A stretch of DNA of 64,000 bases from Heptranchias perlo. Its lineage: Eukaryota. The position numbers were made by a program, and so were the translations under genes. The number at the start of each line of letters is the position of its first letter. The first letter of the stretch is position 1. The stretch lies in the NCBI RefSeq assembly GCF_035084215.1, contig NC_090333.1:27466001-27530000 (forward strand), read 5' to 3'. The notes below the pieces were generated by a model. That model made no database searches and was not told the DNA's origin. It saw only the letters and a list, made by a program, of their open reading frames with translations. This document shows positions 1 to 64,000 of the stretch, piece after piece.

Positions 1-87
1 TACTTCGCCGAGAGAAGCCGCGCCCACTCTACCGGAAGTGGCGTCAGATGCTCCGCTCGAAGGCGATGAGGAGGGTGACGCCGCCAT
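1..87 (-). CDS. Probable first coding exon of an unidentified minus-strand gene running off the left edge (MAASPSSSPSSGASDATSGRVGAASLGEV...)
   Basis: CpG-rich. The minus strand reads AAGATGGCGGCG (good Kozak context, overlapping a YY1-type motif) with ATG at 87-85, and the frame is open for 29 codons to position 1. An ETS/GABP-type ACCGGAAGTG lies at 31-40. Protein not recognised. Confidence 0.45.
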   Translation of the reverse strand, partial: MAASPSSSPSSGASDATSGRVGAASLGEV

Positions 88-380
88 CTTAGTAAAGGAG
101 GAGTCCCGGCTGCGTGTCAGTGACGCCACCCTCACACGGAAAAGGCCCTCCGGCTTTCGAGTCAGAGCACGTGATAGAGGGGTTTAAACGTTGAAGCCAC
201 ACAGAAGAGGCATGTGCTGGGGGGGAGGGGGGAGAGTGTTGGGTTTGCAGAGAGTGGGTGTGGTGTCAAGTGTGAATTCCAGGTAGCAGTCACAGCAATT
301 CCTTGTTATTGGAATCTGCTTTACAAGGTAGATATATCGATTTTTAATGAAAAAAAAATCTTGATTTAAAGGGTTGTTAA

Positions 381-1500
381 CATAACAAATGAGAGCAGGA
401 GTAGGCTATACCGCCCCTCGAGCCTGCTCCACCATTCAATAAGATCATGGCTGATCTAGGATCTCAACTCCACTTTCCCGCCCGATCCCCATATCCCTTG
501 ATTGTCCAAAAATATATCGATCTCAGTCTTGAATTTACTCTCAACGACTGAACATCCACAGCCCTCTGGGGTAGAGAATTTCAAAGATTTACAACCCTCT
601 GAGTGAAGAAATTTTTCCTCATCTTGGTCCTAAATGGCCAACCCCTTATCTTGAGACTATGACCCCTAGGTCTAGACTCTCCAGACAGGGGAAACAGCCT
701 CTCAGCATTTACCCTGTCAAGCCCTCTTAAGAATTTTATACATTTCAATGAGATTACCTCTCATTCTTCTAAACTCCAGAGAATATAGGCCCATTCTACT
801 TAATCTCAGGACAACCCTCTCATCCCAGGAATCAATCTAGTTGCAACCCCTCCAAGGCAAGTATATCCTTCCATAGATAAGGAGACCAAAACTACACAGT
901 ACTCCAGGTGTCTCACCAGAGCTCTATACAATTGCAGCAAGACCTCCTTACTCTTATACTCCAAGCCCCTTGCAATAAAGGTTAACATACCATTTACCTT
1001 CCTAATTGCTTGCTGTACCTGCTTGTTAACTTTCTGTGTTTTGTGTACAAGGACACCCAAATCCCTCTGAACACCAACAATTCTTAGTCTCTCACCTTTT
1101 AAGAAATATTCTGCTTTTCTATTCTTCCTACCAAAGTGGATCATTTCACATTTCCCCACATTATACTCCATCTGCCACCTTCTCGCCCATTTACTTAACC
1201 TGTCTATGTCCCTTTGCAGCCTCTTTGCGTCCTCTTCACAGCTTACTTTTCACTTAGCTTTGTATCGTCAGTAAGCCTGGATACATTACACTTAGTCCCC
1301 TCATCTAAGTCATTGATGTAGATTGTAAACAGTCCAAGCACTGATCCTTGCAGCACCCCAATAGTTACAAACTGCCAACCCAAAAATGACCCGTTTATTC
1401 CTACTCTTTTTTTTCTGTCCGTTAACTAATCCTCAATCCATGCTAATATATTACCCCCAATCTCATGAGCACTAATCGTATGCAACAACAATCCAAATAT
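381..1500 (-). mobile_element. CR1-clade LINE, 3' fragment (RT C-terminus and 3' tail), degenerate
   Basis: ORF 806-1171 MEYNVGKCEMIHFGRKN...LQLYRALVRHLEYCV is typical CR1 ORF2 C-terminus; CR1-type 3' tail near 381-480. Confidence 0.9.
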
Positions 1501-1504
1501 ACTA

Positions 1505-4110
1505 CATAAGTAACATTAAGATAGAAACAGAATCCATATGGGTTGAGACAAAGGATAAGAAGGGATTGATCACGTTAATAGGTTTATTCTACAGACCACC
1601 TAATAGTGGAAAGGAAGTGGAGGATGAAATATGTAGATAAATCTATGAAATGAGTAAAAAACATTGAATAATTATAATATTAAACTGGCAAGAAGAGGTA
1701 GGGAAAGGAGAAAAGGGAATCGAGTTTTTAGAGAGTGTACAGGACTCCTTTCTTACCCAGTAGGTGAGAAGCCCTAGAAGAGAGGAATCACTGCTGGATC
1801 TGGTAATGGGAAATGAACCAGAATAGAAAAGCGAAGTAAGCAAAGGGGAACATCTAGGCAATAGCGATCATAACATAATACGGTTTCAAATAATGATTGA
1901 GAATGACACAAGTAAGACAAAGACCAAAGTAGTAGATTGGAAAAAAAGCTAATTTTGAGGGGGTGAGAATGCAACGAGGAAAACATTTTGACAAACAAAG
2001 AAATGGAACAGCAGTGGGTAATATTTAAAATGGTGATCAATAGAGTTCAGAAGAAGTATATTCCTCTAAAAAGAAAGAAGAAACTAGCCAATAATGAAAC
2101 ACCATGGATGAATAAAGAGATAAGGGTAAAATTGAAACTAAAGAAAAATGCTTACTCCAAGCATATAGACAATAAAGGAGAGGATGACAAAAGGGAATAC
2201 AAGGAGGTTAGGAAAGAAGTTTAAAAAAAACAATGAGGAAAGCAAAGAGAAACTATGAGATTAAATTATCAAGGAATATAAAAAGAAATAGTAAAATATT
2301 CTACAGACACATAAATAACAAAAGAAAAATCAGAATAAGGATAGGGCCACTAAAGGATGCACAAATAAACTCACAGGTAACGACAGCAAAATGGCAGAAA
2401 TACTGAATAGTTACTTTGCCTCTGTATTTACCAGGGAGACTAACAAGGTGGGCAGGACATTAGAAGAAGAGATCAAAAAAGATATTAAAACATTTAAAAG
2501 AGAAAGGGCGGAGATAATTGAAAAACTATTCAAACTTAGGGAGGATAAGACCCCTGGATTGGATGGATTGCATCTGTGAATATTAAAAGAAGTTAGGGAG
2601 GAGATAGCAGAGGCACTGTTACATATATATAAAAATTCACTAGAAAAGGGAATAGTGCCAGAGGACTGGTGGACAGCTAATGTTATTCCAATATTTAAAA
2701 AGGGAGATGGAACAAGTTCAGGGAACTATAGACCAATTAGTTTAACATCAGTGGTAGGAAAGATAATGGAATCTTTACTCAAAGATGTAATAGGAAGACA
2801 TCAAGAGAATGAAAATACAATAAAGAATAGTCAGCACTGATTTCAGAAGGGAAAATCATGCTTGACCAACCTTATTGAATTCTTTGAAGAAGTAACAAAG
2901 AGTAGACAAGGATAATGCAGCAGATGTAATATATTTGGATTTTCAAAAGACCTTCGATAAGGTATTGCATTATAGACTCATGGCTAAGGTCAGAGCATGT
3001 GGAGTCAGGGGACAGTTAGCAGAATGGGTAGCAAGTTGGCTACAAAACAGAAAACAGAGAGTAGGGCTTAAGGGTATCTACTCAAACTGGCAAAAGGTGA
3101 GAAGTGGTGTTCCACAGGGATCTGTGCTGGGACCACTGTTGTTCACAATTTAACAATTTGGATTCGGCAATTGGAAGTCCAATTTCAAAATTTGTGGACG
3201 ACACCAAATTGGGGGGTGTACATTTGGAAAAATGCGTCAAAGGAAGAGTGCGTCAAAATGCAAGAGGACCATAATAAACTTGCAGAATGGACATGCAATT
3301 GGCAAATGAATTTCAATATAGATAAGTGTTTGGTGGTGCATTTTGGTAGGAAGAATAAGGAGGCTACATACTGCTGGGATAATAAGAGTCTAAATGGGGT
3401 AGAGGAGCAAAGGGATGTAAGGGTACAGATATACATAATCACTAAAAGTAGCGACGCAGGTTAATAAAGCAAGTCAAGCGCTTGGGTTCATTTCTAGAGG
3501 ATAGAATTGAAAACCAGAGAAGTTATGTTAAACTTGTATCGAACCTTTGTTAGACCACACTTGGTGTACTGTACACAGTTCTGATCGCTGTATTATAAAA
3601 AGGATATAGAGGCACTGGAGAAGGTGAAAAGATTTATAAGGATGATACCAGAGCTGAGAAGATATACTTATCAGGAAAGGCTGAATAGGCTGGGGCTCTT
3701 TTCTCTAGAAAAGAGAAGGCTGAGGGGTGACCTAATAGAGGTCTTTAAGATAATGATAGGGTTTGATAGGGTAGACGTGGAGAAAATGTTTCCACCTGTG
3801 GGGGAGTCTAAAACCAGACGTCATAAATATAAAATAGTCGCTAATAAATCCAATAGGGAATTCAGGAGAAACTTCTTCACCCAAAAAGTCGTAAGAACAT
3901 GGAACGTACTACCACAAGGAGTAGTTGAGGCAACTAGCATAGATGCATTTAAGGGGAACCAAGATAAGCTCATGAGGGAGAAAGGAATAGAAGGGTATCC
4001 TGATAGGTTTAGATTAAGTAGGGATGGAGGAGGCTCATGTGGAGCATAAATGCCGGCATGGACCAGTTGGGCTGAATGGCCTGTTTCTGTGCTGTAGTTT
4101 CGATGTAATT
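1505..4110 (+). mobile_element. CR1-clade LINE, 5'-truncated (endonuclease end, RT, 3' tail), frameshifted
   Basis: Broken ORFs with [58 protein letters not shown]; 3' tail ending about 4110. Confidence 0.92.
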
Positions 4111-4334
4111 CTCTGTTACTCAAATGGCTCTTCTTAACCTTCAATGTTCGAGTTGCTATTCTTAAGATCATAGGTTTTAAAATTGAGGTCTCCAGACAAT
4201 AGGAGATCCCAGGATGGTGGTGGGGGGGGATGGTCTCCCAGGTTTTCAGATTTCTCTGTTTCCAGACCTGCATTTTATTTTTGCTACTGTATTTCTCTCT
4301 AATATTTTTTAAGTCTGTCACACTTCAGATATCC

Positions 4335-4525
4335 AAAAAGCTACAAATGCTGGAAACGCTCAGCAAGTCAGGCAGCACCTGTGGAGGCATTCGACAAATT
4401 GACGTTTCAGGTCTGGACCTTGCAGACTTGGTGAAGAATGGTCCACACCTGATATGTCAACTTGTTAGTTCTCTCCACAGACACTATCTGACTTGCTTGA
4501 TACCAGCATTGTCTGTTTTTGTTTC
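4335..4525. repeat. Palindromic Penelope-like element remnant
   Basis: AAATGCTGGAAACGCTCAGCAAGTCAGGCAGCACCTGTGGA at the left end is mirrored in inverted orientation at 4470-4520. Related copies at 18655-18800, 46920-47060 and 52250-52640. Confidence 0.6.
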
Positions 4526-4585
4526 AACTGAAATTGGGGTTGCCAACTCTGGTTGGATGCATTCCTGGAGGTTTGCTCATGTGAT

Positions 4586-4810
4586 CATAGAATCATAGAA
4601 TGGTTACAGCACAGAAGGAGGCCATTCGGCCCATCGTGCCTATGCTGGCTCTCTGCAAGAGCAATGCAGCTAGTCCCACTCACCCGCCCTTTCCCCGTAG
4701 CCCTGCAATTTTTTTCTCTTCAAGCATTTACCCAGTTCCCTTTTGAAAGCCACAATTGAATCTGTCTCCATCACCCCCTCGGGCAGTGTATTCCAGATCA
4801 TAACCACCCG
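4586..4810 (-). mobile_element. CR1-family 3'-end fragment nested in the hAT element
   Basis: Starts with the ATCATAGAATCATAGAA tail followed by GGAGGCCATTCGGCCC; a similar fragment lies at 5582-5910. Confidence 0.7.
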
Positions 4811-4929
4811 CGATTCGGTTCACTGATGTCCATTTACTGATGTCCAATCACTGATATCTGATCACGTGACGTCTGACCAGGTGACAACTGCAAATGTTAT
4901 TTTGTTTACTATATAAAGGTTGAGCTCAC

Positions 4930-5004
4930 TGTAGTTGAGTATCTTTGCTCATGGTTTTGCGTCAGCAGCTGTATCGCAAGAAATTCCGAGAACCAGGAGA
5001 CCAC
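4930..5004 (-). other. Candidate 75-nt internal exon containing an ATG (MSKDTQL...)
   Basis: Minus strand: long pyrimidine tract ...TTTCCCTTCTTTGCCTGCTCACAG|G at 5005/5004, AAAACCATG with ATG at 4952, and donor ACA|GTGAGC at 4930/4929. Confidence 0.45.
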
Positions 5005-5914
5005 CTGTGAGCAGGCAAAGAAGGGAAACGGAGGGCGGGGAAAAACAGAGGTGGGAGGAGCTCTGATTTCACCAGTAACTAATAGTAATTCACTGAAGTT
5101 GCACCAATATCTAATAGTCATACTAGTAACACTCAGATTCCCCTCATAGCAAACAGGAATGCAGTAGCTCACTCATAGTCTATATATAACTGGTAGTAAT
5201 CGGTGTAATGCCCTAATATCCTACCTGTAATGAGTAGTAATCCTATAACCCGTTGATATTCACCCCAAAACGACAGTCAATGCCGCTCCCCAGTCGATGC
5301 CCCTTTTATTAGGCCCCACCTCTCTCTAATTCCTTGGACTCTGGTTTGGACTCGGATTCCGTGTGAAGGTAACAACTCTGAACTGGGAGCCTCAGTCAGA
5401 ATTGATCTGTACACGTTAAAACAGACCAGTACAGACCGACCTAAACCAAATCGAGCGATTGTACAAAAGGCAGTGGGCTCAGTGTTTGCGGCACTTCTCA
5501 CAGGGCACATTGTCCTAAACTCAGCTCAGCATCAACATTTCGAAACCACTCCCTGGGCTCAGGGTCAATAAAGGAGAGTTTTCATAGAATGATAGAAATT
5601 ACAGCACGGGAGGAGGCCATTCGGCCCCAGGTGCCTTTGCCACTGCTGACGCTCACTCCTGTAACCCCATTCCCACCCCCCAGATCCATTTATATTCCTC
5701 CTTTTCAAATATTTATCCCATTCCCTTTTAAATAATGTTCTAGTCTCTATGTCAATAGAGATTGTGGTGAAGCATCCCATGGGATAATAACCCTCAATTG
5801 AAGAACCTTCCTTCATCCTTCCAGTGAGATCATCCAGTGAGAATGCTCAGTCTCTGTCCCCTTGTTCCACATTTGCCCACCAGTGGAAACGATCATTCAC
5901 TGTTTACCTGCAGT

Positions 5915-6405
5915 AGAAAGAAAGAAAGAAAGAAAGATTTGTATTTATATAGGGCCTTTTATGACCTCAGGACGCCTCAAAGTGCTTTACAGCAAAAAAA
6001 TACTTTTTGAAGTGTATTCACTGTTGTAATGTAGGAAACATGGAAGCCAATTTTGCACACAGCAAGGTCCTACAAACAGCATTGTGATAAATAGATCATC
6101 TGTTTTAGGTGTTGGTTGAGGGATAAACATTGGCCAGAAGAACTTCCATGCTCTTCTTCGAATATTCGAAGAAGAGCATGGAAGTTCTTCTGGCCAATGG
6201 GATCTTTTATGTCCACCTGAGAGCACGGGTGGGTACTTGGTTTAACATCTTGTCCAAAAGACGGCACCTCTGACAGTGCAGCACTCCCTCAGTACTGCAC
6301 CAAAGTGCCAGCCTAGATCGTGTGCTCAAGTCTCTGGAGTGGGCCTTGAACCCAAAATCTTCTGAGTCAAAGGCGAGTGTGCTACCAACTGAGCCACAGC
6401 TGATG
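5915..6405 (-). mobile_element. tRNA-derived Deu-domain-type SINE (SacSINE1-like)
   Basis: (AAAG)n tail, conserved TTTATATAG...CTCAGGACG...AAGTGTA(G/T)TCACTGTTGTAATGTAGGAAAC block, and a tRNA-like head at the 6330-6400 end. Several copies in the window. Confidence 0.7.
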
Positions 6406-6719
6406 AAGGTTTCACTCACCACTCCCACTCACCACGTTGCTGCTGCTGCTGCTGCCGGTTCTTCAAAAATTGTTAGTCCCCACGCCCTCCCCAGTCTACC
6501 GCTCACCACCCCCCGACGCAAGCCCCAATCCCCCGACCCACATTCTTCCTCTCTACTCGATCCACATTCACCCTCTCTCTCCGATCCCCATTTCACCCCA
6601 ACCCCCATTCCCCAGTCTCCCTCACCCCCCCCCCCTACATCCCCCGGACTCCCAAGCCCCCCCACCAACTTCAGATTATTCCCGGCACACCAGCCAATTC
6701 TGGCTCTTTGCAGCAGGAG

Positions 6720-6830
6720 GGGGAGATGACGTAAAGAAGCCAGAGGTATCTCTGCGGCAGCAGCCAGTGACGTCACGGAGTGGGGGAGGGGGGCGGTGGT
6801 CGCGCTACTGCGGCAGGAAATTTAAAGCAC
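6720..6830. promoter_or_regulatory. CpG-rich promoter-like segment with CRE motifs and a GC box
   Basis: TGACGTAA 6727-6734, palindromic TGACGTCA 6768-6775, GGGGGCGG near 6790. Minus-strand donors G|GTGAGT at 6433/6432 and 6420/6419 lie downstream. Confidence 0.5.
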
Positions 6831-8899
6831 AAAGACCTCCTGGGCTGCTCGGGAGATCCATGCTCCATTCTAGGAGACTCCAGGGCAATCCGGGAGGGTT
6901 GGCAACCCTATCTGAAATTCCTCTCTGTTATTTTATTTTAAATGGATTAACGCTGCCACTAAAACAGTGGAGAGAGGAACTTCAGGCAAATATGTCAATT
7001 GTTTATACATTAATGTTCCGCAGCATTTTCAGGAACTTCAAATCAATTAAGAGGCAATTGAATACTGAGATGGGGTGGGGAACCATAGCTTTGTCTGTAC
7101 AGACTAAACCTATTCTCAGCCTCCACACATTCACACTTCCAGTAAGGGTCACTGGATAGTAATCAGGTGCAGGAGCCCCGACTGATTTTCAAATACCTAA
7201 CCCAAGGGCACTCAAGCCAACTATAGCTATCATATTGTGGGTCTGGCTCAGAGCAGTGGACAGCATACACTGATGATCGATATCGAGACCTTCGTAGTGT
7301 GTATGACTCAGTTATTCACTAAATAATCTTGAACAGCTATTGGGATCTTGGAAGTGTTAATGTCAGCAGATGATATAGTCATTAACTCAACAGTGCTTTA
7401 TTTTTGTATAAGGAGAGGGGGTCCTAAATTAAATGAGTTTGGGCACTCTCAATGAAACACCTTTTGCTCTGGTCTACTTTTACTGCTGTATACCTGATCC
7501 AGGCATATTACTTCTTCGGAGAAATTGTTTGAAATTCAAAGGGGAAAATATCCTTAACACTCAAGAATTTATGAGTGTTCAACAACTCTGGCACAGATGC
7601 AGTGAGCTCTGTGGTCTTTGAGGTTTACATATTCCATGTAACATCTCATCCTAAAAGTTGCACTTGGAGGCTTCATATTGCTTACTAACGAACAAGAGCA
7701 AACTCCTCTGATTCATTCAAAGAAACAGTTCCTTTCCAAGAAACTGCTGGAAAAATTAAAGCAGCATTCTAAAACATGTATAGTTACTCCTTATGGACTA
7801 TTTTCAGTTCTCTTATATGACTATTGTGCTGTTTAATATTTTACATGTATATTTTTACTTCTGTGAATCAAATCTTTTATTGTAAATAAATTTCACCAAT
7901 AGTTTAGCCTGCACAAAATGGTCTAGAGTTGTGATGTTTTCTATCTTCTGAATTAGCAGAAAATATAATGGGCATCCTATGTGTTCTCCAGTAAGCAATT
8001 TACTTTGATTGGAATTAATTGTTCGACCTGGGCTCTGTGAATGCTTTGCGCTGAAGAATAAAAAATACCAGCTTCAGCTGGTAGGGAATGCGGTCTGCTT
8101 ACAGAAACATTCGGCAAGCTGTTCACACAAGAAAAAGTATTGGAGAAAGCCTGAAGTGTATTGCCTGATGACACATTAGTTGAACAAAGTAGAAAACTGT
8201 TCTGTTCTGCAACAACTCAATCACCAAAAGTTCACCAAAAATATAAATGAAAACAAATGAACTTTGGAATATAGAGGTATTGATTTTCTGAGTGAATCAT
8301 TGTTAAAACTGTGTGGAGGGATAAGCTCCATTGGGTCAAATGTCTGGTTCTTTTTCTTGGTTTGTCTTAATGCTCAATTGTGTGCGTGCTTAATTTAGCT
8401 CCCTCACACTATTAGCTTCAACAGCTGTTTTGCAGCCAGCTTTCGTTAAACAGATAAATCTACCCAAATAAATATTCCTGGGATTTCTTGCCCAGTACAT
8501 CTCAGTGATGTGTTTACTTTGAACCCAAATGTACTGCCAATAGGGGTTATCACACATTAAAACATGTAGGCAGTTAGTCAAGAAATCTCATGCACACAAA
8601 ATGCATCGTGTTTAATGAATGGCCACTCTGGAGCTGTCCAACAGGAATTATACAGACACCATTCAGGAAATATTTTATTACAGCAGAAACCCTTATGTAG
8701 AACACTGCCACATCAAGATAACTTGCAACTATAATATCTTAAGAGGTCTCTGTATCTTACCACCCAAATATTATTATGGCTGATTTTTGGAATGTATTTA
8801 ACAGATTGTATTTCTTTACCACTTACTATCAGAGCAATTTCACTTACCATGATGTGTCTTGGCTTGGGAAATTTAGAGAACAAACACATTATTAATATA

Positions 8900-9298
8900 A
8901 AGATTATGTAGCACCTTATCACCTCAGGATATCTCAAAGTGCTTTGCATTCGATCAAGTAGTTTTGAAGTGTAATCTGTTATATAGGCAAACGTATGAAC
9001 CAATTTAAACTCAGGAAGAACTAACAAACAACAAATGAGTGACTAGTTAATCTGTTTTTGGTGGTGTTGGTTGAACGAGGAAGGATGCTACAGCTCCCTA
9101 CTTTTTTTCGAATAGTGCAATTTAAATCCACCTGAATAGACAAATGAAGCCACAGTTTACTATGTCCCCTGAAAGGTAGCAGCTCTGACAATGCAGCATC
9201 CCTTCAGTATTGCACAGGAGTGTCAGCCTGGATTATATGTTCAAGCCCTGGATTGGGGCCTGACTCAAAGGCAAGAGTGCTGCCAACTAGCGAGCTGA
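8900..9298 (-). mobile_element. Deu-type SINE copy, diverged
   Basis: Same blocks as 5915-6405 (ACCTCAGGA...AAAGTGCTTT...TGACAATGCAGCATCCCTTCAGTATTGCAC). Confidence 0.6.
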
Positions 9299-11228
9299 CA
9301 TTTGTACATTGATAATAATCAGAGAGCACTAATTCCCTTTACCAAGATCCAGAAATCGCGCCCTTCCTGTTTTCTATTGCCTGCTGCATTGTCTCATTGG
9401 ATGCCCCTCATTTTATTTTTGAGATCTTGGGTACTAACATAGCTTTTATTTACTTCATTTTGGATCATTTTGGAGAAAAATTTATAATGTTACACAAAAT
9501 ACTAAACTATAGGCCTAAAATCACACTTCTAAGTACAAAAATAATGGGAGATTTGCTTATTGAGAGTATTTTCTTCTTGTTCTCCCAGGGCCATGTACCA
9601 GTCATTGCTACCTGGTGACCCTGCTCCAGAGTCCTTGCTGTGCTGCTGTTAGCCAGCAAATAGGAGGTAAATGAGTGCAAGTTGGAGGCAAATTTCTCTG
9701 ATTGTTGATAAGTCTAAAAAATGAGACATGCAAAAAATGGTGAGTGTGGTGCCTTTCTGCCTTTATCTGATTGTTCCCATAAAACAAATACTGTTTAGTG
9801 TATGTGAATCAATATTTGAGCAAGTATGCCCTGTAAGCCAATGTTATTAACATACAGCCCTTTAACTTTCTAACACAGAGACAAGAAAAAATACTGAACT
9901 TTTTGAAAACTTCAATATCAATTTTACTCCAAAATAAAAGTATTTTATATTAAAGAAAAGACTACATTCACAAACTTGACTGTCTTGCACCTTAAGTTCC
10001 TGGTTACTGTTCTAGCATAGGATACCCTAGTAGTTATTATACATTTTTTTTGGTAGATTTTTCTTCTTACATTTTTGTGCTCATCAAAGTGAGGGATATT
10101 ACATAGTATTTTATAGCATTTACAGCGCAGAAATGGGTCATTTGGCCCAACAGTTCTAGGTTGGTGTTTATGCTCCACACGAACCTCCTCCCACCTTACT
10201 TTAATCTCACCCTGTCAACAAAATGGAACTCTTCCCGTTTCAGGCACCCATTGTCAGAATCGGCCACTCTACTCTGGCTCAAAAACAGGCTACAGCCACA
10301 ACCTCAGAAGACCACCTCCTTTCTGCAATAACATGATTTTTTTGTTCTATTTTCCCACCAGTCATCGTATGATGTCTCTGAGTAAGACTGCCAAGTAGGG
10401 GAAGGTTTTCTTCCGTAAGCCCATGCCCATTATGAACTAGATTGAGACTGCCTAAGCTTATTTCACATGGAACTTGTACAGCTAGCAGACAGAGGAGACA
10501 TTCATCTTATCATTCTCAGATGAATTTGAATCCAGGTCCAAGAGATAAAAGACCAGTGTCTAATCTACTGCAAAACCCCGTTCCCCTGTTCTAGCTTGAC
10601 TTTAAAAAAAAACTTGTGTCAGTAAAACCATGGTATATTAAGAAATCTGTATTTTTCCCTCCCTGTAAATGTGAAATGAGTTTGGCAGTCTCACTATATT
10701 CCTAGTGGGATGGGTCCATAACACAAAATTCTCACTAATTTGGTATTAATTGGCAACCTCACTCAGAGAGGCTAATAATGGTTAATGTGGGAAATGGAAA
10801 AGAATGTCACAATGGTGCAGTAGGATGTGGTCTTCCGGGGTTGGGACTGTGGTATCCCCACCCTAGTGCTGCCCATAAAACCTACTTTGGGTCAACTGCT
10901 TGGACTCTGCAATGTCTTGTAGATTCCTCTTGAGCGATCCTGAATGGTCTGGTACAATGTTCTAGTCCTTACATCATAATGTCAGTTCCAAGTGGCATCT
11001 CTAAGTGTGTGATGACAGGACGGAAAGAGGAGCACAAGAATCAGCTGAGCAGGATGGAGCCAGGTGTTGCCCTTGTGTTGGAGGTTGGGAAATCAAGAAC
11101 AGAAAAGTCACCATACAGAAAAATAGGCAACATCAAGGGCTGGAAGGAGAAAAAGAAAATGTAAGTATCAAGAGAACTCATTGTACAGTTCAGGGAGACA
11201 CCAAGCTACCTTCTGAAGAAGACACCTT

Positions 11229-12497
11229 ATGAAAGGGAAATCATGTTTGACAAACCTATTGGAGTTCTTTGAGGATGTAACTAGTAGACTAGATAAGGGG
11301 GAACCAGTGGATGTGGTCTATTTGGATTTTCAGAAGGCTTTTGATAAGGTCCCACACAGGAGGTTGGTGAATAAAGTTAGAGCACATGGAATTGGGGGTA
11401 ATATACTGACATGGATTGAGAATTGGTTAACAGACAGAAAACAGAGTGTAGGAATAAACTGGTCTTTTTCAGGTTGGCAGACTAGTGGGGTACCGCAGGG
11501 ATCGGTGCTTGGGCCCCAGCTATTCACAATCTATATCAATGATTTGGATGAGGGGTCCAAATGTAATATTTCCAAGTTTGCTGGTGACACAAAACTAGGT
11601 GGGAATGTGAGTTGTGAGGAGGATGCAAAGAGGCTTCAATGGGACATAGACAGGCTAAGTGAGTGGGCAAGAACTTGGCAGATGGAATATAATGTGGAAA
11701 AATGTGAAGTTATCCACTTTGGTAGGAAAAACAGAAATGCAGAGTATTTTTTAAATGGTGAGAGATTGGCAAATGTTGATGTTCAAAGGGACCTGGGTGT
11801 CCTTGTACATGGGTCACTGAAAGCTAACATGCAGGTGCAACAAGGAATTGAGAAGGCAAATAGTACTTTGGCTTTTATTACAAGAGGATTTGGGTGCAGG
11901 ATGTCACTGCAATTATATAGGGCCTTGGTGAGACCACACCAGGAGTATTGAGTACAATTTTGATCTCCTTACCTAAGAAAGGATATATTTGCCATAGAGG
12001 GAGTGCAACGAAGGTTCACCAGACTGATTCCTGGGATAGCGGGATTGTCGTATGAAGAGAGATTGAGCAGACTAGGCCTGTATTCTCTAGAGTTTGGAAG
12101 AATGAGAGGTGATCTCATTGAAACATAGAAAATTCTTACAGGGCTCGACAGGGTGGATGCAGGGAGGATGTTTCCCCTGGCTGGGGAGTCTAGAACCAGG
12201 GGTCACGGTCTCAGAATAAAGGGTAGGCCATTTAGGACTGAGATGAGGAGAAATTTCTTCACTTAGAGAGTGGTGAATCTTTGGAATTCTCTACCCCAGA
12301 GGGCTGTGGAGGCTCAGTCATTGAGTACATTCAAAGCAGAGATTGATAGATTTCTAGATATTAAAGGCATCAAGAGATATGGAGATAGTGCAGGAAAATG
12401 GCCTTGAGGTAGAAGATCAGCCATGATCTTGTTGAATGGCGGAGCAGGCTCGAGGGGCCAAATGGCCTACTCCTGCTCCTATTTCTTATGTTCTTAT
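11229..12497 (+). mobile_element. CR1-clade LINE, 5'-truncated RT and 3' tail
   Basis: 240-aa ORF KGKSCLTNLLEFFE...[11 protein letters not shown]...[10 protein letters not shown]...KFAGDTKLG; tail ...TTCTTATGTTCTTATG. Confidence 0.95.
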
Positions 12498-15351
12498 GTA
12501 AGCTGAGTGCAGGAAAGTGAGAAGATGAAAGAGAGGGAGAGAGATTGCATAACAACAACAAAGGTTGTTGGTAGAAGTGGCACAGAGATACAGCTGGGAT
12601 AAGTGCCTGCAAAGGATTCATGAGTGGCAGAAAGCCTGAGCCTGAAGTTCAAATGAGGCACAGTGAAGCCCAATGTTGTGTTAGAAGGAGCAGAAGGGAG
12701 TACCTGCAGAGAGCCCTGAGTGCCTAGCAGCTGAAAGCACTAAGCGAGATAGCAACCCATTGTAAAATTGAGCATGCTAGTCTGAATAGCCCTGCCATAT
12801 CTCACCCAAATTGGAAGAAGAATCTGAAAACTGGAATCAGTTGCAATGTCATGAAACAGTTAAGAACATCTGTGGACTTGATGCCTGCAGGCACAAAAGA
12901 TTAGTCCAGGCTGGTACTAGGGAGAGGGTTACACAATATGCAACTTTATAAAGTACAAGGATGTATGATATGCTGTGAAGGTAAACTGTACTTTAGTGTG
13001 CTGAGAGTTTTGCCTGTTACTGCAATGTGTAGCAAAGCGATCCAGACCCACTTCCACATTGCCTGTTAATAAGTTAGTCGCATTATCACCGCTTGTTTTT
13101 TTGAGCTGGAATTAAGGACCATTAATAGCCTCAGGAAGGTAAATGACGCTGAAGTTTATAGTATGACCAGGTACTGTATAGTACCACTTTTTGTCCCAGT
13201 TGGAGGTACAAGTAGCTTTATTTTCATAATTTAATAGTGCTTAATTGTTTATCCCTCCCTTTTTTCGAGAACTTTTTATAAAATATGTGGCTGAAATCCT
13301 AGGAGTGAAGTGAAACGTAAGGTAGGCGTGGGTGAACGAGGGCAGAACAAATCATGTGCTGTTGCTGGGAGGTGTTGTCAGTCAGTTGAGGAGGAGCAAG
13401 TGCCACAGAGACTGAACAATGCTAGTGAGTGTGATGCTGAATCTCGTGTCCTTCTACCTTTCGTTTATGTTTACTTCTTCCATCTGTGTCATCAATAGAC
13501 TTAGTTTTTCTTTCCTTGTTCAGTCAATTTCAAATGGCTATTTTGAGAAAAGCGTGGCACCAGTTGAAAGGATAAAGGCTTTATTTATCACTTTTTAAGG
13601 AAAAAACCATCATAGTGAAGAATATTGAATTAATGTTAAAGCCAACATAATTGTGTGTTGCAGGACAAAAGGGCGAGGTCAAAGGTTATGGAGGGCCAAG
13701 AGTAGGATTAGTATCCCTTCTTAATAAAATCTGTATTAACCACTGCCTAAGGGCATGGCTAAGATCAGGAATTTGCTACATTGAGAAATGTAGCACACTG
13801 TGATGATACATCAATGTACTTTGCTATCTTCATTCCTTTTACCTTGATGTCTTGAAAATGGGAATATTATAAAACATGGAAAGACCATTGGGGGAGGGGT
13901 TAAAAAGCTTAGCAAACACTTTGCTATATAATCTAAAACTTTTTACAGTCAAACTGACAAAGCCACAGGGGTCAGGAAATGTAGCTGCAGGTCACAGAGA
14001 CAATGCTGAAGTCTTCAGTCCACAAATCACCAAAATCTTTTGTATATTTCCTTTGTTTTCTGTTGTTATTAAAGAAGAAAACAAAACAATTGCCAGATAT
14101 TTCTAAATGTTATAAACATTGTTCTGGTGTCTCTGAATCTTCCCTTGACCTTTTAAAGATGCTGGTTAGGAGCCATTAGGAGCCATCAGGAGCAGATAAT
14201 TTGTATAGAATTCTCTCTGATGTATTCTCTCTGATGTACTGTCCATAGCATACTATCTCATTGCCTCCATTTATATCGTCACTGGAGCACAGCCCTGTGA
14301 TGTCAGTGGGAGAGACATTCCACACATGTCTACTCCTTGTCTGCCTTTGACCAGTAGTTTTAAATGATAAACTTGGGTACAGAGGAGGCCTGAAAGGCAC
14401 TAGACAGCATAAATATTGAAACAAACAGGGACATCCATCGCATTTCAAATCATAAGTCTATATTTTTAATATCTGTTAGAGATATGATCACTTTAAATTT
14501 TTTGTGCAACAGGCAGCTAAGCTGAATCTATGGCCTTTCATCCACACTCAGCAGACAAGGCATTATTCGTATGCAAATATATTTTGATTCTAAAGCAAGT
14601 AGAAATCACTTACAAAAGACTGCACTGGTACCCTTGAGGCCTTCTGCAACCAGTGGGCACCGCAGGGACTGGAGTGTGTAGTGAATAGTGAAAATAATAT
14701 TATTATTTAATTTGATAAGTTTCCTTTCTTTGGTAAGATTTGGGTGTTTATTGTTTGTGCCCCTCTAAAAAGGGAGCACTTTTGTTAGATTTCTTTTATT
14801 TGCGTTGATGACAGTGGGGCAACCCAGTGTCTCTTAATGGGTAGTTTAGAGAAGGCTTACAACAGACTGCTTGCCTTGTCCTGAATACAATAAATTTAAA
14901 TTGAAGAGCTTGGTAACATATGCAAATGGATATCACTTTAATTTGATTAACTTTTTTCAACTGTGGAAGGCACCTTTTGATTTCCTCTACCCCAGATTGA
15001 ACTTCAAAGGATGCGAGAGGTATTTTCCAGGCAGCATGTTCCCAGCTACTCCGTTCTTATGCGATCTGGAGATATATCTGGAGATTCTGTAAGAACAGAT
15101 TACTCTTCAAGTGACGAACAGGGAGTTATTATCTGAGGTTACTGCCAGAGTTAGTATTTAGCTTGAAATACAAATGCTGCTGCAAACAAGATCCATAGCT
15201 TTTGTACTCGATTGAATAGACATGGCATTACTCCAATGCAAATACATTCTATTTACATAACTTGTCAAGAGTAGGTGTTCTTCAGCTGAGAACTATTTGA
15301 CACAGTGGCTGCAGATAGTGCATTAAGACTAAAGGAATTTTCAACTAGGTG

Positions 15352-15680
15352 ACAACAAGAACAACTTGCATTTAATGTAGTAAAACATTCACGGGGGCGA
15401 TTATCAAACAAAATTTGACAACAAGCCACAAAGGAGATATTAGGACAGGTGACCAAAAGCTTGGTCAAAGAGGTAGATTTTAAGGAGGGGCTTAAAGGAG
15501 GAGAGAGAGGTAGAGAGGTCGAGTGGTTTAGGGAAGGAATTTCAGAGCTTAGGGCCGAGGCAACTGAAGGCACGGCCGCCAATGGTGGAGCGAAGAAAAT
15601 CAGGGATGTGTAAGAGGCCAGAATTAGAGGAGCGCAGAGATCTCGGAGGGTTGTAGGGCTGGAGGAGGCTACAGAGGTAG
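15352..15680 (-). mobile_element. L2-clade LINE 3' fragment
   Basis: ACAAC tail plus GGACAGGTGACCAAAAGCTTGGTCAAAGAGGTAG block, repeated at 17420-17865, 35625-35810, 36570-37100, 38440-38680 and 45850-46500. Confidence 0.75.
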
Positions 15681-17419
15681 AGACATATGGATTTGTCCCC
15701 AATACCTATTAGATGGTTACTTCAGACATCTTCTTTATCTATAGATGTTTATCTGGAAGTTTTATTTGATTTTGAGAGATACATTTGTGATTTCCTTTGT
15801 GCCTAGTCAAATTTCAAATGGCACCATGGGTATATCCAGGAGACCATGCTTACAGTTCACCAGTTCTTCTGAGGCCATTAAGATATGGGCTGGAGACAAT
15901 GTGAGTTTGATGAAACCCCACATATGTTACGGACACAGATCCAAGTTTAATGTCAGTAGAGTTAAAGGTGAAACATCTTTTTTGACATTTTTTATTGAAA
16001 GTGGGAGTGTAAGTTAAAAGTTTTGTAATAATAGTGCAAATTGCTATGTTGCCTTTGCTATGGCTTATCTGTTATTTTTAATAAACTTGTTCTGTATTCT
16101 AAGCCATGTTCTGATAGTGTTCTACCATTTATCAAAGTCTAGGAGATCACAAGAGGGCTCATGTCACATCGGGTAAACTAAATACAATAATGAGGGCAAT
16201 GTTTTAATTCCCAGATATTGGGCACATGAAGGTAAACTCCGATTTGTAGGCAATGTGAACCTGCCCACAGGAGTGACCTTTGACATTGAGCATGAGGAAA
16301 AGCCCAAAACAAAACTCTCACAAATAACTCTTTGCTGTGGATGCTCGGGGTCTGTATTGTTAAGAGAGTTGGTGAAAAGTCCCATTTTTTATCTTTTGAG
16401 GCCCTGAATGAGAGGAGATAAATATTGTCACAACAGTTGTGATCAACTGCAAGAAGAGGTATGCTCTTGGGGTTAACATCATTATACAGCCTCTGTATAA
16501 AAATTCACTGAAGTGTTTGGCTACTCAACTTACCAGACCAACAGCACCATTTTTATGCATTAATAATGAAGTTGGACTGTTTGTATTTGTTCTAAAATGT
16601 GTTCCAGGAAGTTACTAGTTACATGGTAACTACATGTAAATTGTTAGCCAAAACTGTACCATGTCTCTAAATATAATTTGAGTTCAGGCCTTTCGAATCA
16701 GATGTCACTACATAAAAAGGTATATTAAAATCAATTTAAGTTTTATTTGTGACAGACTTCGAGTATACTAGCAAAGCAGCAACATGGATCAGTGTAAGAG
16801 GACATTGCATTACATTCCGCTTTGGAGCAACCGAGCCAATTCAGAACACCGTGATCACAGTGATATTTTGTCTGCCATGTGAGCCACACCAGTCAAGCTT
16901 TCTTTCTTCTGTGGTGGATTCAGTGTAGCTCCCTGTCTAGGTGTAGACCCTCTTGCTCTATACCCTTTCTTATCACTGCTACGTGACAGTCAGCATGTCT
17001 TACTGGCCACAATTCCCCTTTGTTTCCCAGACTTTACATGTACTTTATTACATTTGTCGGAATAAATGGCGCTCTTTTGCTGAAGCAATACTCTGGTGTC
17101 CTTGCACTTAGCCCCAGTAAATGCTAGCTACCTTATCACCCACCACATTCTTATCATCTCTGATAACTATTCTACCTTGGGAGTCTGCTATTGATTCCCA
17201 GGTCTTCAGTCCCTTCAAATCCTCCCAACCTCAGCACTTGCCACAAGTGCATTCCCACAGTTACAACGTGCTCAGTAATCTTATCTATATAGAAACAAAT
17301 CATTGGCAGTACTACAATAGCAAACTTCACCATATCATTCAGCCACAGGAATCTTACAGCTGCTCTAATGAACCCTTTCCATTCCAATCCATCTCATTCA
17401 CCCAAAGTTATTATCCAAC

Positions 17420-17865
17420 AAACAACAACAACTTGCATTTATATAGCACCTTTAACGTAGTAAAACGTCCCAAGCTGCATCACTGGAGCATTATCAAACG
17501 AAATTCAACACCGAGCCACATAAGGAGATATTAGGACAGGTGACCAAAAGCTTGGTCAAAGAGGTAGGTTTTAAGGGGCCTCTTAATGGAGGAGAGAGAG
17601 GTGAAAAGACAGAGAGGTTTAGGGATGGAATTCCAATGCTTAGGGCTTAAACAGCTTAAAGCACAAAGATAGAGTGATGAAAATCGGGGATGCGCAAGGG
17701 GCAAGAATTGGAGGAGGGTTGTAGGGTTGGAGGAGGTTACAGAGATAGGGAGGGGCGAGGCCATGGAGGGATTTGAAAACATGGATGTGAATTTTACAAT
17801 CGAGGTGTTGCCAGACTGGGAGCCAATGTAGGTCAGCGAGTACAAGGGGTGATGGGTGAACAAAT
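17420..17865 (-). mobile_element. L2-clade LINE 3' fragment
   Basis: (AAC)n tail and the same conserved block; minus-strand translation ...LKTYLFDQAF. Confidence 0.75.
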
Positions 17866-17989
17866 TAGACATGGGAGATATCTGACAGTGATCTCTTTAT
17901 TTTATTTATCCAATAGTCAGACCTGATTGAACAATATACAAGTAACAATGTTGATCCAGTCTTCACCCAATATCCACACATGCACTTTC

Positions 17990-18385
17990 CAACAAACCTG
18001 AGTCAAAGGCTATGGGTTCAAGTCTCACTCCTGAATGTGAGCATATAATCTAGGATAACAGCCTAGTGGAAGAATGAAGGATACTATACTACAGGAAGTG
18101 TCGTCCTTTGGGTGAGATGTTAAATTGAGGCACCTTGCCTATTACAGTGCTGCAGGTGGACATTAAAGGTCCCATGGTCCCTCAACCAACACCACTAAAA
18201 ACAGATTGAACTGCTTATTGGTCTGATTGCTGTTTTGTGCTGGTGCATTTACCCACATAGACAACAGACACTGTATTTCAAAGCAATTAATTTCACGTCA
18301 AGTACTTTGACCTATGTTCCTATGACTGTTTCTGGGGAAAGGATACCAGTAAGGTGCTATATAAATGCAAGTTTTTCTTTTCTTT
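17990..18385 (+). mobile_element. Deu-type SINE copy, diverged
   Basis: B-box-like GGGTTCAAGTC near 18015; 3' end GTGCTATATAAATGCAAGTTTTTCTTT. Confidence 0.55.
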
Positions 18386-18654
18386 CTCAAGAGTCACTGG
18401 ATATCAATCAGGACCAGAAACCATGGCCAACTTCCGGCCTCTTAGCCCAGGGGTGGTGAAAAGCAATTGAGGCGCTACTACTGTTATTCTGGTTGAGATC
18501 AGCTAACTCAGTCAGGACAAATTGGGAATCAGTCCTAGGGTATTCTGGTCTGTATGGCTCAGTTGCATACTGCCTTTACCAACCAAAATGATCAACATTT
18601 AACTAGATAAAAAGTCTTACAATAGTAAGAAAAAGAAACGGTGAGATAAATATG

Positions 18655-18800
18655 AAACAAAAACAAAATACTGTGGACGCTGGAAATCTGAAATAAAAAC
18701 AGAAAATGCTGGAAACACTCAGCGAGTCAGGCAGCATCTGTGGAGAGAGAAACGGTTAACGTTTCAGGTCGATGACCTTTCATTCATAAATATGAAACAT
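18655..18800. repeat. Penelope-like element remnant
   Basis: AAAACAGAAAATGCTGGAAACACTCAGCGAGTCAGGCAGCATCTGTGGAGAGAGAAAC...GTTTCAGGTCGATGACC. Confidence 0.6.
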
Positions 18801-19199
18801 GTTAACTCCGCATTGTGACATCACAGAATGCGGAGAACTTTTGCTTTGTGTCCTTTATTTGTTGTGTCGTTGTCATAGCTGCGGGTGGAGGGACAGTTTT
18901 GATCTGCTGATGTTTTATCACGGTTCCTGCCTATTGGTGGCATCAGCATTGCTGAGGGAATTGCGTGATGAGAAATGTCTGTTTCACTTTAAAGAGTCTG
19001 GTGCCATATAAGGAAGAAGAGTTGCAAATTGGTGATGGCCACTATTTCACGCTCAGCCTTGCAGTACAAACTGCTTTAGCCATGCTCAAGCGGAGGAAGG
19101 AAATTGGCCCACCATTCACTGTTTTCCCCACGTTTATCCAGAACTGACAAGAATCATTCAGTCCTCAAAGGGTTAACATTCCACAAGCGTTCCAATCCA

Positions 19200-19294
19200 G
19201 GGGACATCCTGCGGTTGCGTGCTGGGGCAGCAGGGAGACCAGAGGTCGGGTCAGGCACCCAGGGAGAGACAAAAGAATGAAAATCAGCAGCAAG
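19200..19294 (+). other. Candidate non-coding first exon of SELENOP2
   Basis: Locally CpG-richer region ending in donor CAAG|GTAAAG (19294/19295). The SELENOP2 ATG exon has an acceptor at 22867, so an upstream exon is required; the 5' boundary is a guess. Confidence 0.35.
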
Positions 19295-19579
19295 GTAAAG
19301 TGCCCACTGATTTATGTTGTCGCTAAAGGCGAAACATCGTTTAATACGACGTAAGTCAGCTGTTGTTTTTAAGGAAACGTCTCTATGTTCATCATTTGAA
19401 CCGCATGGGTTTAAAACTTTTCATTGCTAACCATGATAAATCTTTTCTAAACGTCCGAATTCAACCTATTGCTATTGTAAGTGGGTTTTTTTTTACGTTC
19501 AGAGTCTCCAAACTTGATAACGAAATTGCAACTAAATAATTTTGCAATGTGTCTGGACTTTTTCAGCGGTGCACTTTTG

Positions 19580-19716
19580 CCGGTTTTTTAATTCTTGTAT
19601 CTTATCCGGTTTTTTAATTCTTGTATCTTATCCGGTTTTTTAATTCTTGTATCTTATCCGGTTTTTTAATTCTTGTATCTTATCCGGTTTTTTAATTCTT
19701 GTATCTTATCCGGTTT
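19580..19716. repeat. Perfect 26-bp minisatellite, 5.3 copies
   Basis: Unit CCGGTTTTTTAATTCTTGTATCTTAT starts at 19580, 19606, 19632, 19658 and 19684, with a partial copy at 19710. Confidence 0.97.
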
Positions 19717-20774
19717 CATTTCTATTCTGATCATGCGCTTTGTTGCAGCAGGAGTCGCCGATTGCTCCATTTTCTGATGTATGTAACAAGTCAACAACAT
19801 TTTAAAAAACACCTGCCCTTCCCCCCGTCCCTGCAATCTTGCACGGTGCGCAGTTTATGGTGAAATCGATAAGGTCTCTGGCCCCGGCTGTTCTCTGTCA
19901 AGGTTTACATGTGAGTTTGCCCCATCCCCCGGCAGCGAGGTTACTTGAGGCTGCTTCAAATAGAACAACGACTGTTGCCATGATCAGAACATTTGAAATG
20001 GGGAGTTTGGTGTTTTTCAGAAAAATACTGGCATAGTTCACAAACCCGCTGAACTGATTTTAACAAATCAGAGAATACACTTTTTCACAGAATAATATCT
20101 GAGCCAAGGTGAATGACCAATTTTGTATTTCACTGCAAGTGCCACTTAGCATTCCTTTTTTTTGGACAGCTGGGTGTGATATATGGGGAAACCTATCATG
20201 TTTTAAGACCAATCTACTAAGAAACTTATACAGGATAAGTTTCTGTTTGCTTAATATGGAGTGAGTATACTCTTCCTGTAGGGAAGCAGCCCTTTTACCT
20301 AAATCCAAAGGTGTTGGATTGTTGGCAGATGTTGGCAAAGTTTTAGGGACCCATAAGTGTGTTCCAGGGGCACTGTTGAAGTCTTGTCAGCTAAAATCAT
20401 GAAACACAGCATTGATAAGCTTCCCACTGCTTGTCTAGCCATGCCGCTTTACCTATTAGGATGTTGGGCTTATAGAGAGTTATCCGGAGCTGAATGGCAA
20501 GAATCCCAACCCCCAATGACAAATCCCATTGGTGAGCCAGTCAGGAGTGCTCTGGAGTACTGCAGACTTGCCTGGTTCAGGTATCAGATTGCTGAGTAGC
20601 CACAGAGAATTGACTTGGTTGCAAACTTCCATTGTCAGGTGTCATCTTGAAGACGCTGACACCCCATTTACCTACACCCACCCAAGGAGGATAGCAATTT
20701 ATCATTAGACAACTGACAAGCGTGAGTTTGAGCCCTCACTAGATGGCAGTAGGAATCAGGAGCTCCTAAAGAAC

Positions 20775-21595
20775 TTTTTTAAAATTTCAAAATACTTTAT
20801 TCCATAAAATTTAAAGATACACACAGTTTACACATCGTTCAAATAAGGGACATAAAATGCAGCAATACAGTGCAGATCATATACACTATGATCTAATTAT
20901 TACAATTTTAAAACACCATACATTTTTTTAATACATTCTGTACAGTACAGGGTGGGGTGGCTTTAAACGGTGGCCTTTCCCCATAGAGCCTTTGCGTAGG
21001 TCACGCTTCGCTTCAGTGTGTCCCATAGCACATACTCCTGGACCTTGGACTGTGCCAGTCGGCAACACTCGGTCATGGACAGCTCCTTTAGCTGGAAGAC
21101 CAGCAGGTTTCGGGTGGACCAAAGGGCCTCCTTCACTGAGTTGATGGTCTTCCAGCCGCAGGTGATATCTGTCTCGGTGTGCGTAGCGGGGAGCAGCCCG
21201 TAGAGCACAGCGTCCTGTGTTACAGAACTGATGGGGATGAAATGGGATAGATACCAGCGCATCTCTCTCTGCACAAAAGGGCAGCCCATCAGGAGGCGGA
21301 CGACAGTCTCCTCCCCACTGCAGCCTCGAGGGCAGCTCACGGTGGCGCTGAGATTCCGTGCGTGTTGGAAGGACCGCACTGGAAGGGTCTTTCTCGCCAC
21401 TATCCAGGCTACATCCTGGTGCTTGTTTGTCAGTTCTGGGGACAAGGCATTCTGTCAAATGGCATCGACCGTCTGGTCAGGGAAAAGCCTGATCGAGTCC
21501 ACCCTCTCCTTGCCTTGCAGGACTCTTGACGTTTTGTGTCGACCACAGTCTGACGGCTTGTGGTCGAAGGGATTCCTCCTCAGGAACTTGGAGCG
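20775..21595 (-). mobile_element. L1/Tx1-clade LINE, 3' fragment of ORF2
   Basis: ORF 20963-21445 SPELTNKHQDVAW...CPRGCSGEETVVRLLMGCP (degenerate C-terminal zinc knuckle)...KEALWSTRNLLVF; minus-strand AATAAA and A-rich tail near 20780-20800. Confidence 0.85.
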
Positions 21596-21740
21596 CCTAA
21601 AGAACAGCATGGTGAGCAGCATAACTTACCATTCCTTTACTGGGAGAGTGGGCAGGCAACCAAGTTTCCTAGCTCTCTGCCATTGCTTCTTTGTTATCAT
21701 GGGGAAAATGACCAAAACATTCAGTTGGCATTTCTAGAAA

Positions 21741-22182
21741 GAAATGCAAGAAAGAACTTGCATTTATATAGCGCCTTTCAAAACCTCATGATGCCCCAAT
21801 GTGCTTAACAGCCAATGAGGCACTTTTGAAGTGTAGTCACTGCTGTAATGTAGGAAACGCAGCAAAGTCCCACAAACAGCAATGACATAAATGACCAGAT
21901 CATCTGTTTTTAGGTTTTGGTTGAGGGATAAATGTTGGCCAGGACACCGGGAGAACTCCCCTGCTCTTCTTTGAATAGTGCAGTGGGATCTTTTATATCC
22001 ACCTGAGAGGGCAGACGGTGCGCCAGATTAACGTCTCATCTGAAAGACGTCTCTCCCAACAGTGCAGCACTCCATCAGTACTGCACTGAAGTACCAGCAT
22101 AAATTATGCGCTCAAGTCTCTGGAATGGGCCTTGAGCCCACGATCTTCTGATTCAGAGGCAGGAGTGCTACCACTGAGCCAA
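21741..22182 (-). mobile_element. Deu-type SINE, near full length
   Basis: Well-preserved copy of the 5915-6405 family. Confidence 0.75.
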
Positions 22183-22883
22183 TGATCTACCGAAGGATTA
22201 ATGATTGCAATGTATCTTTGCAGAGATTATTATGTTATAATCCACTGTTGATGACCAGAAATTAGTCATGTTGTAATTCTTTTTATTGTTTGCATTATGT
22301 CTAGTTTTTTTTCTTAAAAACTACCTCTTCTGAGGTAAAGGTCAAAGTTACCCACATATAAGCCATGTTGGGGTGGGCAGCTTTGAACACTGGTCTATTT
22401 TCAGGGAAGTACAGTATGGCCTCACAAATGAGATACACAGTACATTGTTGCAAATACATCTGTGTTATATTCCTTTTACCACACGTTTGAAAAGTGGAGT
22501 TTGGAGCTGGTTGGAACACCTGCTAAATGGTATCACTGAGAATACACACACAGAGTTCATATGTATGAGACAATCTTTAGTTGGGTAACGTAGGCACATA
22601 AAACAATAAATGTCATGTACAGAGTGTTTCAGAGTTTATGAGTAGGACTCTGGCATAAAAAGTAAACTGAATCTATGAGTCCCAGAGTTTATAATTTCAG
22701 TTCACACCAGGAAATCTGCAAGAGTTGGATTTTACTGGGGTTTGCTGTTGAGTCTTTTCCAGAATAAAGTAGGTATACTGGCTCATTGGAGCCTTTTGCG
22801 TCTCTGATGTTGTTTTAAAAAATTTTCGTTTTAAAGAAATTCACTGTCTTTCTACTCTAAATTGTAGGGATGCGCAAGAAATC

Positions 22884-23089
22884 ATGATGGGGCTGGAGAT
22901 GTCTTTACTCACTATTCTTTTGGGGCTAACAATTACTATGGCAGTAGCAAAGAATGAAATCAGAATCTGTCAGGTGGCCCCTCACTGGGAGATTGCCAAC
23001 CAGAGCCCAATGGAGGAGCAGTTTGGCCAGGTGGTTGTGGTGGCCCTTCTCAAAGCAAGCTGACAGTTCTGTCTGACGCAGGCAGCCAA
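22884..23089 (+). CDS. SELENOP2: SELENOP2 coding exon 1 (signal peptide, UxxC with in-frame TGA)
   Basis: Acceptor TTGTAG ends 22867; ATG 22884; TGA is codon 60; donor AA|GTAAGT at 23089/23090. Absent from the ORF track because of the TGA. Confidence 0.92.
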
Positions 23090-25821
23090 GTAAGTATAGT
23101 ACTTTAATTATTTTCCTCCTCCCTTATGTAATCTCTGTAATACTACAGAGCTCCTCCATTCAAGAGTACAGGCAGGAGATGTGCTGCCAACCCCATTCTA
23201 TCATGAGCCATTAGGTGAAGCACCCAAGAGTGGCAAGGAGTGAAAAGCTCTCTTGATTTTTTTCCTCCCTTCCACTGAAAAAAACACCACCCCTTTGCTT
23301 AGTGACTCACCACGGTGGCAGAGTTAGGAATTGTGCATATGGACTGATGTCCTATTATGGACCTCGAGAATGTATTCAACACCCTTTGTTTAATGTGTTT
23401 TTAAAGGGAAGGAATATTTAGGGGGAGTAATTTTTGTTCAAGATATTCCGTCTAATTTTCATTCTTATTAAAGAATTTTTTTTCTCTGTCCTGTGTGGTT
23501 GAATAATTTTTCTGAGTGTCTTTTTTTATATGTTTCTATAGTGATTGGATGTTGCAATTGGAACAGTTGCCAAACTTATTATTCATTCACAAGTCCTGCA
23601 ATTTGTGGATTTTTGTCCCCTTTTAAAATATTTTATTCTATATAAATTTACATGATCTTAGGACATAGCTCCTATTGTTTATGGACTTTTTAATGCTTCT
23701 GATTTCAAATGGGAAATCGTAAAATGTAGAAAACTATATTTAAATTTCCCACAAACATTAAAACAATCTGCAAATTGCTGGATTCTTAAGTGAATCATAA
23801 TGTTGGTGTGAACCAATCCAATCATTCAATTACACCACCAGATAATGAGTTCTCTTAACATCCAATCTGTAATCTCCTGCATATGTGCTCATCTTTACAA
23901 AGTACCATGCAGTTGGCATTGACAGTTTGCCATTTTTATTGCTTTGATAGATTAGGCAACTTGCGTGACAAGCTCATCCGTCAGGGCCTGAAGGATGTAC
24001 GCTATATGATCGTGAATGAGAAAACACCTCAATCCAGGGCTATGATCTGGGAACTCAAACGGCATGCTCCCAAGGATGTTGCTGTCTACCAGCAATCGCC
24101 ATTTCAACCTGATGTCTGGCGCATCCTGCAGGGTAACAAGGATGACTTCCTCATCTACGATAGGTTGGTCGCTTTGAGAGGTTAATTTTACACAAAAAAA
24201 GTTAAAGTTTAAATTGTAGCACTGAGTGGCATATTTGTTGCTAGTAAACAAATTCCTTCCCCTTCAATTATTTGTGTACAATCGTGGTTAGGACCACTGG
24301 GAAAGTTGGAATAAGGAAGGATTTGCACCAGCACTCTCTGTAATTGTGCTAACAAAATGGCAGAATCTTTCTGCTTTTATTATTGAAATATTTAACAAAA
24401 TAAGCAAAGTTTATTTTTGCCCCAACTTTCTCTCCTTGTAACGTGAAGATGGTGCCTCATGCTGGGATATGGTTACATGGTGGTACTGGCCCTTTGCTAT
24501 TTCACCCAAGCAGTCATGTGTGAGCATGTTTGCCATTATTGCCAAACCTGATCTGGTCCTCGTTGATGTGCATGCATGTACATGCTTTCTAGCAGGAATC
24601 ACTGCATAGCAATCAGCAATAAGAATCCCGGTTGATACTATATATTTTTGCCCTTCTGTATTCCTGAGACACTGAGGCTAATTGTAGTCATCTCCATCTG
24701 AGATTAACGAAATGAATAGGCCAGGTGAAAAACTTGGAATCTTCCTGGTTTCAGTACTACACACTGATTTATTCATCCACTGGGGAGTTAGCCAAATGTA
24801 ATTTTTGTGGCTAAAATGAGGTTAGCTGGTTCAGTCAATGCTCCTAGAAATGTGTTTGAACAGTGTGGGGAGTTACATATCCCTTCGCAACCAATTCAGC
24901 CAAAATTAGAGAAATTTACCATTTCGGAGAGATTTGAATGTAAAATCTTTTAAAAAAATCTGGTCTCCTTGTTGGGAACTGAGGGATCAAACTTTAAGAC
25001 AGGCTAAACATTATTGATTTGCTTATTGAATTTGGATTAATGAACTAAACGAGTATATACTCACTATTATATCTTTAACATTGAGTAGTTGTCTTCTAAA
25101 GGCATCTGCACTATGATTTACAAGAAATGGGATTGTTTACAATGGCGACTAACATTTCACTTCAAGGTATTTAATCCCATTCTTGTGATGTTTTCTCTTG
25201 TTTCTTTCCTAGATGTGGTAAATTGACCTTTCATATCGTATTACCATATAGCTACCTCCATTTTCGCTATATTGAAGCAGCAATCCAAGCTACATATAAC
25301 AAGGATATATGCGGGAACTGTAGTGTCAGCGACATTAGTCTGGAGGTAATTGTTAGCATTAATTGACAATCTCAATCTCAGAAAGACAGCAATGATGGCT
25401 GGTAAACATAAAGGTTGTTCTAGTGCAAAAATACAGTGTTTATGGCATCATTATACCTCTTAAATTGTGTCATGATGCAATCTGCAAGCAAATAGACGTG
25501 ATTAAGATAGTCATGTCTGATTTACTGTAGTTCATAGGAGACTGATCACTAATCCATTTCTTGCAGACAGAGAGAAACATTACCACCACCTACAAGGCAA
25601 ACTTTACTGAATCTAACACCACAAGTCTGGCGACAAGTCAGGCTTTTGAAAATAAAGCAATTAAGCTGGCGCAGCATGTGTATAGTAAACCTCATCCTGA
25701 CCACAATGAACAAGGAAACCTGGACAGCTTGGCTGCAAATGCTAGCCATCAGCATCATTTCAATAACAACCAAGATGGAAATCTGGAGAATGAGGATGCT
25801 CAGAGATCAGAGCAGGTATAG
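22884..25821 (+). CDS. SELENOP2: Selenoprotein P2 (SelPb), 268 aa, single Sec; join(22884-23089,23951-24163,25213-25345,25567-25821)
   Basis: Signal peptide MMGLEMSLLTILLGLTITMAVA, then RICQVAPHW...GQVVVVALLKAS-U-QFC (TGA at 23061-23063), KDDFLIYDRCGKLTFHIVLPYSYL and CGNC, all SelP N-terminal domain motifs. GT-AG introns in phases 2/2/0; SECIS downstream; no Sec-rich C-tail. Confidence 0.93.
23951..24163 (+). CDS. SELENOP2: SELENOP2 coding exon 2
   Basis: GATAG| LGNLRDKL...KDDFLIYD AG|GTTGGT; 213 nt, phase-compatible. Confidence 0.93.
25213..25345 (+). CDS. SELENOP2: SELENOP2 coding exon 3
   Basis: TTTCCTAG| CGKLTFHIVLPYSYLHFRYIEAAIQATYNKDICGNCSVSDISLE |GTAATT. Confidence 0.9.
25567..25821 (+). 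CDS. SELENOP2: SELENOP2 last coding exon (Thr/Asn/His-rich tail)
   Basis: TTTCTTGCAG| phase 0, open to TAG at 25821; N-glycan sequons NIT, NFT, NTT, NAS; His cluster HQHH. Confidence 0.8.
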   Translation, partial: TERNITTTYKANFTESNTTSLATSQAFENKAIKLAQHVYSKPHPDHNEQGNLDSLAANASHQHHFNNNQDGNLENEDAQRSEQV

Positions 25822-26610
25822 AAATAAAAGAGGCTGCTTAAGGAACAAGAGCTAGAATAACTGGCGACTACAGGACAACTGTCAGCATCAACCCTAATGA
25901 TTCACAAATTGCCAAAAAAGAATCCTGGTCTAATATTAACAATTTTGAAGTGTCTTCAATTTTTAGTTGAGGGATATGACATCGCCCATAACAAACATTT
26001 TTTTGTGCTTTTGTGAAGTGTTCTTTCTTATGATAATGGAGCCTAGAGATGACACTAGTCTCATTTGCTCTTGATTATGAGCTGTTTTAACAGTAACAGT
26101 GAAATCCAAGTAAAACCGTTAAAGGCAAGATTGAAATGAACATCGTGATAAACTTGTGTGCCAGTGTAGTGCCCTATGTGATGGCAGCTATTGTTTTTGG
26201 GCCCACAATAAAGCACATTCCAGGTCAAAGGCAGGCCCCACTCCAGCTGCCCCTGTGAGTGTGGGAAAATCAGAGGACCAGTCACTTTGACCTCACCTGA
26301 CTCCAAGCTGTTCTCCTGCATCTCCTTTGAGGAGAGGTACAGAATAGCAGTTTGGGGCTGAGAACAAGACAAATTCCAACCTTCTTAGCAACCCTGTGGA
26401 GGGTGCTTTGGAAAAACAGAGGTAACATATAGATTAAAAAAAAGTATGATTTTAAAAATAGCTTGTCACATATTATTTCAGATTTTTTTCCCTGTCTATT
26501 CCACTGAGATGACTCTATGGTTATCTATGTTTATTATATGAAGGATTTAGGGTACTGTTACTTTAGCACAGAAGGTTCTTTATGGCTTCATAATATTAAA
26601 ATGAAAAGAT

Positions 26611-27361
26611 GGTCCAGAAATTTCTGTGGGTGGCGAACGAACGGCGCTTCCCGCTCCATAGATTTATTCTCACCCACAAACTTACCACAGTCTTTACTGT
26701 GTGAAGTTCCTCTAATTCAGTGCTGAAGAGTGACCAGCTTTACCTCCAGCAGATAGGACCATGCGAGCGACGAGAGGATCGCTCTCTCCCCTCGACCAAT
26801 CAGATTTCAGCATTTTTGACACGCTACAAAGAGTCAGTGAGTCAAAACCAGAAGTTAGAAACAGCAAAATAAAGAGAGGGTAAGGAATATCGAATTAAAA
26901 GAGATAGAAAGAAAAAGCAAAAAAATTAATTTTTAAAAAATTAAATTTAAATAAAATGTAATTTTTTAAAAAAGAATGTCCAACAACTCTTAAAATCACA
27001 ATTAATGAAACTCCACATTTTTAAAATTTAATTTTCAGTGTCAGAGAGGTTGTTTGGCAGTCATTAAGACTTATCACGTTGTTAAATCTTAGATTGGAGC
27101 TGATATGTGAGTGTACCTTTTTTGTGGTGATATTACTTAGTTTCCAGCAGGAGAGTAAGTTGGCGCTAGTCCATTGATCCCAGCCGGTGAGGTCCCTTTT
27201 AATGTGAGTCTGTGATATCGCCTGCGAATAAGGACGAACAAGTTCTGGATGTTCGCGTGTAACAGCACGTGCGCGGATGCTGGAACTTGCTCTTTGATTT
27301 TTCTACCAATAACGGTGAGCACTGTTGAGCTCACCATTATTTTAGAAGCAATTTCTGGGCT
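26611..27361. mobile_element. MITE-like non-autonomous TIR element in the SELENOP2 3' UTR
   Basis: Imperfect TIRs GGTCCAGAAATTT...TGGCGAACGAACGGCGC versus ...GCACTGTTGAGCTCACCA...AATTTCTGGGCT; homologous copy at 49441-50205. Confidence 0.75.
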
Positions 27362-27410
27362 GATATTTCTTTTATGTGCTATTCAGTGGAAGTTTTTCCT
27401 CTTGCTTTCA

Positions 27411-27471
27411 TGTGCTCAATGAAGTCTTTGGTTCAAACTAGTTACTAGTAGCTACAGACAGACACTGCACA
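27411..27471 (+). promoter_or_regulatory. Type II SECIS element of SELENOP2
   Basis: Helix I UGUGC/GCACA; core AUGAA (27419-27423) with AGAC (27460-27463) giving tandem G.A pairs; helix II GUCUUUGGUU/AGCUACAGAC (9 of 10 paired); unpaired AAA at 27435-27437; mini-stem CUAG-UUA-CUAG. Confidence 0.9.
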
Positions 27472-28546
27472 GATACAGCTCAAAGGAAAGGCTTTTGACT
27501 GATAGTACTGGCTGCCAGGACACTTTAAAAAAAAATCTATAAAAGTATTCTGCTTTTGAAATTTGGCCAATTTTCTCACCTGCCATATACAGTTGGCTTT
27601 TAAGTGGAAATTATTCAATAGGGAGCTCCATAGATCAGTTACCAATCTAAAACAGATGGTTGCATCAAATTAACCATACTGATTCCAAAATATTTGTGAA
27701 TTTAACATTTCCCCAAACTACTATCCTTCTCAGCTTTGCACCCATTTTCTGGTAAATTATCCCTTATCATTGGTCAGTTTGGCCTTTTCACCTGTACTGA
27801 TGAGAGATGGCAGCAAGCCTGCTCCCAGTGACCCATGTATCTAATTGCTAGGAGGTGCTGAGACGTGTGCACTAGTTACTTTCTCATTTTTCTCTCCACC
27901 TGCAAAGAAATGCTGCAGCATCCATGTGGCGTGTCCCTGATCAATAACTGGGTGGAGGTGGAAACTGAATTGACAGTGTTCGCGCTCTAATATGCAACGT
28001 TGACATTTTTTCCCCTTACCCATCCTTTTCTGGGTGACTTGTGTTGAAGTAGGATTCCTTGGGTTGCAGCAATCCTCCAATTCCTCACCTAAACATCTAT
28101 CCTTCATTGTTGATTTCAGACTCCGTGTGGGCTATTTTATCGTGAAAGTGTCACAACTGAGGCAGATTCCATCCTTTTAGCATCCCGGTCGTTAACCTGG
28201 CAGAGATTAGTCCCTTCTCAATTTTTTGTTTTGTTTGATGAAATCTCTTAGAAACCCCCAAATACATTTTTATTGCCCCACACAAATACTACAAATGAGT
28301 GCGATGTAGGTGTTTTTTCCTGATTTACTGGTGCAACTAGTTTCAGTCATCCATCAGCTAGGGAGAGATAGAAGAGCTACCAGCTGGGGCTATTAGCATT
28401 CAATAGGGTGTGTTACATTTGGACAAAAGGTGGGAGACTGTTTCAGACATAACTGGCTAAGGATTATGCCTCATTTATGTGAACAGGAAATATGTTGCAG
28501 CCTGTGTCCAAAAATCTGTGTTTTTAAAAACATCTGTAATTTTAAC

Positions 28547-28647
28547 AATAAAAAATAATCTTTCTGTCTTTCTTGTGAATGATATAGTGATCAGTAAGTC
28601 ACTAATGAAATTGGATTTACAGTTACTCTAACATATGTGAAAATAAA
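28547..28647 (+). terminator. Candidate distal poly(A) signals of SELENOP2
   Basis: AATAAA at 28547-28552 and 28642-28647, downstream of the SECIS and followed by T/GT-rich sequence. Confidence 0.45.
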
Positions 28648-30449
28648 AGTCAGTGTTTGGAGGAAAAAAACATGCACTGGATTACATGTTAGTGCAGTTG
28701 TACATTTTTTTATGCAGCACTTACAAGACCACACATTCATGAGTCTATTGGCATAACTGCATAGTGGTAGAGCAGGTCTACAGATTTCATTATCAAGTTG
28801 GCTCTCAATGGGGGAGCGGTGACAGGTGGGCAGGGCTTACCCTACCTTTTCTGGAGGTGGTGCCCATAGCAAGAGTCAGTGTGCTGCCATCTTCCTTGCT
28901 GTATCAACCTGGTTTTCACTCTGCCAAGGTGTGTTATGTCGTTGGTGAAGGGGTTGGAATTGTATGGGCTTCTAGACTGCTTGGTACCCTCCCAGGTCTA
29001 GACAGAAATTGTATGTTATGCTCTATGAATATGCCCCACACGTGCTTGATCTGTATGTGAGGCTTAATCATGGAAGGGTGGGGGAGAGATGTATTCTCTT
29101 GCTATTGAAAGTAAGAGTTCATCTCAGCAACTCTCGGACACAGATCAGGCAGGAAGGAAAGTGGGACCAAAGGGATTGTATAACCTTTTGTGATCTAGGT
29201 AGCTGCCCAGAATTTTATGATTTTGGAGCAGGATTGGAACTTGTGCGAGGCTTACCAGTTTGGCCTCATACTCTCCATCTTTTCTTCGACAGAGAGGGGT
29301 GAATTCTGTGGAGCTTATGTGGGGTGTGGTATGGTGTATGAATATCAATTGGCTCCTTTACATTTTACTGCATACGATTGTGAGGGTTTGTTTCCAATTT
29401 TCCTTTGTTATTTGGTAGCCTGGGTTACATCATTTGTCATTACTTTGGAATTTATGTGGCGGTGAGTCCAATGTTTAGGATGGAAATTTGTTTGCGTACC
29501 ATTGGTTTATTTTTTTAAGGGAAAAGTAGATAATTATTGAAAGTAGAGGAAGATACAAGATTATTGGGAGAGAACAGGCAGTGGAATTAGTTTTGGATTG
29601 CACTATCAAAGAGCTGGCACAGACCTGATGGGCTGAATGGTCTCTTTCTGTGCTCCAAACAATGTTGAAGTTACACAGTAGGACAAAGACATTTCAATTG
29701 ATCCTTTTGATATACAGAAATATATATTAGTTTTTAAAAAAGTGAATTGAAAGTCTGCAGTGTATTAAAGGGGTAACATTGCCCCTTGGGTTTATATCAG
29801 TTTCTAGGGCTTTCTCATTTATAAACTCTACTGTAATGTTGGCCTTCAAAGAAAGGTCATAACTGCAGCAAGTGCCATTGTCTGCTAAACCTGTGACATT
29901 CAAGAGGCAGCCTATGGACTAAATGCACACGGTGAGCTTCTTTAATCTGGCCCAGATAGCTCCTGTAGTTCCCTTCTTCTTTGTACTTGGGCACAAAGCC
30001 AACTTTGGCACCTTCAAGCTGTTTAAAGCTCCTGGATGTAGAGGACTGGAAACTGCTGTTCACTAGTTGGTAACCAGTCAGGAAGCAACCTTTACCAGAC
30101 CTCCAGGGCCACCTGAAGCATTCTCTCCTGTTTTAGTGAATCCAGTCAGATCTCTCCAGGGTTCACAGAAGCAAGGGAGATAATGGAATCTTTCCAAATA
30201 TATAATGTGACTTAAAAAAGGGAGAAGAGGAGGAAAGAAAGAAGTAGAGAAGAGATAGCACCAGAGAACAAAGAGCGGAGGGACAGATAGGGCCAGAGGG
30301 GAGAGACAGACAGAAAGGATCACAGGTGGAAAAAGAACCAAAAAAACAGGGATGGAGTAAGAATACAGAGAAAGAACAAGAAGAGGACAGTGAAAGAAGC
30401 AGGCTTTCGGAGATGGAGGCCTCATATGGCCTCACTTCATTGTATAAAA

Positions 30450-30710
30450 TTAACTTATATTTATATAGCACCGTACACGTCAGGATGTTCCAAAGCGCTT
30501 CATAACCAATAAATTGCTTTTAAAGTGTAGTCATTGTTGTTTTATAGGCAAACGTGGTAGCCAGTTTGTGCACAGCAAAGTCCGAGAAACACCAAAGAGA
30601 TAAATGACCAGCTAATCTGTATTTTTTGGAGGTGTTGATTGAGGGATAAATATTAGCCAGGACACTGGGATAACTCCCCTGTTTGTTGTCAAATAGTGAC
30701 ACGGGATAAT
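30450..30710 (-). mobile_element. Deu-type SINE 3' part
   Basis: Same conserved blocks as the other copies. Confidence 0.6.
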
Positions 30711-31306
30711 TTACATTTTTCTACTTCCTAGCCTGAAGTCAAATTGTGGTGCCCCTATCACCATTCTGCCTGGGATTACTAATGTGACACAGACAAGGAA
30801 TCGAAGCTGGGAATTTCCTGCTCTATGGCTCAGTATCATACTGGCACTGCATTTACCAAATTCCTTTCCTAAAGGTGCTGACTCATGTTGGAGCACAGTG
30901 CCTCACCCAAATGTCCATTCTTCATGATTTAGCCTAGACAGTGAGTGCTGCTGGGTTTTTGATTATGCGGTATCACAGCTGCGCCTTATCCTATCCTCTG
31001 AAACCAGATGTGCACATTCCAACAGAGATCATCAGATAGCAATTAGAGGTGAGAACCCCAGGCTGATGCTGTCGACAATCAACGTAAATTTGACCATAAT
31101 TCTTTCTTCCCTTGTCAATTTTCTCCCCTGCTCGCCTAAAGGCAGGAACTGCTTGCTCATTATCATTCTATGGATGCATTCCAGTATTTTGCCCAAGTGG
31201 CCATTATTCATTTATAAGCTTTGATAGCGAGTGTTGGCAGGCTGTTTGACCACAGGAGGCGTCATTTCCAAGCACCCACGTTAGACCTGATGTCCACGCA
31301 CATGTA

Positions 31307-31981
31307 GGGCTGAATTTCCCTCTGCTGTGGTTTTGTTGTCGGTGGTGGGAGGGTAGGGCAGAATTTCTACTCACCCTTCGCTGAACCCGACCCATTTTCC
31401 TGCTTGGGGCTTATCAATTAGGCAGCATAAGCTTCAGCCAGTATCTCCAGTACACAGAGGGAATCTGCCAATGCTGTCAAGATAAAGTCAGTGGTGTTGC
31501 AGAAGTGGGAGTATGATTTAAAGGGGGCAGAAGTGCCCTTAAGACAAATTCTCAGAAAAGGCTCTCTCTGAGCTGAGGGACTCACAGTTCAAGTAAGGGG
31601 CATGAAGAGAGGGAGAGTTGACCATTACTAGGTCCTCTCCCTCCGACAATGGCCTTAACGAGATTCCCGCTGTTACCCCAAGGTGTACTGCCATCTCTTT
31701 CCTGGCAGTCCCTGGGGTTAGCAGTAAAGGTGGTGGTAAAGAGAGAAATTGGTTGGGTCCCTGGGCCCCACCTGCCCGTTGCCATTTATATGTGACAGTA
31801 TGGTCACTGGATGGCTGGCCAACTTCCCTCTTGGGGTGGGTGGAGGAACATTCCCGACGGTGGTGGTGGGGTGGGGAGGCTGCAACAGGCTTTCCATTTC
31901 ATATTACCTGTGCCATTTTCTGTTTCACACTACCTCAGTACCATCTGAAGTCGGGTGGGTTTTGCCAGAAAAATCCAGGCT
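31307..31981. mobile_element. Possible old MITE
   Basis: Ends GGGCTGAATTT and AAAATCCAGGC form a weak inverted pair; interior non-coding. Confidence 0.3.
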
Positions 31982-32651
31982 ATAATTCCAGCAGAAGTCA
32001 CTGGACAAAGATCTGGAACAGGAATCCTAGTCAATTTTCATCTCCTCACCCTGGTAGATCAATTAACAGCATAGCCTGGAGGTAAATGTTACCCTAGATT
32101 AGAAATTGGGTGAGGAATGTCACCTTGCCCTGGAATTAATGTAGGCGTGAGGAGAGGAGAAGCCAAACTTCCAGGCCATGAGAAACCTCTAAATACAACT
32201 ACTATGTTTAGAAGCATAAAGAAAAGGTGTTAAGCATTTAGGTTCAGTGCAACTTTGGGTCAATAAGGTTTGAGTCATACTTATTACTTATACAATAGAT
32301 TTGCACTTTAAACCACAAGAAGTCAGCACTGAAATAGACGTTTCCTTTATTGGTTTGTTTTTTTAACTACGCTTCTGGTGTTTAGAAAACAGTTCCAATA
32401 TGGGCCACACCAGATGTTCAACAGAAGACATGGATATTACTGGATAACAAAGTGAAATTTGGAGACTGGATCTTAAAAGTGTTAGAGGCAAGAACAGATG
32501 AAAACCATACTGATTATTCAGATTGTGGGAATAGTGGAATCTTGGAATAATGCTGACCTTCTTAGAATCCCATAATTTGGCATGTTAAAAACACTATGAA
32601 TACTACCAGATGCATTGGGCATATAGAACCTGAAATAGATGGAGAAAATTT

Positions 32652-33906
32652 TCACAAAGAGACAGTGTCAGGGACAGAATGGACACTTGATTTCTGGCTA
32701 TCTGAGTTTGATTCAGACAGTACTGGTGTTTCACTGTACTCATGTTTGATGGTTAAAACCTCATGCTTTGCTGGCTTTAAATCAGATAGTCTAGCTGCAA
32801 TAGAGTCTGAATACCCCTGGTTGTCTGATGAACTTAAGGAATCACTCATAGCTGGGCAAACTATGGCAGGTTGCTGTTGATCAAGTTCCACCACATACTT
32901 GTGAATATTAGCATACATTTCATCCAGAAAAAGAGAGGTTGGGAAGATTTGTTCTAGGGATTTCTCAGTATTTGAGGGAGAACTATGCAGGGAGCTGTCT
33001 TCACCTGAGGCAACGTCCACTGGTGGCTTTGGGAAAGGCTTGTTTTCAATCCGTGTACTATTACAGTCACCTGCTTCACGATTAAGCAGACTTGGTTCCT
33101 CTAGTATCTTCTTGTACCTTACTGGTAATATGTTGCGAGCTTTCCAAATCTTTCTTTTCTTGCATTCCTCATTTCCTGAGCAACACACTCTAGTTTTAAT
33201 GGATAAATCACTGTTGTTCTTAATCCAGTGTAGTAATGGATGGTACACCTGTCCCCCATATTTCACAGCATTCACCCATTCTATTATCTCTTTTTTCTGG
33301 TTTCTGGTCTTCCTCAAGTGAAACAGACAACAGGTGACAGTTGTTAATATCATACATGCTCCAAAGGTAATGAAAAAGGGACAAATCCAATCTGAAAATA
33401 AAACAGATATGTGTATTCTTGTATCTATTTATAACAGATATAAAAGATTAATTAAGATTTTGACTTATTTCTGTCTTCAATGCTGTGTAGAAATTCTTCC
33501 AAGATATTCTCGGTTACTGCCTTCAGCCTTCCTCAGGCTCTCATTGCATTAAGAAGTCTAGTTCAATCTCTCTCATTGTGCATTCCTGAAAGCTAATTTC
33601 TAACAATATCTTTTAAGATGAGCGGAAGCATCATGGGAGTATTTCTACATAACAAAAACAACAGGAATAAGGCAGAAAGCTAATACATACATATATTGAT
33701 AGCTGAAAGTAAATATTAAGGCTGTAGTTTTCTCTTAGGATTCAGTTGACATTATATACAAGAGCAAAACATTAATGTATTATGCCTAAGTAATAACAGT
33801 TATTAGTACTTTGGGACGTCACAAGGCAATATATAAATGCAAATTCTTTCTAATGTGTGATTTGAAATCCTAATGATATTACATACTTACTATTCGGCAT
33901 TATCAT
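32652..33906 (-). CDS. TEX38: TEX38-like single-pass membrane protein, 251 aa; complement(join(32652-33391,33891-33906))
   Basis: Exon 1 ATG ATA ATG CCG AAT A|GTAAGT; acceptor TTTTATTTTCAG| at 33392/33391; phase 1. N-terminus WICPFFITFGACMILTTVTCCLFHLRK...IIEWVNAVK...VYHPLLHWIKN matches, by recall, human TEX38 [27 protein letters not shown]...QQWVEVMR...TYSPLLYWINK. Minus-strand AATAAA at 32351-32346. Confidence 0.75.
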
Positions 33907-33999
33907 CTTAATTGGGTAAATATTTTCAGGGTCAAATGCTTTCTTGAGCCTCAGAGAGATGGACCTGTTGATTTTGCCCCTTCAGCTTTTGGAATGAAT

Positions 34000-34090
34000 G
34001 TGAGTGACGTCAACGATCTTTCTGTGACGTAATCAGTCTTCGTGAAACAATAAAGTCCGTTTCCTGTCTGCGCATGCGCGGGCGGGCTCA
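34000..34090. promoter_or_regulatory. Proximal promoter cluster on the TEX38-like side: CRE, CRE variant, NRF1, GC box
   Basis: TGACGTCA 34005-34012, TGACGTAA 34025-34032, TGCGCATGCGC 34069-34079, GGCGGG near 34081. Confidence 0.7.
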
Positions 34091-34454
34091 CCATTCTGGG
34101 ACTTGACATTTACCGAAAGAACCGAATAGGGACTTTAATAAAGACGCAAACCGTTTAATGCAAACTTCGTTGTGATCCTGATGAAAAGATCCGAAACCAG
34201 AAAAAAGTAATCCGTAGCTCGAAAAGAGGGATTGAAAAGCAAAACAATAGCGAATCTACGATTCTGATAAAGATGATGAACGGCCTCGTCCACCGACACC
34301 GGGCCGTTCCAGGAGATCTCGGCCCTGATTGGCCGACGGCGAGCTGCGTTGTGATTAGCCGATTGTGACCATTCCCGAACACGCAAGGATCTTGCCCAGT
34401 TTTGATTGGTTCTTTGGTAAGACCACTGATTGGCTGAGGGGTCAGCAATGAGCG

Positions 34455-34811
34455 CACTGATTGGCTGAATCTTAGCGAGGTGCGCACCGATTGGCTGAGT
34501 CTCGGCGAGGTGCTCACCGATTGGTTGAGTCTCAGCGAGGTGCGTACTGATTGGCTGAGGCTCAGCGAGGTGCTCACCGATTGGCTGAGTCTCGGCGAGG
34601 TGCTCACCGATTGGCTGAGTCTCGGCGAGGTGCTCACCGATTGGTTGAGTCTCAGCGAGGTGCTCACCGATTGGCTGAGTCTCGGCGAGGTGCTCACCGA
34701 TTGGCTGAGTCTCAGCGAGGTGAGCACTGATTGGCTGAGTCTCGGCGAGGTGCTCACCGATTGGCTGAGTCTCGGCGAGGTGCTCACCGATTGGCTGAGT
34801 CTCAGCGAGGT
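34455..34811. repeat. 30-bp tandem repeat, 12 copies, each carrying an NF-Y CCAAT box
   Basis: Consensus GATTGGCTGAGTCTCGGCGAGGTGCTCACC; ATTGG at 34460 and every 30 bp to 34790; additional ATTGG at 34429, 34405 and 34328. Confidence 0.97.
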
Positions 34812-34841
34812 TGCCGCCCCACGGATGGCAGTGGAGAGTCG
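34811..34841 (+). other. DPH2: Probable DPH2 exon 1 (3' part), containing an in-frame ATG at 34825
   Basis: Donor CG|GTGAGT at 34841/34842, just after the CCAAT array. ATG GCA GTG GAG AGT CG joins in frame to the acceptor at 39396 or 39399. Confidence 0.6.
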
Positions 34842-36569
34842 GTGAGTGAGTGGCGGTTGGGCTGTGATGGAGGCTGAAGGTGGACGGAGGCCCTTGTCGG
34901 GTTATGTGTGTGAGATACATTGAGGCCACAGGGTTTCAAGCTTCATAACCGGTGCAATAGTCCTTATAAACCATGGGGCAGCTGGTTGTACTGGGCCCGC
35001 CATGAGATTCGCACATCCTGTGAGTCCCTCCACACGCAGTATTCGGGGCTGTGTCACCCAGCTCATGTAGATTGTGGGCCAGATTGCACAGTGCCAGTGG
35101 TGCAGCGAAGAATCAACTCGATGGGAATTTAACTTTAATTTCTATTTAGTTTCTGGGGAAGAGCAGCAACGGGGAAGTCGCATTGTTTATTTATGGGTCG
35201 GCTGAATCTTAGGTCCATCTGTAGCCTTGTAATCTGTGACTGCCTTTTTAAGAAAGAAAGACATGCTTTTTTATATAGTGCCTTTCACAACCTCAGGACG
35301 ACTCAGAGCGCTTTACAGCCAATGAAGTACTTTTGAAATGTAGTCACTGTTGTAATGTTGGCAATGATGGTGGAGGAGTTTGAGTAAACCACCTTTTTGA
35401 AGAATTAACAATGCTATTGGGTTTACGTTATACCTCGGAATCATTAAATCATTGATAATGTTGTAATTTGCCCCGGGGCCTTCATTAATCCAATGCTTAC
35501 CACATTCCAAAAACTGTTCTTCCCCCATCTCATGACTTGTTAATTTTTCTTGGAATGTATTCCTTTTGAGAAAATGTTCAAGTTTTACGGCTTGGTGTCT
35601 GCCTTATCTGCACAAAAAGGCAACAGCAACAGCTTGCACTTATATAGCGCCTTTAATGTAGTAAAATATCCCAAGGCATTTCACTGTTAGCAGACAAAAT
35701 TTGATACTGAGCCACATAAGGAGATATTGGCTCAGGTGACTAAAAGCTTGATCAAAGAGGTAGGTTTTAAGGAGCGTCTTAAAAGGAGGAGAGAGAGGTG
35801 GAGGCGTCTGGATTACTAGTCCAGTAACGCAAACACTATGCTTCTATAGCCACACATGATGCAAATGCATCTGTTTTAAAGCTCTTTGTAACTGCCCTTA
35901 TGCTTTTAAGTTCCTCTCCCTGCCTTCCAGTCTGCATCTGAATCCCCTTTCTAGACATTTGATGTTCATCTTGACGTTCTCCTGGATAGCCCTGTTAAAT
36001 GTCACAGCTAACACTCTGCTATTGCTTTCACAGTGAAACTGATCAGGTGCTGTTACAGCTTCTCTTGTGATGTGAAAGCAGTCTGGTCCATAGTGAGAGT
36101 GGGTGTGGATGTGGGATATGACAGTCAGGGATCATTTTTTGTTTTAGTTCTATGTAGAAACTATTGTAGAACTAATTAACATAGTCAAAAAAAATTAGGG
36201 TTTGTCATGGAGAAACCTAACCTGCAAACGTCCACTTACTGGGACTATTTAAACTGTGTGGAGTCTACACATGCACTTTTTTTCACAAAAATTAGCTCTG
36301 CATGAAATTTCTGACCATGCTTTTAAACAGTTCTGCAGTATCTGAATCCCTCAGTTAGATTAAAGTCTTGTGTAAAGGGTTACAATCCAGTTCTAAATGA
36401 ATTGTAGGCAGCACATTTGAAATAGTTTGTGAATCTCTGATCCCTTTACTAGAGAGCACTTTAGTCTTAAAGTATGTTTAGATTGATGGTTATATTGAGC
36501 TGCATCACCTTTATTACATTGGTGGGGGAGGGAGTTGCAAAGAAATGCAGAACAATGGATTTTTTTTTA

Positions 36570-37100
36570 CCTTGCCGGCCTCCCATCATCCACCCTCCAT
36601 AACTTGAGCTCATCCAAAACTCTGCTGCCTGTATCCTAACTCACACCAAGTCCTGTTCACCCATCACCCCTGTGCTCGCTGATCTACATTAACTCCTGGT
36701 CCAGAAATGCCTCGATTTTAAAATTCACATCCTTCTTTTCAAATCCCTCCATAGGCCCTGCCTCCTTATCACTGTAACCTTCTCCAGCCCTACAATCATC
36801 CAAGATCTCTGCTCCTCCAATTCTTGCCTCTTACGCATCCTTGATTTTAATCGCTCCACCATTGGCGGCCGTGCCTTCAGCTCCCTAGGCCCTAAGCTCT
36901 GGAATTCCCATCCTAAATCTCTCCGCCTCTCCCTCTTTAAGACCCTCCTTAAAACCTATCTCTTTGACCAAGCTTTTGCTCACTTGTCCTAATATCTCCT
37001 TGAGTGGCTTGGGGTCAAATTTGTTTGATAACACTCCTGTGAAGTGCTTTGGGACGTTTTGCTATGCTAAAGGTGCTATATAAATGCAAGTTGTTGTTTT
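36570..37100 (+). mobile_element. L2-clade LINE 3' fragment (DPH2 intron)
   Basis: CTCATCCAAAACTCTGCTGCC...TTTGACCAAGCTTTTG...TATATAAATGCAAGTTGTTG. Confidence 0.8.
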
Positions 37101-37576
37101 AGCTGCGCTAGGTGTTGACTTTTTTCTGGTTTTATCTCTTTCTCCTTCAAGCAATCTAGAGTTTAGCTCTATCGGTCTTAAGTCTTGGGTCTAGTTCATG
37201 TTCAAAAAGCTTCATACTTCAAAAATGTTCATGGTGCAAAAATTAGTGAATTTTTTTGAAGTCAGTCTGTTAAGTTAACCATGCTAATTGGGTCAAATAT
37301 CCCACTGACTAAATGAAAATGTTTTTTCATTCATTTGCACTCTAAGCAATTGGGAAAAGTTAGTAAACCCAACCAATTCATTTGCTTGTTTTTCCCCACC
37401 TCTAAACTACATTGCATAAACTGGTTTCAGTGGCCACCTTGGAGCATGATTTCCAACACAGCTTATGTATTAGTATAATCTAACATACACAAAGTAAATC
37501 ATACCAAGATCATTAAACTTACTCATATACTTGCCTCTATAGTGTTACAAATCTCTGTAATAACACTTCTGCAGAG

Positions 37577-37941
37577 TAAGGCTACCAACTCTGGTGGACT
37601 GTATTCCAGGAGCTTTTATCACATGACCCCCTGCGTCCAACTGCCATGCCTCCCGCTTCCGCCATTGGTCGTCCAACATGTCAATCCTAGCGGCAATCGG
37701 TCAATAATGGCAGCTACAATACCCATGATCCTCTGCACTCCAGAAACTCCTCTATTGCATGGTTTTAGTGAACCACTCCTGCACCAGGGTTGCACTGCAT
37801 CCTGGGTGCGTTACAGCCCTTTATTATGAGCCCGGCCCGAGCGAAACAGGAGAAGAAAATGTCTCCCGGGCAGCAGTGTCCAGGAGATTAATCGTTCATT
37901 CTGGGAGACTCCAGGATAATCTGGGAGGATTGGCAACCCTA
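37577..37941. mobile_element. hAT-type MITE, 365 bp
   Basis: TIRs TAAGGCTACCAAC and ATTGGCAACCCTA; 8-bp TSD CTGCAGAG (37569-37576) / CTCCAGAG (37942-37949). Confidence 0.8.
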
Positions 37942-39409
37942 CTCCAGAGATCTACCACCTTCTCAAAGAACTGTTTTAATCCTTCCTTCTACTTGCAATT
38001 CTTGATGAGTTTTGTTGCCTGTTTCTTTTTTAGTTCGTGAGGTGAGTGACACAGGCAGCATTTCCCTGGTACTAAGCCCACAAATTACCAGTTTTATTGA
38101 ATTTAATTTCATAATTTGCCATGGTGGGATTTGAACTCCGAACCTCTGGGTTCCTAGTCCGCTACCATACCCCCTTAAAAGCAAATTCAGTTGTGCATGT
38201 CTAGCCTGGGGTCAGGTTGTCTGTGCATTTGTGATCGAGCCCATTTTTTGTTTGATGTTTAATGTTATATTAATTTATGCTGTCCTCTGGTTGCTGTTTT
38301 CTTTGCTGTTTTTCTTTGGTTTTGGGCACACCGCCCCACTCCCCTCTCCCAAACTCCTTCAAATCAAGGCTGTCAATTTGGGAAGTAGCCTGATCCTTTG
38401 TGAGATATATTCACGTCTCCTGACTCCAGAAATCCAAGCAAAACCTAACACCAAGCCACATTAAGATATATTAGGGCAGATGACCAAAAGCTTGGTCCAA
38501 AAGTGGTAGGTTTTAAGGAGTGTCTTATAGGAGGCGAGGGAGGTAGAGAGTTGGAGAAGTTTTAGGGAGGGAATTCCAGATCTTAGGGCTTAGGCAGCTG
38601 TAGGCATAGCCTTCAATGGTGGAGTGATTAAAATAGGGGATGCACAAGAGGCCAGAATTGGAGGAGCGCAGAGATCTCAAAGAAACAGTAGCCATTTGTT
38701 ACACGATACAGAGACGGAGATACCTGAAATCAAAAATCCACACAAATAAATAATTGTTCCATTAATCAGAAATTGGGGTGATAGTTCAACTAATATACTC
38801 TGAAAATAGAAAAGATATGCTATAACCGTTTGTGGATGTTGGGACTGGCCTGACGCACCATTAGCAGCGAGATCAATATATTGACTATTGGCCACTGCTT
38901 TTGATTCATTGCTGTGCGTGCTGTGGCATATTCTAATTAGTTCTCCAGCAAATTTAGGCATAAATTTCCCACTAAGACAAAGGTCTAAGTTATGCCGTTT
39001 ATTGCTGCTGCACCGAATTCGAGGTCAGTCTTCTCCCATGCTGGCTCTAACAACAGTTTTAAAGCATACAAGACAAAATGGGAGACAACTGAGACATTGG
39101 TGCCAATATCTCTCTTTATAACATGGAATTAGTTGGCAATTTAGTTAAATAGATTTCCATTTTAACTAACCAACTGTCTGATATAATCTAATTGATGTTC
39201 AGTAACCAATTTGTTACTGGGGCGAAAACATGTATGGTGCTGAAAGCAAGTCTGAGTAAGTATAAAACTGCCATCAGCTACTGTCAGTCTGAAGCAATGT
39301 TTTCTATTAAGTGTGGGACCTGTTGTGTAAATTAATTAGCAATGAGAAACTTGCTGAGTGCTGTTGTCAATCCTTTTTTGCTTCTTATTGCCTTAGTAGT
39401 TGGATCGTC

Positions 39410-39562
39410 ATGACTACAACATTCAGTGATGATGGTTCTAAGGCAATTCAGCAGTCAATAGATGTTCTCGAAAGGGCCAGCAGAACCAACCCTAGGGAGA
39501 TTGATGTGGTCTATGAGATTGAGAGAACCTGCAGCTTCATCACAGATCATGGCTTCAGAAAG
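39410..39562 (+). CDS. DPH2: DPH2 coding exon (MTTTFSDD...GFRK)
   Basis: Acceptor TAGTAG at 39394-39399; donor AAG|GTTTGA. Confidence 0.9.
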
Positions 39563-42500
39563 GTTTGAATCTCTTGGATAATTGTATAAGATGCTTCCTG
39601 TCGGGCACTGTACCTAATTTCACTCCCTCTTTGTGGGGGAGGCATTTAACTCCACGACATCTCCAGCAGCAGGGACTAAGAACAGGAACTTTATTATAGG
39701 CACATATATGTATCCTATGGTCCAATGCAATGGAAGGAAGGAAAATCAGAAAGCAGTCAACCCATCCTTCAGGGGGCTGTTGGTGCACACTTTATGGTTG
39801 TTACATAGCAGGCATTTGCTGGTACCTGGGAGTAGATACTGAAAATATTTCTCAATTCCCACAGGTGGCTCTTCAGTTTCCTGATGAACTTCTCATAGAT
39901 GCTGCTGCCATTATATCAAAGCTGGAGAAAAACACCAATGTCAAGCTTTTCATATTGGGTGACACATCGTATGGCAGGTCTGATTTAAGTTGATACTCAG
40001 TACATCTTGTTTTTGAACAATAAACAGTAAGCTTAACTGGGTTTCTTCTTTTGATGGGTATATCTTGCATCGATTGTGAATGCTGCATTTATCAGGATAA
40101 AGATATTAACTTATCTATTGGAATGAAACCTTCATTGTGACTTGGATAAATGTAAATGTCTCTAAAGTACAAAATTGTCTTTTACTGAAGTAGGTAACGT
40201 ATTGGATCAGAATTGCTACAGTGGCCTAAATGTATTATGCTGCTAGTGGCTATTCTAGAAATGAGATGGTATGAACAGCTGGGTATCCTGATCTTTCACG
40301 TTTACACGGTGGTTTGAATCCAGCCCGGATTGAGTAAGATAGAAAGTGACAAGGGATACCTTCTCTTACTTAATGGTGTGCATCATAATTAAGAAAGATT
40401 GGACATTGTTGTTGTGGTTTCCCGTTGGGCTATTGCCAGCAGCTAAATATTGTAAAGAGCGTTGCAGTGTCTTTCACGCTGATGTCCCATGGAGCGATAG
40501 GATATGGGTTCTTGCCCATAGTTCTCTGTTTGTTGGATACGCAATGTCAGCTTTGTTGTTTGGGAGAAGTAGACAATAAAGGCCGGGAACATCTCAAAAA
40601 GAGTGAAGAAGAATCTAAAGGTGAGTTACCGGAGGCTTCTAACAGTCAGAATAGTGTGCCTTGAGAATATTTGAAAAGTAGAAAAGATCAAAAAGTTTGT
40701 CTTTTTAAAAAAAAATAACACATCCCTCCATGGCCAACCAGTGTTCAAAACAGGAATTGTTTTTAATGGACAGGTACTAAGACTGAGTGTTGATGGGTCA
40801 CAGAAATTGTGATTTGCACTTTCTCATTTTTATTTTAGTCTCAAATCTTTAACTCTTGGAATGTGGGCAATGCTGGCAAGGCAGTATTTATTATTCATCC
40901 GTAGTTATTTCAAGGACATTGAGTCACCCATGTAGTGTGCAACTGGAGTCACATGTTGGCTCATCCGGGAAGGGGCGGCAGGTTCTCTTCCCTGAGGACA
41001 TCAGTGAATCAGTTATGTTTTTAAAAAGCTCCAGCAGCTTTCATGGTCATTTTCTGGTACTAGCTGTCAAATCACCAGATTTATTGCCATGGTGGGATTT
41101 GAACTCTTAACCTTCTTTCAGTTATTAGTCCAATACCATAACTACTAGGCTACTGGAGCTGTAAATCATTTTTCCTCATTGTGTGCACTCGTCGATAGAT
41201 TTTTGGACCATAAGGGAATCAAGGGATATGGGGATCAGGCGGGAAAGTGGAGTTGAGGTTGAAGATCAGCCACGATCTGATTGAGAGGTGGAGCAGGCTC
41301 AGGGGGTCATATGGCCTACTCCTGCTCCTATATCTTATGTTCTCTACATAGTCACAGACATATTCTAAAATTTCCTTGAAAATCTCTTGTCTGTTGTGTA
41401 GCTGCTGTGTAGATGAAGTTGCTGCTGAACATCTTGAGGCTGACAGTATAGTACATTATGGAAGAGCATGTCTCAGTCCTTCCACAAGGCTCCCAGTGAT
41501 GTATGTGTTTGGACAAAAACCAGTGGATGTCCATCAGTGTGCTGCCTCCTTCCGAGCCCTGTATCCAGACAAGTGTACCCATGTTATAATCCTGTGTGAT
41601 GTCATCTACTTGTATGTACTTGGTAAGAAAGTTTTTTTTCCTCTTTTCCCTCTTATGTTGTGCGTTCTTTCTCCCATGCTATAAAGTTAGAAAAAGAGAC
41701 TTGTTTACAGTGAGGGCCATTCTTTTAGACTCTGTTGCATCCGCCCGATCTTTGGTAATGTCCTGAACTGGAAGTTATGAGTTGTCAGTGAAGAAATGAA
41801 TAAATGAGAACCCACTTGTAAGAATTTTTTTTTAAAATGAATGCTGTAGAAACTGAAATTGCTTTCCCAGTGATTGCTGTAAAAAGATGGAATGTACTTT
41901 TAATTTCTCCCCCCCACCACCAATTGTGGGGTGCGAGGACCAATTGGCATTTAGTTGCCAACCCCTCTGTGCTGTAAAATGAAGGTATTTTGTGTCTGAT
42001 TGCTTTAAAGGGTGCTTTAAACAACCCAGCTGGTCCTACTTCACTATAGATCAGTAGTAGTGACTGAGATGGAGAATCTAAAAAGCTGGATAGAATGTAG
42101 CTGGTTGGGAGCACTGCCTTTAAGAACATGATCCCAAAACTGCATCTCTTAAAGATATATTTTTTGGATGCATACAACATAATTTCTCCCTCTTGCTTTA
42201 TCTAACCATCCATTATGTAGCCCTCTCTAAGGCACTTGTTTGATCTTTTATTAGAAAAACTACGGCAGCTTCTTCACCCAGAGTATGAGAACCTTGTGGT
42301 TTCAGTGATTTGTTGTGACAAAAATGTAACACCTGATCCATGCAGGACTGATGGATTTCCCGGTGAAAGTGATGTTGATCATCATTCTGCCCTCGGATCC
42401 TGCAGCCATGCATACAACCAGCCAAATCATCAAGTTATTCATAAGTTTGGCCGGCACTTCACCATTAATGCCAACAGTGACTTGAAAGACTACAGTATGT

Positions 42501-45500
42501 TCTACATTGGACAGGAGGGCCTGACATTGACTAACTTTATGATGACGTGGAATCAATGTTCCTTTTGCTCATTTAATCCAGTGAAAGGGGTCGGGAGACA
42601 GGAAACCCTGAATGTTAACAGGGCTTTGATGAAGCGATACTACATGATTGAAAGAGCCAAGGATGCTCAAGTTGTGGGGATTTTAGTGGGGACCCTTGGC
42701 GTCGCTGACTATCTCTCTACTATTGACCATCTTAAAAGGATCATCAAACAGGCTGGCAAGAAAAGCTACACCTTTGTAATGGGCAAACTGAATGCTGCCA
42801 AACTGGCTAATTTCTTGGAGGTGGATATATATGTGCTTGTAGCCTGTCCAGAAAACTCGCTGCTGGATTCCAGCGAGTTTTATAGGCCAGTTATAACGCC
42901 ATACGAGATGGAGGTTGCTTGCAATCAAGCAAGGGAATGGACTGGAGAGTACATTACTGACTTCAGGGACCTGCTTCCAGGTGCGTATATCTATACATCC
43001 TCATAGATGCATGTGTGGACATAGGGGAAGTGTGTGTGTGAGTGCAATTTGGCATTATGGTCATTTTATTTTTTATATATATATTATAGACATAGCCATG
43101 ATTTTATCCACTCACTTTGCTCTCTTTCCTCCCGCCTTGCCTGGCCCCACGGTGAGTTTTGCAATCTTTGTCATATGTGGGCAATCCCTTTCCATGTGGA
43201 CAAGGCTAAGAGAATTGTAGCAGTTGTGCATTTCTGCTTACCTGCAGCCTAATTTTTTTTGGTCCAGCAACAGACTCAAGAAGTTCACTATTACATTTTA
43301 GTTAATCTTTTATGCTTGAGGGAGGTCAGTAGTGTTAGGGAATGGAACACTTTTCACAACCAATATATGCATGAACCACACCTTGGCATAATTTGGGCCA
43401 GATGCAGAGTAAAGCTCACTGTAGTCTACCCAGCAACATGTTTTAAACCCATGCCCTTGATTTTACCAGTATGGATATTGGCCTATTGGTTATCCCTTGT
43501 GATGTAACCAATTAGTCGTAGATTATGGTAAATTTATGTTCAGCATACCCACAGCCAGTAGGAACAAGGTTAAGACTGCCCAAGCTCATTACAGCAGTGT
43601 GAGGTAGCTTCAAACCCAGACCCTGGAGTTGTGAGGACAGCTTGTTGCACCACCCAGTTCCCTAAAATGGATGGGTTCTATGTTACTAACCTTCCCTCCT
43701 TGTAATTTTTTTTCAATGATCTAACCACCAATACCTTGTGTATATGCTAGATTGCAATTGACTAACAACAATGCTCATTACATGTCACAATTATTTTCCT
43801 ATTCTGTTTCACAGGTGCCTGCTGCCATGTTGAATTTCCAGATGAGACCTTCAATGGTGAGGAGACTGATGTCTCACTAATAACTGGGGGCCTGCGAGCA
43901 ACGCACTTGCTGAAGTCAGAGTGGCAGAACAAAGCATCTGGCACATCTTTGATCCACAGGAATGATGCTTTAGCAGTTACCCAGTCACACTCAGCAGGTA
44001 AAACTCCTAGTCAGGGCTGTATTTTTTAAGTTACAATTTAAAGATTGACTATCAACATCAGTAATTGGAGAGGGAGAAGAAGTTAATCTTTTTGTCGTCT
44101 TTTTATGCTCTCGAGCTTCTACCCACACATCGCATCGCAAGCGGGCAGACGGGTGATCTGCTCCCATGCCTTTACCAGTGCTGCAAGGGGGGGTGGGTGG
44201 GGGAGGGGCATGAGTAGACCAAGGTGTCTTGTCCCTTATTTTACATAGATTGTTGCAGTTGGCAGAGAGAAAAGTAACTTTCATGCTTTGAGTCTGGACT
44301 GGAGTTGAATGTTTGGTTCTGGTGCTGAAAAGAAAGTGCCACTCCCCGCTCTCCCCACACCCCACCCCCCACCCCATTCCAGAATCTGTTCTGTTTTTAA
44401 AAAAAATGTTGTTCTCTGGTTTGTGCTTTTTAAAAAAAAAATGACTACTGTTCATTGAAATCTTGATTTTAGAGCAGAGGTGTCAAATTCCAAAAACTAG
44501 TTTCCATGAAGATACTGAACACCGTGAAACACCTTTCACTTCATCACCATTTCACAAATACTGAGTCAGGGGTTAAAATGAGTGAGTGATGATAGGTAGC
44601 ACTGACACTTGAGTGGCTTACTGTTTGTATTTACTGTAGAAAATGCAGTTCGTTATAAAACCAAGCTATTTATCCAAACCCCCCCAAAAAAGTACACAGT
44701 TTAAACAAAATCAGTGAGATGGTAAATATTTTCAGACAGATTATCTTAAATAATTTAATCTAGCTGTAAGTCAGTGAGACTTGTCAGAATTGGCATGACA
44801 ATAAGTCGTAGCCTTTTAATTCCTTGTATATTGGAGATGTACCCTCCAGTTGCAGAAGGACATTAGTATTGAGTGGCAGCATGCATCTAGTTATATAGTA
44901 TGATAAGGTGGCAAGTGATCAGAATAGACTGGCTTTTAGAGCAAGTGTTCAATTTATCAGCCTTTAAATGCAAATTTCTGATGGCTTGATATTTATGACA
45001 CTAACTGGGTGGTGGGAGTATATAATATATTTGAAGATTGTGTTTGCATTGCCTTGCCTCCTAATTTTTGTTTTTAAAAAAAAAATAACACTTTCCCCCC
45101 ACCCCTTGTGCAGGAAATGCCTTCCCTTCAGCACCCACCCCTGACAGCCAAGACTCTGAGCTGATTAATTGGCAAATTCCAGCCTCAAAACCATTCCAAG
45201 GCCTAACACACTGAGTACCTATTTGATGTAGTGTCATACTTCACCATGATGCCTGATTTTAATGTGGGGGTTCTCGCTGTTTGTTATGCTTGGTTTTCAT
45301 AGAAGTGGACCATCAACAAGAAAGCAAAGTAAGGTGGCATCTGGAGAATAGCATTCAAATTGAACTTTGTTGAGTTATGTCCTTGGGTATTTCTTTTTGC
45401 CATGTTTAAATTTTCCCATTTTGGAGTTTTACCAATGGGAAATCTAATTTTGGAACTGTAACCATCATGGTTGGTTGGGCTCAGCCATAAGGCTTCATAT

Positions 45501-48500
45501 CAAGTGACATGAAGAGGGTGATTTACAAGATTGCAAGACCAAGGTTACGGTATGAGCAGCTGGCAACATCAGTAGATTTTAATGAAAAAATGCATTGTTT
45601 TACTGGATTTACATACGTGATAGAATTTTCTTATCTTAATAAAATTACATTAATAGTTGTTTAATCCTTCTCTTACTGGTTATAATTCATTTAAGTTCCA
45701 GCCAGTCTCTGGTATCTATCCCAAGTGACTGATGTTCATAAGTGAGTCTAGCCAATGAGTGTCAGCAGGTTATTTAGGACAATATGGTGCTCGTTATGAC
45801 TAGCACAGTCAGGGAGGTAGCACCGGCACAAATGCTCTCCTCCATGATTCTATGTCTCCTCTCCAACACCAAGGCAGCCTACTTCCACCTCCATAACTTC
45901 GCCCGTCTCTGCCCCTGCCTCAGCTCATCTGCTGCTGAATACCTCATCCATGACTTTGTTACCTCTAGACTGGACTGTTCCAATGCTCTCCTGGGCGGCT
46001 TCCCACCTTGCACCCTCATCCAAAACTCTGCTGCCCGTATCCTAACTCGCACCAAGTCCTGTTCACCCGTCATTCTTGTGCTTGCTGACCTACATCCTGC
46101 AATGCCTCGATTTCAAAATTCTCATCCTTGTTTTTAAATCTATCCATGGCCTCGCCCCTCCCTACCTCTAACCTCCTTCAGCCCTACAACCCTCTGATCT
46201 CTGCGCTCCTCCGATTCTGGCCTCTTGAGCATCCCCAATTTTTATCGCTGCACCACTGGTGGCCGTGCCTTCAGCTGCCTAGGCCTTAAGCTCTGTAATT
46301 CCCTCGCCAGACCTCTCTGCCTCTCTACCTCTCCCTTCCTTTAAGTTGCTCCTTAAAACCTACCACTTTGACCAAGCTTTTAGACACTTGTCCTAATATC
46401 TCCTTATGTGGCTCGTTGTTTGATAACGCTCCTGTGAAGTGCCTTGGGTCACTTTACTATGTTAAAGGTGCTGTATAAGTGCAAGTTGTTGTTGTTGCTT
46501 TACACACCACACACGCTCTTTCCAACAGAATTTGCTTAATGGCAATCATATAGTCCAGTCTAATTGTGACCCTGCTGCTGCTCTGACTGAGCACGTATCA
46601 AGGATTAAATCTGGGCCTTTCCTCGTCTGATTTGGTACCAAAGTGTGCATTTATCAAATGTAAGGAATCTTACAACACCAGGTTATAGTCCAACAAATTT
46701 ATTTTTTGGACTATAACCTGGTGTTGTAAGATTCCTTACATTTGTCCACCCCAGTCCATCACCGGCATCTCCACATCATGCATTTATCAACTGAGCTATC
46801 AAGGGAATTCTATTTAATCTTCTATGAACATTTTTGAGCCTTAAGAAAATGGATTACCATATTATAAATAATATTGGAAGTTACTACTTGGGTCATCTGA
46901 ATAGTTAAAATAATTAGAATTAATGTTTCAGGTCGAAGACCTTGTGCCTTCAATGTTAAATCTGTTTCTTTCTCCACAGATGCTGCCTCACTTGCTGAGC
47001 TTCTCCAGCATTTTCTGTTTTTATTACACATTTCCAGCATCTGCAGTATTTTGCTTTTGATTTAGTTAAAGTAATCACTGTCTTATCAGTCCCAAGTATT
47101 TATTCCATATAAACAATCTTAACCCCTTCATTGGATTAGTTTGTAGCTCAATCCCATTTGTACATGTTTGATTGTAACCTGTCTGAGCTGCTCGATTTGA
47201 TTAGACTTTTAATCATCCCCTGGGCAATCATTCGTATATACCCCCCCGCCTCCACTCCACCTCCAACACCCTCATCCTGCCCCCCCCCCCCCCATACCAA
47301 CAGGTCAATGCCGGTGTTTATGCTCCACACGAGCTTCCTCCCACCCTTCTTCATTTAATCCTATCAACAAAATCCTTCTATCCCTTTCTCCCTCATGTGT
47401 TTATCTAGCTTCCCCTTAAATTCATCTATGCCAGTCGCCTCAACTACTCCTTGTACCGAGTTCCACATTCTAACCACTATCTGGCAAAAGACGTTTCTCC
47501 TGAATTCCCTATTGGATTTATTAGTGACTATCTTATATTTATGGCCCTTAGTTCTGCGCGCCCCCCCCCACACAAGTGGAAACATCTTCTCTACGGTCTA
47601 ACCATCAAACCCTTTCATAATCTTAAAGACCTCTATCAGGTCACCCCTCAGTCTTTTTTCTAGAGAAAAGAGCCCAGCCAATTCAATCTTTCCTGATAGG
47701 TATAACCTCTCATTTCTGGTATCATCCTGGCAAATCTTTTTTGCACCTTCTCCAGTGCCTTTATATCCTTTTTATAATATGGAGACCAAAACTGTTCACA
47801 GTACTCCAAGTGTGATCTAACTAAGATTTTATACAAGTTTAATATAATTTCTCTGCTTTTCAATTCTGTCCCTCTAGAATATAACCCCACTGCTTGGTTT
47901 GCTTTTTTATGGCCTTATTAACCTGTGTCACTACGTTTAGTGATTTGTCTATCTGTATCCCCAGATCCCTCTGCTCCTCTACCCCATTTAGACTCTTATT
48001 TTCCAAAGAGTATGTGACCTCCTTATTCTGCCTACCAAAATGTACCACCGTACACTTATCTATATTGAAATTCATTTGCCAATTACATGCCCATTCTGCA
48101 AATTTATTAATGTCTTCCTGTATTTTGATGCAGTCTTCCTCAGTATTAACTATACCCTTTGATGTCATCCGGAAATTTTGAAATTGTACTTCCGATTTCC
48201 GAGTCCAAATCGTTTGTGAACAGTGAACAACAGTGGTCCCAGCACCGATCCTTGTGGAACACCACTTCCCACCTTTTGCTAGCCTGAGTAGCTACCTTTT
48301 AACCCCTACTCTCTGTTTTCTGCTTCGTAGCCAGCTTGCTATCCATTCTGCTACCTGTCTCCTGACTCCACGTGCTCTGACCTTAGTTATAAGTCTACTA
48401 TGCGGTATCTTATCGAAGGCCTTTTGAAAATCCAAATATATTACATCTACTGCATTACCCTTGTCTACCCTTTCTGTTACTTCAAAGAATTCAATAGGGT

Positions 48501-49212
48501 TGGTCAAGTATGACCTTCCCTTTTGAAATCTGTGCTGACTATTCATTAGTACAATTTTGTCTTTTAAAAAGCATTTGGACAGTTACATGGGTAAGATGGG
48601 TATAGAGGGATATGGGCCAAGTGCAGGCAATTGGGACTAGCTTAGTGGTATAAACTGGGCGACATGGACATGTTGGGCCGAAGGGCCTGTTTCCATGTTG
48701 TAACTTCTATGATTCTATGATTATTTTTGGATTCTAGATGTTTTTCTATTACATCTTTGAGGGAGGATTTCATTATCTTTCCTACCACCGACGTTAAGCT
48801 AATTGGTCTATAGTTCCCTGGATTTGTTCTAAGCCCCTTTTTAAATATAGGAATCATATCAGCTGTCCACCAGTCCTCTGGCACTATTCCCTTTTCCAAT
48901 GAATTTTTATATGTATGTAATTGTGCCACTGCTTTCTTTTCCCTAACTTTTAATATGTGCGATATCTTTTTGAATCCTTCCATTAGGTTAGTCTTTAACT
49001 CAATCCCAGATATTCATTAGTTATTCTGTCTTCTCCTTTCTCATTATATAGACTGTGGTACTGACATGGAAATTACTTATTTTACAGCCTCGTTCTTAGC
49101 AACTAGGAGCTGGCAGGGTCTGGAGCAGAATCTTGGGGAGACTCCTGTGTCAAAAGCAGTGGAAGGGCGGAAGGGGATTGCGATTGCCTATGAGGAAGAG
49201 GGCACTAGTTGA
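39410..49212 (+). CDS. DPH2: Diphthamide biosynthesis protein 2, 506 aa; join(39410-39562,39865-39977,41402-41622,42255-42980,43815-43997,49088-49212)
   Basis: Motifs [91 protein letters not shown]. All introns GT-AG with matching phases (0,2,1,1,1); 1521 nt. Confidence 0.96.
39865..39977 (+). CDS. DPH2: DPH2 coding exon (VALQFPDE...DTSYG)
   Basis: CCCACAG| ... AG|GTCTGA. Confidence 0.95.
41402..41622 (+). CDS. DPH2: DPH2 coding exon (CCVDEV...LYVL)
   Basis: TGTGTAG| ... G|GTAAGA. Confidence 0.95.
42255..42980 (+). CDS. DPH2: DPH2 large coding exon (KLRQLL...DLLP)
   Basis: TTTTATTAG| phase 1 ... G|GTGCGT. Confidence 0.93.
43815..43997 (+). CDS. DPH2: DPH2 coding exon (ACCHVEF...SHSA)
   Basis: TTTCACAG| ... 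G|GTAAAA; contains TDVSLITG. Confidence 0.92.
45850..46500 (+). mobile_element. L2-clade LINE 3' fragment
   Basis: Translation [16 protein letters not shown]...[13 protein letters not shown]...[10 protein letters not shown] is the typical L2 ORF2 C-terminus; (GTT)n tail. Confidence 0.85.
46655..46778. mobile_element. Collapsed Penelope-type insertion forming a perfect 39-bp inverted repeat, with a 12-bp TSD
   Basis: Arms 46655-46693 and 46706-46744 are exact reverse complements; TGCATTTATCAA is duplicated at 46646-46657 and 46779-46790. Confidence 0.8.
47290..48960 (-). mobile_element. CR1-clade LINE (same subfamily as 1505-4110), interrupted by another CR1 3'-end fragment at about 48552-48720
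   Basis: Minus-strand ORFs with [36 protein letters not shown] and [15 protein letters not shown]. Confidence 0.92.
49088..49212 (+). CDS. DPH2: DPH2 last coding exon ([12 protein letters not shown]...EEEGTS*)
   Basis: TTTTTACAG| phase 1; TGA at 49210-49212; ATTAAA at 49302-49307. Confidence 0.95.
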
Positions 49213-49440
49213 AGGAAGTGCAGCATTGGAAGTAGTCAATTGTGTGAGCAAATGGGCTGAAATCTAAGTTAAATGATAAATGGATGGACTGACAAAGATT
49301 TATTAAAGAAGTTTACAATTTTAAAAATCTGTCTGTATAACTTTCCTTTAAATACATTTATAACTCTCCTGATACACAAGGCTTCAGATTTGAATGTTAT
49401 GATTAGCAAATTCCTGCTGCTGGCTGTCTCAGATAACAAT

Positions 49441-50205
49441 GGCCTGTAAATTGCTCTGAGCGGCGAACCAACAGTATTCGCCGCTCATTGGATTTAAACT
49501 CATCCACCAAGTTACCGCGTTCTCTTTGGCGGCAACTTCCTTGAATGGCGAGTTCAAAAGACTGCAGCGTTCTTTCCCGGGCTGTGTGAAAGGGGAGAGG
49601 AGCTCCATGTCCCCTCAACCAATCAGCTTGAAGGTTTGCTGTGAGAACCAGGAAGCGAAACTCATTCACAAACCGCTGCACAGACTAAAAACCAATAAGG
49701 TTAGTAAATTGGAAGTGCCCAATAAGGTTAGTAAATGTTATATAAAATAAGAGAGAGGGGTAAAGACTGAGATAAAAGAGACAAAGAAAAAAGTTTTAAA
49801 AAATTTTAACTTTTTTAATTAAAATTAATTTTTTTAAATGTCCAAGAACTATTAAAATCAGGAGTAATGAGACTCCACATTTTTAAGTTAATTTTCAGTG
49901 CCATTGAGGTTGTTTGGCAGTCATTAATACTTACCACGCTGTTAAAAGTTAGTTTAGACCTTATAAAAAAACTCAGCATACCTTTCTCATGGCAAGATTA
50001 GTTCATTTCCAGCTGGGCAGGAGAGCAAGTTCACGCTGGTTTATTGGTTGCAGCCGGCGAGATCCCTTTAACGCAAAGCTTTAAGATCAGCAGTGAATCA
50101 GGAAGAGCAAGTTCTGGATTTCTGCATTTCACTGCGCTTGTGTGCTCTCCGGAACTTGCTCCTCCATTTTCACTGAAATAACGGTGAGCCCTGTTAGCTT
50201 TGCTG
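49441..50205. mobile_element. MITE-like element, second copy of the 26611-27361 family
   Basis: Collinear similarity, e.g. ACTCCACATTTTTAA...TTAATTTTCAGTG...GAGGTTGTTTGGCAGTCATTAA; right TIR appears truncated. Confidence 0.75.
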
Positions 50206-50399
50206 TGCAAGTGTTGTAAGTTTCAAGCTGTTGTACTATGTCATTCATCCAAAGGGAAACAGCATTCTGGAAAGGTTGAAAGAGGGAATAACTGTGTGGA
50301 GACCGACCATGATGGGTCTCCTGATGAAAGAGAGAGCTTTGATTTTTGATGTTGTGCAACTTTATAAGCTACTTTCTGACCTGCCTCATTGTTACATAT

Positions 50400-51250
50400 T
50401 TAGAAATAATTACAGCAACTTGCACTTAGGATACTTTTCTGTATTACGGTCATTAAGTGCTTTAAAGGAGAAAGAGAGCAGACACAGAAGCTTTGTGGAA
50501 GGATTAGATGTTTTGAAAAAGATTTTAATGGTGGGGAGAGTTTTGGAAGCTGTTTAAAGGGAGAGAGATAGAGAGATAGAGAGGCAGAGAGTATAGGGAG
50601 AGAGTTGTGAAGTGTAAGCCCTAGATGCTTGTGGGCTCTGCCACTGAAGATGGAACCGAGGGAAGGGAAATGCACAGGAGGCCGGAAACAGAGGGACATA
50701 AATCTGGAGATGGTTGCAGAGGTATGGGGAGAGGCTGTGGAGGGATTTGTAGACAAGGATTTTAAATTAAATCCAATGGAATAAGGGGAGCCAATGGAGG
50801 TCACCAAAGGGTGATGGACAAGTGGGGCTTTGTGCTGAGTAGGCTGTGGCTGCTTGGAAGATTTGAAGCTTATAGATGGCAGAAGTTGAGAGAATTGCGA
50901 GGAAGGCATTGGAGAAATTGAGTCTTGAGATGATGAAGGCATGGATAAGGGTTTTGGTGACAGTGGAGGCAAGTAATGTTGTGGAGGTGAAAGTAAGTGG
51001 TGTACGATACGGGTTTGAAGCTTAGCTCTGAGTCAAACAAAATGCCCAGGTTGTGTGCTGACTGATTCAGCCTGTGAGCAGTGAAGGGCAGGGATTGACT
51101 CGATTGCAAAAGTGTGCAGTTTTGGCAGGGGCTGAAAATGATCTCTTTGATCTTCCCAGTGTTCAATTGTAGGATATTTGGGCTAATTTGCAACTTAATG
51201 ACAGCGTGGAAATGGTTGTGGGATTGAGGAAAGTGGTGGAGAGGTAGGGA
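50400..51250 (-). mobile_element. Old L2-clade LINE fragment
   Basis: Minus-strand translation LQLNTGKIKEIIF...HNLGILFDSELSF...YFHLHNI. Confidence 0.7.
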
Positions 51251-52249
51251 TCTTGTCCATACAGCTGGAAGCTGATCCCATGTATACGGACTTAACAGAT
51301 TTTCTGCAAGAAATAATGTCTTTTTAAAGTACTTCTGTCCCACCTTAACTACAGTCCCCTTTAACTACAGTGATAATGAGCTTTTGTTTGGGATGCTTTA
51401 TAGATATTATAGAATGGTAATGTTCCAATTCTGAAGCACATTTATTGAAGACTGGATTCTGGGATGCCTTATTACGACCTTCACTTGTGATATTTTATTA
51501 GTGTCTGAAATTATACTGAATCAATAAACAATGTTATACTGTTCTGCGGTCATTTATTTCTAGCCTTGGGGAATGTTATTCATACTGCAGTACGTGTCTA
51601 CCAATCGCATCAGACTTTTTCTGCCACTGTTTTAAGCTTGTGTAAATGGGAGGAAAAATTTAAGCAGATTAGTTAATCTCCAATTATGTTGCTTGTGAAC
51701 AAAATTAGGAAATAAAATTTTTTCTGTAACTTAATGGTCATTAAATCTGCATTTGGCACCTGCCCGTATGAGTAGCATATGCAGCACACTAGATGCAAGG
51801 AAAAAATTAACTTGCTGTGTCACATGATGGAAAGTGTTTGAACAGTAGTGTGGAAAAAGGTGAATGAACAAGGTGTTGAATCTATTATAGTTTCATTGGA
51901 AAGTGTCACAGGAACTGGAAGTCAGGGTGGCCAAATGTTTTACTGAATCCCTCTTCTGTCCATGTGTGATTGACCTCCCTGTGGTCTGCCACTTTAACTC
52001 CCCTTCCCATTTCCATTCTGACTTCTGTCTTTTGCCACCTACACTGTTCCAACCAAGCTCAATACAAGTTTCAGGAACAATACTTAATCTTTCTCCTAGA
52101 AACCCTGCAGCCTTCTGTTGGAAGATTGACTTTAGTAACTTCAGACCGTGGCTATTTCTCCCATTTTATTCAAAGCAGGGAGTGCTGGGGATGCACAATG
52201 TGTCTGTTGGTATCTGGGTATGGAGTGTGGAGCTTTTAACAGAATATTT

Positions 52250-52640
52250 TATTGTTTTCTTTTCAGGTGCTGACAGACTCCAGCCCCCCCAGCATTGTCT
52301 GCTTCTGTTTTATTTTCCAATCTCCAGCATTTGCAGTTTTTCTTTTAGTTTTTGGTTTATAAATGTTTTTTCGTTGCCTCACAGAATTGACCTGTTTTCA
52401 CCTCTTTCCGGCCTTTCAATGAAATCTGTTTGGGCATTCAGCCTCTCTTTTCCCCCCCCCCCCACCCTTTTGACTTGCATCATTTAAATGGTTCATTTCC
52501 AGCTCAGACAAAGGGTCCACACCTGTAATGTGGCCCAATTTTTTTCTGTCTTACAGAAGCTGATTGGCCTGCTGTGTATTTCTTGTATTTTCTGTTTTTA
52601 ATTTAGATTCCCAGCATTTGCAGTTTTTTTTTCTTTTTTA
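52250..52640. repeat. Penelope-like element remnants
   Basis: CCAGCATTTGCAGTTTTT blocks repeated; resemble the other Penelope-type fragments. Confidence 0.45.
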
Positions 52641-53519
52641 TAAGCAGATTGAATTTCTGTGCTGAGTATATCTGCCTGTTTTCTCCTCACGGCTGCAAAT
52701 TGGTCTGTGTTTTAAGCCAACTTCAATTCTAAAGAAAATTAATATTGGCTTGTAGGGGGAGGTGGGTGTGGAGCAAATTATAGTTTGGGCTTTTCATTGT
52801 TTACCAACCAGAACACCTGATTTGTATGAATTTAACTATTAATCTAACATCTCTTTTGTGAGGACTCAGGTATTGCTCTGTATATGGTAGGATTGTCTAT
52901 TATATCCATTTGGAATCGAAGAGTATTTATTGGTATCTAATCCTCAGCTGGCGAGAATTAGATGGGGAAGCAAACGAACAAAAAAATTAAGTCTGGGCTT
53001 CTCTCTCTCTGCCAATTATAAATCCGAGGCCTTTCCTGGCTGCTGAAGGAGCCAAAAAGTATTAAGTCATTTGCCTTTTTGGGGCATTCTAGCCAGCAGG
53101 GAGGATAAGACACACCAAAGACTATTGAGCACAGATTTAAGAAATGTGATCCTAGATGGATTAATCAGAAAATACAAAAAGAAATAAGTTTTTTTTCAAA
53201 AAAAAACTTTTACAAATCCTGTAGGGAGAAATGTGAGGGAAACAACTAGAAAGAATGGTGGAACCTTCAACAATTTTAAAAAGTAGTCAGATGAGCAAAG
53301 AGCAATTAGAAATTAGCATAAGCCATAGAAACCAATGGCAACTGCAAATCATTCTTCCAGCATTACAACAGCAGGATTATCGAAGAATTATTAAGATCCC
53401 TTCAAGATGCAATCAGGATTGGAACTGAGGATGAACAAAAATGCTTCACACTAAATGATTCTCTATACAAATATAGAGAAGATGCTACCAACCATAAGAG
53501 GTTCCACAACTAAATTTAA

Positions 53520-56261
53520 TAACGTCCCAGACTCTTCCATTACCATCCCTGGGTATGTCCTGTCCCACCGGCAGGACAGACCCACCAGAAATGGCGGTAC
53601 AGTGATATACAGTCAGGAGGGAGTGGCCCAGGGAGTTCTCAACATTGACTCTGGACCCCATGAAATCTTATGGCATCAGGTCAAACATGGGCAAGGAAAC
53701 CTCCTGCTGATTACCACCTACCGCCCTCCTTCAGCTGATGAATCAGTCCTCCTCCATGTTGAACACCACTTGGAGGAAACACTGAGGGGAGCAAGGGCAC
53801 AGAATGTACTCTGGGTGGGGGACTTCAATGTCCATCACCAAGAGTGGCTCGGTAGCACCACAACTGACTGAGCTGGCCGAGTCCTGAAGGACATAGCTGC
53901 TAGACTGGGCCTGCGGCAGGTGGTGAGAGAACCAACACGAGGGAAAAACTTACTTGACCTCGTCCTCACCAATCTCCCTGTCGCAAATGCATCTGTCCAT
54001 GACGGTATTGGTAGGAGTGACCACTGCACAGTCCTCGTGGAGACGAAGTCCCGTCTTCACACTGAGGACACCGTCCAACATGTGTGGCACTACCACCATG
54101 CAAAATGGGATACATTCAGAACAGATCTGGCAGCTCAAAACTGGGCATCCATGAGGCGCTGTGGGCCATCAGCAGCAGCACAACTGTATTCCAGCACAAT
54201 CTGTAACCTCATGGCCCGGCATATTCCTCACACTACCATTACCAACAAGCCAGGGGATCAACCCTGGTTCAATGAGGAGTGTAGAAGAGCATGCCAGGAG
54301 CAGCACCAGGCGTAACTAAAAATTGAGGTGCCAACCTGGTGAAGCTACAACTCAGGACTACATGCATGCTAAACAGCAGAAGCAACATGCTATAGACAGA
54401 GCTAAGCAATTCCACAACCATAGGATCAGATCAAAGCTCTGCAGTCCTGCCGCATCCAGTCGTGAAGGGTGGTGGATAATTAAACAACTAACGGGAGGAG
54501 GAGGCTCTGTGAACATCCCCATCCTCAATGATGGCGGAGTCCAGCACGTGAGTGCAAAAGACAAGTCTGAAGCGTTTGCAACCATCTTCAGCCAGAAGTG
54601 CCGAGTGGATGATCCATCTCGGCCTCCTCCCGATATCCCCACCATCACAGAAGCCAGTCTTCAACCAATTCGATTCACTCCACGTGATATCAAGAAACGG
54701 CTGAGTGCACTGGATACAGCAAAGGCTATGGGCCCCGACAACATCCCGGCTGCGGTGCTGAAGTCTTGTGCTCCAGAACTAGCTGCGCCTCTAGCCAAGC
54801 TGTTCCAGTGCAGCTACAACACTAGCATCTACCCGACAATGTGGAAAATTGCCCAGGGATGTCCTGTCCACATAAAGCAGGACAAATCCAATCCGGCCAA
54901 TTACCGCCCCATCAGTCTACTCTCAATCATCAGCAAAGTGATGGAAGGTGTCGTCGACGGTGCTATCAAGCGGCACTTACTCACCAATAACCTGCTCACC
55001 GATGCTCAGTTTGGGTTCTGCCAGGACCACTCAGCTCCAGTCCTCATTACAGCCTTGGTCCAAACATGAACAAAAGAGCTGAATTCCAGAGGTGAGGTGA
55101 GAGTGACTGCCCTTGACATCAAGGCAGCATTTGACCGAGTGTGGCACCAAGGAGCCCTAGTAAAATTGAAGTCAATGGGAATCGGGGAAAACTCTCCAGT
55201 GGCTGGAGTCATACCTAGCACAAAGGAAGATGGTAGTGGTTGTTGGAGGCCAATCATCTCAGCCCCAGGACATTGCTGCAGGAGTTCCTTGGGGCAGTGT
55301 CCTTGGCCCAACCATCTTCAGCTGCTTCATCAATGACCTTCCCTCCATCATAAGGTCAGAAATGGGGATGTTCACTGATGATTGCACAGTGTTCAGTTCC
55401 ATTCGCAACCCCTCAAATAATGAAGCAGTCCGAGCCCGCATGCAGCAAGACCTTGACAGCCTCCAGGCTTGGGCTGATAAGTGGCAAGTAACATTCGCGC
55501 CGGACAAGTACCAGGCAATGACCATCTCCAACAAGAGAGAGTCTAACCAACTCCCCTTGACATTCAACGGCATTACCATCGCCGAATCCCCCACCATCAA
55601 CTTCCTGGGGGTTACCATTGACCAGAAACTTAACTGGACCAGCCATATAAATACTGTAGCTACAAGAGCAGGTCAGAGGCTGGGTATTCTGTGGCAAGTG
55701 ACTCACCTCCTGACTCCCCAAAGCCTTTCCACCATCCACAAGGCACAAGTCAGGAGTGTGATGGAATACTCTCCACTTGCCTGGATGAGTGCAGCTCCAA
55801 CAACACTCAAGAAGCTCGACACCATCCAGGACAAAGCAGCCCGCTTGATTGGCACCCCATCCACCACCCTAAACATTCACTCCCTTCACCACCGGCGTGC
55901 AGTGGCTGCAGTGTGTACCATCCACAGGATGCACTGCAGCAACTCGCCAAGGCTTCTTCGATAGCACCTCCACCACCTAGAAGGACAAGAGCAGCAGGTA
56001 CATGGGAACAACACCACCTGCACGTTCCCCTCCAAGTCACACACCATCCTGACTTGGAAATATATCGCCGTTCCTTCATCGTCGCTGGGTCAAAATCCTG
56101 GAACTCCCTACCTTACAGCACTGTGGGAGAACCTTCACCGCACGGACTGCAGTGGTTCAAGATGGCGGCTCACCACCACCTTCTCGAGGGCAATTAGGGA
56201 TGGGCAATAAATGCTGGCCTCACCAGCGATGCCCACATCCCGAGAACGATTTAAAAAAAAA
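53520..56261 (+). mobile_element. CR1-clade LINE of a distinct, better-preserved family (AP endonuclease + RT), 5'-truncated
   Basis: EN motifs YRPPS, VGDFNVHH, LDLVLT, SDH; RT motifs GPDNIP, NYRPISLLS, LDIKAAFDRVWH, GVPWGSVLGP, FTDD; only a few stops or frameshifts; ends AATAAA...poly(A). Confidence 0.93.
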
Positions 56262-56587
56262 CTTTGCTAGCACTTGCACGGACATCTGTGATAGCTTTAA
56301 ATTCGATCCAATCATATGATTCTGCTGGCACCTGACTGCATTTTCCTGGACAGGGAGTTAATTTAGTATTTATGGTGGGTTTAGAGCAGGAATCTTGCTC
56401 CTGACTAGTTCTCTGCTGCTGGGGGGAGAAGGAAATCCAGTCTAGCTGTAGCGGTTCAAAGGCACCTGCTGCTGAAAGGGCCAAAAGCACAGTAGTTCAA
56501 TTAGAATGTGAGGGAGGGACAGCTGGTGTTGGAGCTCAAGTAACAATTCCAATAGCAGAAGGAGGAGCAACATCAGGGGCATTTGCA

Positions 56588-56812
56588 TTGGCCAAAGCCC
56601 CAAGATTTTCTGACGCTATGGTAGAAGTTATATTGGCAGGGATAACAGGAAAAAGAGAAAGGCTCTTTGGCACCCTGGAAAGGAAGTCCGAGAAAGATGA
56701 GGTTCAAGCAGTTTGGAGGGAGGTGCCTCAGGCAGTGCTACTTGAACCATCTCATGAGCAGCTACTAAGTGCTGTTAATGATTTAATGACCTCACCAGGT
56801 TGGCCAACCTAA
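56588..56812 (+). mobile_element. PIF/Harbinger-type Myb/SANT-like ORF remnant
   Basis: APRFSDAMVEVILAGITGKRERLFG...VQAVWREV resembles the trihelix Myb/SANT protein of Harbinger transposons; degenerate afterwards. Confidence 0.6.
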
Positions 56813-57748
56813 GCCAATGCATGTCTGCCTACCCAACTACTGAAGTAATGCTGGAAGTGTGATTCACCTTCACACCAGGCAGTATAAAAGAAGAGATAAA
56901 TGAGACCACTATTTAACATAAGAAAAACTCACAAACCCACTTCTAGCCACACATCCCTCTTCTACCACTGCACTGGCCTATATTACATGTCCTGCAATGT
57001 TTGAGTGTAAAGTGAAGAGATTGCTGCATTGCTTGCATCTGAAAACATGATCACAATGGAATATCTGCAAACAACTGAGTGAAATTAAATTGTGAATTAG
57101 TCAATAGCCTTTCTAAATCTTTGCGTTCCAAAGACAAAGGAGTGCTACATGTGGAAATATGGCAGCCATCAGGCCCCTGAGTGGACAGGAGGAGGAAGTT
57201 CTGCAACTCCTCAACATAAACACGAGAGGCAGTGGGAGATGGAAAAGTTGGAGGTGAGCTGTCCAGATCAGGTTGGAAATGGGATGGAATCCTTACAGTA
57301 CTGTGAGTGTTTGCAGTCTTCAGACATTCTGATTACTTGAAAAGCCTCTTATCATTGCTCATTTGCATCTTCCCATTTGCAAATTACAGTGTACCCTTCT
57401 AAAATGGATGTCCTTTGTGTCCCTCACAGGTGACTTACTAGTTTATCTCCTATCCTCTCTCTCCCTGCCCCCCCCCCAAACCATGTCTCCTACTTTTGTG
57501 GATTAAACATGGTATAGGATTCCAGAGACTCTGTGGTAGCTATGTGATAACAGTACTAATTCATAAAAGGGGGACTCCTTTAAAAATAAAAATGATAAGC
57601 AATTATGATTCACTAACATTCTTTGGGAGTCACTTTTCAGTATATTTCAGTTGTCAGGGTGTAAAAAAGGATTCACATTACAAATAAAACTGTCCACAAA
57701 ATAACTTAATGACATCATAAAGAGCAAACATCCTTAAAAGGGAAGACA

Positions 57749-58348
57749 GTGGGGATTGAACTGTCAAAAACTTAATTACCTATTATATACAATGCATTAA
57801 CTCCAAACACTTACTTTCAGACAAGTAAGAATTTATTAAAAAGAAACTTGTATACAAGGGAAGTTGTACCCTAAACAATGGTTAGGGCTACGTCTTCCCT
57901 GAACAAAGGAAACAGCTCATGTTTATACAGTTAAATTAGTAACGCCTACCTGTCGTAGAATATGGGCGTACATGTACATTCTTTATTGGTTCAGGTAGTT
58001 AATCAATCAAAATAGGGAACCCACCCTCTGGTTCCTCATGACTGCCTCGTGATGTTACACACAGGCCTGGGAAAGTAATTTTCCTTAATAAACAGTCTTT
58101 TTTTATCAGTAGGTCTGTACCTAGTCTCAAGGCTATATGGTCATTCATTTCTGTTAGTCAGACAGTTATCAACATAAGTGAACAATAGCGCTTCTGTATG
58201 TCTTTGGTGAGAACTAAAACATAAGCTTTCTATTATATTCAGCTGGTCAGTTAATATGGTCAACTATCCATCCTGCATTTCTTCTTTTTATGGTTTAGGT
58301 GTATTAGAAAGTTAATATGGTCAGGTATCTCTTTATGCATTTCCACAG
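57749..58348 (-). mobile_element. Possible solo LTR
   Basis: Ends (A)GTGGGGA...TTTCCACA; minus-strand TATAAA near 57925 followed about 90 nt later by AATAAA near 57835; internal direct repeat GTTAATATGGTCA. No TSD recognised. Confidence 0.4.
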
Positions 58349-59581
58349 TACTAAGTCTCACTAACTTTTACAGTGAGCTTCAGCACAAAATAGAAATCCA
58401 GGTGACCTGTGCTGCTAATTTCATAAATTATCATGGTGCTTCTAACTAATCAGTAGCTCCGTTTTCTGAGCAAAGAATTGCATTGAGCACACAAACTCTG
58501 CTGGAGCATTAGGTTTCCATAGAAACTCCGTTCCAGTTAGAAAATAATGAGTTTGACTATCAACGGGCTTTGCCACTTGTGATACTGAGATTTCAGAAGG
58601 AGGCTTGCTAACAGTGAATGTCAACATCAGTTTCCCCCTTTTTTTTAAAAAAAAACTTTTTTTTGTTATTTTTCTTAAACATTGAGTGCTGGGGAACTGA
58701 GTGGTGCAGTGGGCCAGCTGGTTCTGTAGCTGGTGCTCTTTTGGGGTTGGGGCTATACCTTGCTTGGGAGTGCTTGATGCTGACACATCGTGCATGTTCC
58801 AAGCTCTGACGTTAATCACCTTGAAAAGAACAAAAAGATGTAAAATAAAAAAGAATTAAATCACTGGAGAAATTTACTTATCTCACTTTATTGAGATAAC
58901 GGCAATGGCATCACTTCATTACTGACTGTGTCTTCTGCTCAATGTAGTTATTTTATACATTTTAGAAAGACTGGTGGATATAGTTGGTTAGAATATTCTC
59001 CTTTTATTCTGGGCCCAAATTACCAATCAAGACCAAAGTGACAGGCTGCAAATTTCCTTGTGAGTTCAGCTGGACTCCTGCCGTAACTCTGACATCTGTC
59101 AAAACATCTCAGAAACAGGGTCGGATGAAAATATGTTGGGTCCCCGCTGACTGGAAGTTCCTGGTCAGCCTTATATGGGAAAGAACGACTGCCCGCACCT
59201 TCACTGCCAGTGATACTAAAGGATGGAGTTGGGGATGGGGACTTCCTATGCTGGGAGTTTCTGCTTTCTTGGCCCAGAAGGGACCTGGTGTATGACTGGA
59301 GGTTTACTGGCCTCCGGAAAGGTACAAGTGAACCCCATTAGGGGTTCCAGGCCTGGACCGTCAAATGAGAAGAGAATTTAAAAAAAACAAAAAATTCTAG
59401 ATTGCTTCCCTTACACAGAGGGCTGTGGAGATTTCATGAGGTCTCCAGCCCCCAACCACCACCATGGCGGTCAGCGCCAGATTTCCCAGCAGCATGGGGC
59501 AGACGAGTGCTAGAAATATGCTGGCCCATTGCCAATTAGGTGCCCTACCACTGATCCTGCAAAATCTAGCAGGGGTTAGCA

Positions 59582-59778
59582 TAGCGTTACCAATCCTCCA
59601 GGATTTTCCTGGAGTCTAAAGTTATTAAAGATTAATCTCCTGGACACTGCTATGAGAAACCTGGGTGAAAAATATTGGCGTTACGAAAAAAGGCTTTTCG
59701 ACCAGGCAGGGTGGTTGGAGGTGGGAGGTCATGTGATGAAACCTCCAGGAATACTTCTAACCAGAGTTGGCAACCCTA
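59582..59778. mobile_element. hAT-type MITE, about 200 bp, inverted relative to the 37577 copy
   Basis: TAGCGTTACCAA ... GTTGGCAACCCTA; flanks GGTTAGCA / GGTCAGCG. Confidence 0.7.
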
Positions 59779-60534
59779 GGTCAGCGTTGGAAGTCTTTAG
59801 CATATGCGATCATGGCATAACTGCTGGGATCACGGCCCATGGATTTTCAGGGCCATAGATTAATATTTGATTCTAATTGGCACTGTTAGCAATCTTAATC
59901 AGATTGCTGATGTGGTAAATGGAAATATTAGGTTGGGGCAGTACAGGCGATTTTCTTAGACTTGGTAAAAGTTGGTACCGAGTCGAAGGAGGATAAAATT
60001 TACAGGAAGAAAAAGAAAAACTTTAAATCTTTTATAAACTTTCTTGCTGCGAACATTTAATTCAAAAAATCACTGACCATTCTTGTAAAAAGTGCGGTGA
60101 CTGGGACAATGTTTTAAAAAAACACAAAACAAAATAATTGTTTATTGTAGAGTTGTTTTGATGATATCTGTGAGAACCTAATTGATGATGCCTGTTATTG
60201 TGCACCCAGAGCTGGCATTTATTGAAACATTTCCAATTTGTTTCTCTATAGTAAAGATAATGGTCTTCCCTAAAGCTGGAGCTATTACTTGTCAAATTTA
60301 ATTTGTCTTCTTGTCCATCTGTCATGTTCTAACAGCAGTGGCAGTGATGGCGAATAGTATTATTGGCTCAGTGGGGTGGCCTTCTAGTTATTTTGTTCTA
60401 GGAACAGGGTTGATTTTCACACACAGGATGTCTTCTGACTTGTTTTGAAGAAAGAAGAAAATGAGCTTGAATACAAATCGGACATGCACCATAAAAGTAA
60501 AAGGAATTGTGACAAGGGTTGTTACATTACAAAG

Positions 60535-61275
60535 GAACATAGGAACAGGAGTAGGCCATTCAGCCCCTCGAGCCTGTTCCGCCATTCATTGAGATTATGG
60601 ATGATCTGTATCCCAACTCCATCCACCTGCCTTGTCTCCATATCCCTTAATACCCTTGGCTAGCAAAAATCTATTGATCTCAGATTTAAAATTATTAATT
60701 GAGCAAGCATCTACTGCTTTTTGTGGGTGAGTTCTGCACTTCTACCACCCTTTGTTTGAAGAAGTGTTTCTTAACTTCTCTCCTGAATGGCTTGACTCTG
60801 ATGTTAAGGTTATGTCCCCTTGTCCTAAACTCCCCCACCAGCGGAAAACATTTCTCTCTATCTACCCTATCGATTCCTTTCAAAATTCTAAAAACCTCAA
60901 TCAAATCACCCCTTAGCCTTCTATATTCCAGGGAACACAAGCCTAGTTTATGTAATCTCTCCTCGTAATCTAATGCTTGGAGCCCTGGTAACATTCTGGT
61001 GATTCTGCGCTGCACTCCTTCCAAGGCCAATATATCCTTTCTAAAGTGCGGTGTCCAGGACTGTACACAGTACTCCAGATGTGGTCCAACCAGAGCTTTG
61101 TATAGCTGTAGCAAAACTTCCTCCCCTTTATATTCTAGCCCTCTAAATATAAAGGCTAACATTCCATGAGCCTTTTTGATTATTTTTTGTACCTGACTAC
61201 TACATTTTAGTGACCTGTATACATGGACCCCGTTATCTCTTTGGACCTCCACTGTTCCTAGCTTTTCACCGTTTA
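60535..61275 (-). mobile_element. CR1-clade LINE 3' fragment
   Basis: ORF 60695-61252 LQLYKALVGPHLEYCVQ...[13 protein letters not shown]; GAACATAGGAAC tail. Confidence 0.92.
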
Positions 61276-62829
61276 ACTACTTTAGTTACTTCCTCAAAAA
61301 ATTCAATTAGGTTCATTAGACATGACTGAAGTTAAATGGAGTTAAATCCGTCGGGTAAAATGATAGGCAGACTTGGTCCTTGTTTCTTGTCTTGCCTTTA
61401 TTTCATTGTTACAGTGCGATAAGTAGGATACAGTCAAGCCTAGGCACGAGCTCCTCAGACAGTACCCCTTACAAACCAAAGTGTGGTCCCTTTATGCTAC
61501 CTTTTCTTCATATCCTGGACTCACCTACCGAAACTTATTTAATACACATAGATTGATTCATATCTGTTTGCCATTCAAACACCACGTAAAGACAACGGGC
61601 TTTGAAACAGCCATTTCCTTAAAAAGATTTTGTGTCTTTGTTCACCCTCAATTAGGTGTGAGTTTTCTCCCATCAAAGCTTGATCTTGCACAGATCGCTG
61701 TGTTCTGTTTAGAGTAAAGTGTGACTTCCCTGTATTTGACTGATCTTTGTTTCCTAGTCTGGCTGTCATGTTTGTCATTCACCAATTCAAATTATCTTAT
61801 GTATATTTTTCCCGGGCTTTGAGTAATACCCAACTTGCATCTGTACAATAGGAAGTCAATTGCGAGCAAGGACATGTCTTGATCTGTCTTTAGTTGGTTG
61901 GCTGATCCACCCTATCAGTCTTCACACTGCTTCTTCCCCGAATCCATGTCTCAACATACCTCACTTTTTATTTTATCGTGCCCTCTCTTTTCTGAAATAC
62001 TTAATATAACATAAGGCAACAAACAAAATAATTAAAACAATTAATATAATTATTTAAAACTCAAGAAAACATGTGGAATTGGATGGGCAAAACCCACAAC
62101 TGCTTATAAGGCTTCTGACTGAAGGATTCTTTTTTTGTATCGTTGTGGGGCCTAACAGGCACCAATAATCTAGCTCCAATTTTGGTCATCCCCGGTTGGT
62201 GGGAGGCAAAATGTCATATTGATTGACAAACCAGATATTTGGTGCAGTGCAATATCTTCCTCTCTTCGAATATGCCATGTTCGTTCTTCGAGTTCCATCA
62301 ATCGACCTGTAGAGAGCAATTAGGGGATTCTTCATCCAGGGTGAAGGCACCTGCTTACGATGAGCTCTACAGCACATCACAGCTGAATAGCCACTCCTGG
62401 AACAGCAAAAGGTATCTGGGGCTTTCCAGACTCCCTCATTCCCACTAACCAATGACCTTGTTTAGTTCACAAGCTTGTAACATTATATACCCTCTTCCAA
62501 AAAGTCTATCAAGTCTACTTTTAAGTATTTTCATCAGTCTTTCATCAACAGAGATAGCACTGCCATTGTTACAGGAATCATCCTTGAAATAATGTCATTC
62601 TGTTTGTGTCTTCCCGGCATAACACACCAATCGGAGTCTTCGCACCTTACACCAAACCATATTCCCATCTAATTTCCAGATTTATTTTAATAAAATTTGA
62701 ATCGGATTTAAGTAAACAAAAAACATTCATACACAATTGCCTTTGAGAGCAGTTGTTCCTTTCTAAAAACTGTTCAAACATTATGGACAGCATCCGTTGG
62801 TAAAACAAAATCATTGGGTAAATGTAAAG

Positions 62830-63600
62830 ATCAAGAATATAATACATCATTATACGATATAGTGCCTGGCTTAATGACTTCCAGTCTGTTTTTACTCTCT
62901 ATTCCCAGGCAGGTTATCTCCATATCCCAGTCAGTGACTTTCTGTTTAGCCTCATCTTTTTCCTCAATCGGAATTCTAAGATGTTGCACTCTTGCTCTTG
63001 TTAGAGAGCCTATTCCTTCCTCATTATGGTGCCAAGATGAGGATGACGACCCCCTCCATAGTGTACATGTAACAAAGAAAGACCAAATCTTATATCTGTT
63101 ATATCCTTTTTGTAAGGCTTGCACTGGTCTCCGTAATACCAGCTGTACCGTATTTTCCTTCCACGTTTTTGCATGGCCAATTTCATTTTCAGTATCCAGA
63201 AGTTTACTATGTAAATCTTGTTTTGCAGCCTGAACTTCTGTTAGCCTTTCGCGTGCTCTGTAGCTATGTAGCTGAGATATTTCTGCATATCCTCTTGCCT
63301 CTTTTCAACGTTCTCCTGCAGCTTGTTCGACAGAGCTCCTAGTTCTTTTTCAAGGGCACTGCGCTTGGTCTCAGCTACATTGGCTTTCTGCTTTTCAGTC
63401 ACCAACTCCTAGTTCAACTGTTTACACTTGTCATTTAACCTCATCTTGAAAAGTTCGAAGCAACTTTTCTTGTAACTGCTACTGCAATGCAGGAACTGGA
63501 TCACATTTTACTCCAAGTTTCTGCCAAATCTCTTGGGCCACCACAGCCTTCTCTTTCAGAATCTTAATAACAAAGATAGCCATAACAAAGATAGCCTCTC
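62830..63600 (-). pseudogene. Decayed coiled-coil coding sequence, possibly a Gag-like region of an LTR element or ERV
   Basis: Interrupted minus-strand frames ELVTEKQKANVAETKRSALEKELGALSNKLQENVEKRQEDMQK and ERLTEVQAAKQDLHSKLLDTENEI, with stops and frameshifts; no introns evident. Confidence 0.4.
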
Positions 63601-63843
63601 CCTCAGTGAATGTCATAATTTGTAAAAGAATAGAGAAAAGCTTTAAATTTTATATCAGCCTTTTCTTTACCACATTCATTCCTCTGCTTCTTGGCGATGG
63701 TTTTCTGCATACCACTAGTGATCAGTTGGCTTTTGTCATCAATCACAGTATCCCTCTTTCCAGCATGACCACTAGCTTCAGCATTATCCAAAGGAATGTA
63801 GACTGTGGGCTTCATTGGGAGATTCTCCACTGAAGCTTGTACT

Positions 63844-64000
63844 GGGTACGGTAGCATAGTGGTTATGTTACTGGACTAGTAATCCAGCAGGCCTGGACTA
63901 AAATCCAGCGTTATGAGTTCAAATCCCACCGCGGCAGCTGGCGAATTTAAATTCAATCAATTAATTAAATTCAATTAATTAAATAAAAATCTGGAATTAA
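63844..64000 (+). mobile_element. tRNA-derived SINE 5' end, truncated by the window edge
   Basis: Pol III A box TAGCATAGTGG 63852-63862 and B box GAGTTCAAATCC 63915-63926; no complete cloverleaf. Confidence 0.75.

Follow-up and report, generated by a model that had tools for sequence, protein, structure and literature searches.

A 30-bp CCAAT-box minisatellite between the apparent 5′ ends of divergent TEX38-like and DPH2 genes in Heptranchias perlo

The DNA analysed here, a 64-kb stretch of the Heptranchias perlo genome (the window, to which all positions refer unless noted), contains a minisatellite of near-identical 30-bp units with one CCAAT box each, located between a TEX38-like gene on the minus strand and DPH2 on the plus strand. 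The ends of assembled contigs give a weak hint that this array fills most of a gap of approximately 530 bp between two divergent 5′ ends. The minisatellite is likely a mostly redundant platform for NF-Y, descended from one amplified box of an older CpG-island promoter shared by the two genes.

Structure and composition of the CCAAT array

Fifteen co-oriented ATTGG pentamers lie in 34328-34794, starting at 34328, 34405 and 34429 and then at each 30 bp from 34460 to 34790, which gives spacings of 77, 24 and 31 bp followed by eleven of 30 bp. The initial annotation had described about 15 CCAAT boxes, 12 of them at an exact 30-bp period, and both counts were reproduced, the latter corresponding to the 12 core units (Table 1). 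TRF reported the tandem part at period 30 with 12.9 copies, 89% matches and no indels, and its score of 585 was the highest among the 62 TRF rows in the window; the array is thus a minisatellite in the sense of head-to-tail units of 10-100 bp with high identity. The consensus RRCCAATSR on the minus strand fits all 15 boxes, while the narrower A(G/A)CCAATC(A/G)G, previously ascribed to each unit, fits 13 and fails at the two left-most. The extended consensus in 15 of 15 boxes, their placement on one strand and their spacings of 24-77 bp (limit, at least 19-24 bp) are those of an NF-Y multi-CCAAT promoter module.

Most units had been said to carry one or more CpGs; all 12 core units contain 1-3. 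The CpG observed/expected ratio (o/e) is 0.93 in the array vs 0.32 in the window. A CpG lies directly beside the CCAAT core in 9 of 12 boxes, the core itself having none, and the two commonest variable columns swap CpG with TpG or CpA. None of nine variant alleles fell in the 6-base core (P = 0.13), so that no constraint on the box was detected within the array. Over the whole window the pentamer was not enriched (216 observed vs 200.7 ± 15 expected), and the densest other 500-bp stretch had at most 6 boxes. In the 3.25-Gb genome, the array and its left flank generated one match each, counts that are lower bounds. Hairpin-driven expansion was considered and rejected, as the folding of the whole array (z = -6.7) is mostly an effect of repetition; against shuffles, two single core units gave z of 0.15 and -0.01, a two-unit piece -2.1 and the left unit -2.2. 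The 64-kb window generated no Rfam match.

Elsewhere in the window, a perfect 26-bp tandem repeat (19580-19716, 5.3 copies, 100% matches) occupies a CpG-richer stretch, and a selenoprotein P exon was found at 23859-24185 and nearby (Pfam SelP_N), with no SECIS element in the 64 kb at the Rfam threshold.

Table 1. Positions of the array, its outlying boxes and the flanking gene features in the window
Feature	Position	Strand	Basis
TEX38/THEG4-like coding exon 2	32652..33391	-	Pfam THEG4; P0121; splice joint in 3 of 4 runs
TEX38/THEG4-like exon 1 (5′ limit approximate); ATG 33906; three upstream ATGs	33891..34320	-	Contigs of runs X5 and X7
CRE (34005), CRE-like (34025), ETS-like (34059-34065), NRF1 palindrome (34069-34080), GC box (34080)	34005..34085		Motif match
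Older boxes 34328 and 34405 beyond the tandem array; decayed ATTAG copy at 34354	34326..34411	-	Unit table
Minisatellite of 30-bp units, 12.9 copies, each with one CCAAT box; left-most unit diverged, 31 bp	34424..34811	-	TRF; unit table; single genome match
Twelve core units, exact 30-bp period, order A B C D B B E B F G B H	34455..34811	-	Unit table
GC box adjoining the right edge of the array	34814..34819	-	Motif match
Alternative DPH2 first coding stretch, donor 34842	34825..34841	+	NCBI isoform X1 model P0130; absent from contigs examined
DPH2 non-coding exon 1 (5′ limit approximate), donor 35020	34847..35019	+	Main contigs of runs X5 and X6
DPH2 first conserved coding exon, ATG 39410	39397..39564	+	Protein alignment; contigs

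Genes flanking the array

The names TEX38-like and DPH2, given to the flanking genes in the initial annotation, were upheld by Pfam and protein matches. The minus-strand gene generated a hit on THEG4, which we take to be TEX38, at 27.3 bits, just over the cut-off of 27, and nine protein matches, eight of which carry names from sharks and rays. Mouse TEX38 is described as expressed predominantly in testis and required for sperm head shaping (PMC11912386). The N-terminal extensions of two TEX38-like models from other sharks did not align with the 5′ region above shuffles (110 and 25 of 200). In a related organism, B, the TEX38-like exon carries 30 extra bases at 32981, where the proteins of several sharks are approximately 10 residues longer.

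Three exons of the plus-strand gene match Pfam Diphthamide_syn, its large exon is 100% identical to the NCBI-named DPH2 protein of Heptranchias perlo, and its ATG at 39410 is common to the shark and ray proteins compared. Exon 1 contains four upstream ATGs, opening frames of 18, 14, 10 and 6 codons ahead of this conserved start. In exon 1, one letter of the X5 contig and two of the X6 contig depart from the window (34938 and one other place), perhaps representing a second haplotype, which would raise the chance of a second allele of the array. The N-terminal extension of Stegostoma DPH2 models could be aligned to 37421-37465 in intron 1 with a score of 77, which 0 of 200 shuffles reached, and by this alignment the stretch is probably a conserved alternative 5′ exon. 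Protein accession numbers of the TEX38-like gene and DPH2 lie within three of each other in 7 of the 11 species that have both, and the contigs are equally long in the other four; the pairing is therefore probably old, its relative orientation being known here from this locus alone.

Contig ends and promoter setting

Twelve sequencing runs match part of 32600-35200, eight of which were guessed to be RNA and none of which is recorded as RNA; the four runs of organism A derive from one sample of one study, and contig ends cannot show transcription starts. On the left side, 33391 is joined directly to 33891 in contigs from X5, X7 and X10 but not in the DNA run X1, and the TEX38-like contigs end at 34320 (X5) and 34304 (X7). 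On the DPH2 side, the main contigs of X5 and X6 cover 34847-35019 and resume at 39397. The two first exons, on opposite strands, are thus separated by 526-542 bp, and this gap contains all 15 boxes. A bidirectional promoter is defined by head-to-head genes with less than 1 kb between their starts (PMC3082894), and the first exons of the contigs agree with this definition. The bidirectional position proposed initially accordingly gains a weak hint from contigs that end at 34304-34320 and 34847, on either side of the boxes. The array had also been placed between the TEX38-like start and the donor of DPH2 exon 1; it lies between the 5′ ends of the contigs, but the main contigs splice from a donor at 35020 and not from the one at 34842 beside the array, which one NCBI model uses.

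In the probable RNA runs, neither loose contig ends nor depth was found between the contig ends and the array, and the depth of the first bin was explained exactly by the DPH2 contigs, leaving no further cover on 34770-34846. Cover of 34485-34769 was assessed through word share alone: the probable RNA runs contained 0.52, 0.48, 0.48 and 0.48 of the sampled words, which fits the share expected from exons alone (0.53-0.54) rather than from exons plus array (0.65; s.d. 0.03). As NCBI X1 model P0130 translates from 34825, with its donor at 34842, it requires a DPH2 start at or before 34825. That both DPH2 contigs begin at exactly 34847 may reflect a break in the assembly graph instead of a true start, and by this model transcription of DPH2 may in some cases start at the right edge of the array or inside that edge.

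The CpG o/e is 0.9-1.4 across 33990-34811, and no TATA match was found in 33851-35100. Together with NRF1-, ETS-, NF-Y- and Sp1-type sites, these features are those of a CpG-rich, TATA-less bidirectional promoter. The cluster of CRE, CRE-like, ETS-like, NRF1 and GC-box motifs at 34005-34085 falls in the TEX38-like 5′ UTR of the contigs and could serve a second, more proximal TEX38-like start. TTYGAA, a CHR-like motif, was absent within 400 bp of the array.

CCAAT arrays elsewhere in the genome

The word CCAATC repeated four times at 30-bp period generated 3,320 genome matches. Strict boxes repeated three times at 30 bp generated 29 matches at 7 loci, and the six loci other than this one look like plain minisatellites without NRF1, CRE or ETS motifs. 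Strong boxes repeated three times at 22-42 bp generated 172 matches, and the 100 matches listed correspond to 19 loci with unrelated units. Two permuted control words generated 7 matches (2 loci) and 679 matches, vs 172 for the real word; most of the 679 fall in one large array, but the first three contigs contain at least 5 loci. Reversed words did not make fair controls, one being telomere-like and the other carrying a forced CpG. A genome-wide excess of CCAAT arrays was not supported, as one of the two permuted controls exceeded the real word.

The flanks of the 18 other strong-CCAAT arrays (among the 100 of 172 matches listed) were compared with those of 7 control arrays and 13 arbitrary places, using CpG as a proxy for promoters. 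The median flank CpG o/e was 0.40 for the 19 arrays including this locus, 0.53 for the control arrays and 0.34 for the arbitrary places. The idea that strong-CCAAT arrays mark promoters genome-wide was rejected, the flank CpG of the 18 others not exceeding that of the 20 controls (P = 0.53). This locus ranked first among the 19 in flank CpG o/e (0.85), a ratio that one control array and one arbitrary place also reached. The 18 other loci generated no Rfam match. Since these arrays have ordinary CpG flanks, the motif alone proves nothing: it is the position of the array, and not its motif content, that is evidence of function.

Several of the other arrays have features of their own. A second promoter-like case (L103:2900-3393; G000:C25, ~12,160,400) has a 31-bp CCAAT unit in 11.6 copies. 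On its left lie a GC box and one additional, older box; that flank is rich in CpG (o/e 0.83), and a candidate donor on the minus strand is found approximately 70 bp away. The nearest long frame resembles a LINE remnant. Another (L109:2620-3359; G000:C32) has a 28-bp CCAAT unit in 10.3 copies, with a GC box and a CCAAT box approximately 400 bp to the left; a short U2 snRNA-like stretch between them generated no Rfam match. Four loci (L033, L045, L048 and L057, in C7, C29, C41 and C1183) belong to a single dispersed minisatellite family, in which the 30/31-bp unit has a CCAAT-like core and arrays contain up to approximately 49 copies.

History of the array

Divergence decreases from left to right. 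Among the core units the first has diverged most; leftward of it lie the 31-bp unit and then single boxes with unrelated spacers. The older diverged boxes that had been noticed on this side are real features of the locus: 34328, 34405, the decayed ATTAG at 34354 and the 31-bp unit. This left-side divergence, along with the identity of 5 of the 12 core units, fits growth of the array from a small older cluster of boxes.

The TEX38-like exon of organism B is 96% identical to that of the window. In organism B, 34310-34385 is replaced, but 34386-34416 is retained with its box and differs at 2 of 31 positions. Another contig, 60 letters long and of depth 3.8, matches 34424-34468 with 4 differences and 1 gap, and its 12 loose letters agree with the tail of a window unit at 10 of 12 (chance at one place, ~4e-5). 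The 60 letters equal two periods, the length that might result from a collapsed 30-bp repeat. Because organism B keeps the box region and has this two-copy-like contig, the 30-bp CCAAT unit probably predates the split from organism B, as far as these alignments can tell. There was no cover on 34770-34931 in organism B, a hole that proves nothing.

Possible role of the array

In the reading we favour, tandem duplication of one box in an old CpG-island bidirectional promoter would have produced the 30-bp array. NF-Y would bind the boxes, the 30-bp spacing leaving room for adjacent trimers; an NF-YA domain is present in the genome. The boxes at 34405 and 34429, 87-127 bp away from the TEX38-like contig ends, would set one start, and those at 34790 and 34760, at 55 and 85 bp from the end of the DPH2 contigs, would set the other, in all from distances of approximately 55-130 bp; apart from array units, no CCAAT box lies within 120 bp of the DPH2 end. 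The usual position of a CCAAT box is given as -60 to -100 (PMC10491193), compared with 87-103 bp and 55-85 bp to the two contig ends here, and human double boxes at 26-30 and 36 bp, or at 31 bp, are described as NF-Y-bound promoter modules, with no pair reported less than 19 bp apart (PMC4889920, PMC4982600). The approximately ten inner boxes, all more than ~115 bp from either 5′ end, would be too distant for much activation and would instead mainly exclude nucleosomes from the gap and prevent transcription from initiating there. NF-Y is reported to keep the region upstream of starts nucleosome-free and to block ectopic starts (10.1101/369389), and to activate or inhibit according to position (PMC11269187). 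Output would level off beyond two or three units per side, extra copies mostly lengthening the gap; the geometry argues that added copies separate the two starts rather than tie them together, as the coupling of the genes proposed in the initial annotation would have it. We consider this arrangement, with both starts set by the outer boxes, an open and silent gap mainly due to the inner ten, and an output that plateaus with few units, somewhat probable. For the methylation sensitivity that the initial annotation also proposed, the portions of the literature searched contained nothing on blocking of NF-Y binding by methylation. A bolder version, in which a minisatellite of NF-Y sites older than the split and still turning over is the whole core of a promoter for a housekeeping and a sperm gene, its length acts as a heritable dial for the distance and independence of the starts, and cartilaginous fishes build such cores repeatedly, seems to us quite improbable.

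The array might instead act as a copy-number rheostat, in line with the initial annotation, each unit adding NF-Y occupancy and raising or rebalancing one or both genes, with alleles that differ among individuals. The identity of 5 of 12 units is what recent turnover would give, and precedents exist in the 33-bp promoter VNTR of TRIB3, where more copies give more transcription (PMC7425993), and in the 14 CCAAT/GATA repeats of LTR12 that matter for the beta-globin locus (PMC3730095). The TRIB3 effect, however, spans 1-5 copies only (PMC7425993), that of the ABO NF-Y minisatellite depends on cell type and is under dispute, transcript levels being normal for an allele without three of the units (PMC7187371), and the distance of the inner boxes from either 5′ end also argues against such additivity, which makes this alternative rather unlikely. 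Still somewhat less likely is that the amplified units are neutral passengers without effect, belonging to an ordinary shark minisatellite in which the motif occurs by chance, while the promoter would work through the older single boxes together with the GC boxes and the CRE/NRF1/ETS cluster. CCAATC arrays at this period are common in the genome, the six other strict-box loci appear to be plain minisatellites, one permuted control word outnumbered the real one, and no constraint on the CCAAT core could be detected. Against passenger status, the array occupies most of the gap between the 5′ ends and supplies the sole boxes near the DPH2 end, organism B appears to retain the unit, and the other permuted control generated just a few matches.

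We regard it as very unlikely that the array is no promoter element at all and represents a remnant of an LTR or other mobile element, a 10-codon repeat that is transcribed or coding, or an artefact of assembly. LTR12 does have tandem CCAAT repeats, but the single genome matches of the array and of its left flank are not those of a dispersed LTR family. Three of the listed reading frames run open through the array; a coding repeat was nevertheless rejected, as these frames generated sub-threshold Pfam hits only and the shark DPH2 and TEX38-like proteins compared have no such repeat, and the word shares argue against the array being present in the probable RNA runs. The copy number is read from the assembly alone, which leaves room for an artefact; against this, a contig of the DNA run, maybe from the source sample, covers the left flank without difference and stops approximately 34 letters beyond 34484, which is what the beginning of a true repeat would produce.

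Comparison with known systems

No description of the locus was found in the literature searched, where no paper dealt with TEX38 together with DPH2 or with CCAAT promoter minisatellites in sharks, and a study of medaka bidirectional promoters (PMC11676430) and PMC7793273 offered nothing decisive for it. BORIS-MS2 was considered as a precedent and set aside, as it is not a CCAAT repeat (PMC4973313). The CBF/NF-Y minisatellite enhancer of ABO resembles the array in having tandem CCAAT units upstream of a gene (PMC7187371). The ABO units, however, are 43 bp long, occur in 1 or 4 copies and lie ~3.7-3.9 kb upstream of one gene, and their binding and polymorphism have been shown (PMC7187371), whereas the present units are 30 bp long, number approximately 13, lie directly between two apparent divergent 5′ ends and contain putative NF-Y sites. 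The 33-bp VNTR of TRIB3 is likewise a factor site of a proximal promoter duplicated at about three helical turns, but the site is of C/EBP-ATF type, varies from 1 to 5 copies and belongs to one gene with a demonstrated dose effect (PMC7425993). Multi-CCAAT NF-Y modules, including those of G2/M genes, share co-orientation, spacing, a TATA-less CpG-rich setting and GC boxes with the array; they are described as pairs or a few boxes with unrelated spacers (PMC4889920, PMC4982600), while here 13 near-identical whole units are present. The E3 repeats of LTR12/ERV9 have ~14 tandem CCAAT units, are bound by NF-Y and have a link to male germ cells (PMC3730095, PMC12065363), but they belong to a dispersed retroviral LTR, unlike this array and its left flank with their single genome matches.

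By these results the array is a minisatellite in a head-to-head promoter, not an LTR and at most a candidate VNTR, of a kind already known from ABO, TRIB3 and LTR12, and as it stands it adds a further example of a promoter site multiplied by tandem duplication. With 13 units filling the gap between two apparent starts, it offers a clean natural construct for asking whether the number of NF-Y sites counts beyond two or three boxes, and equally in both directions.
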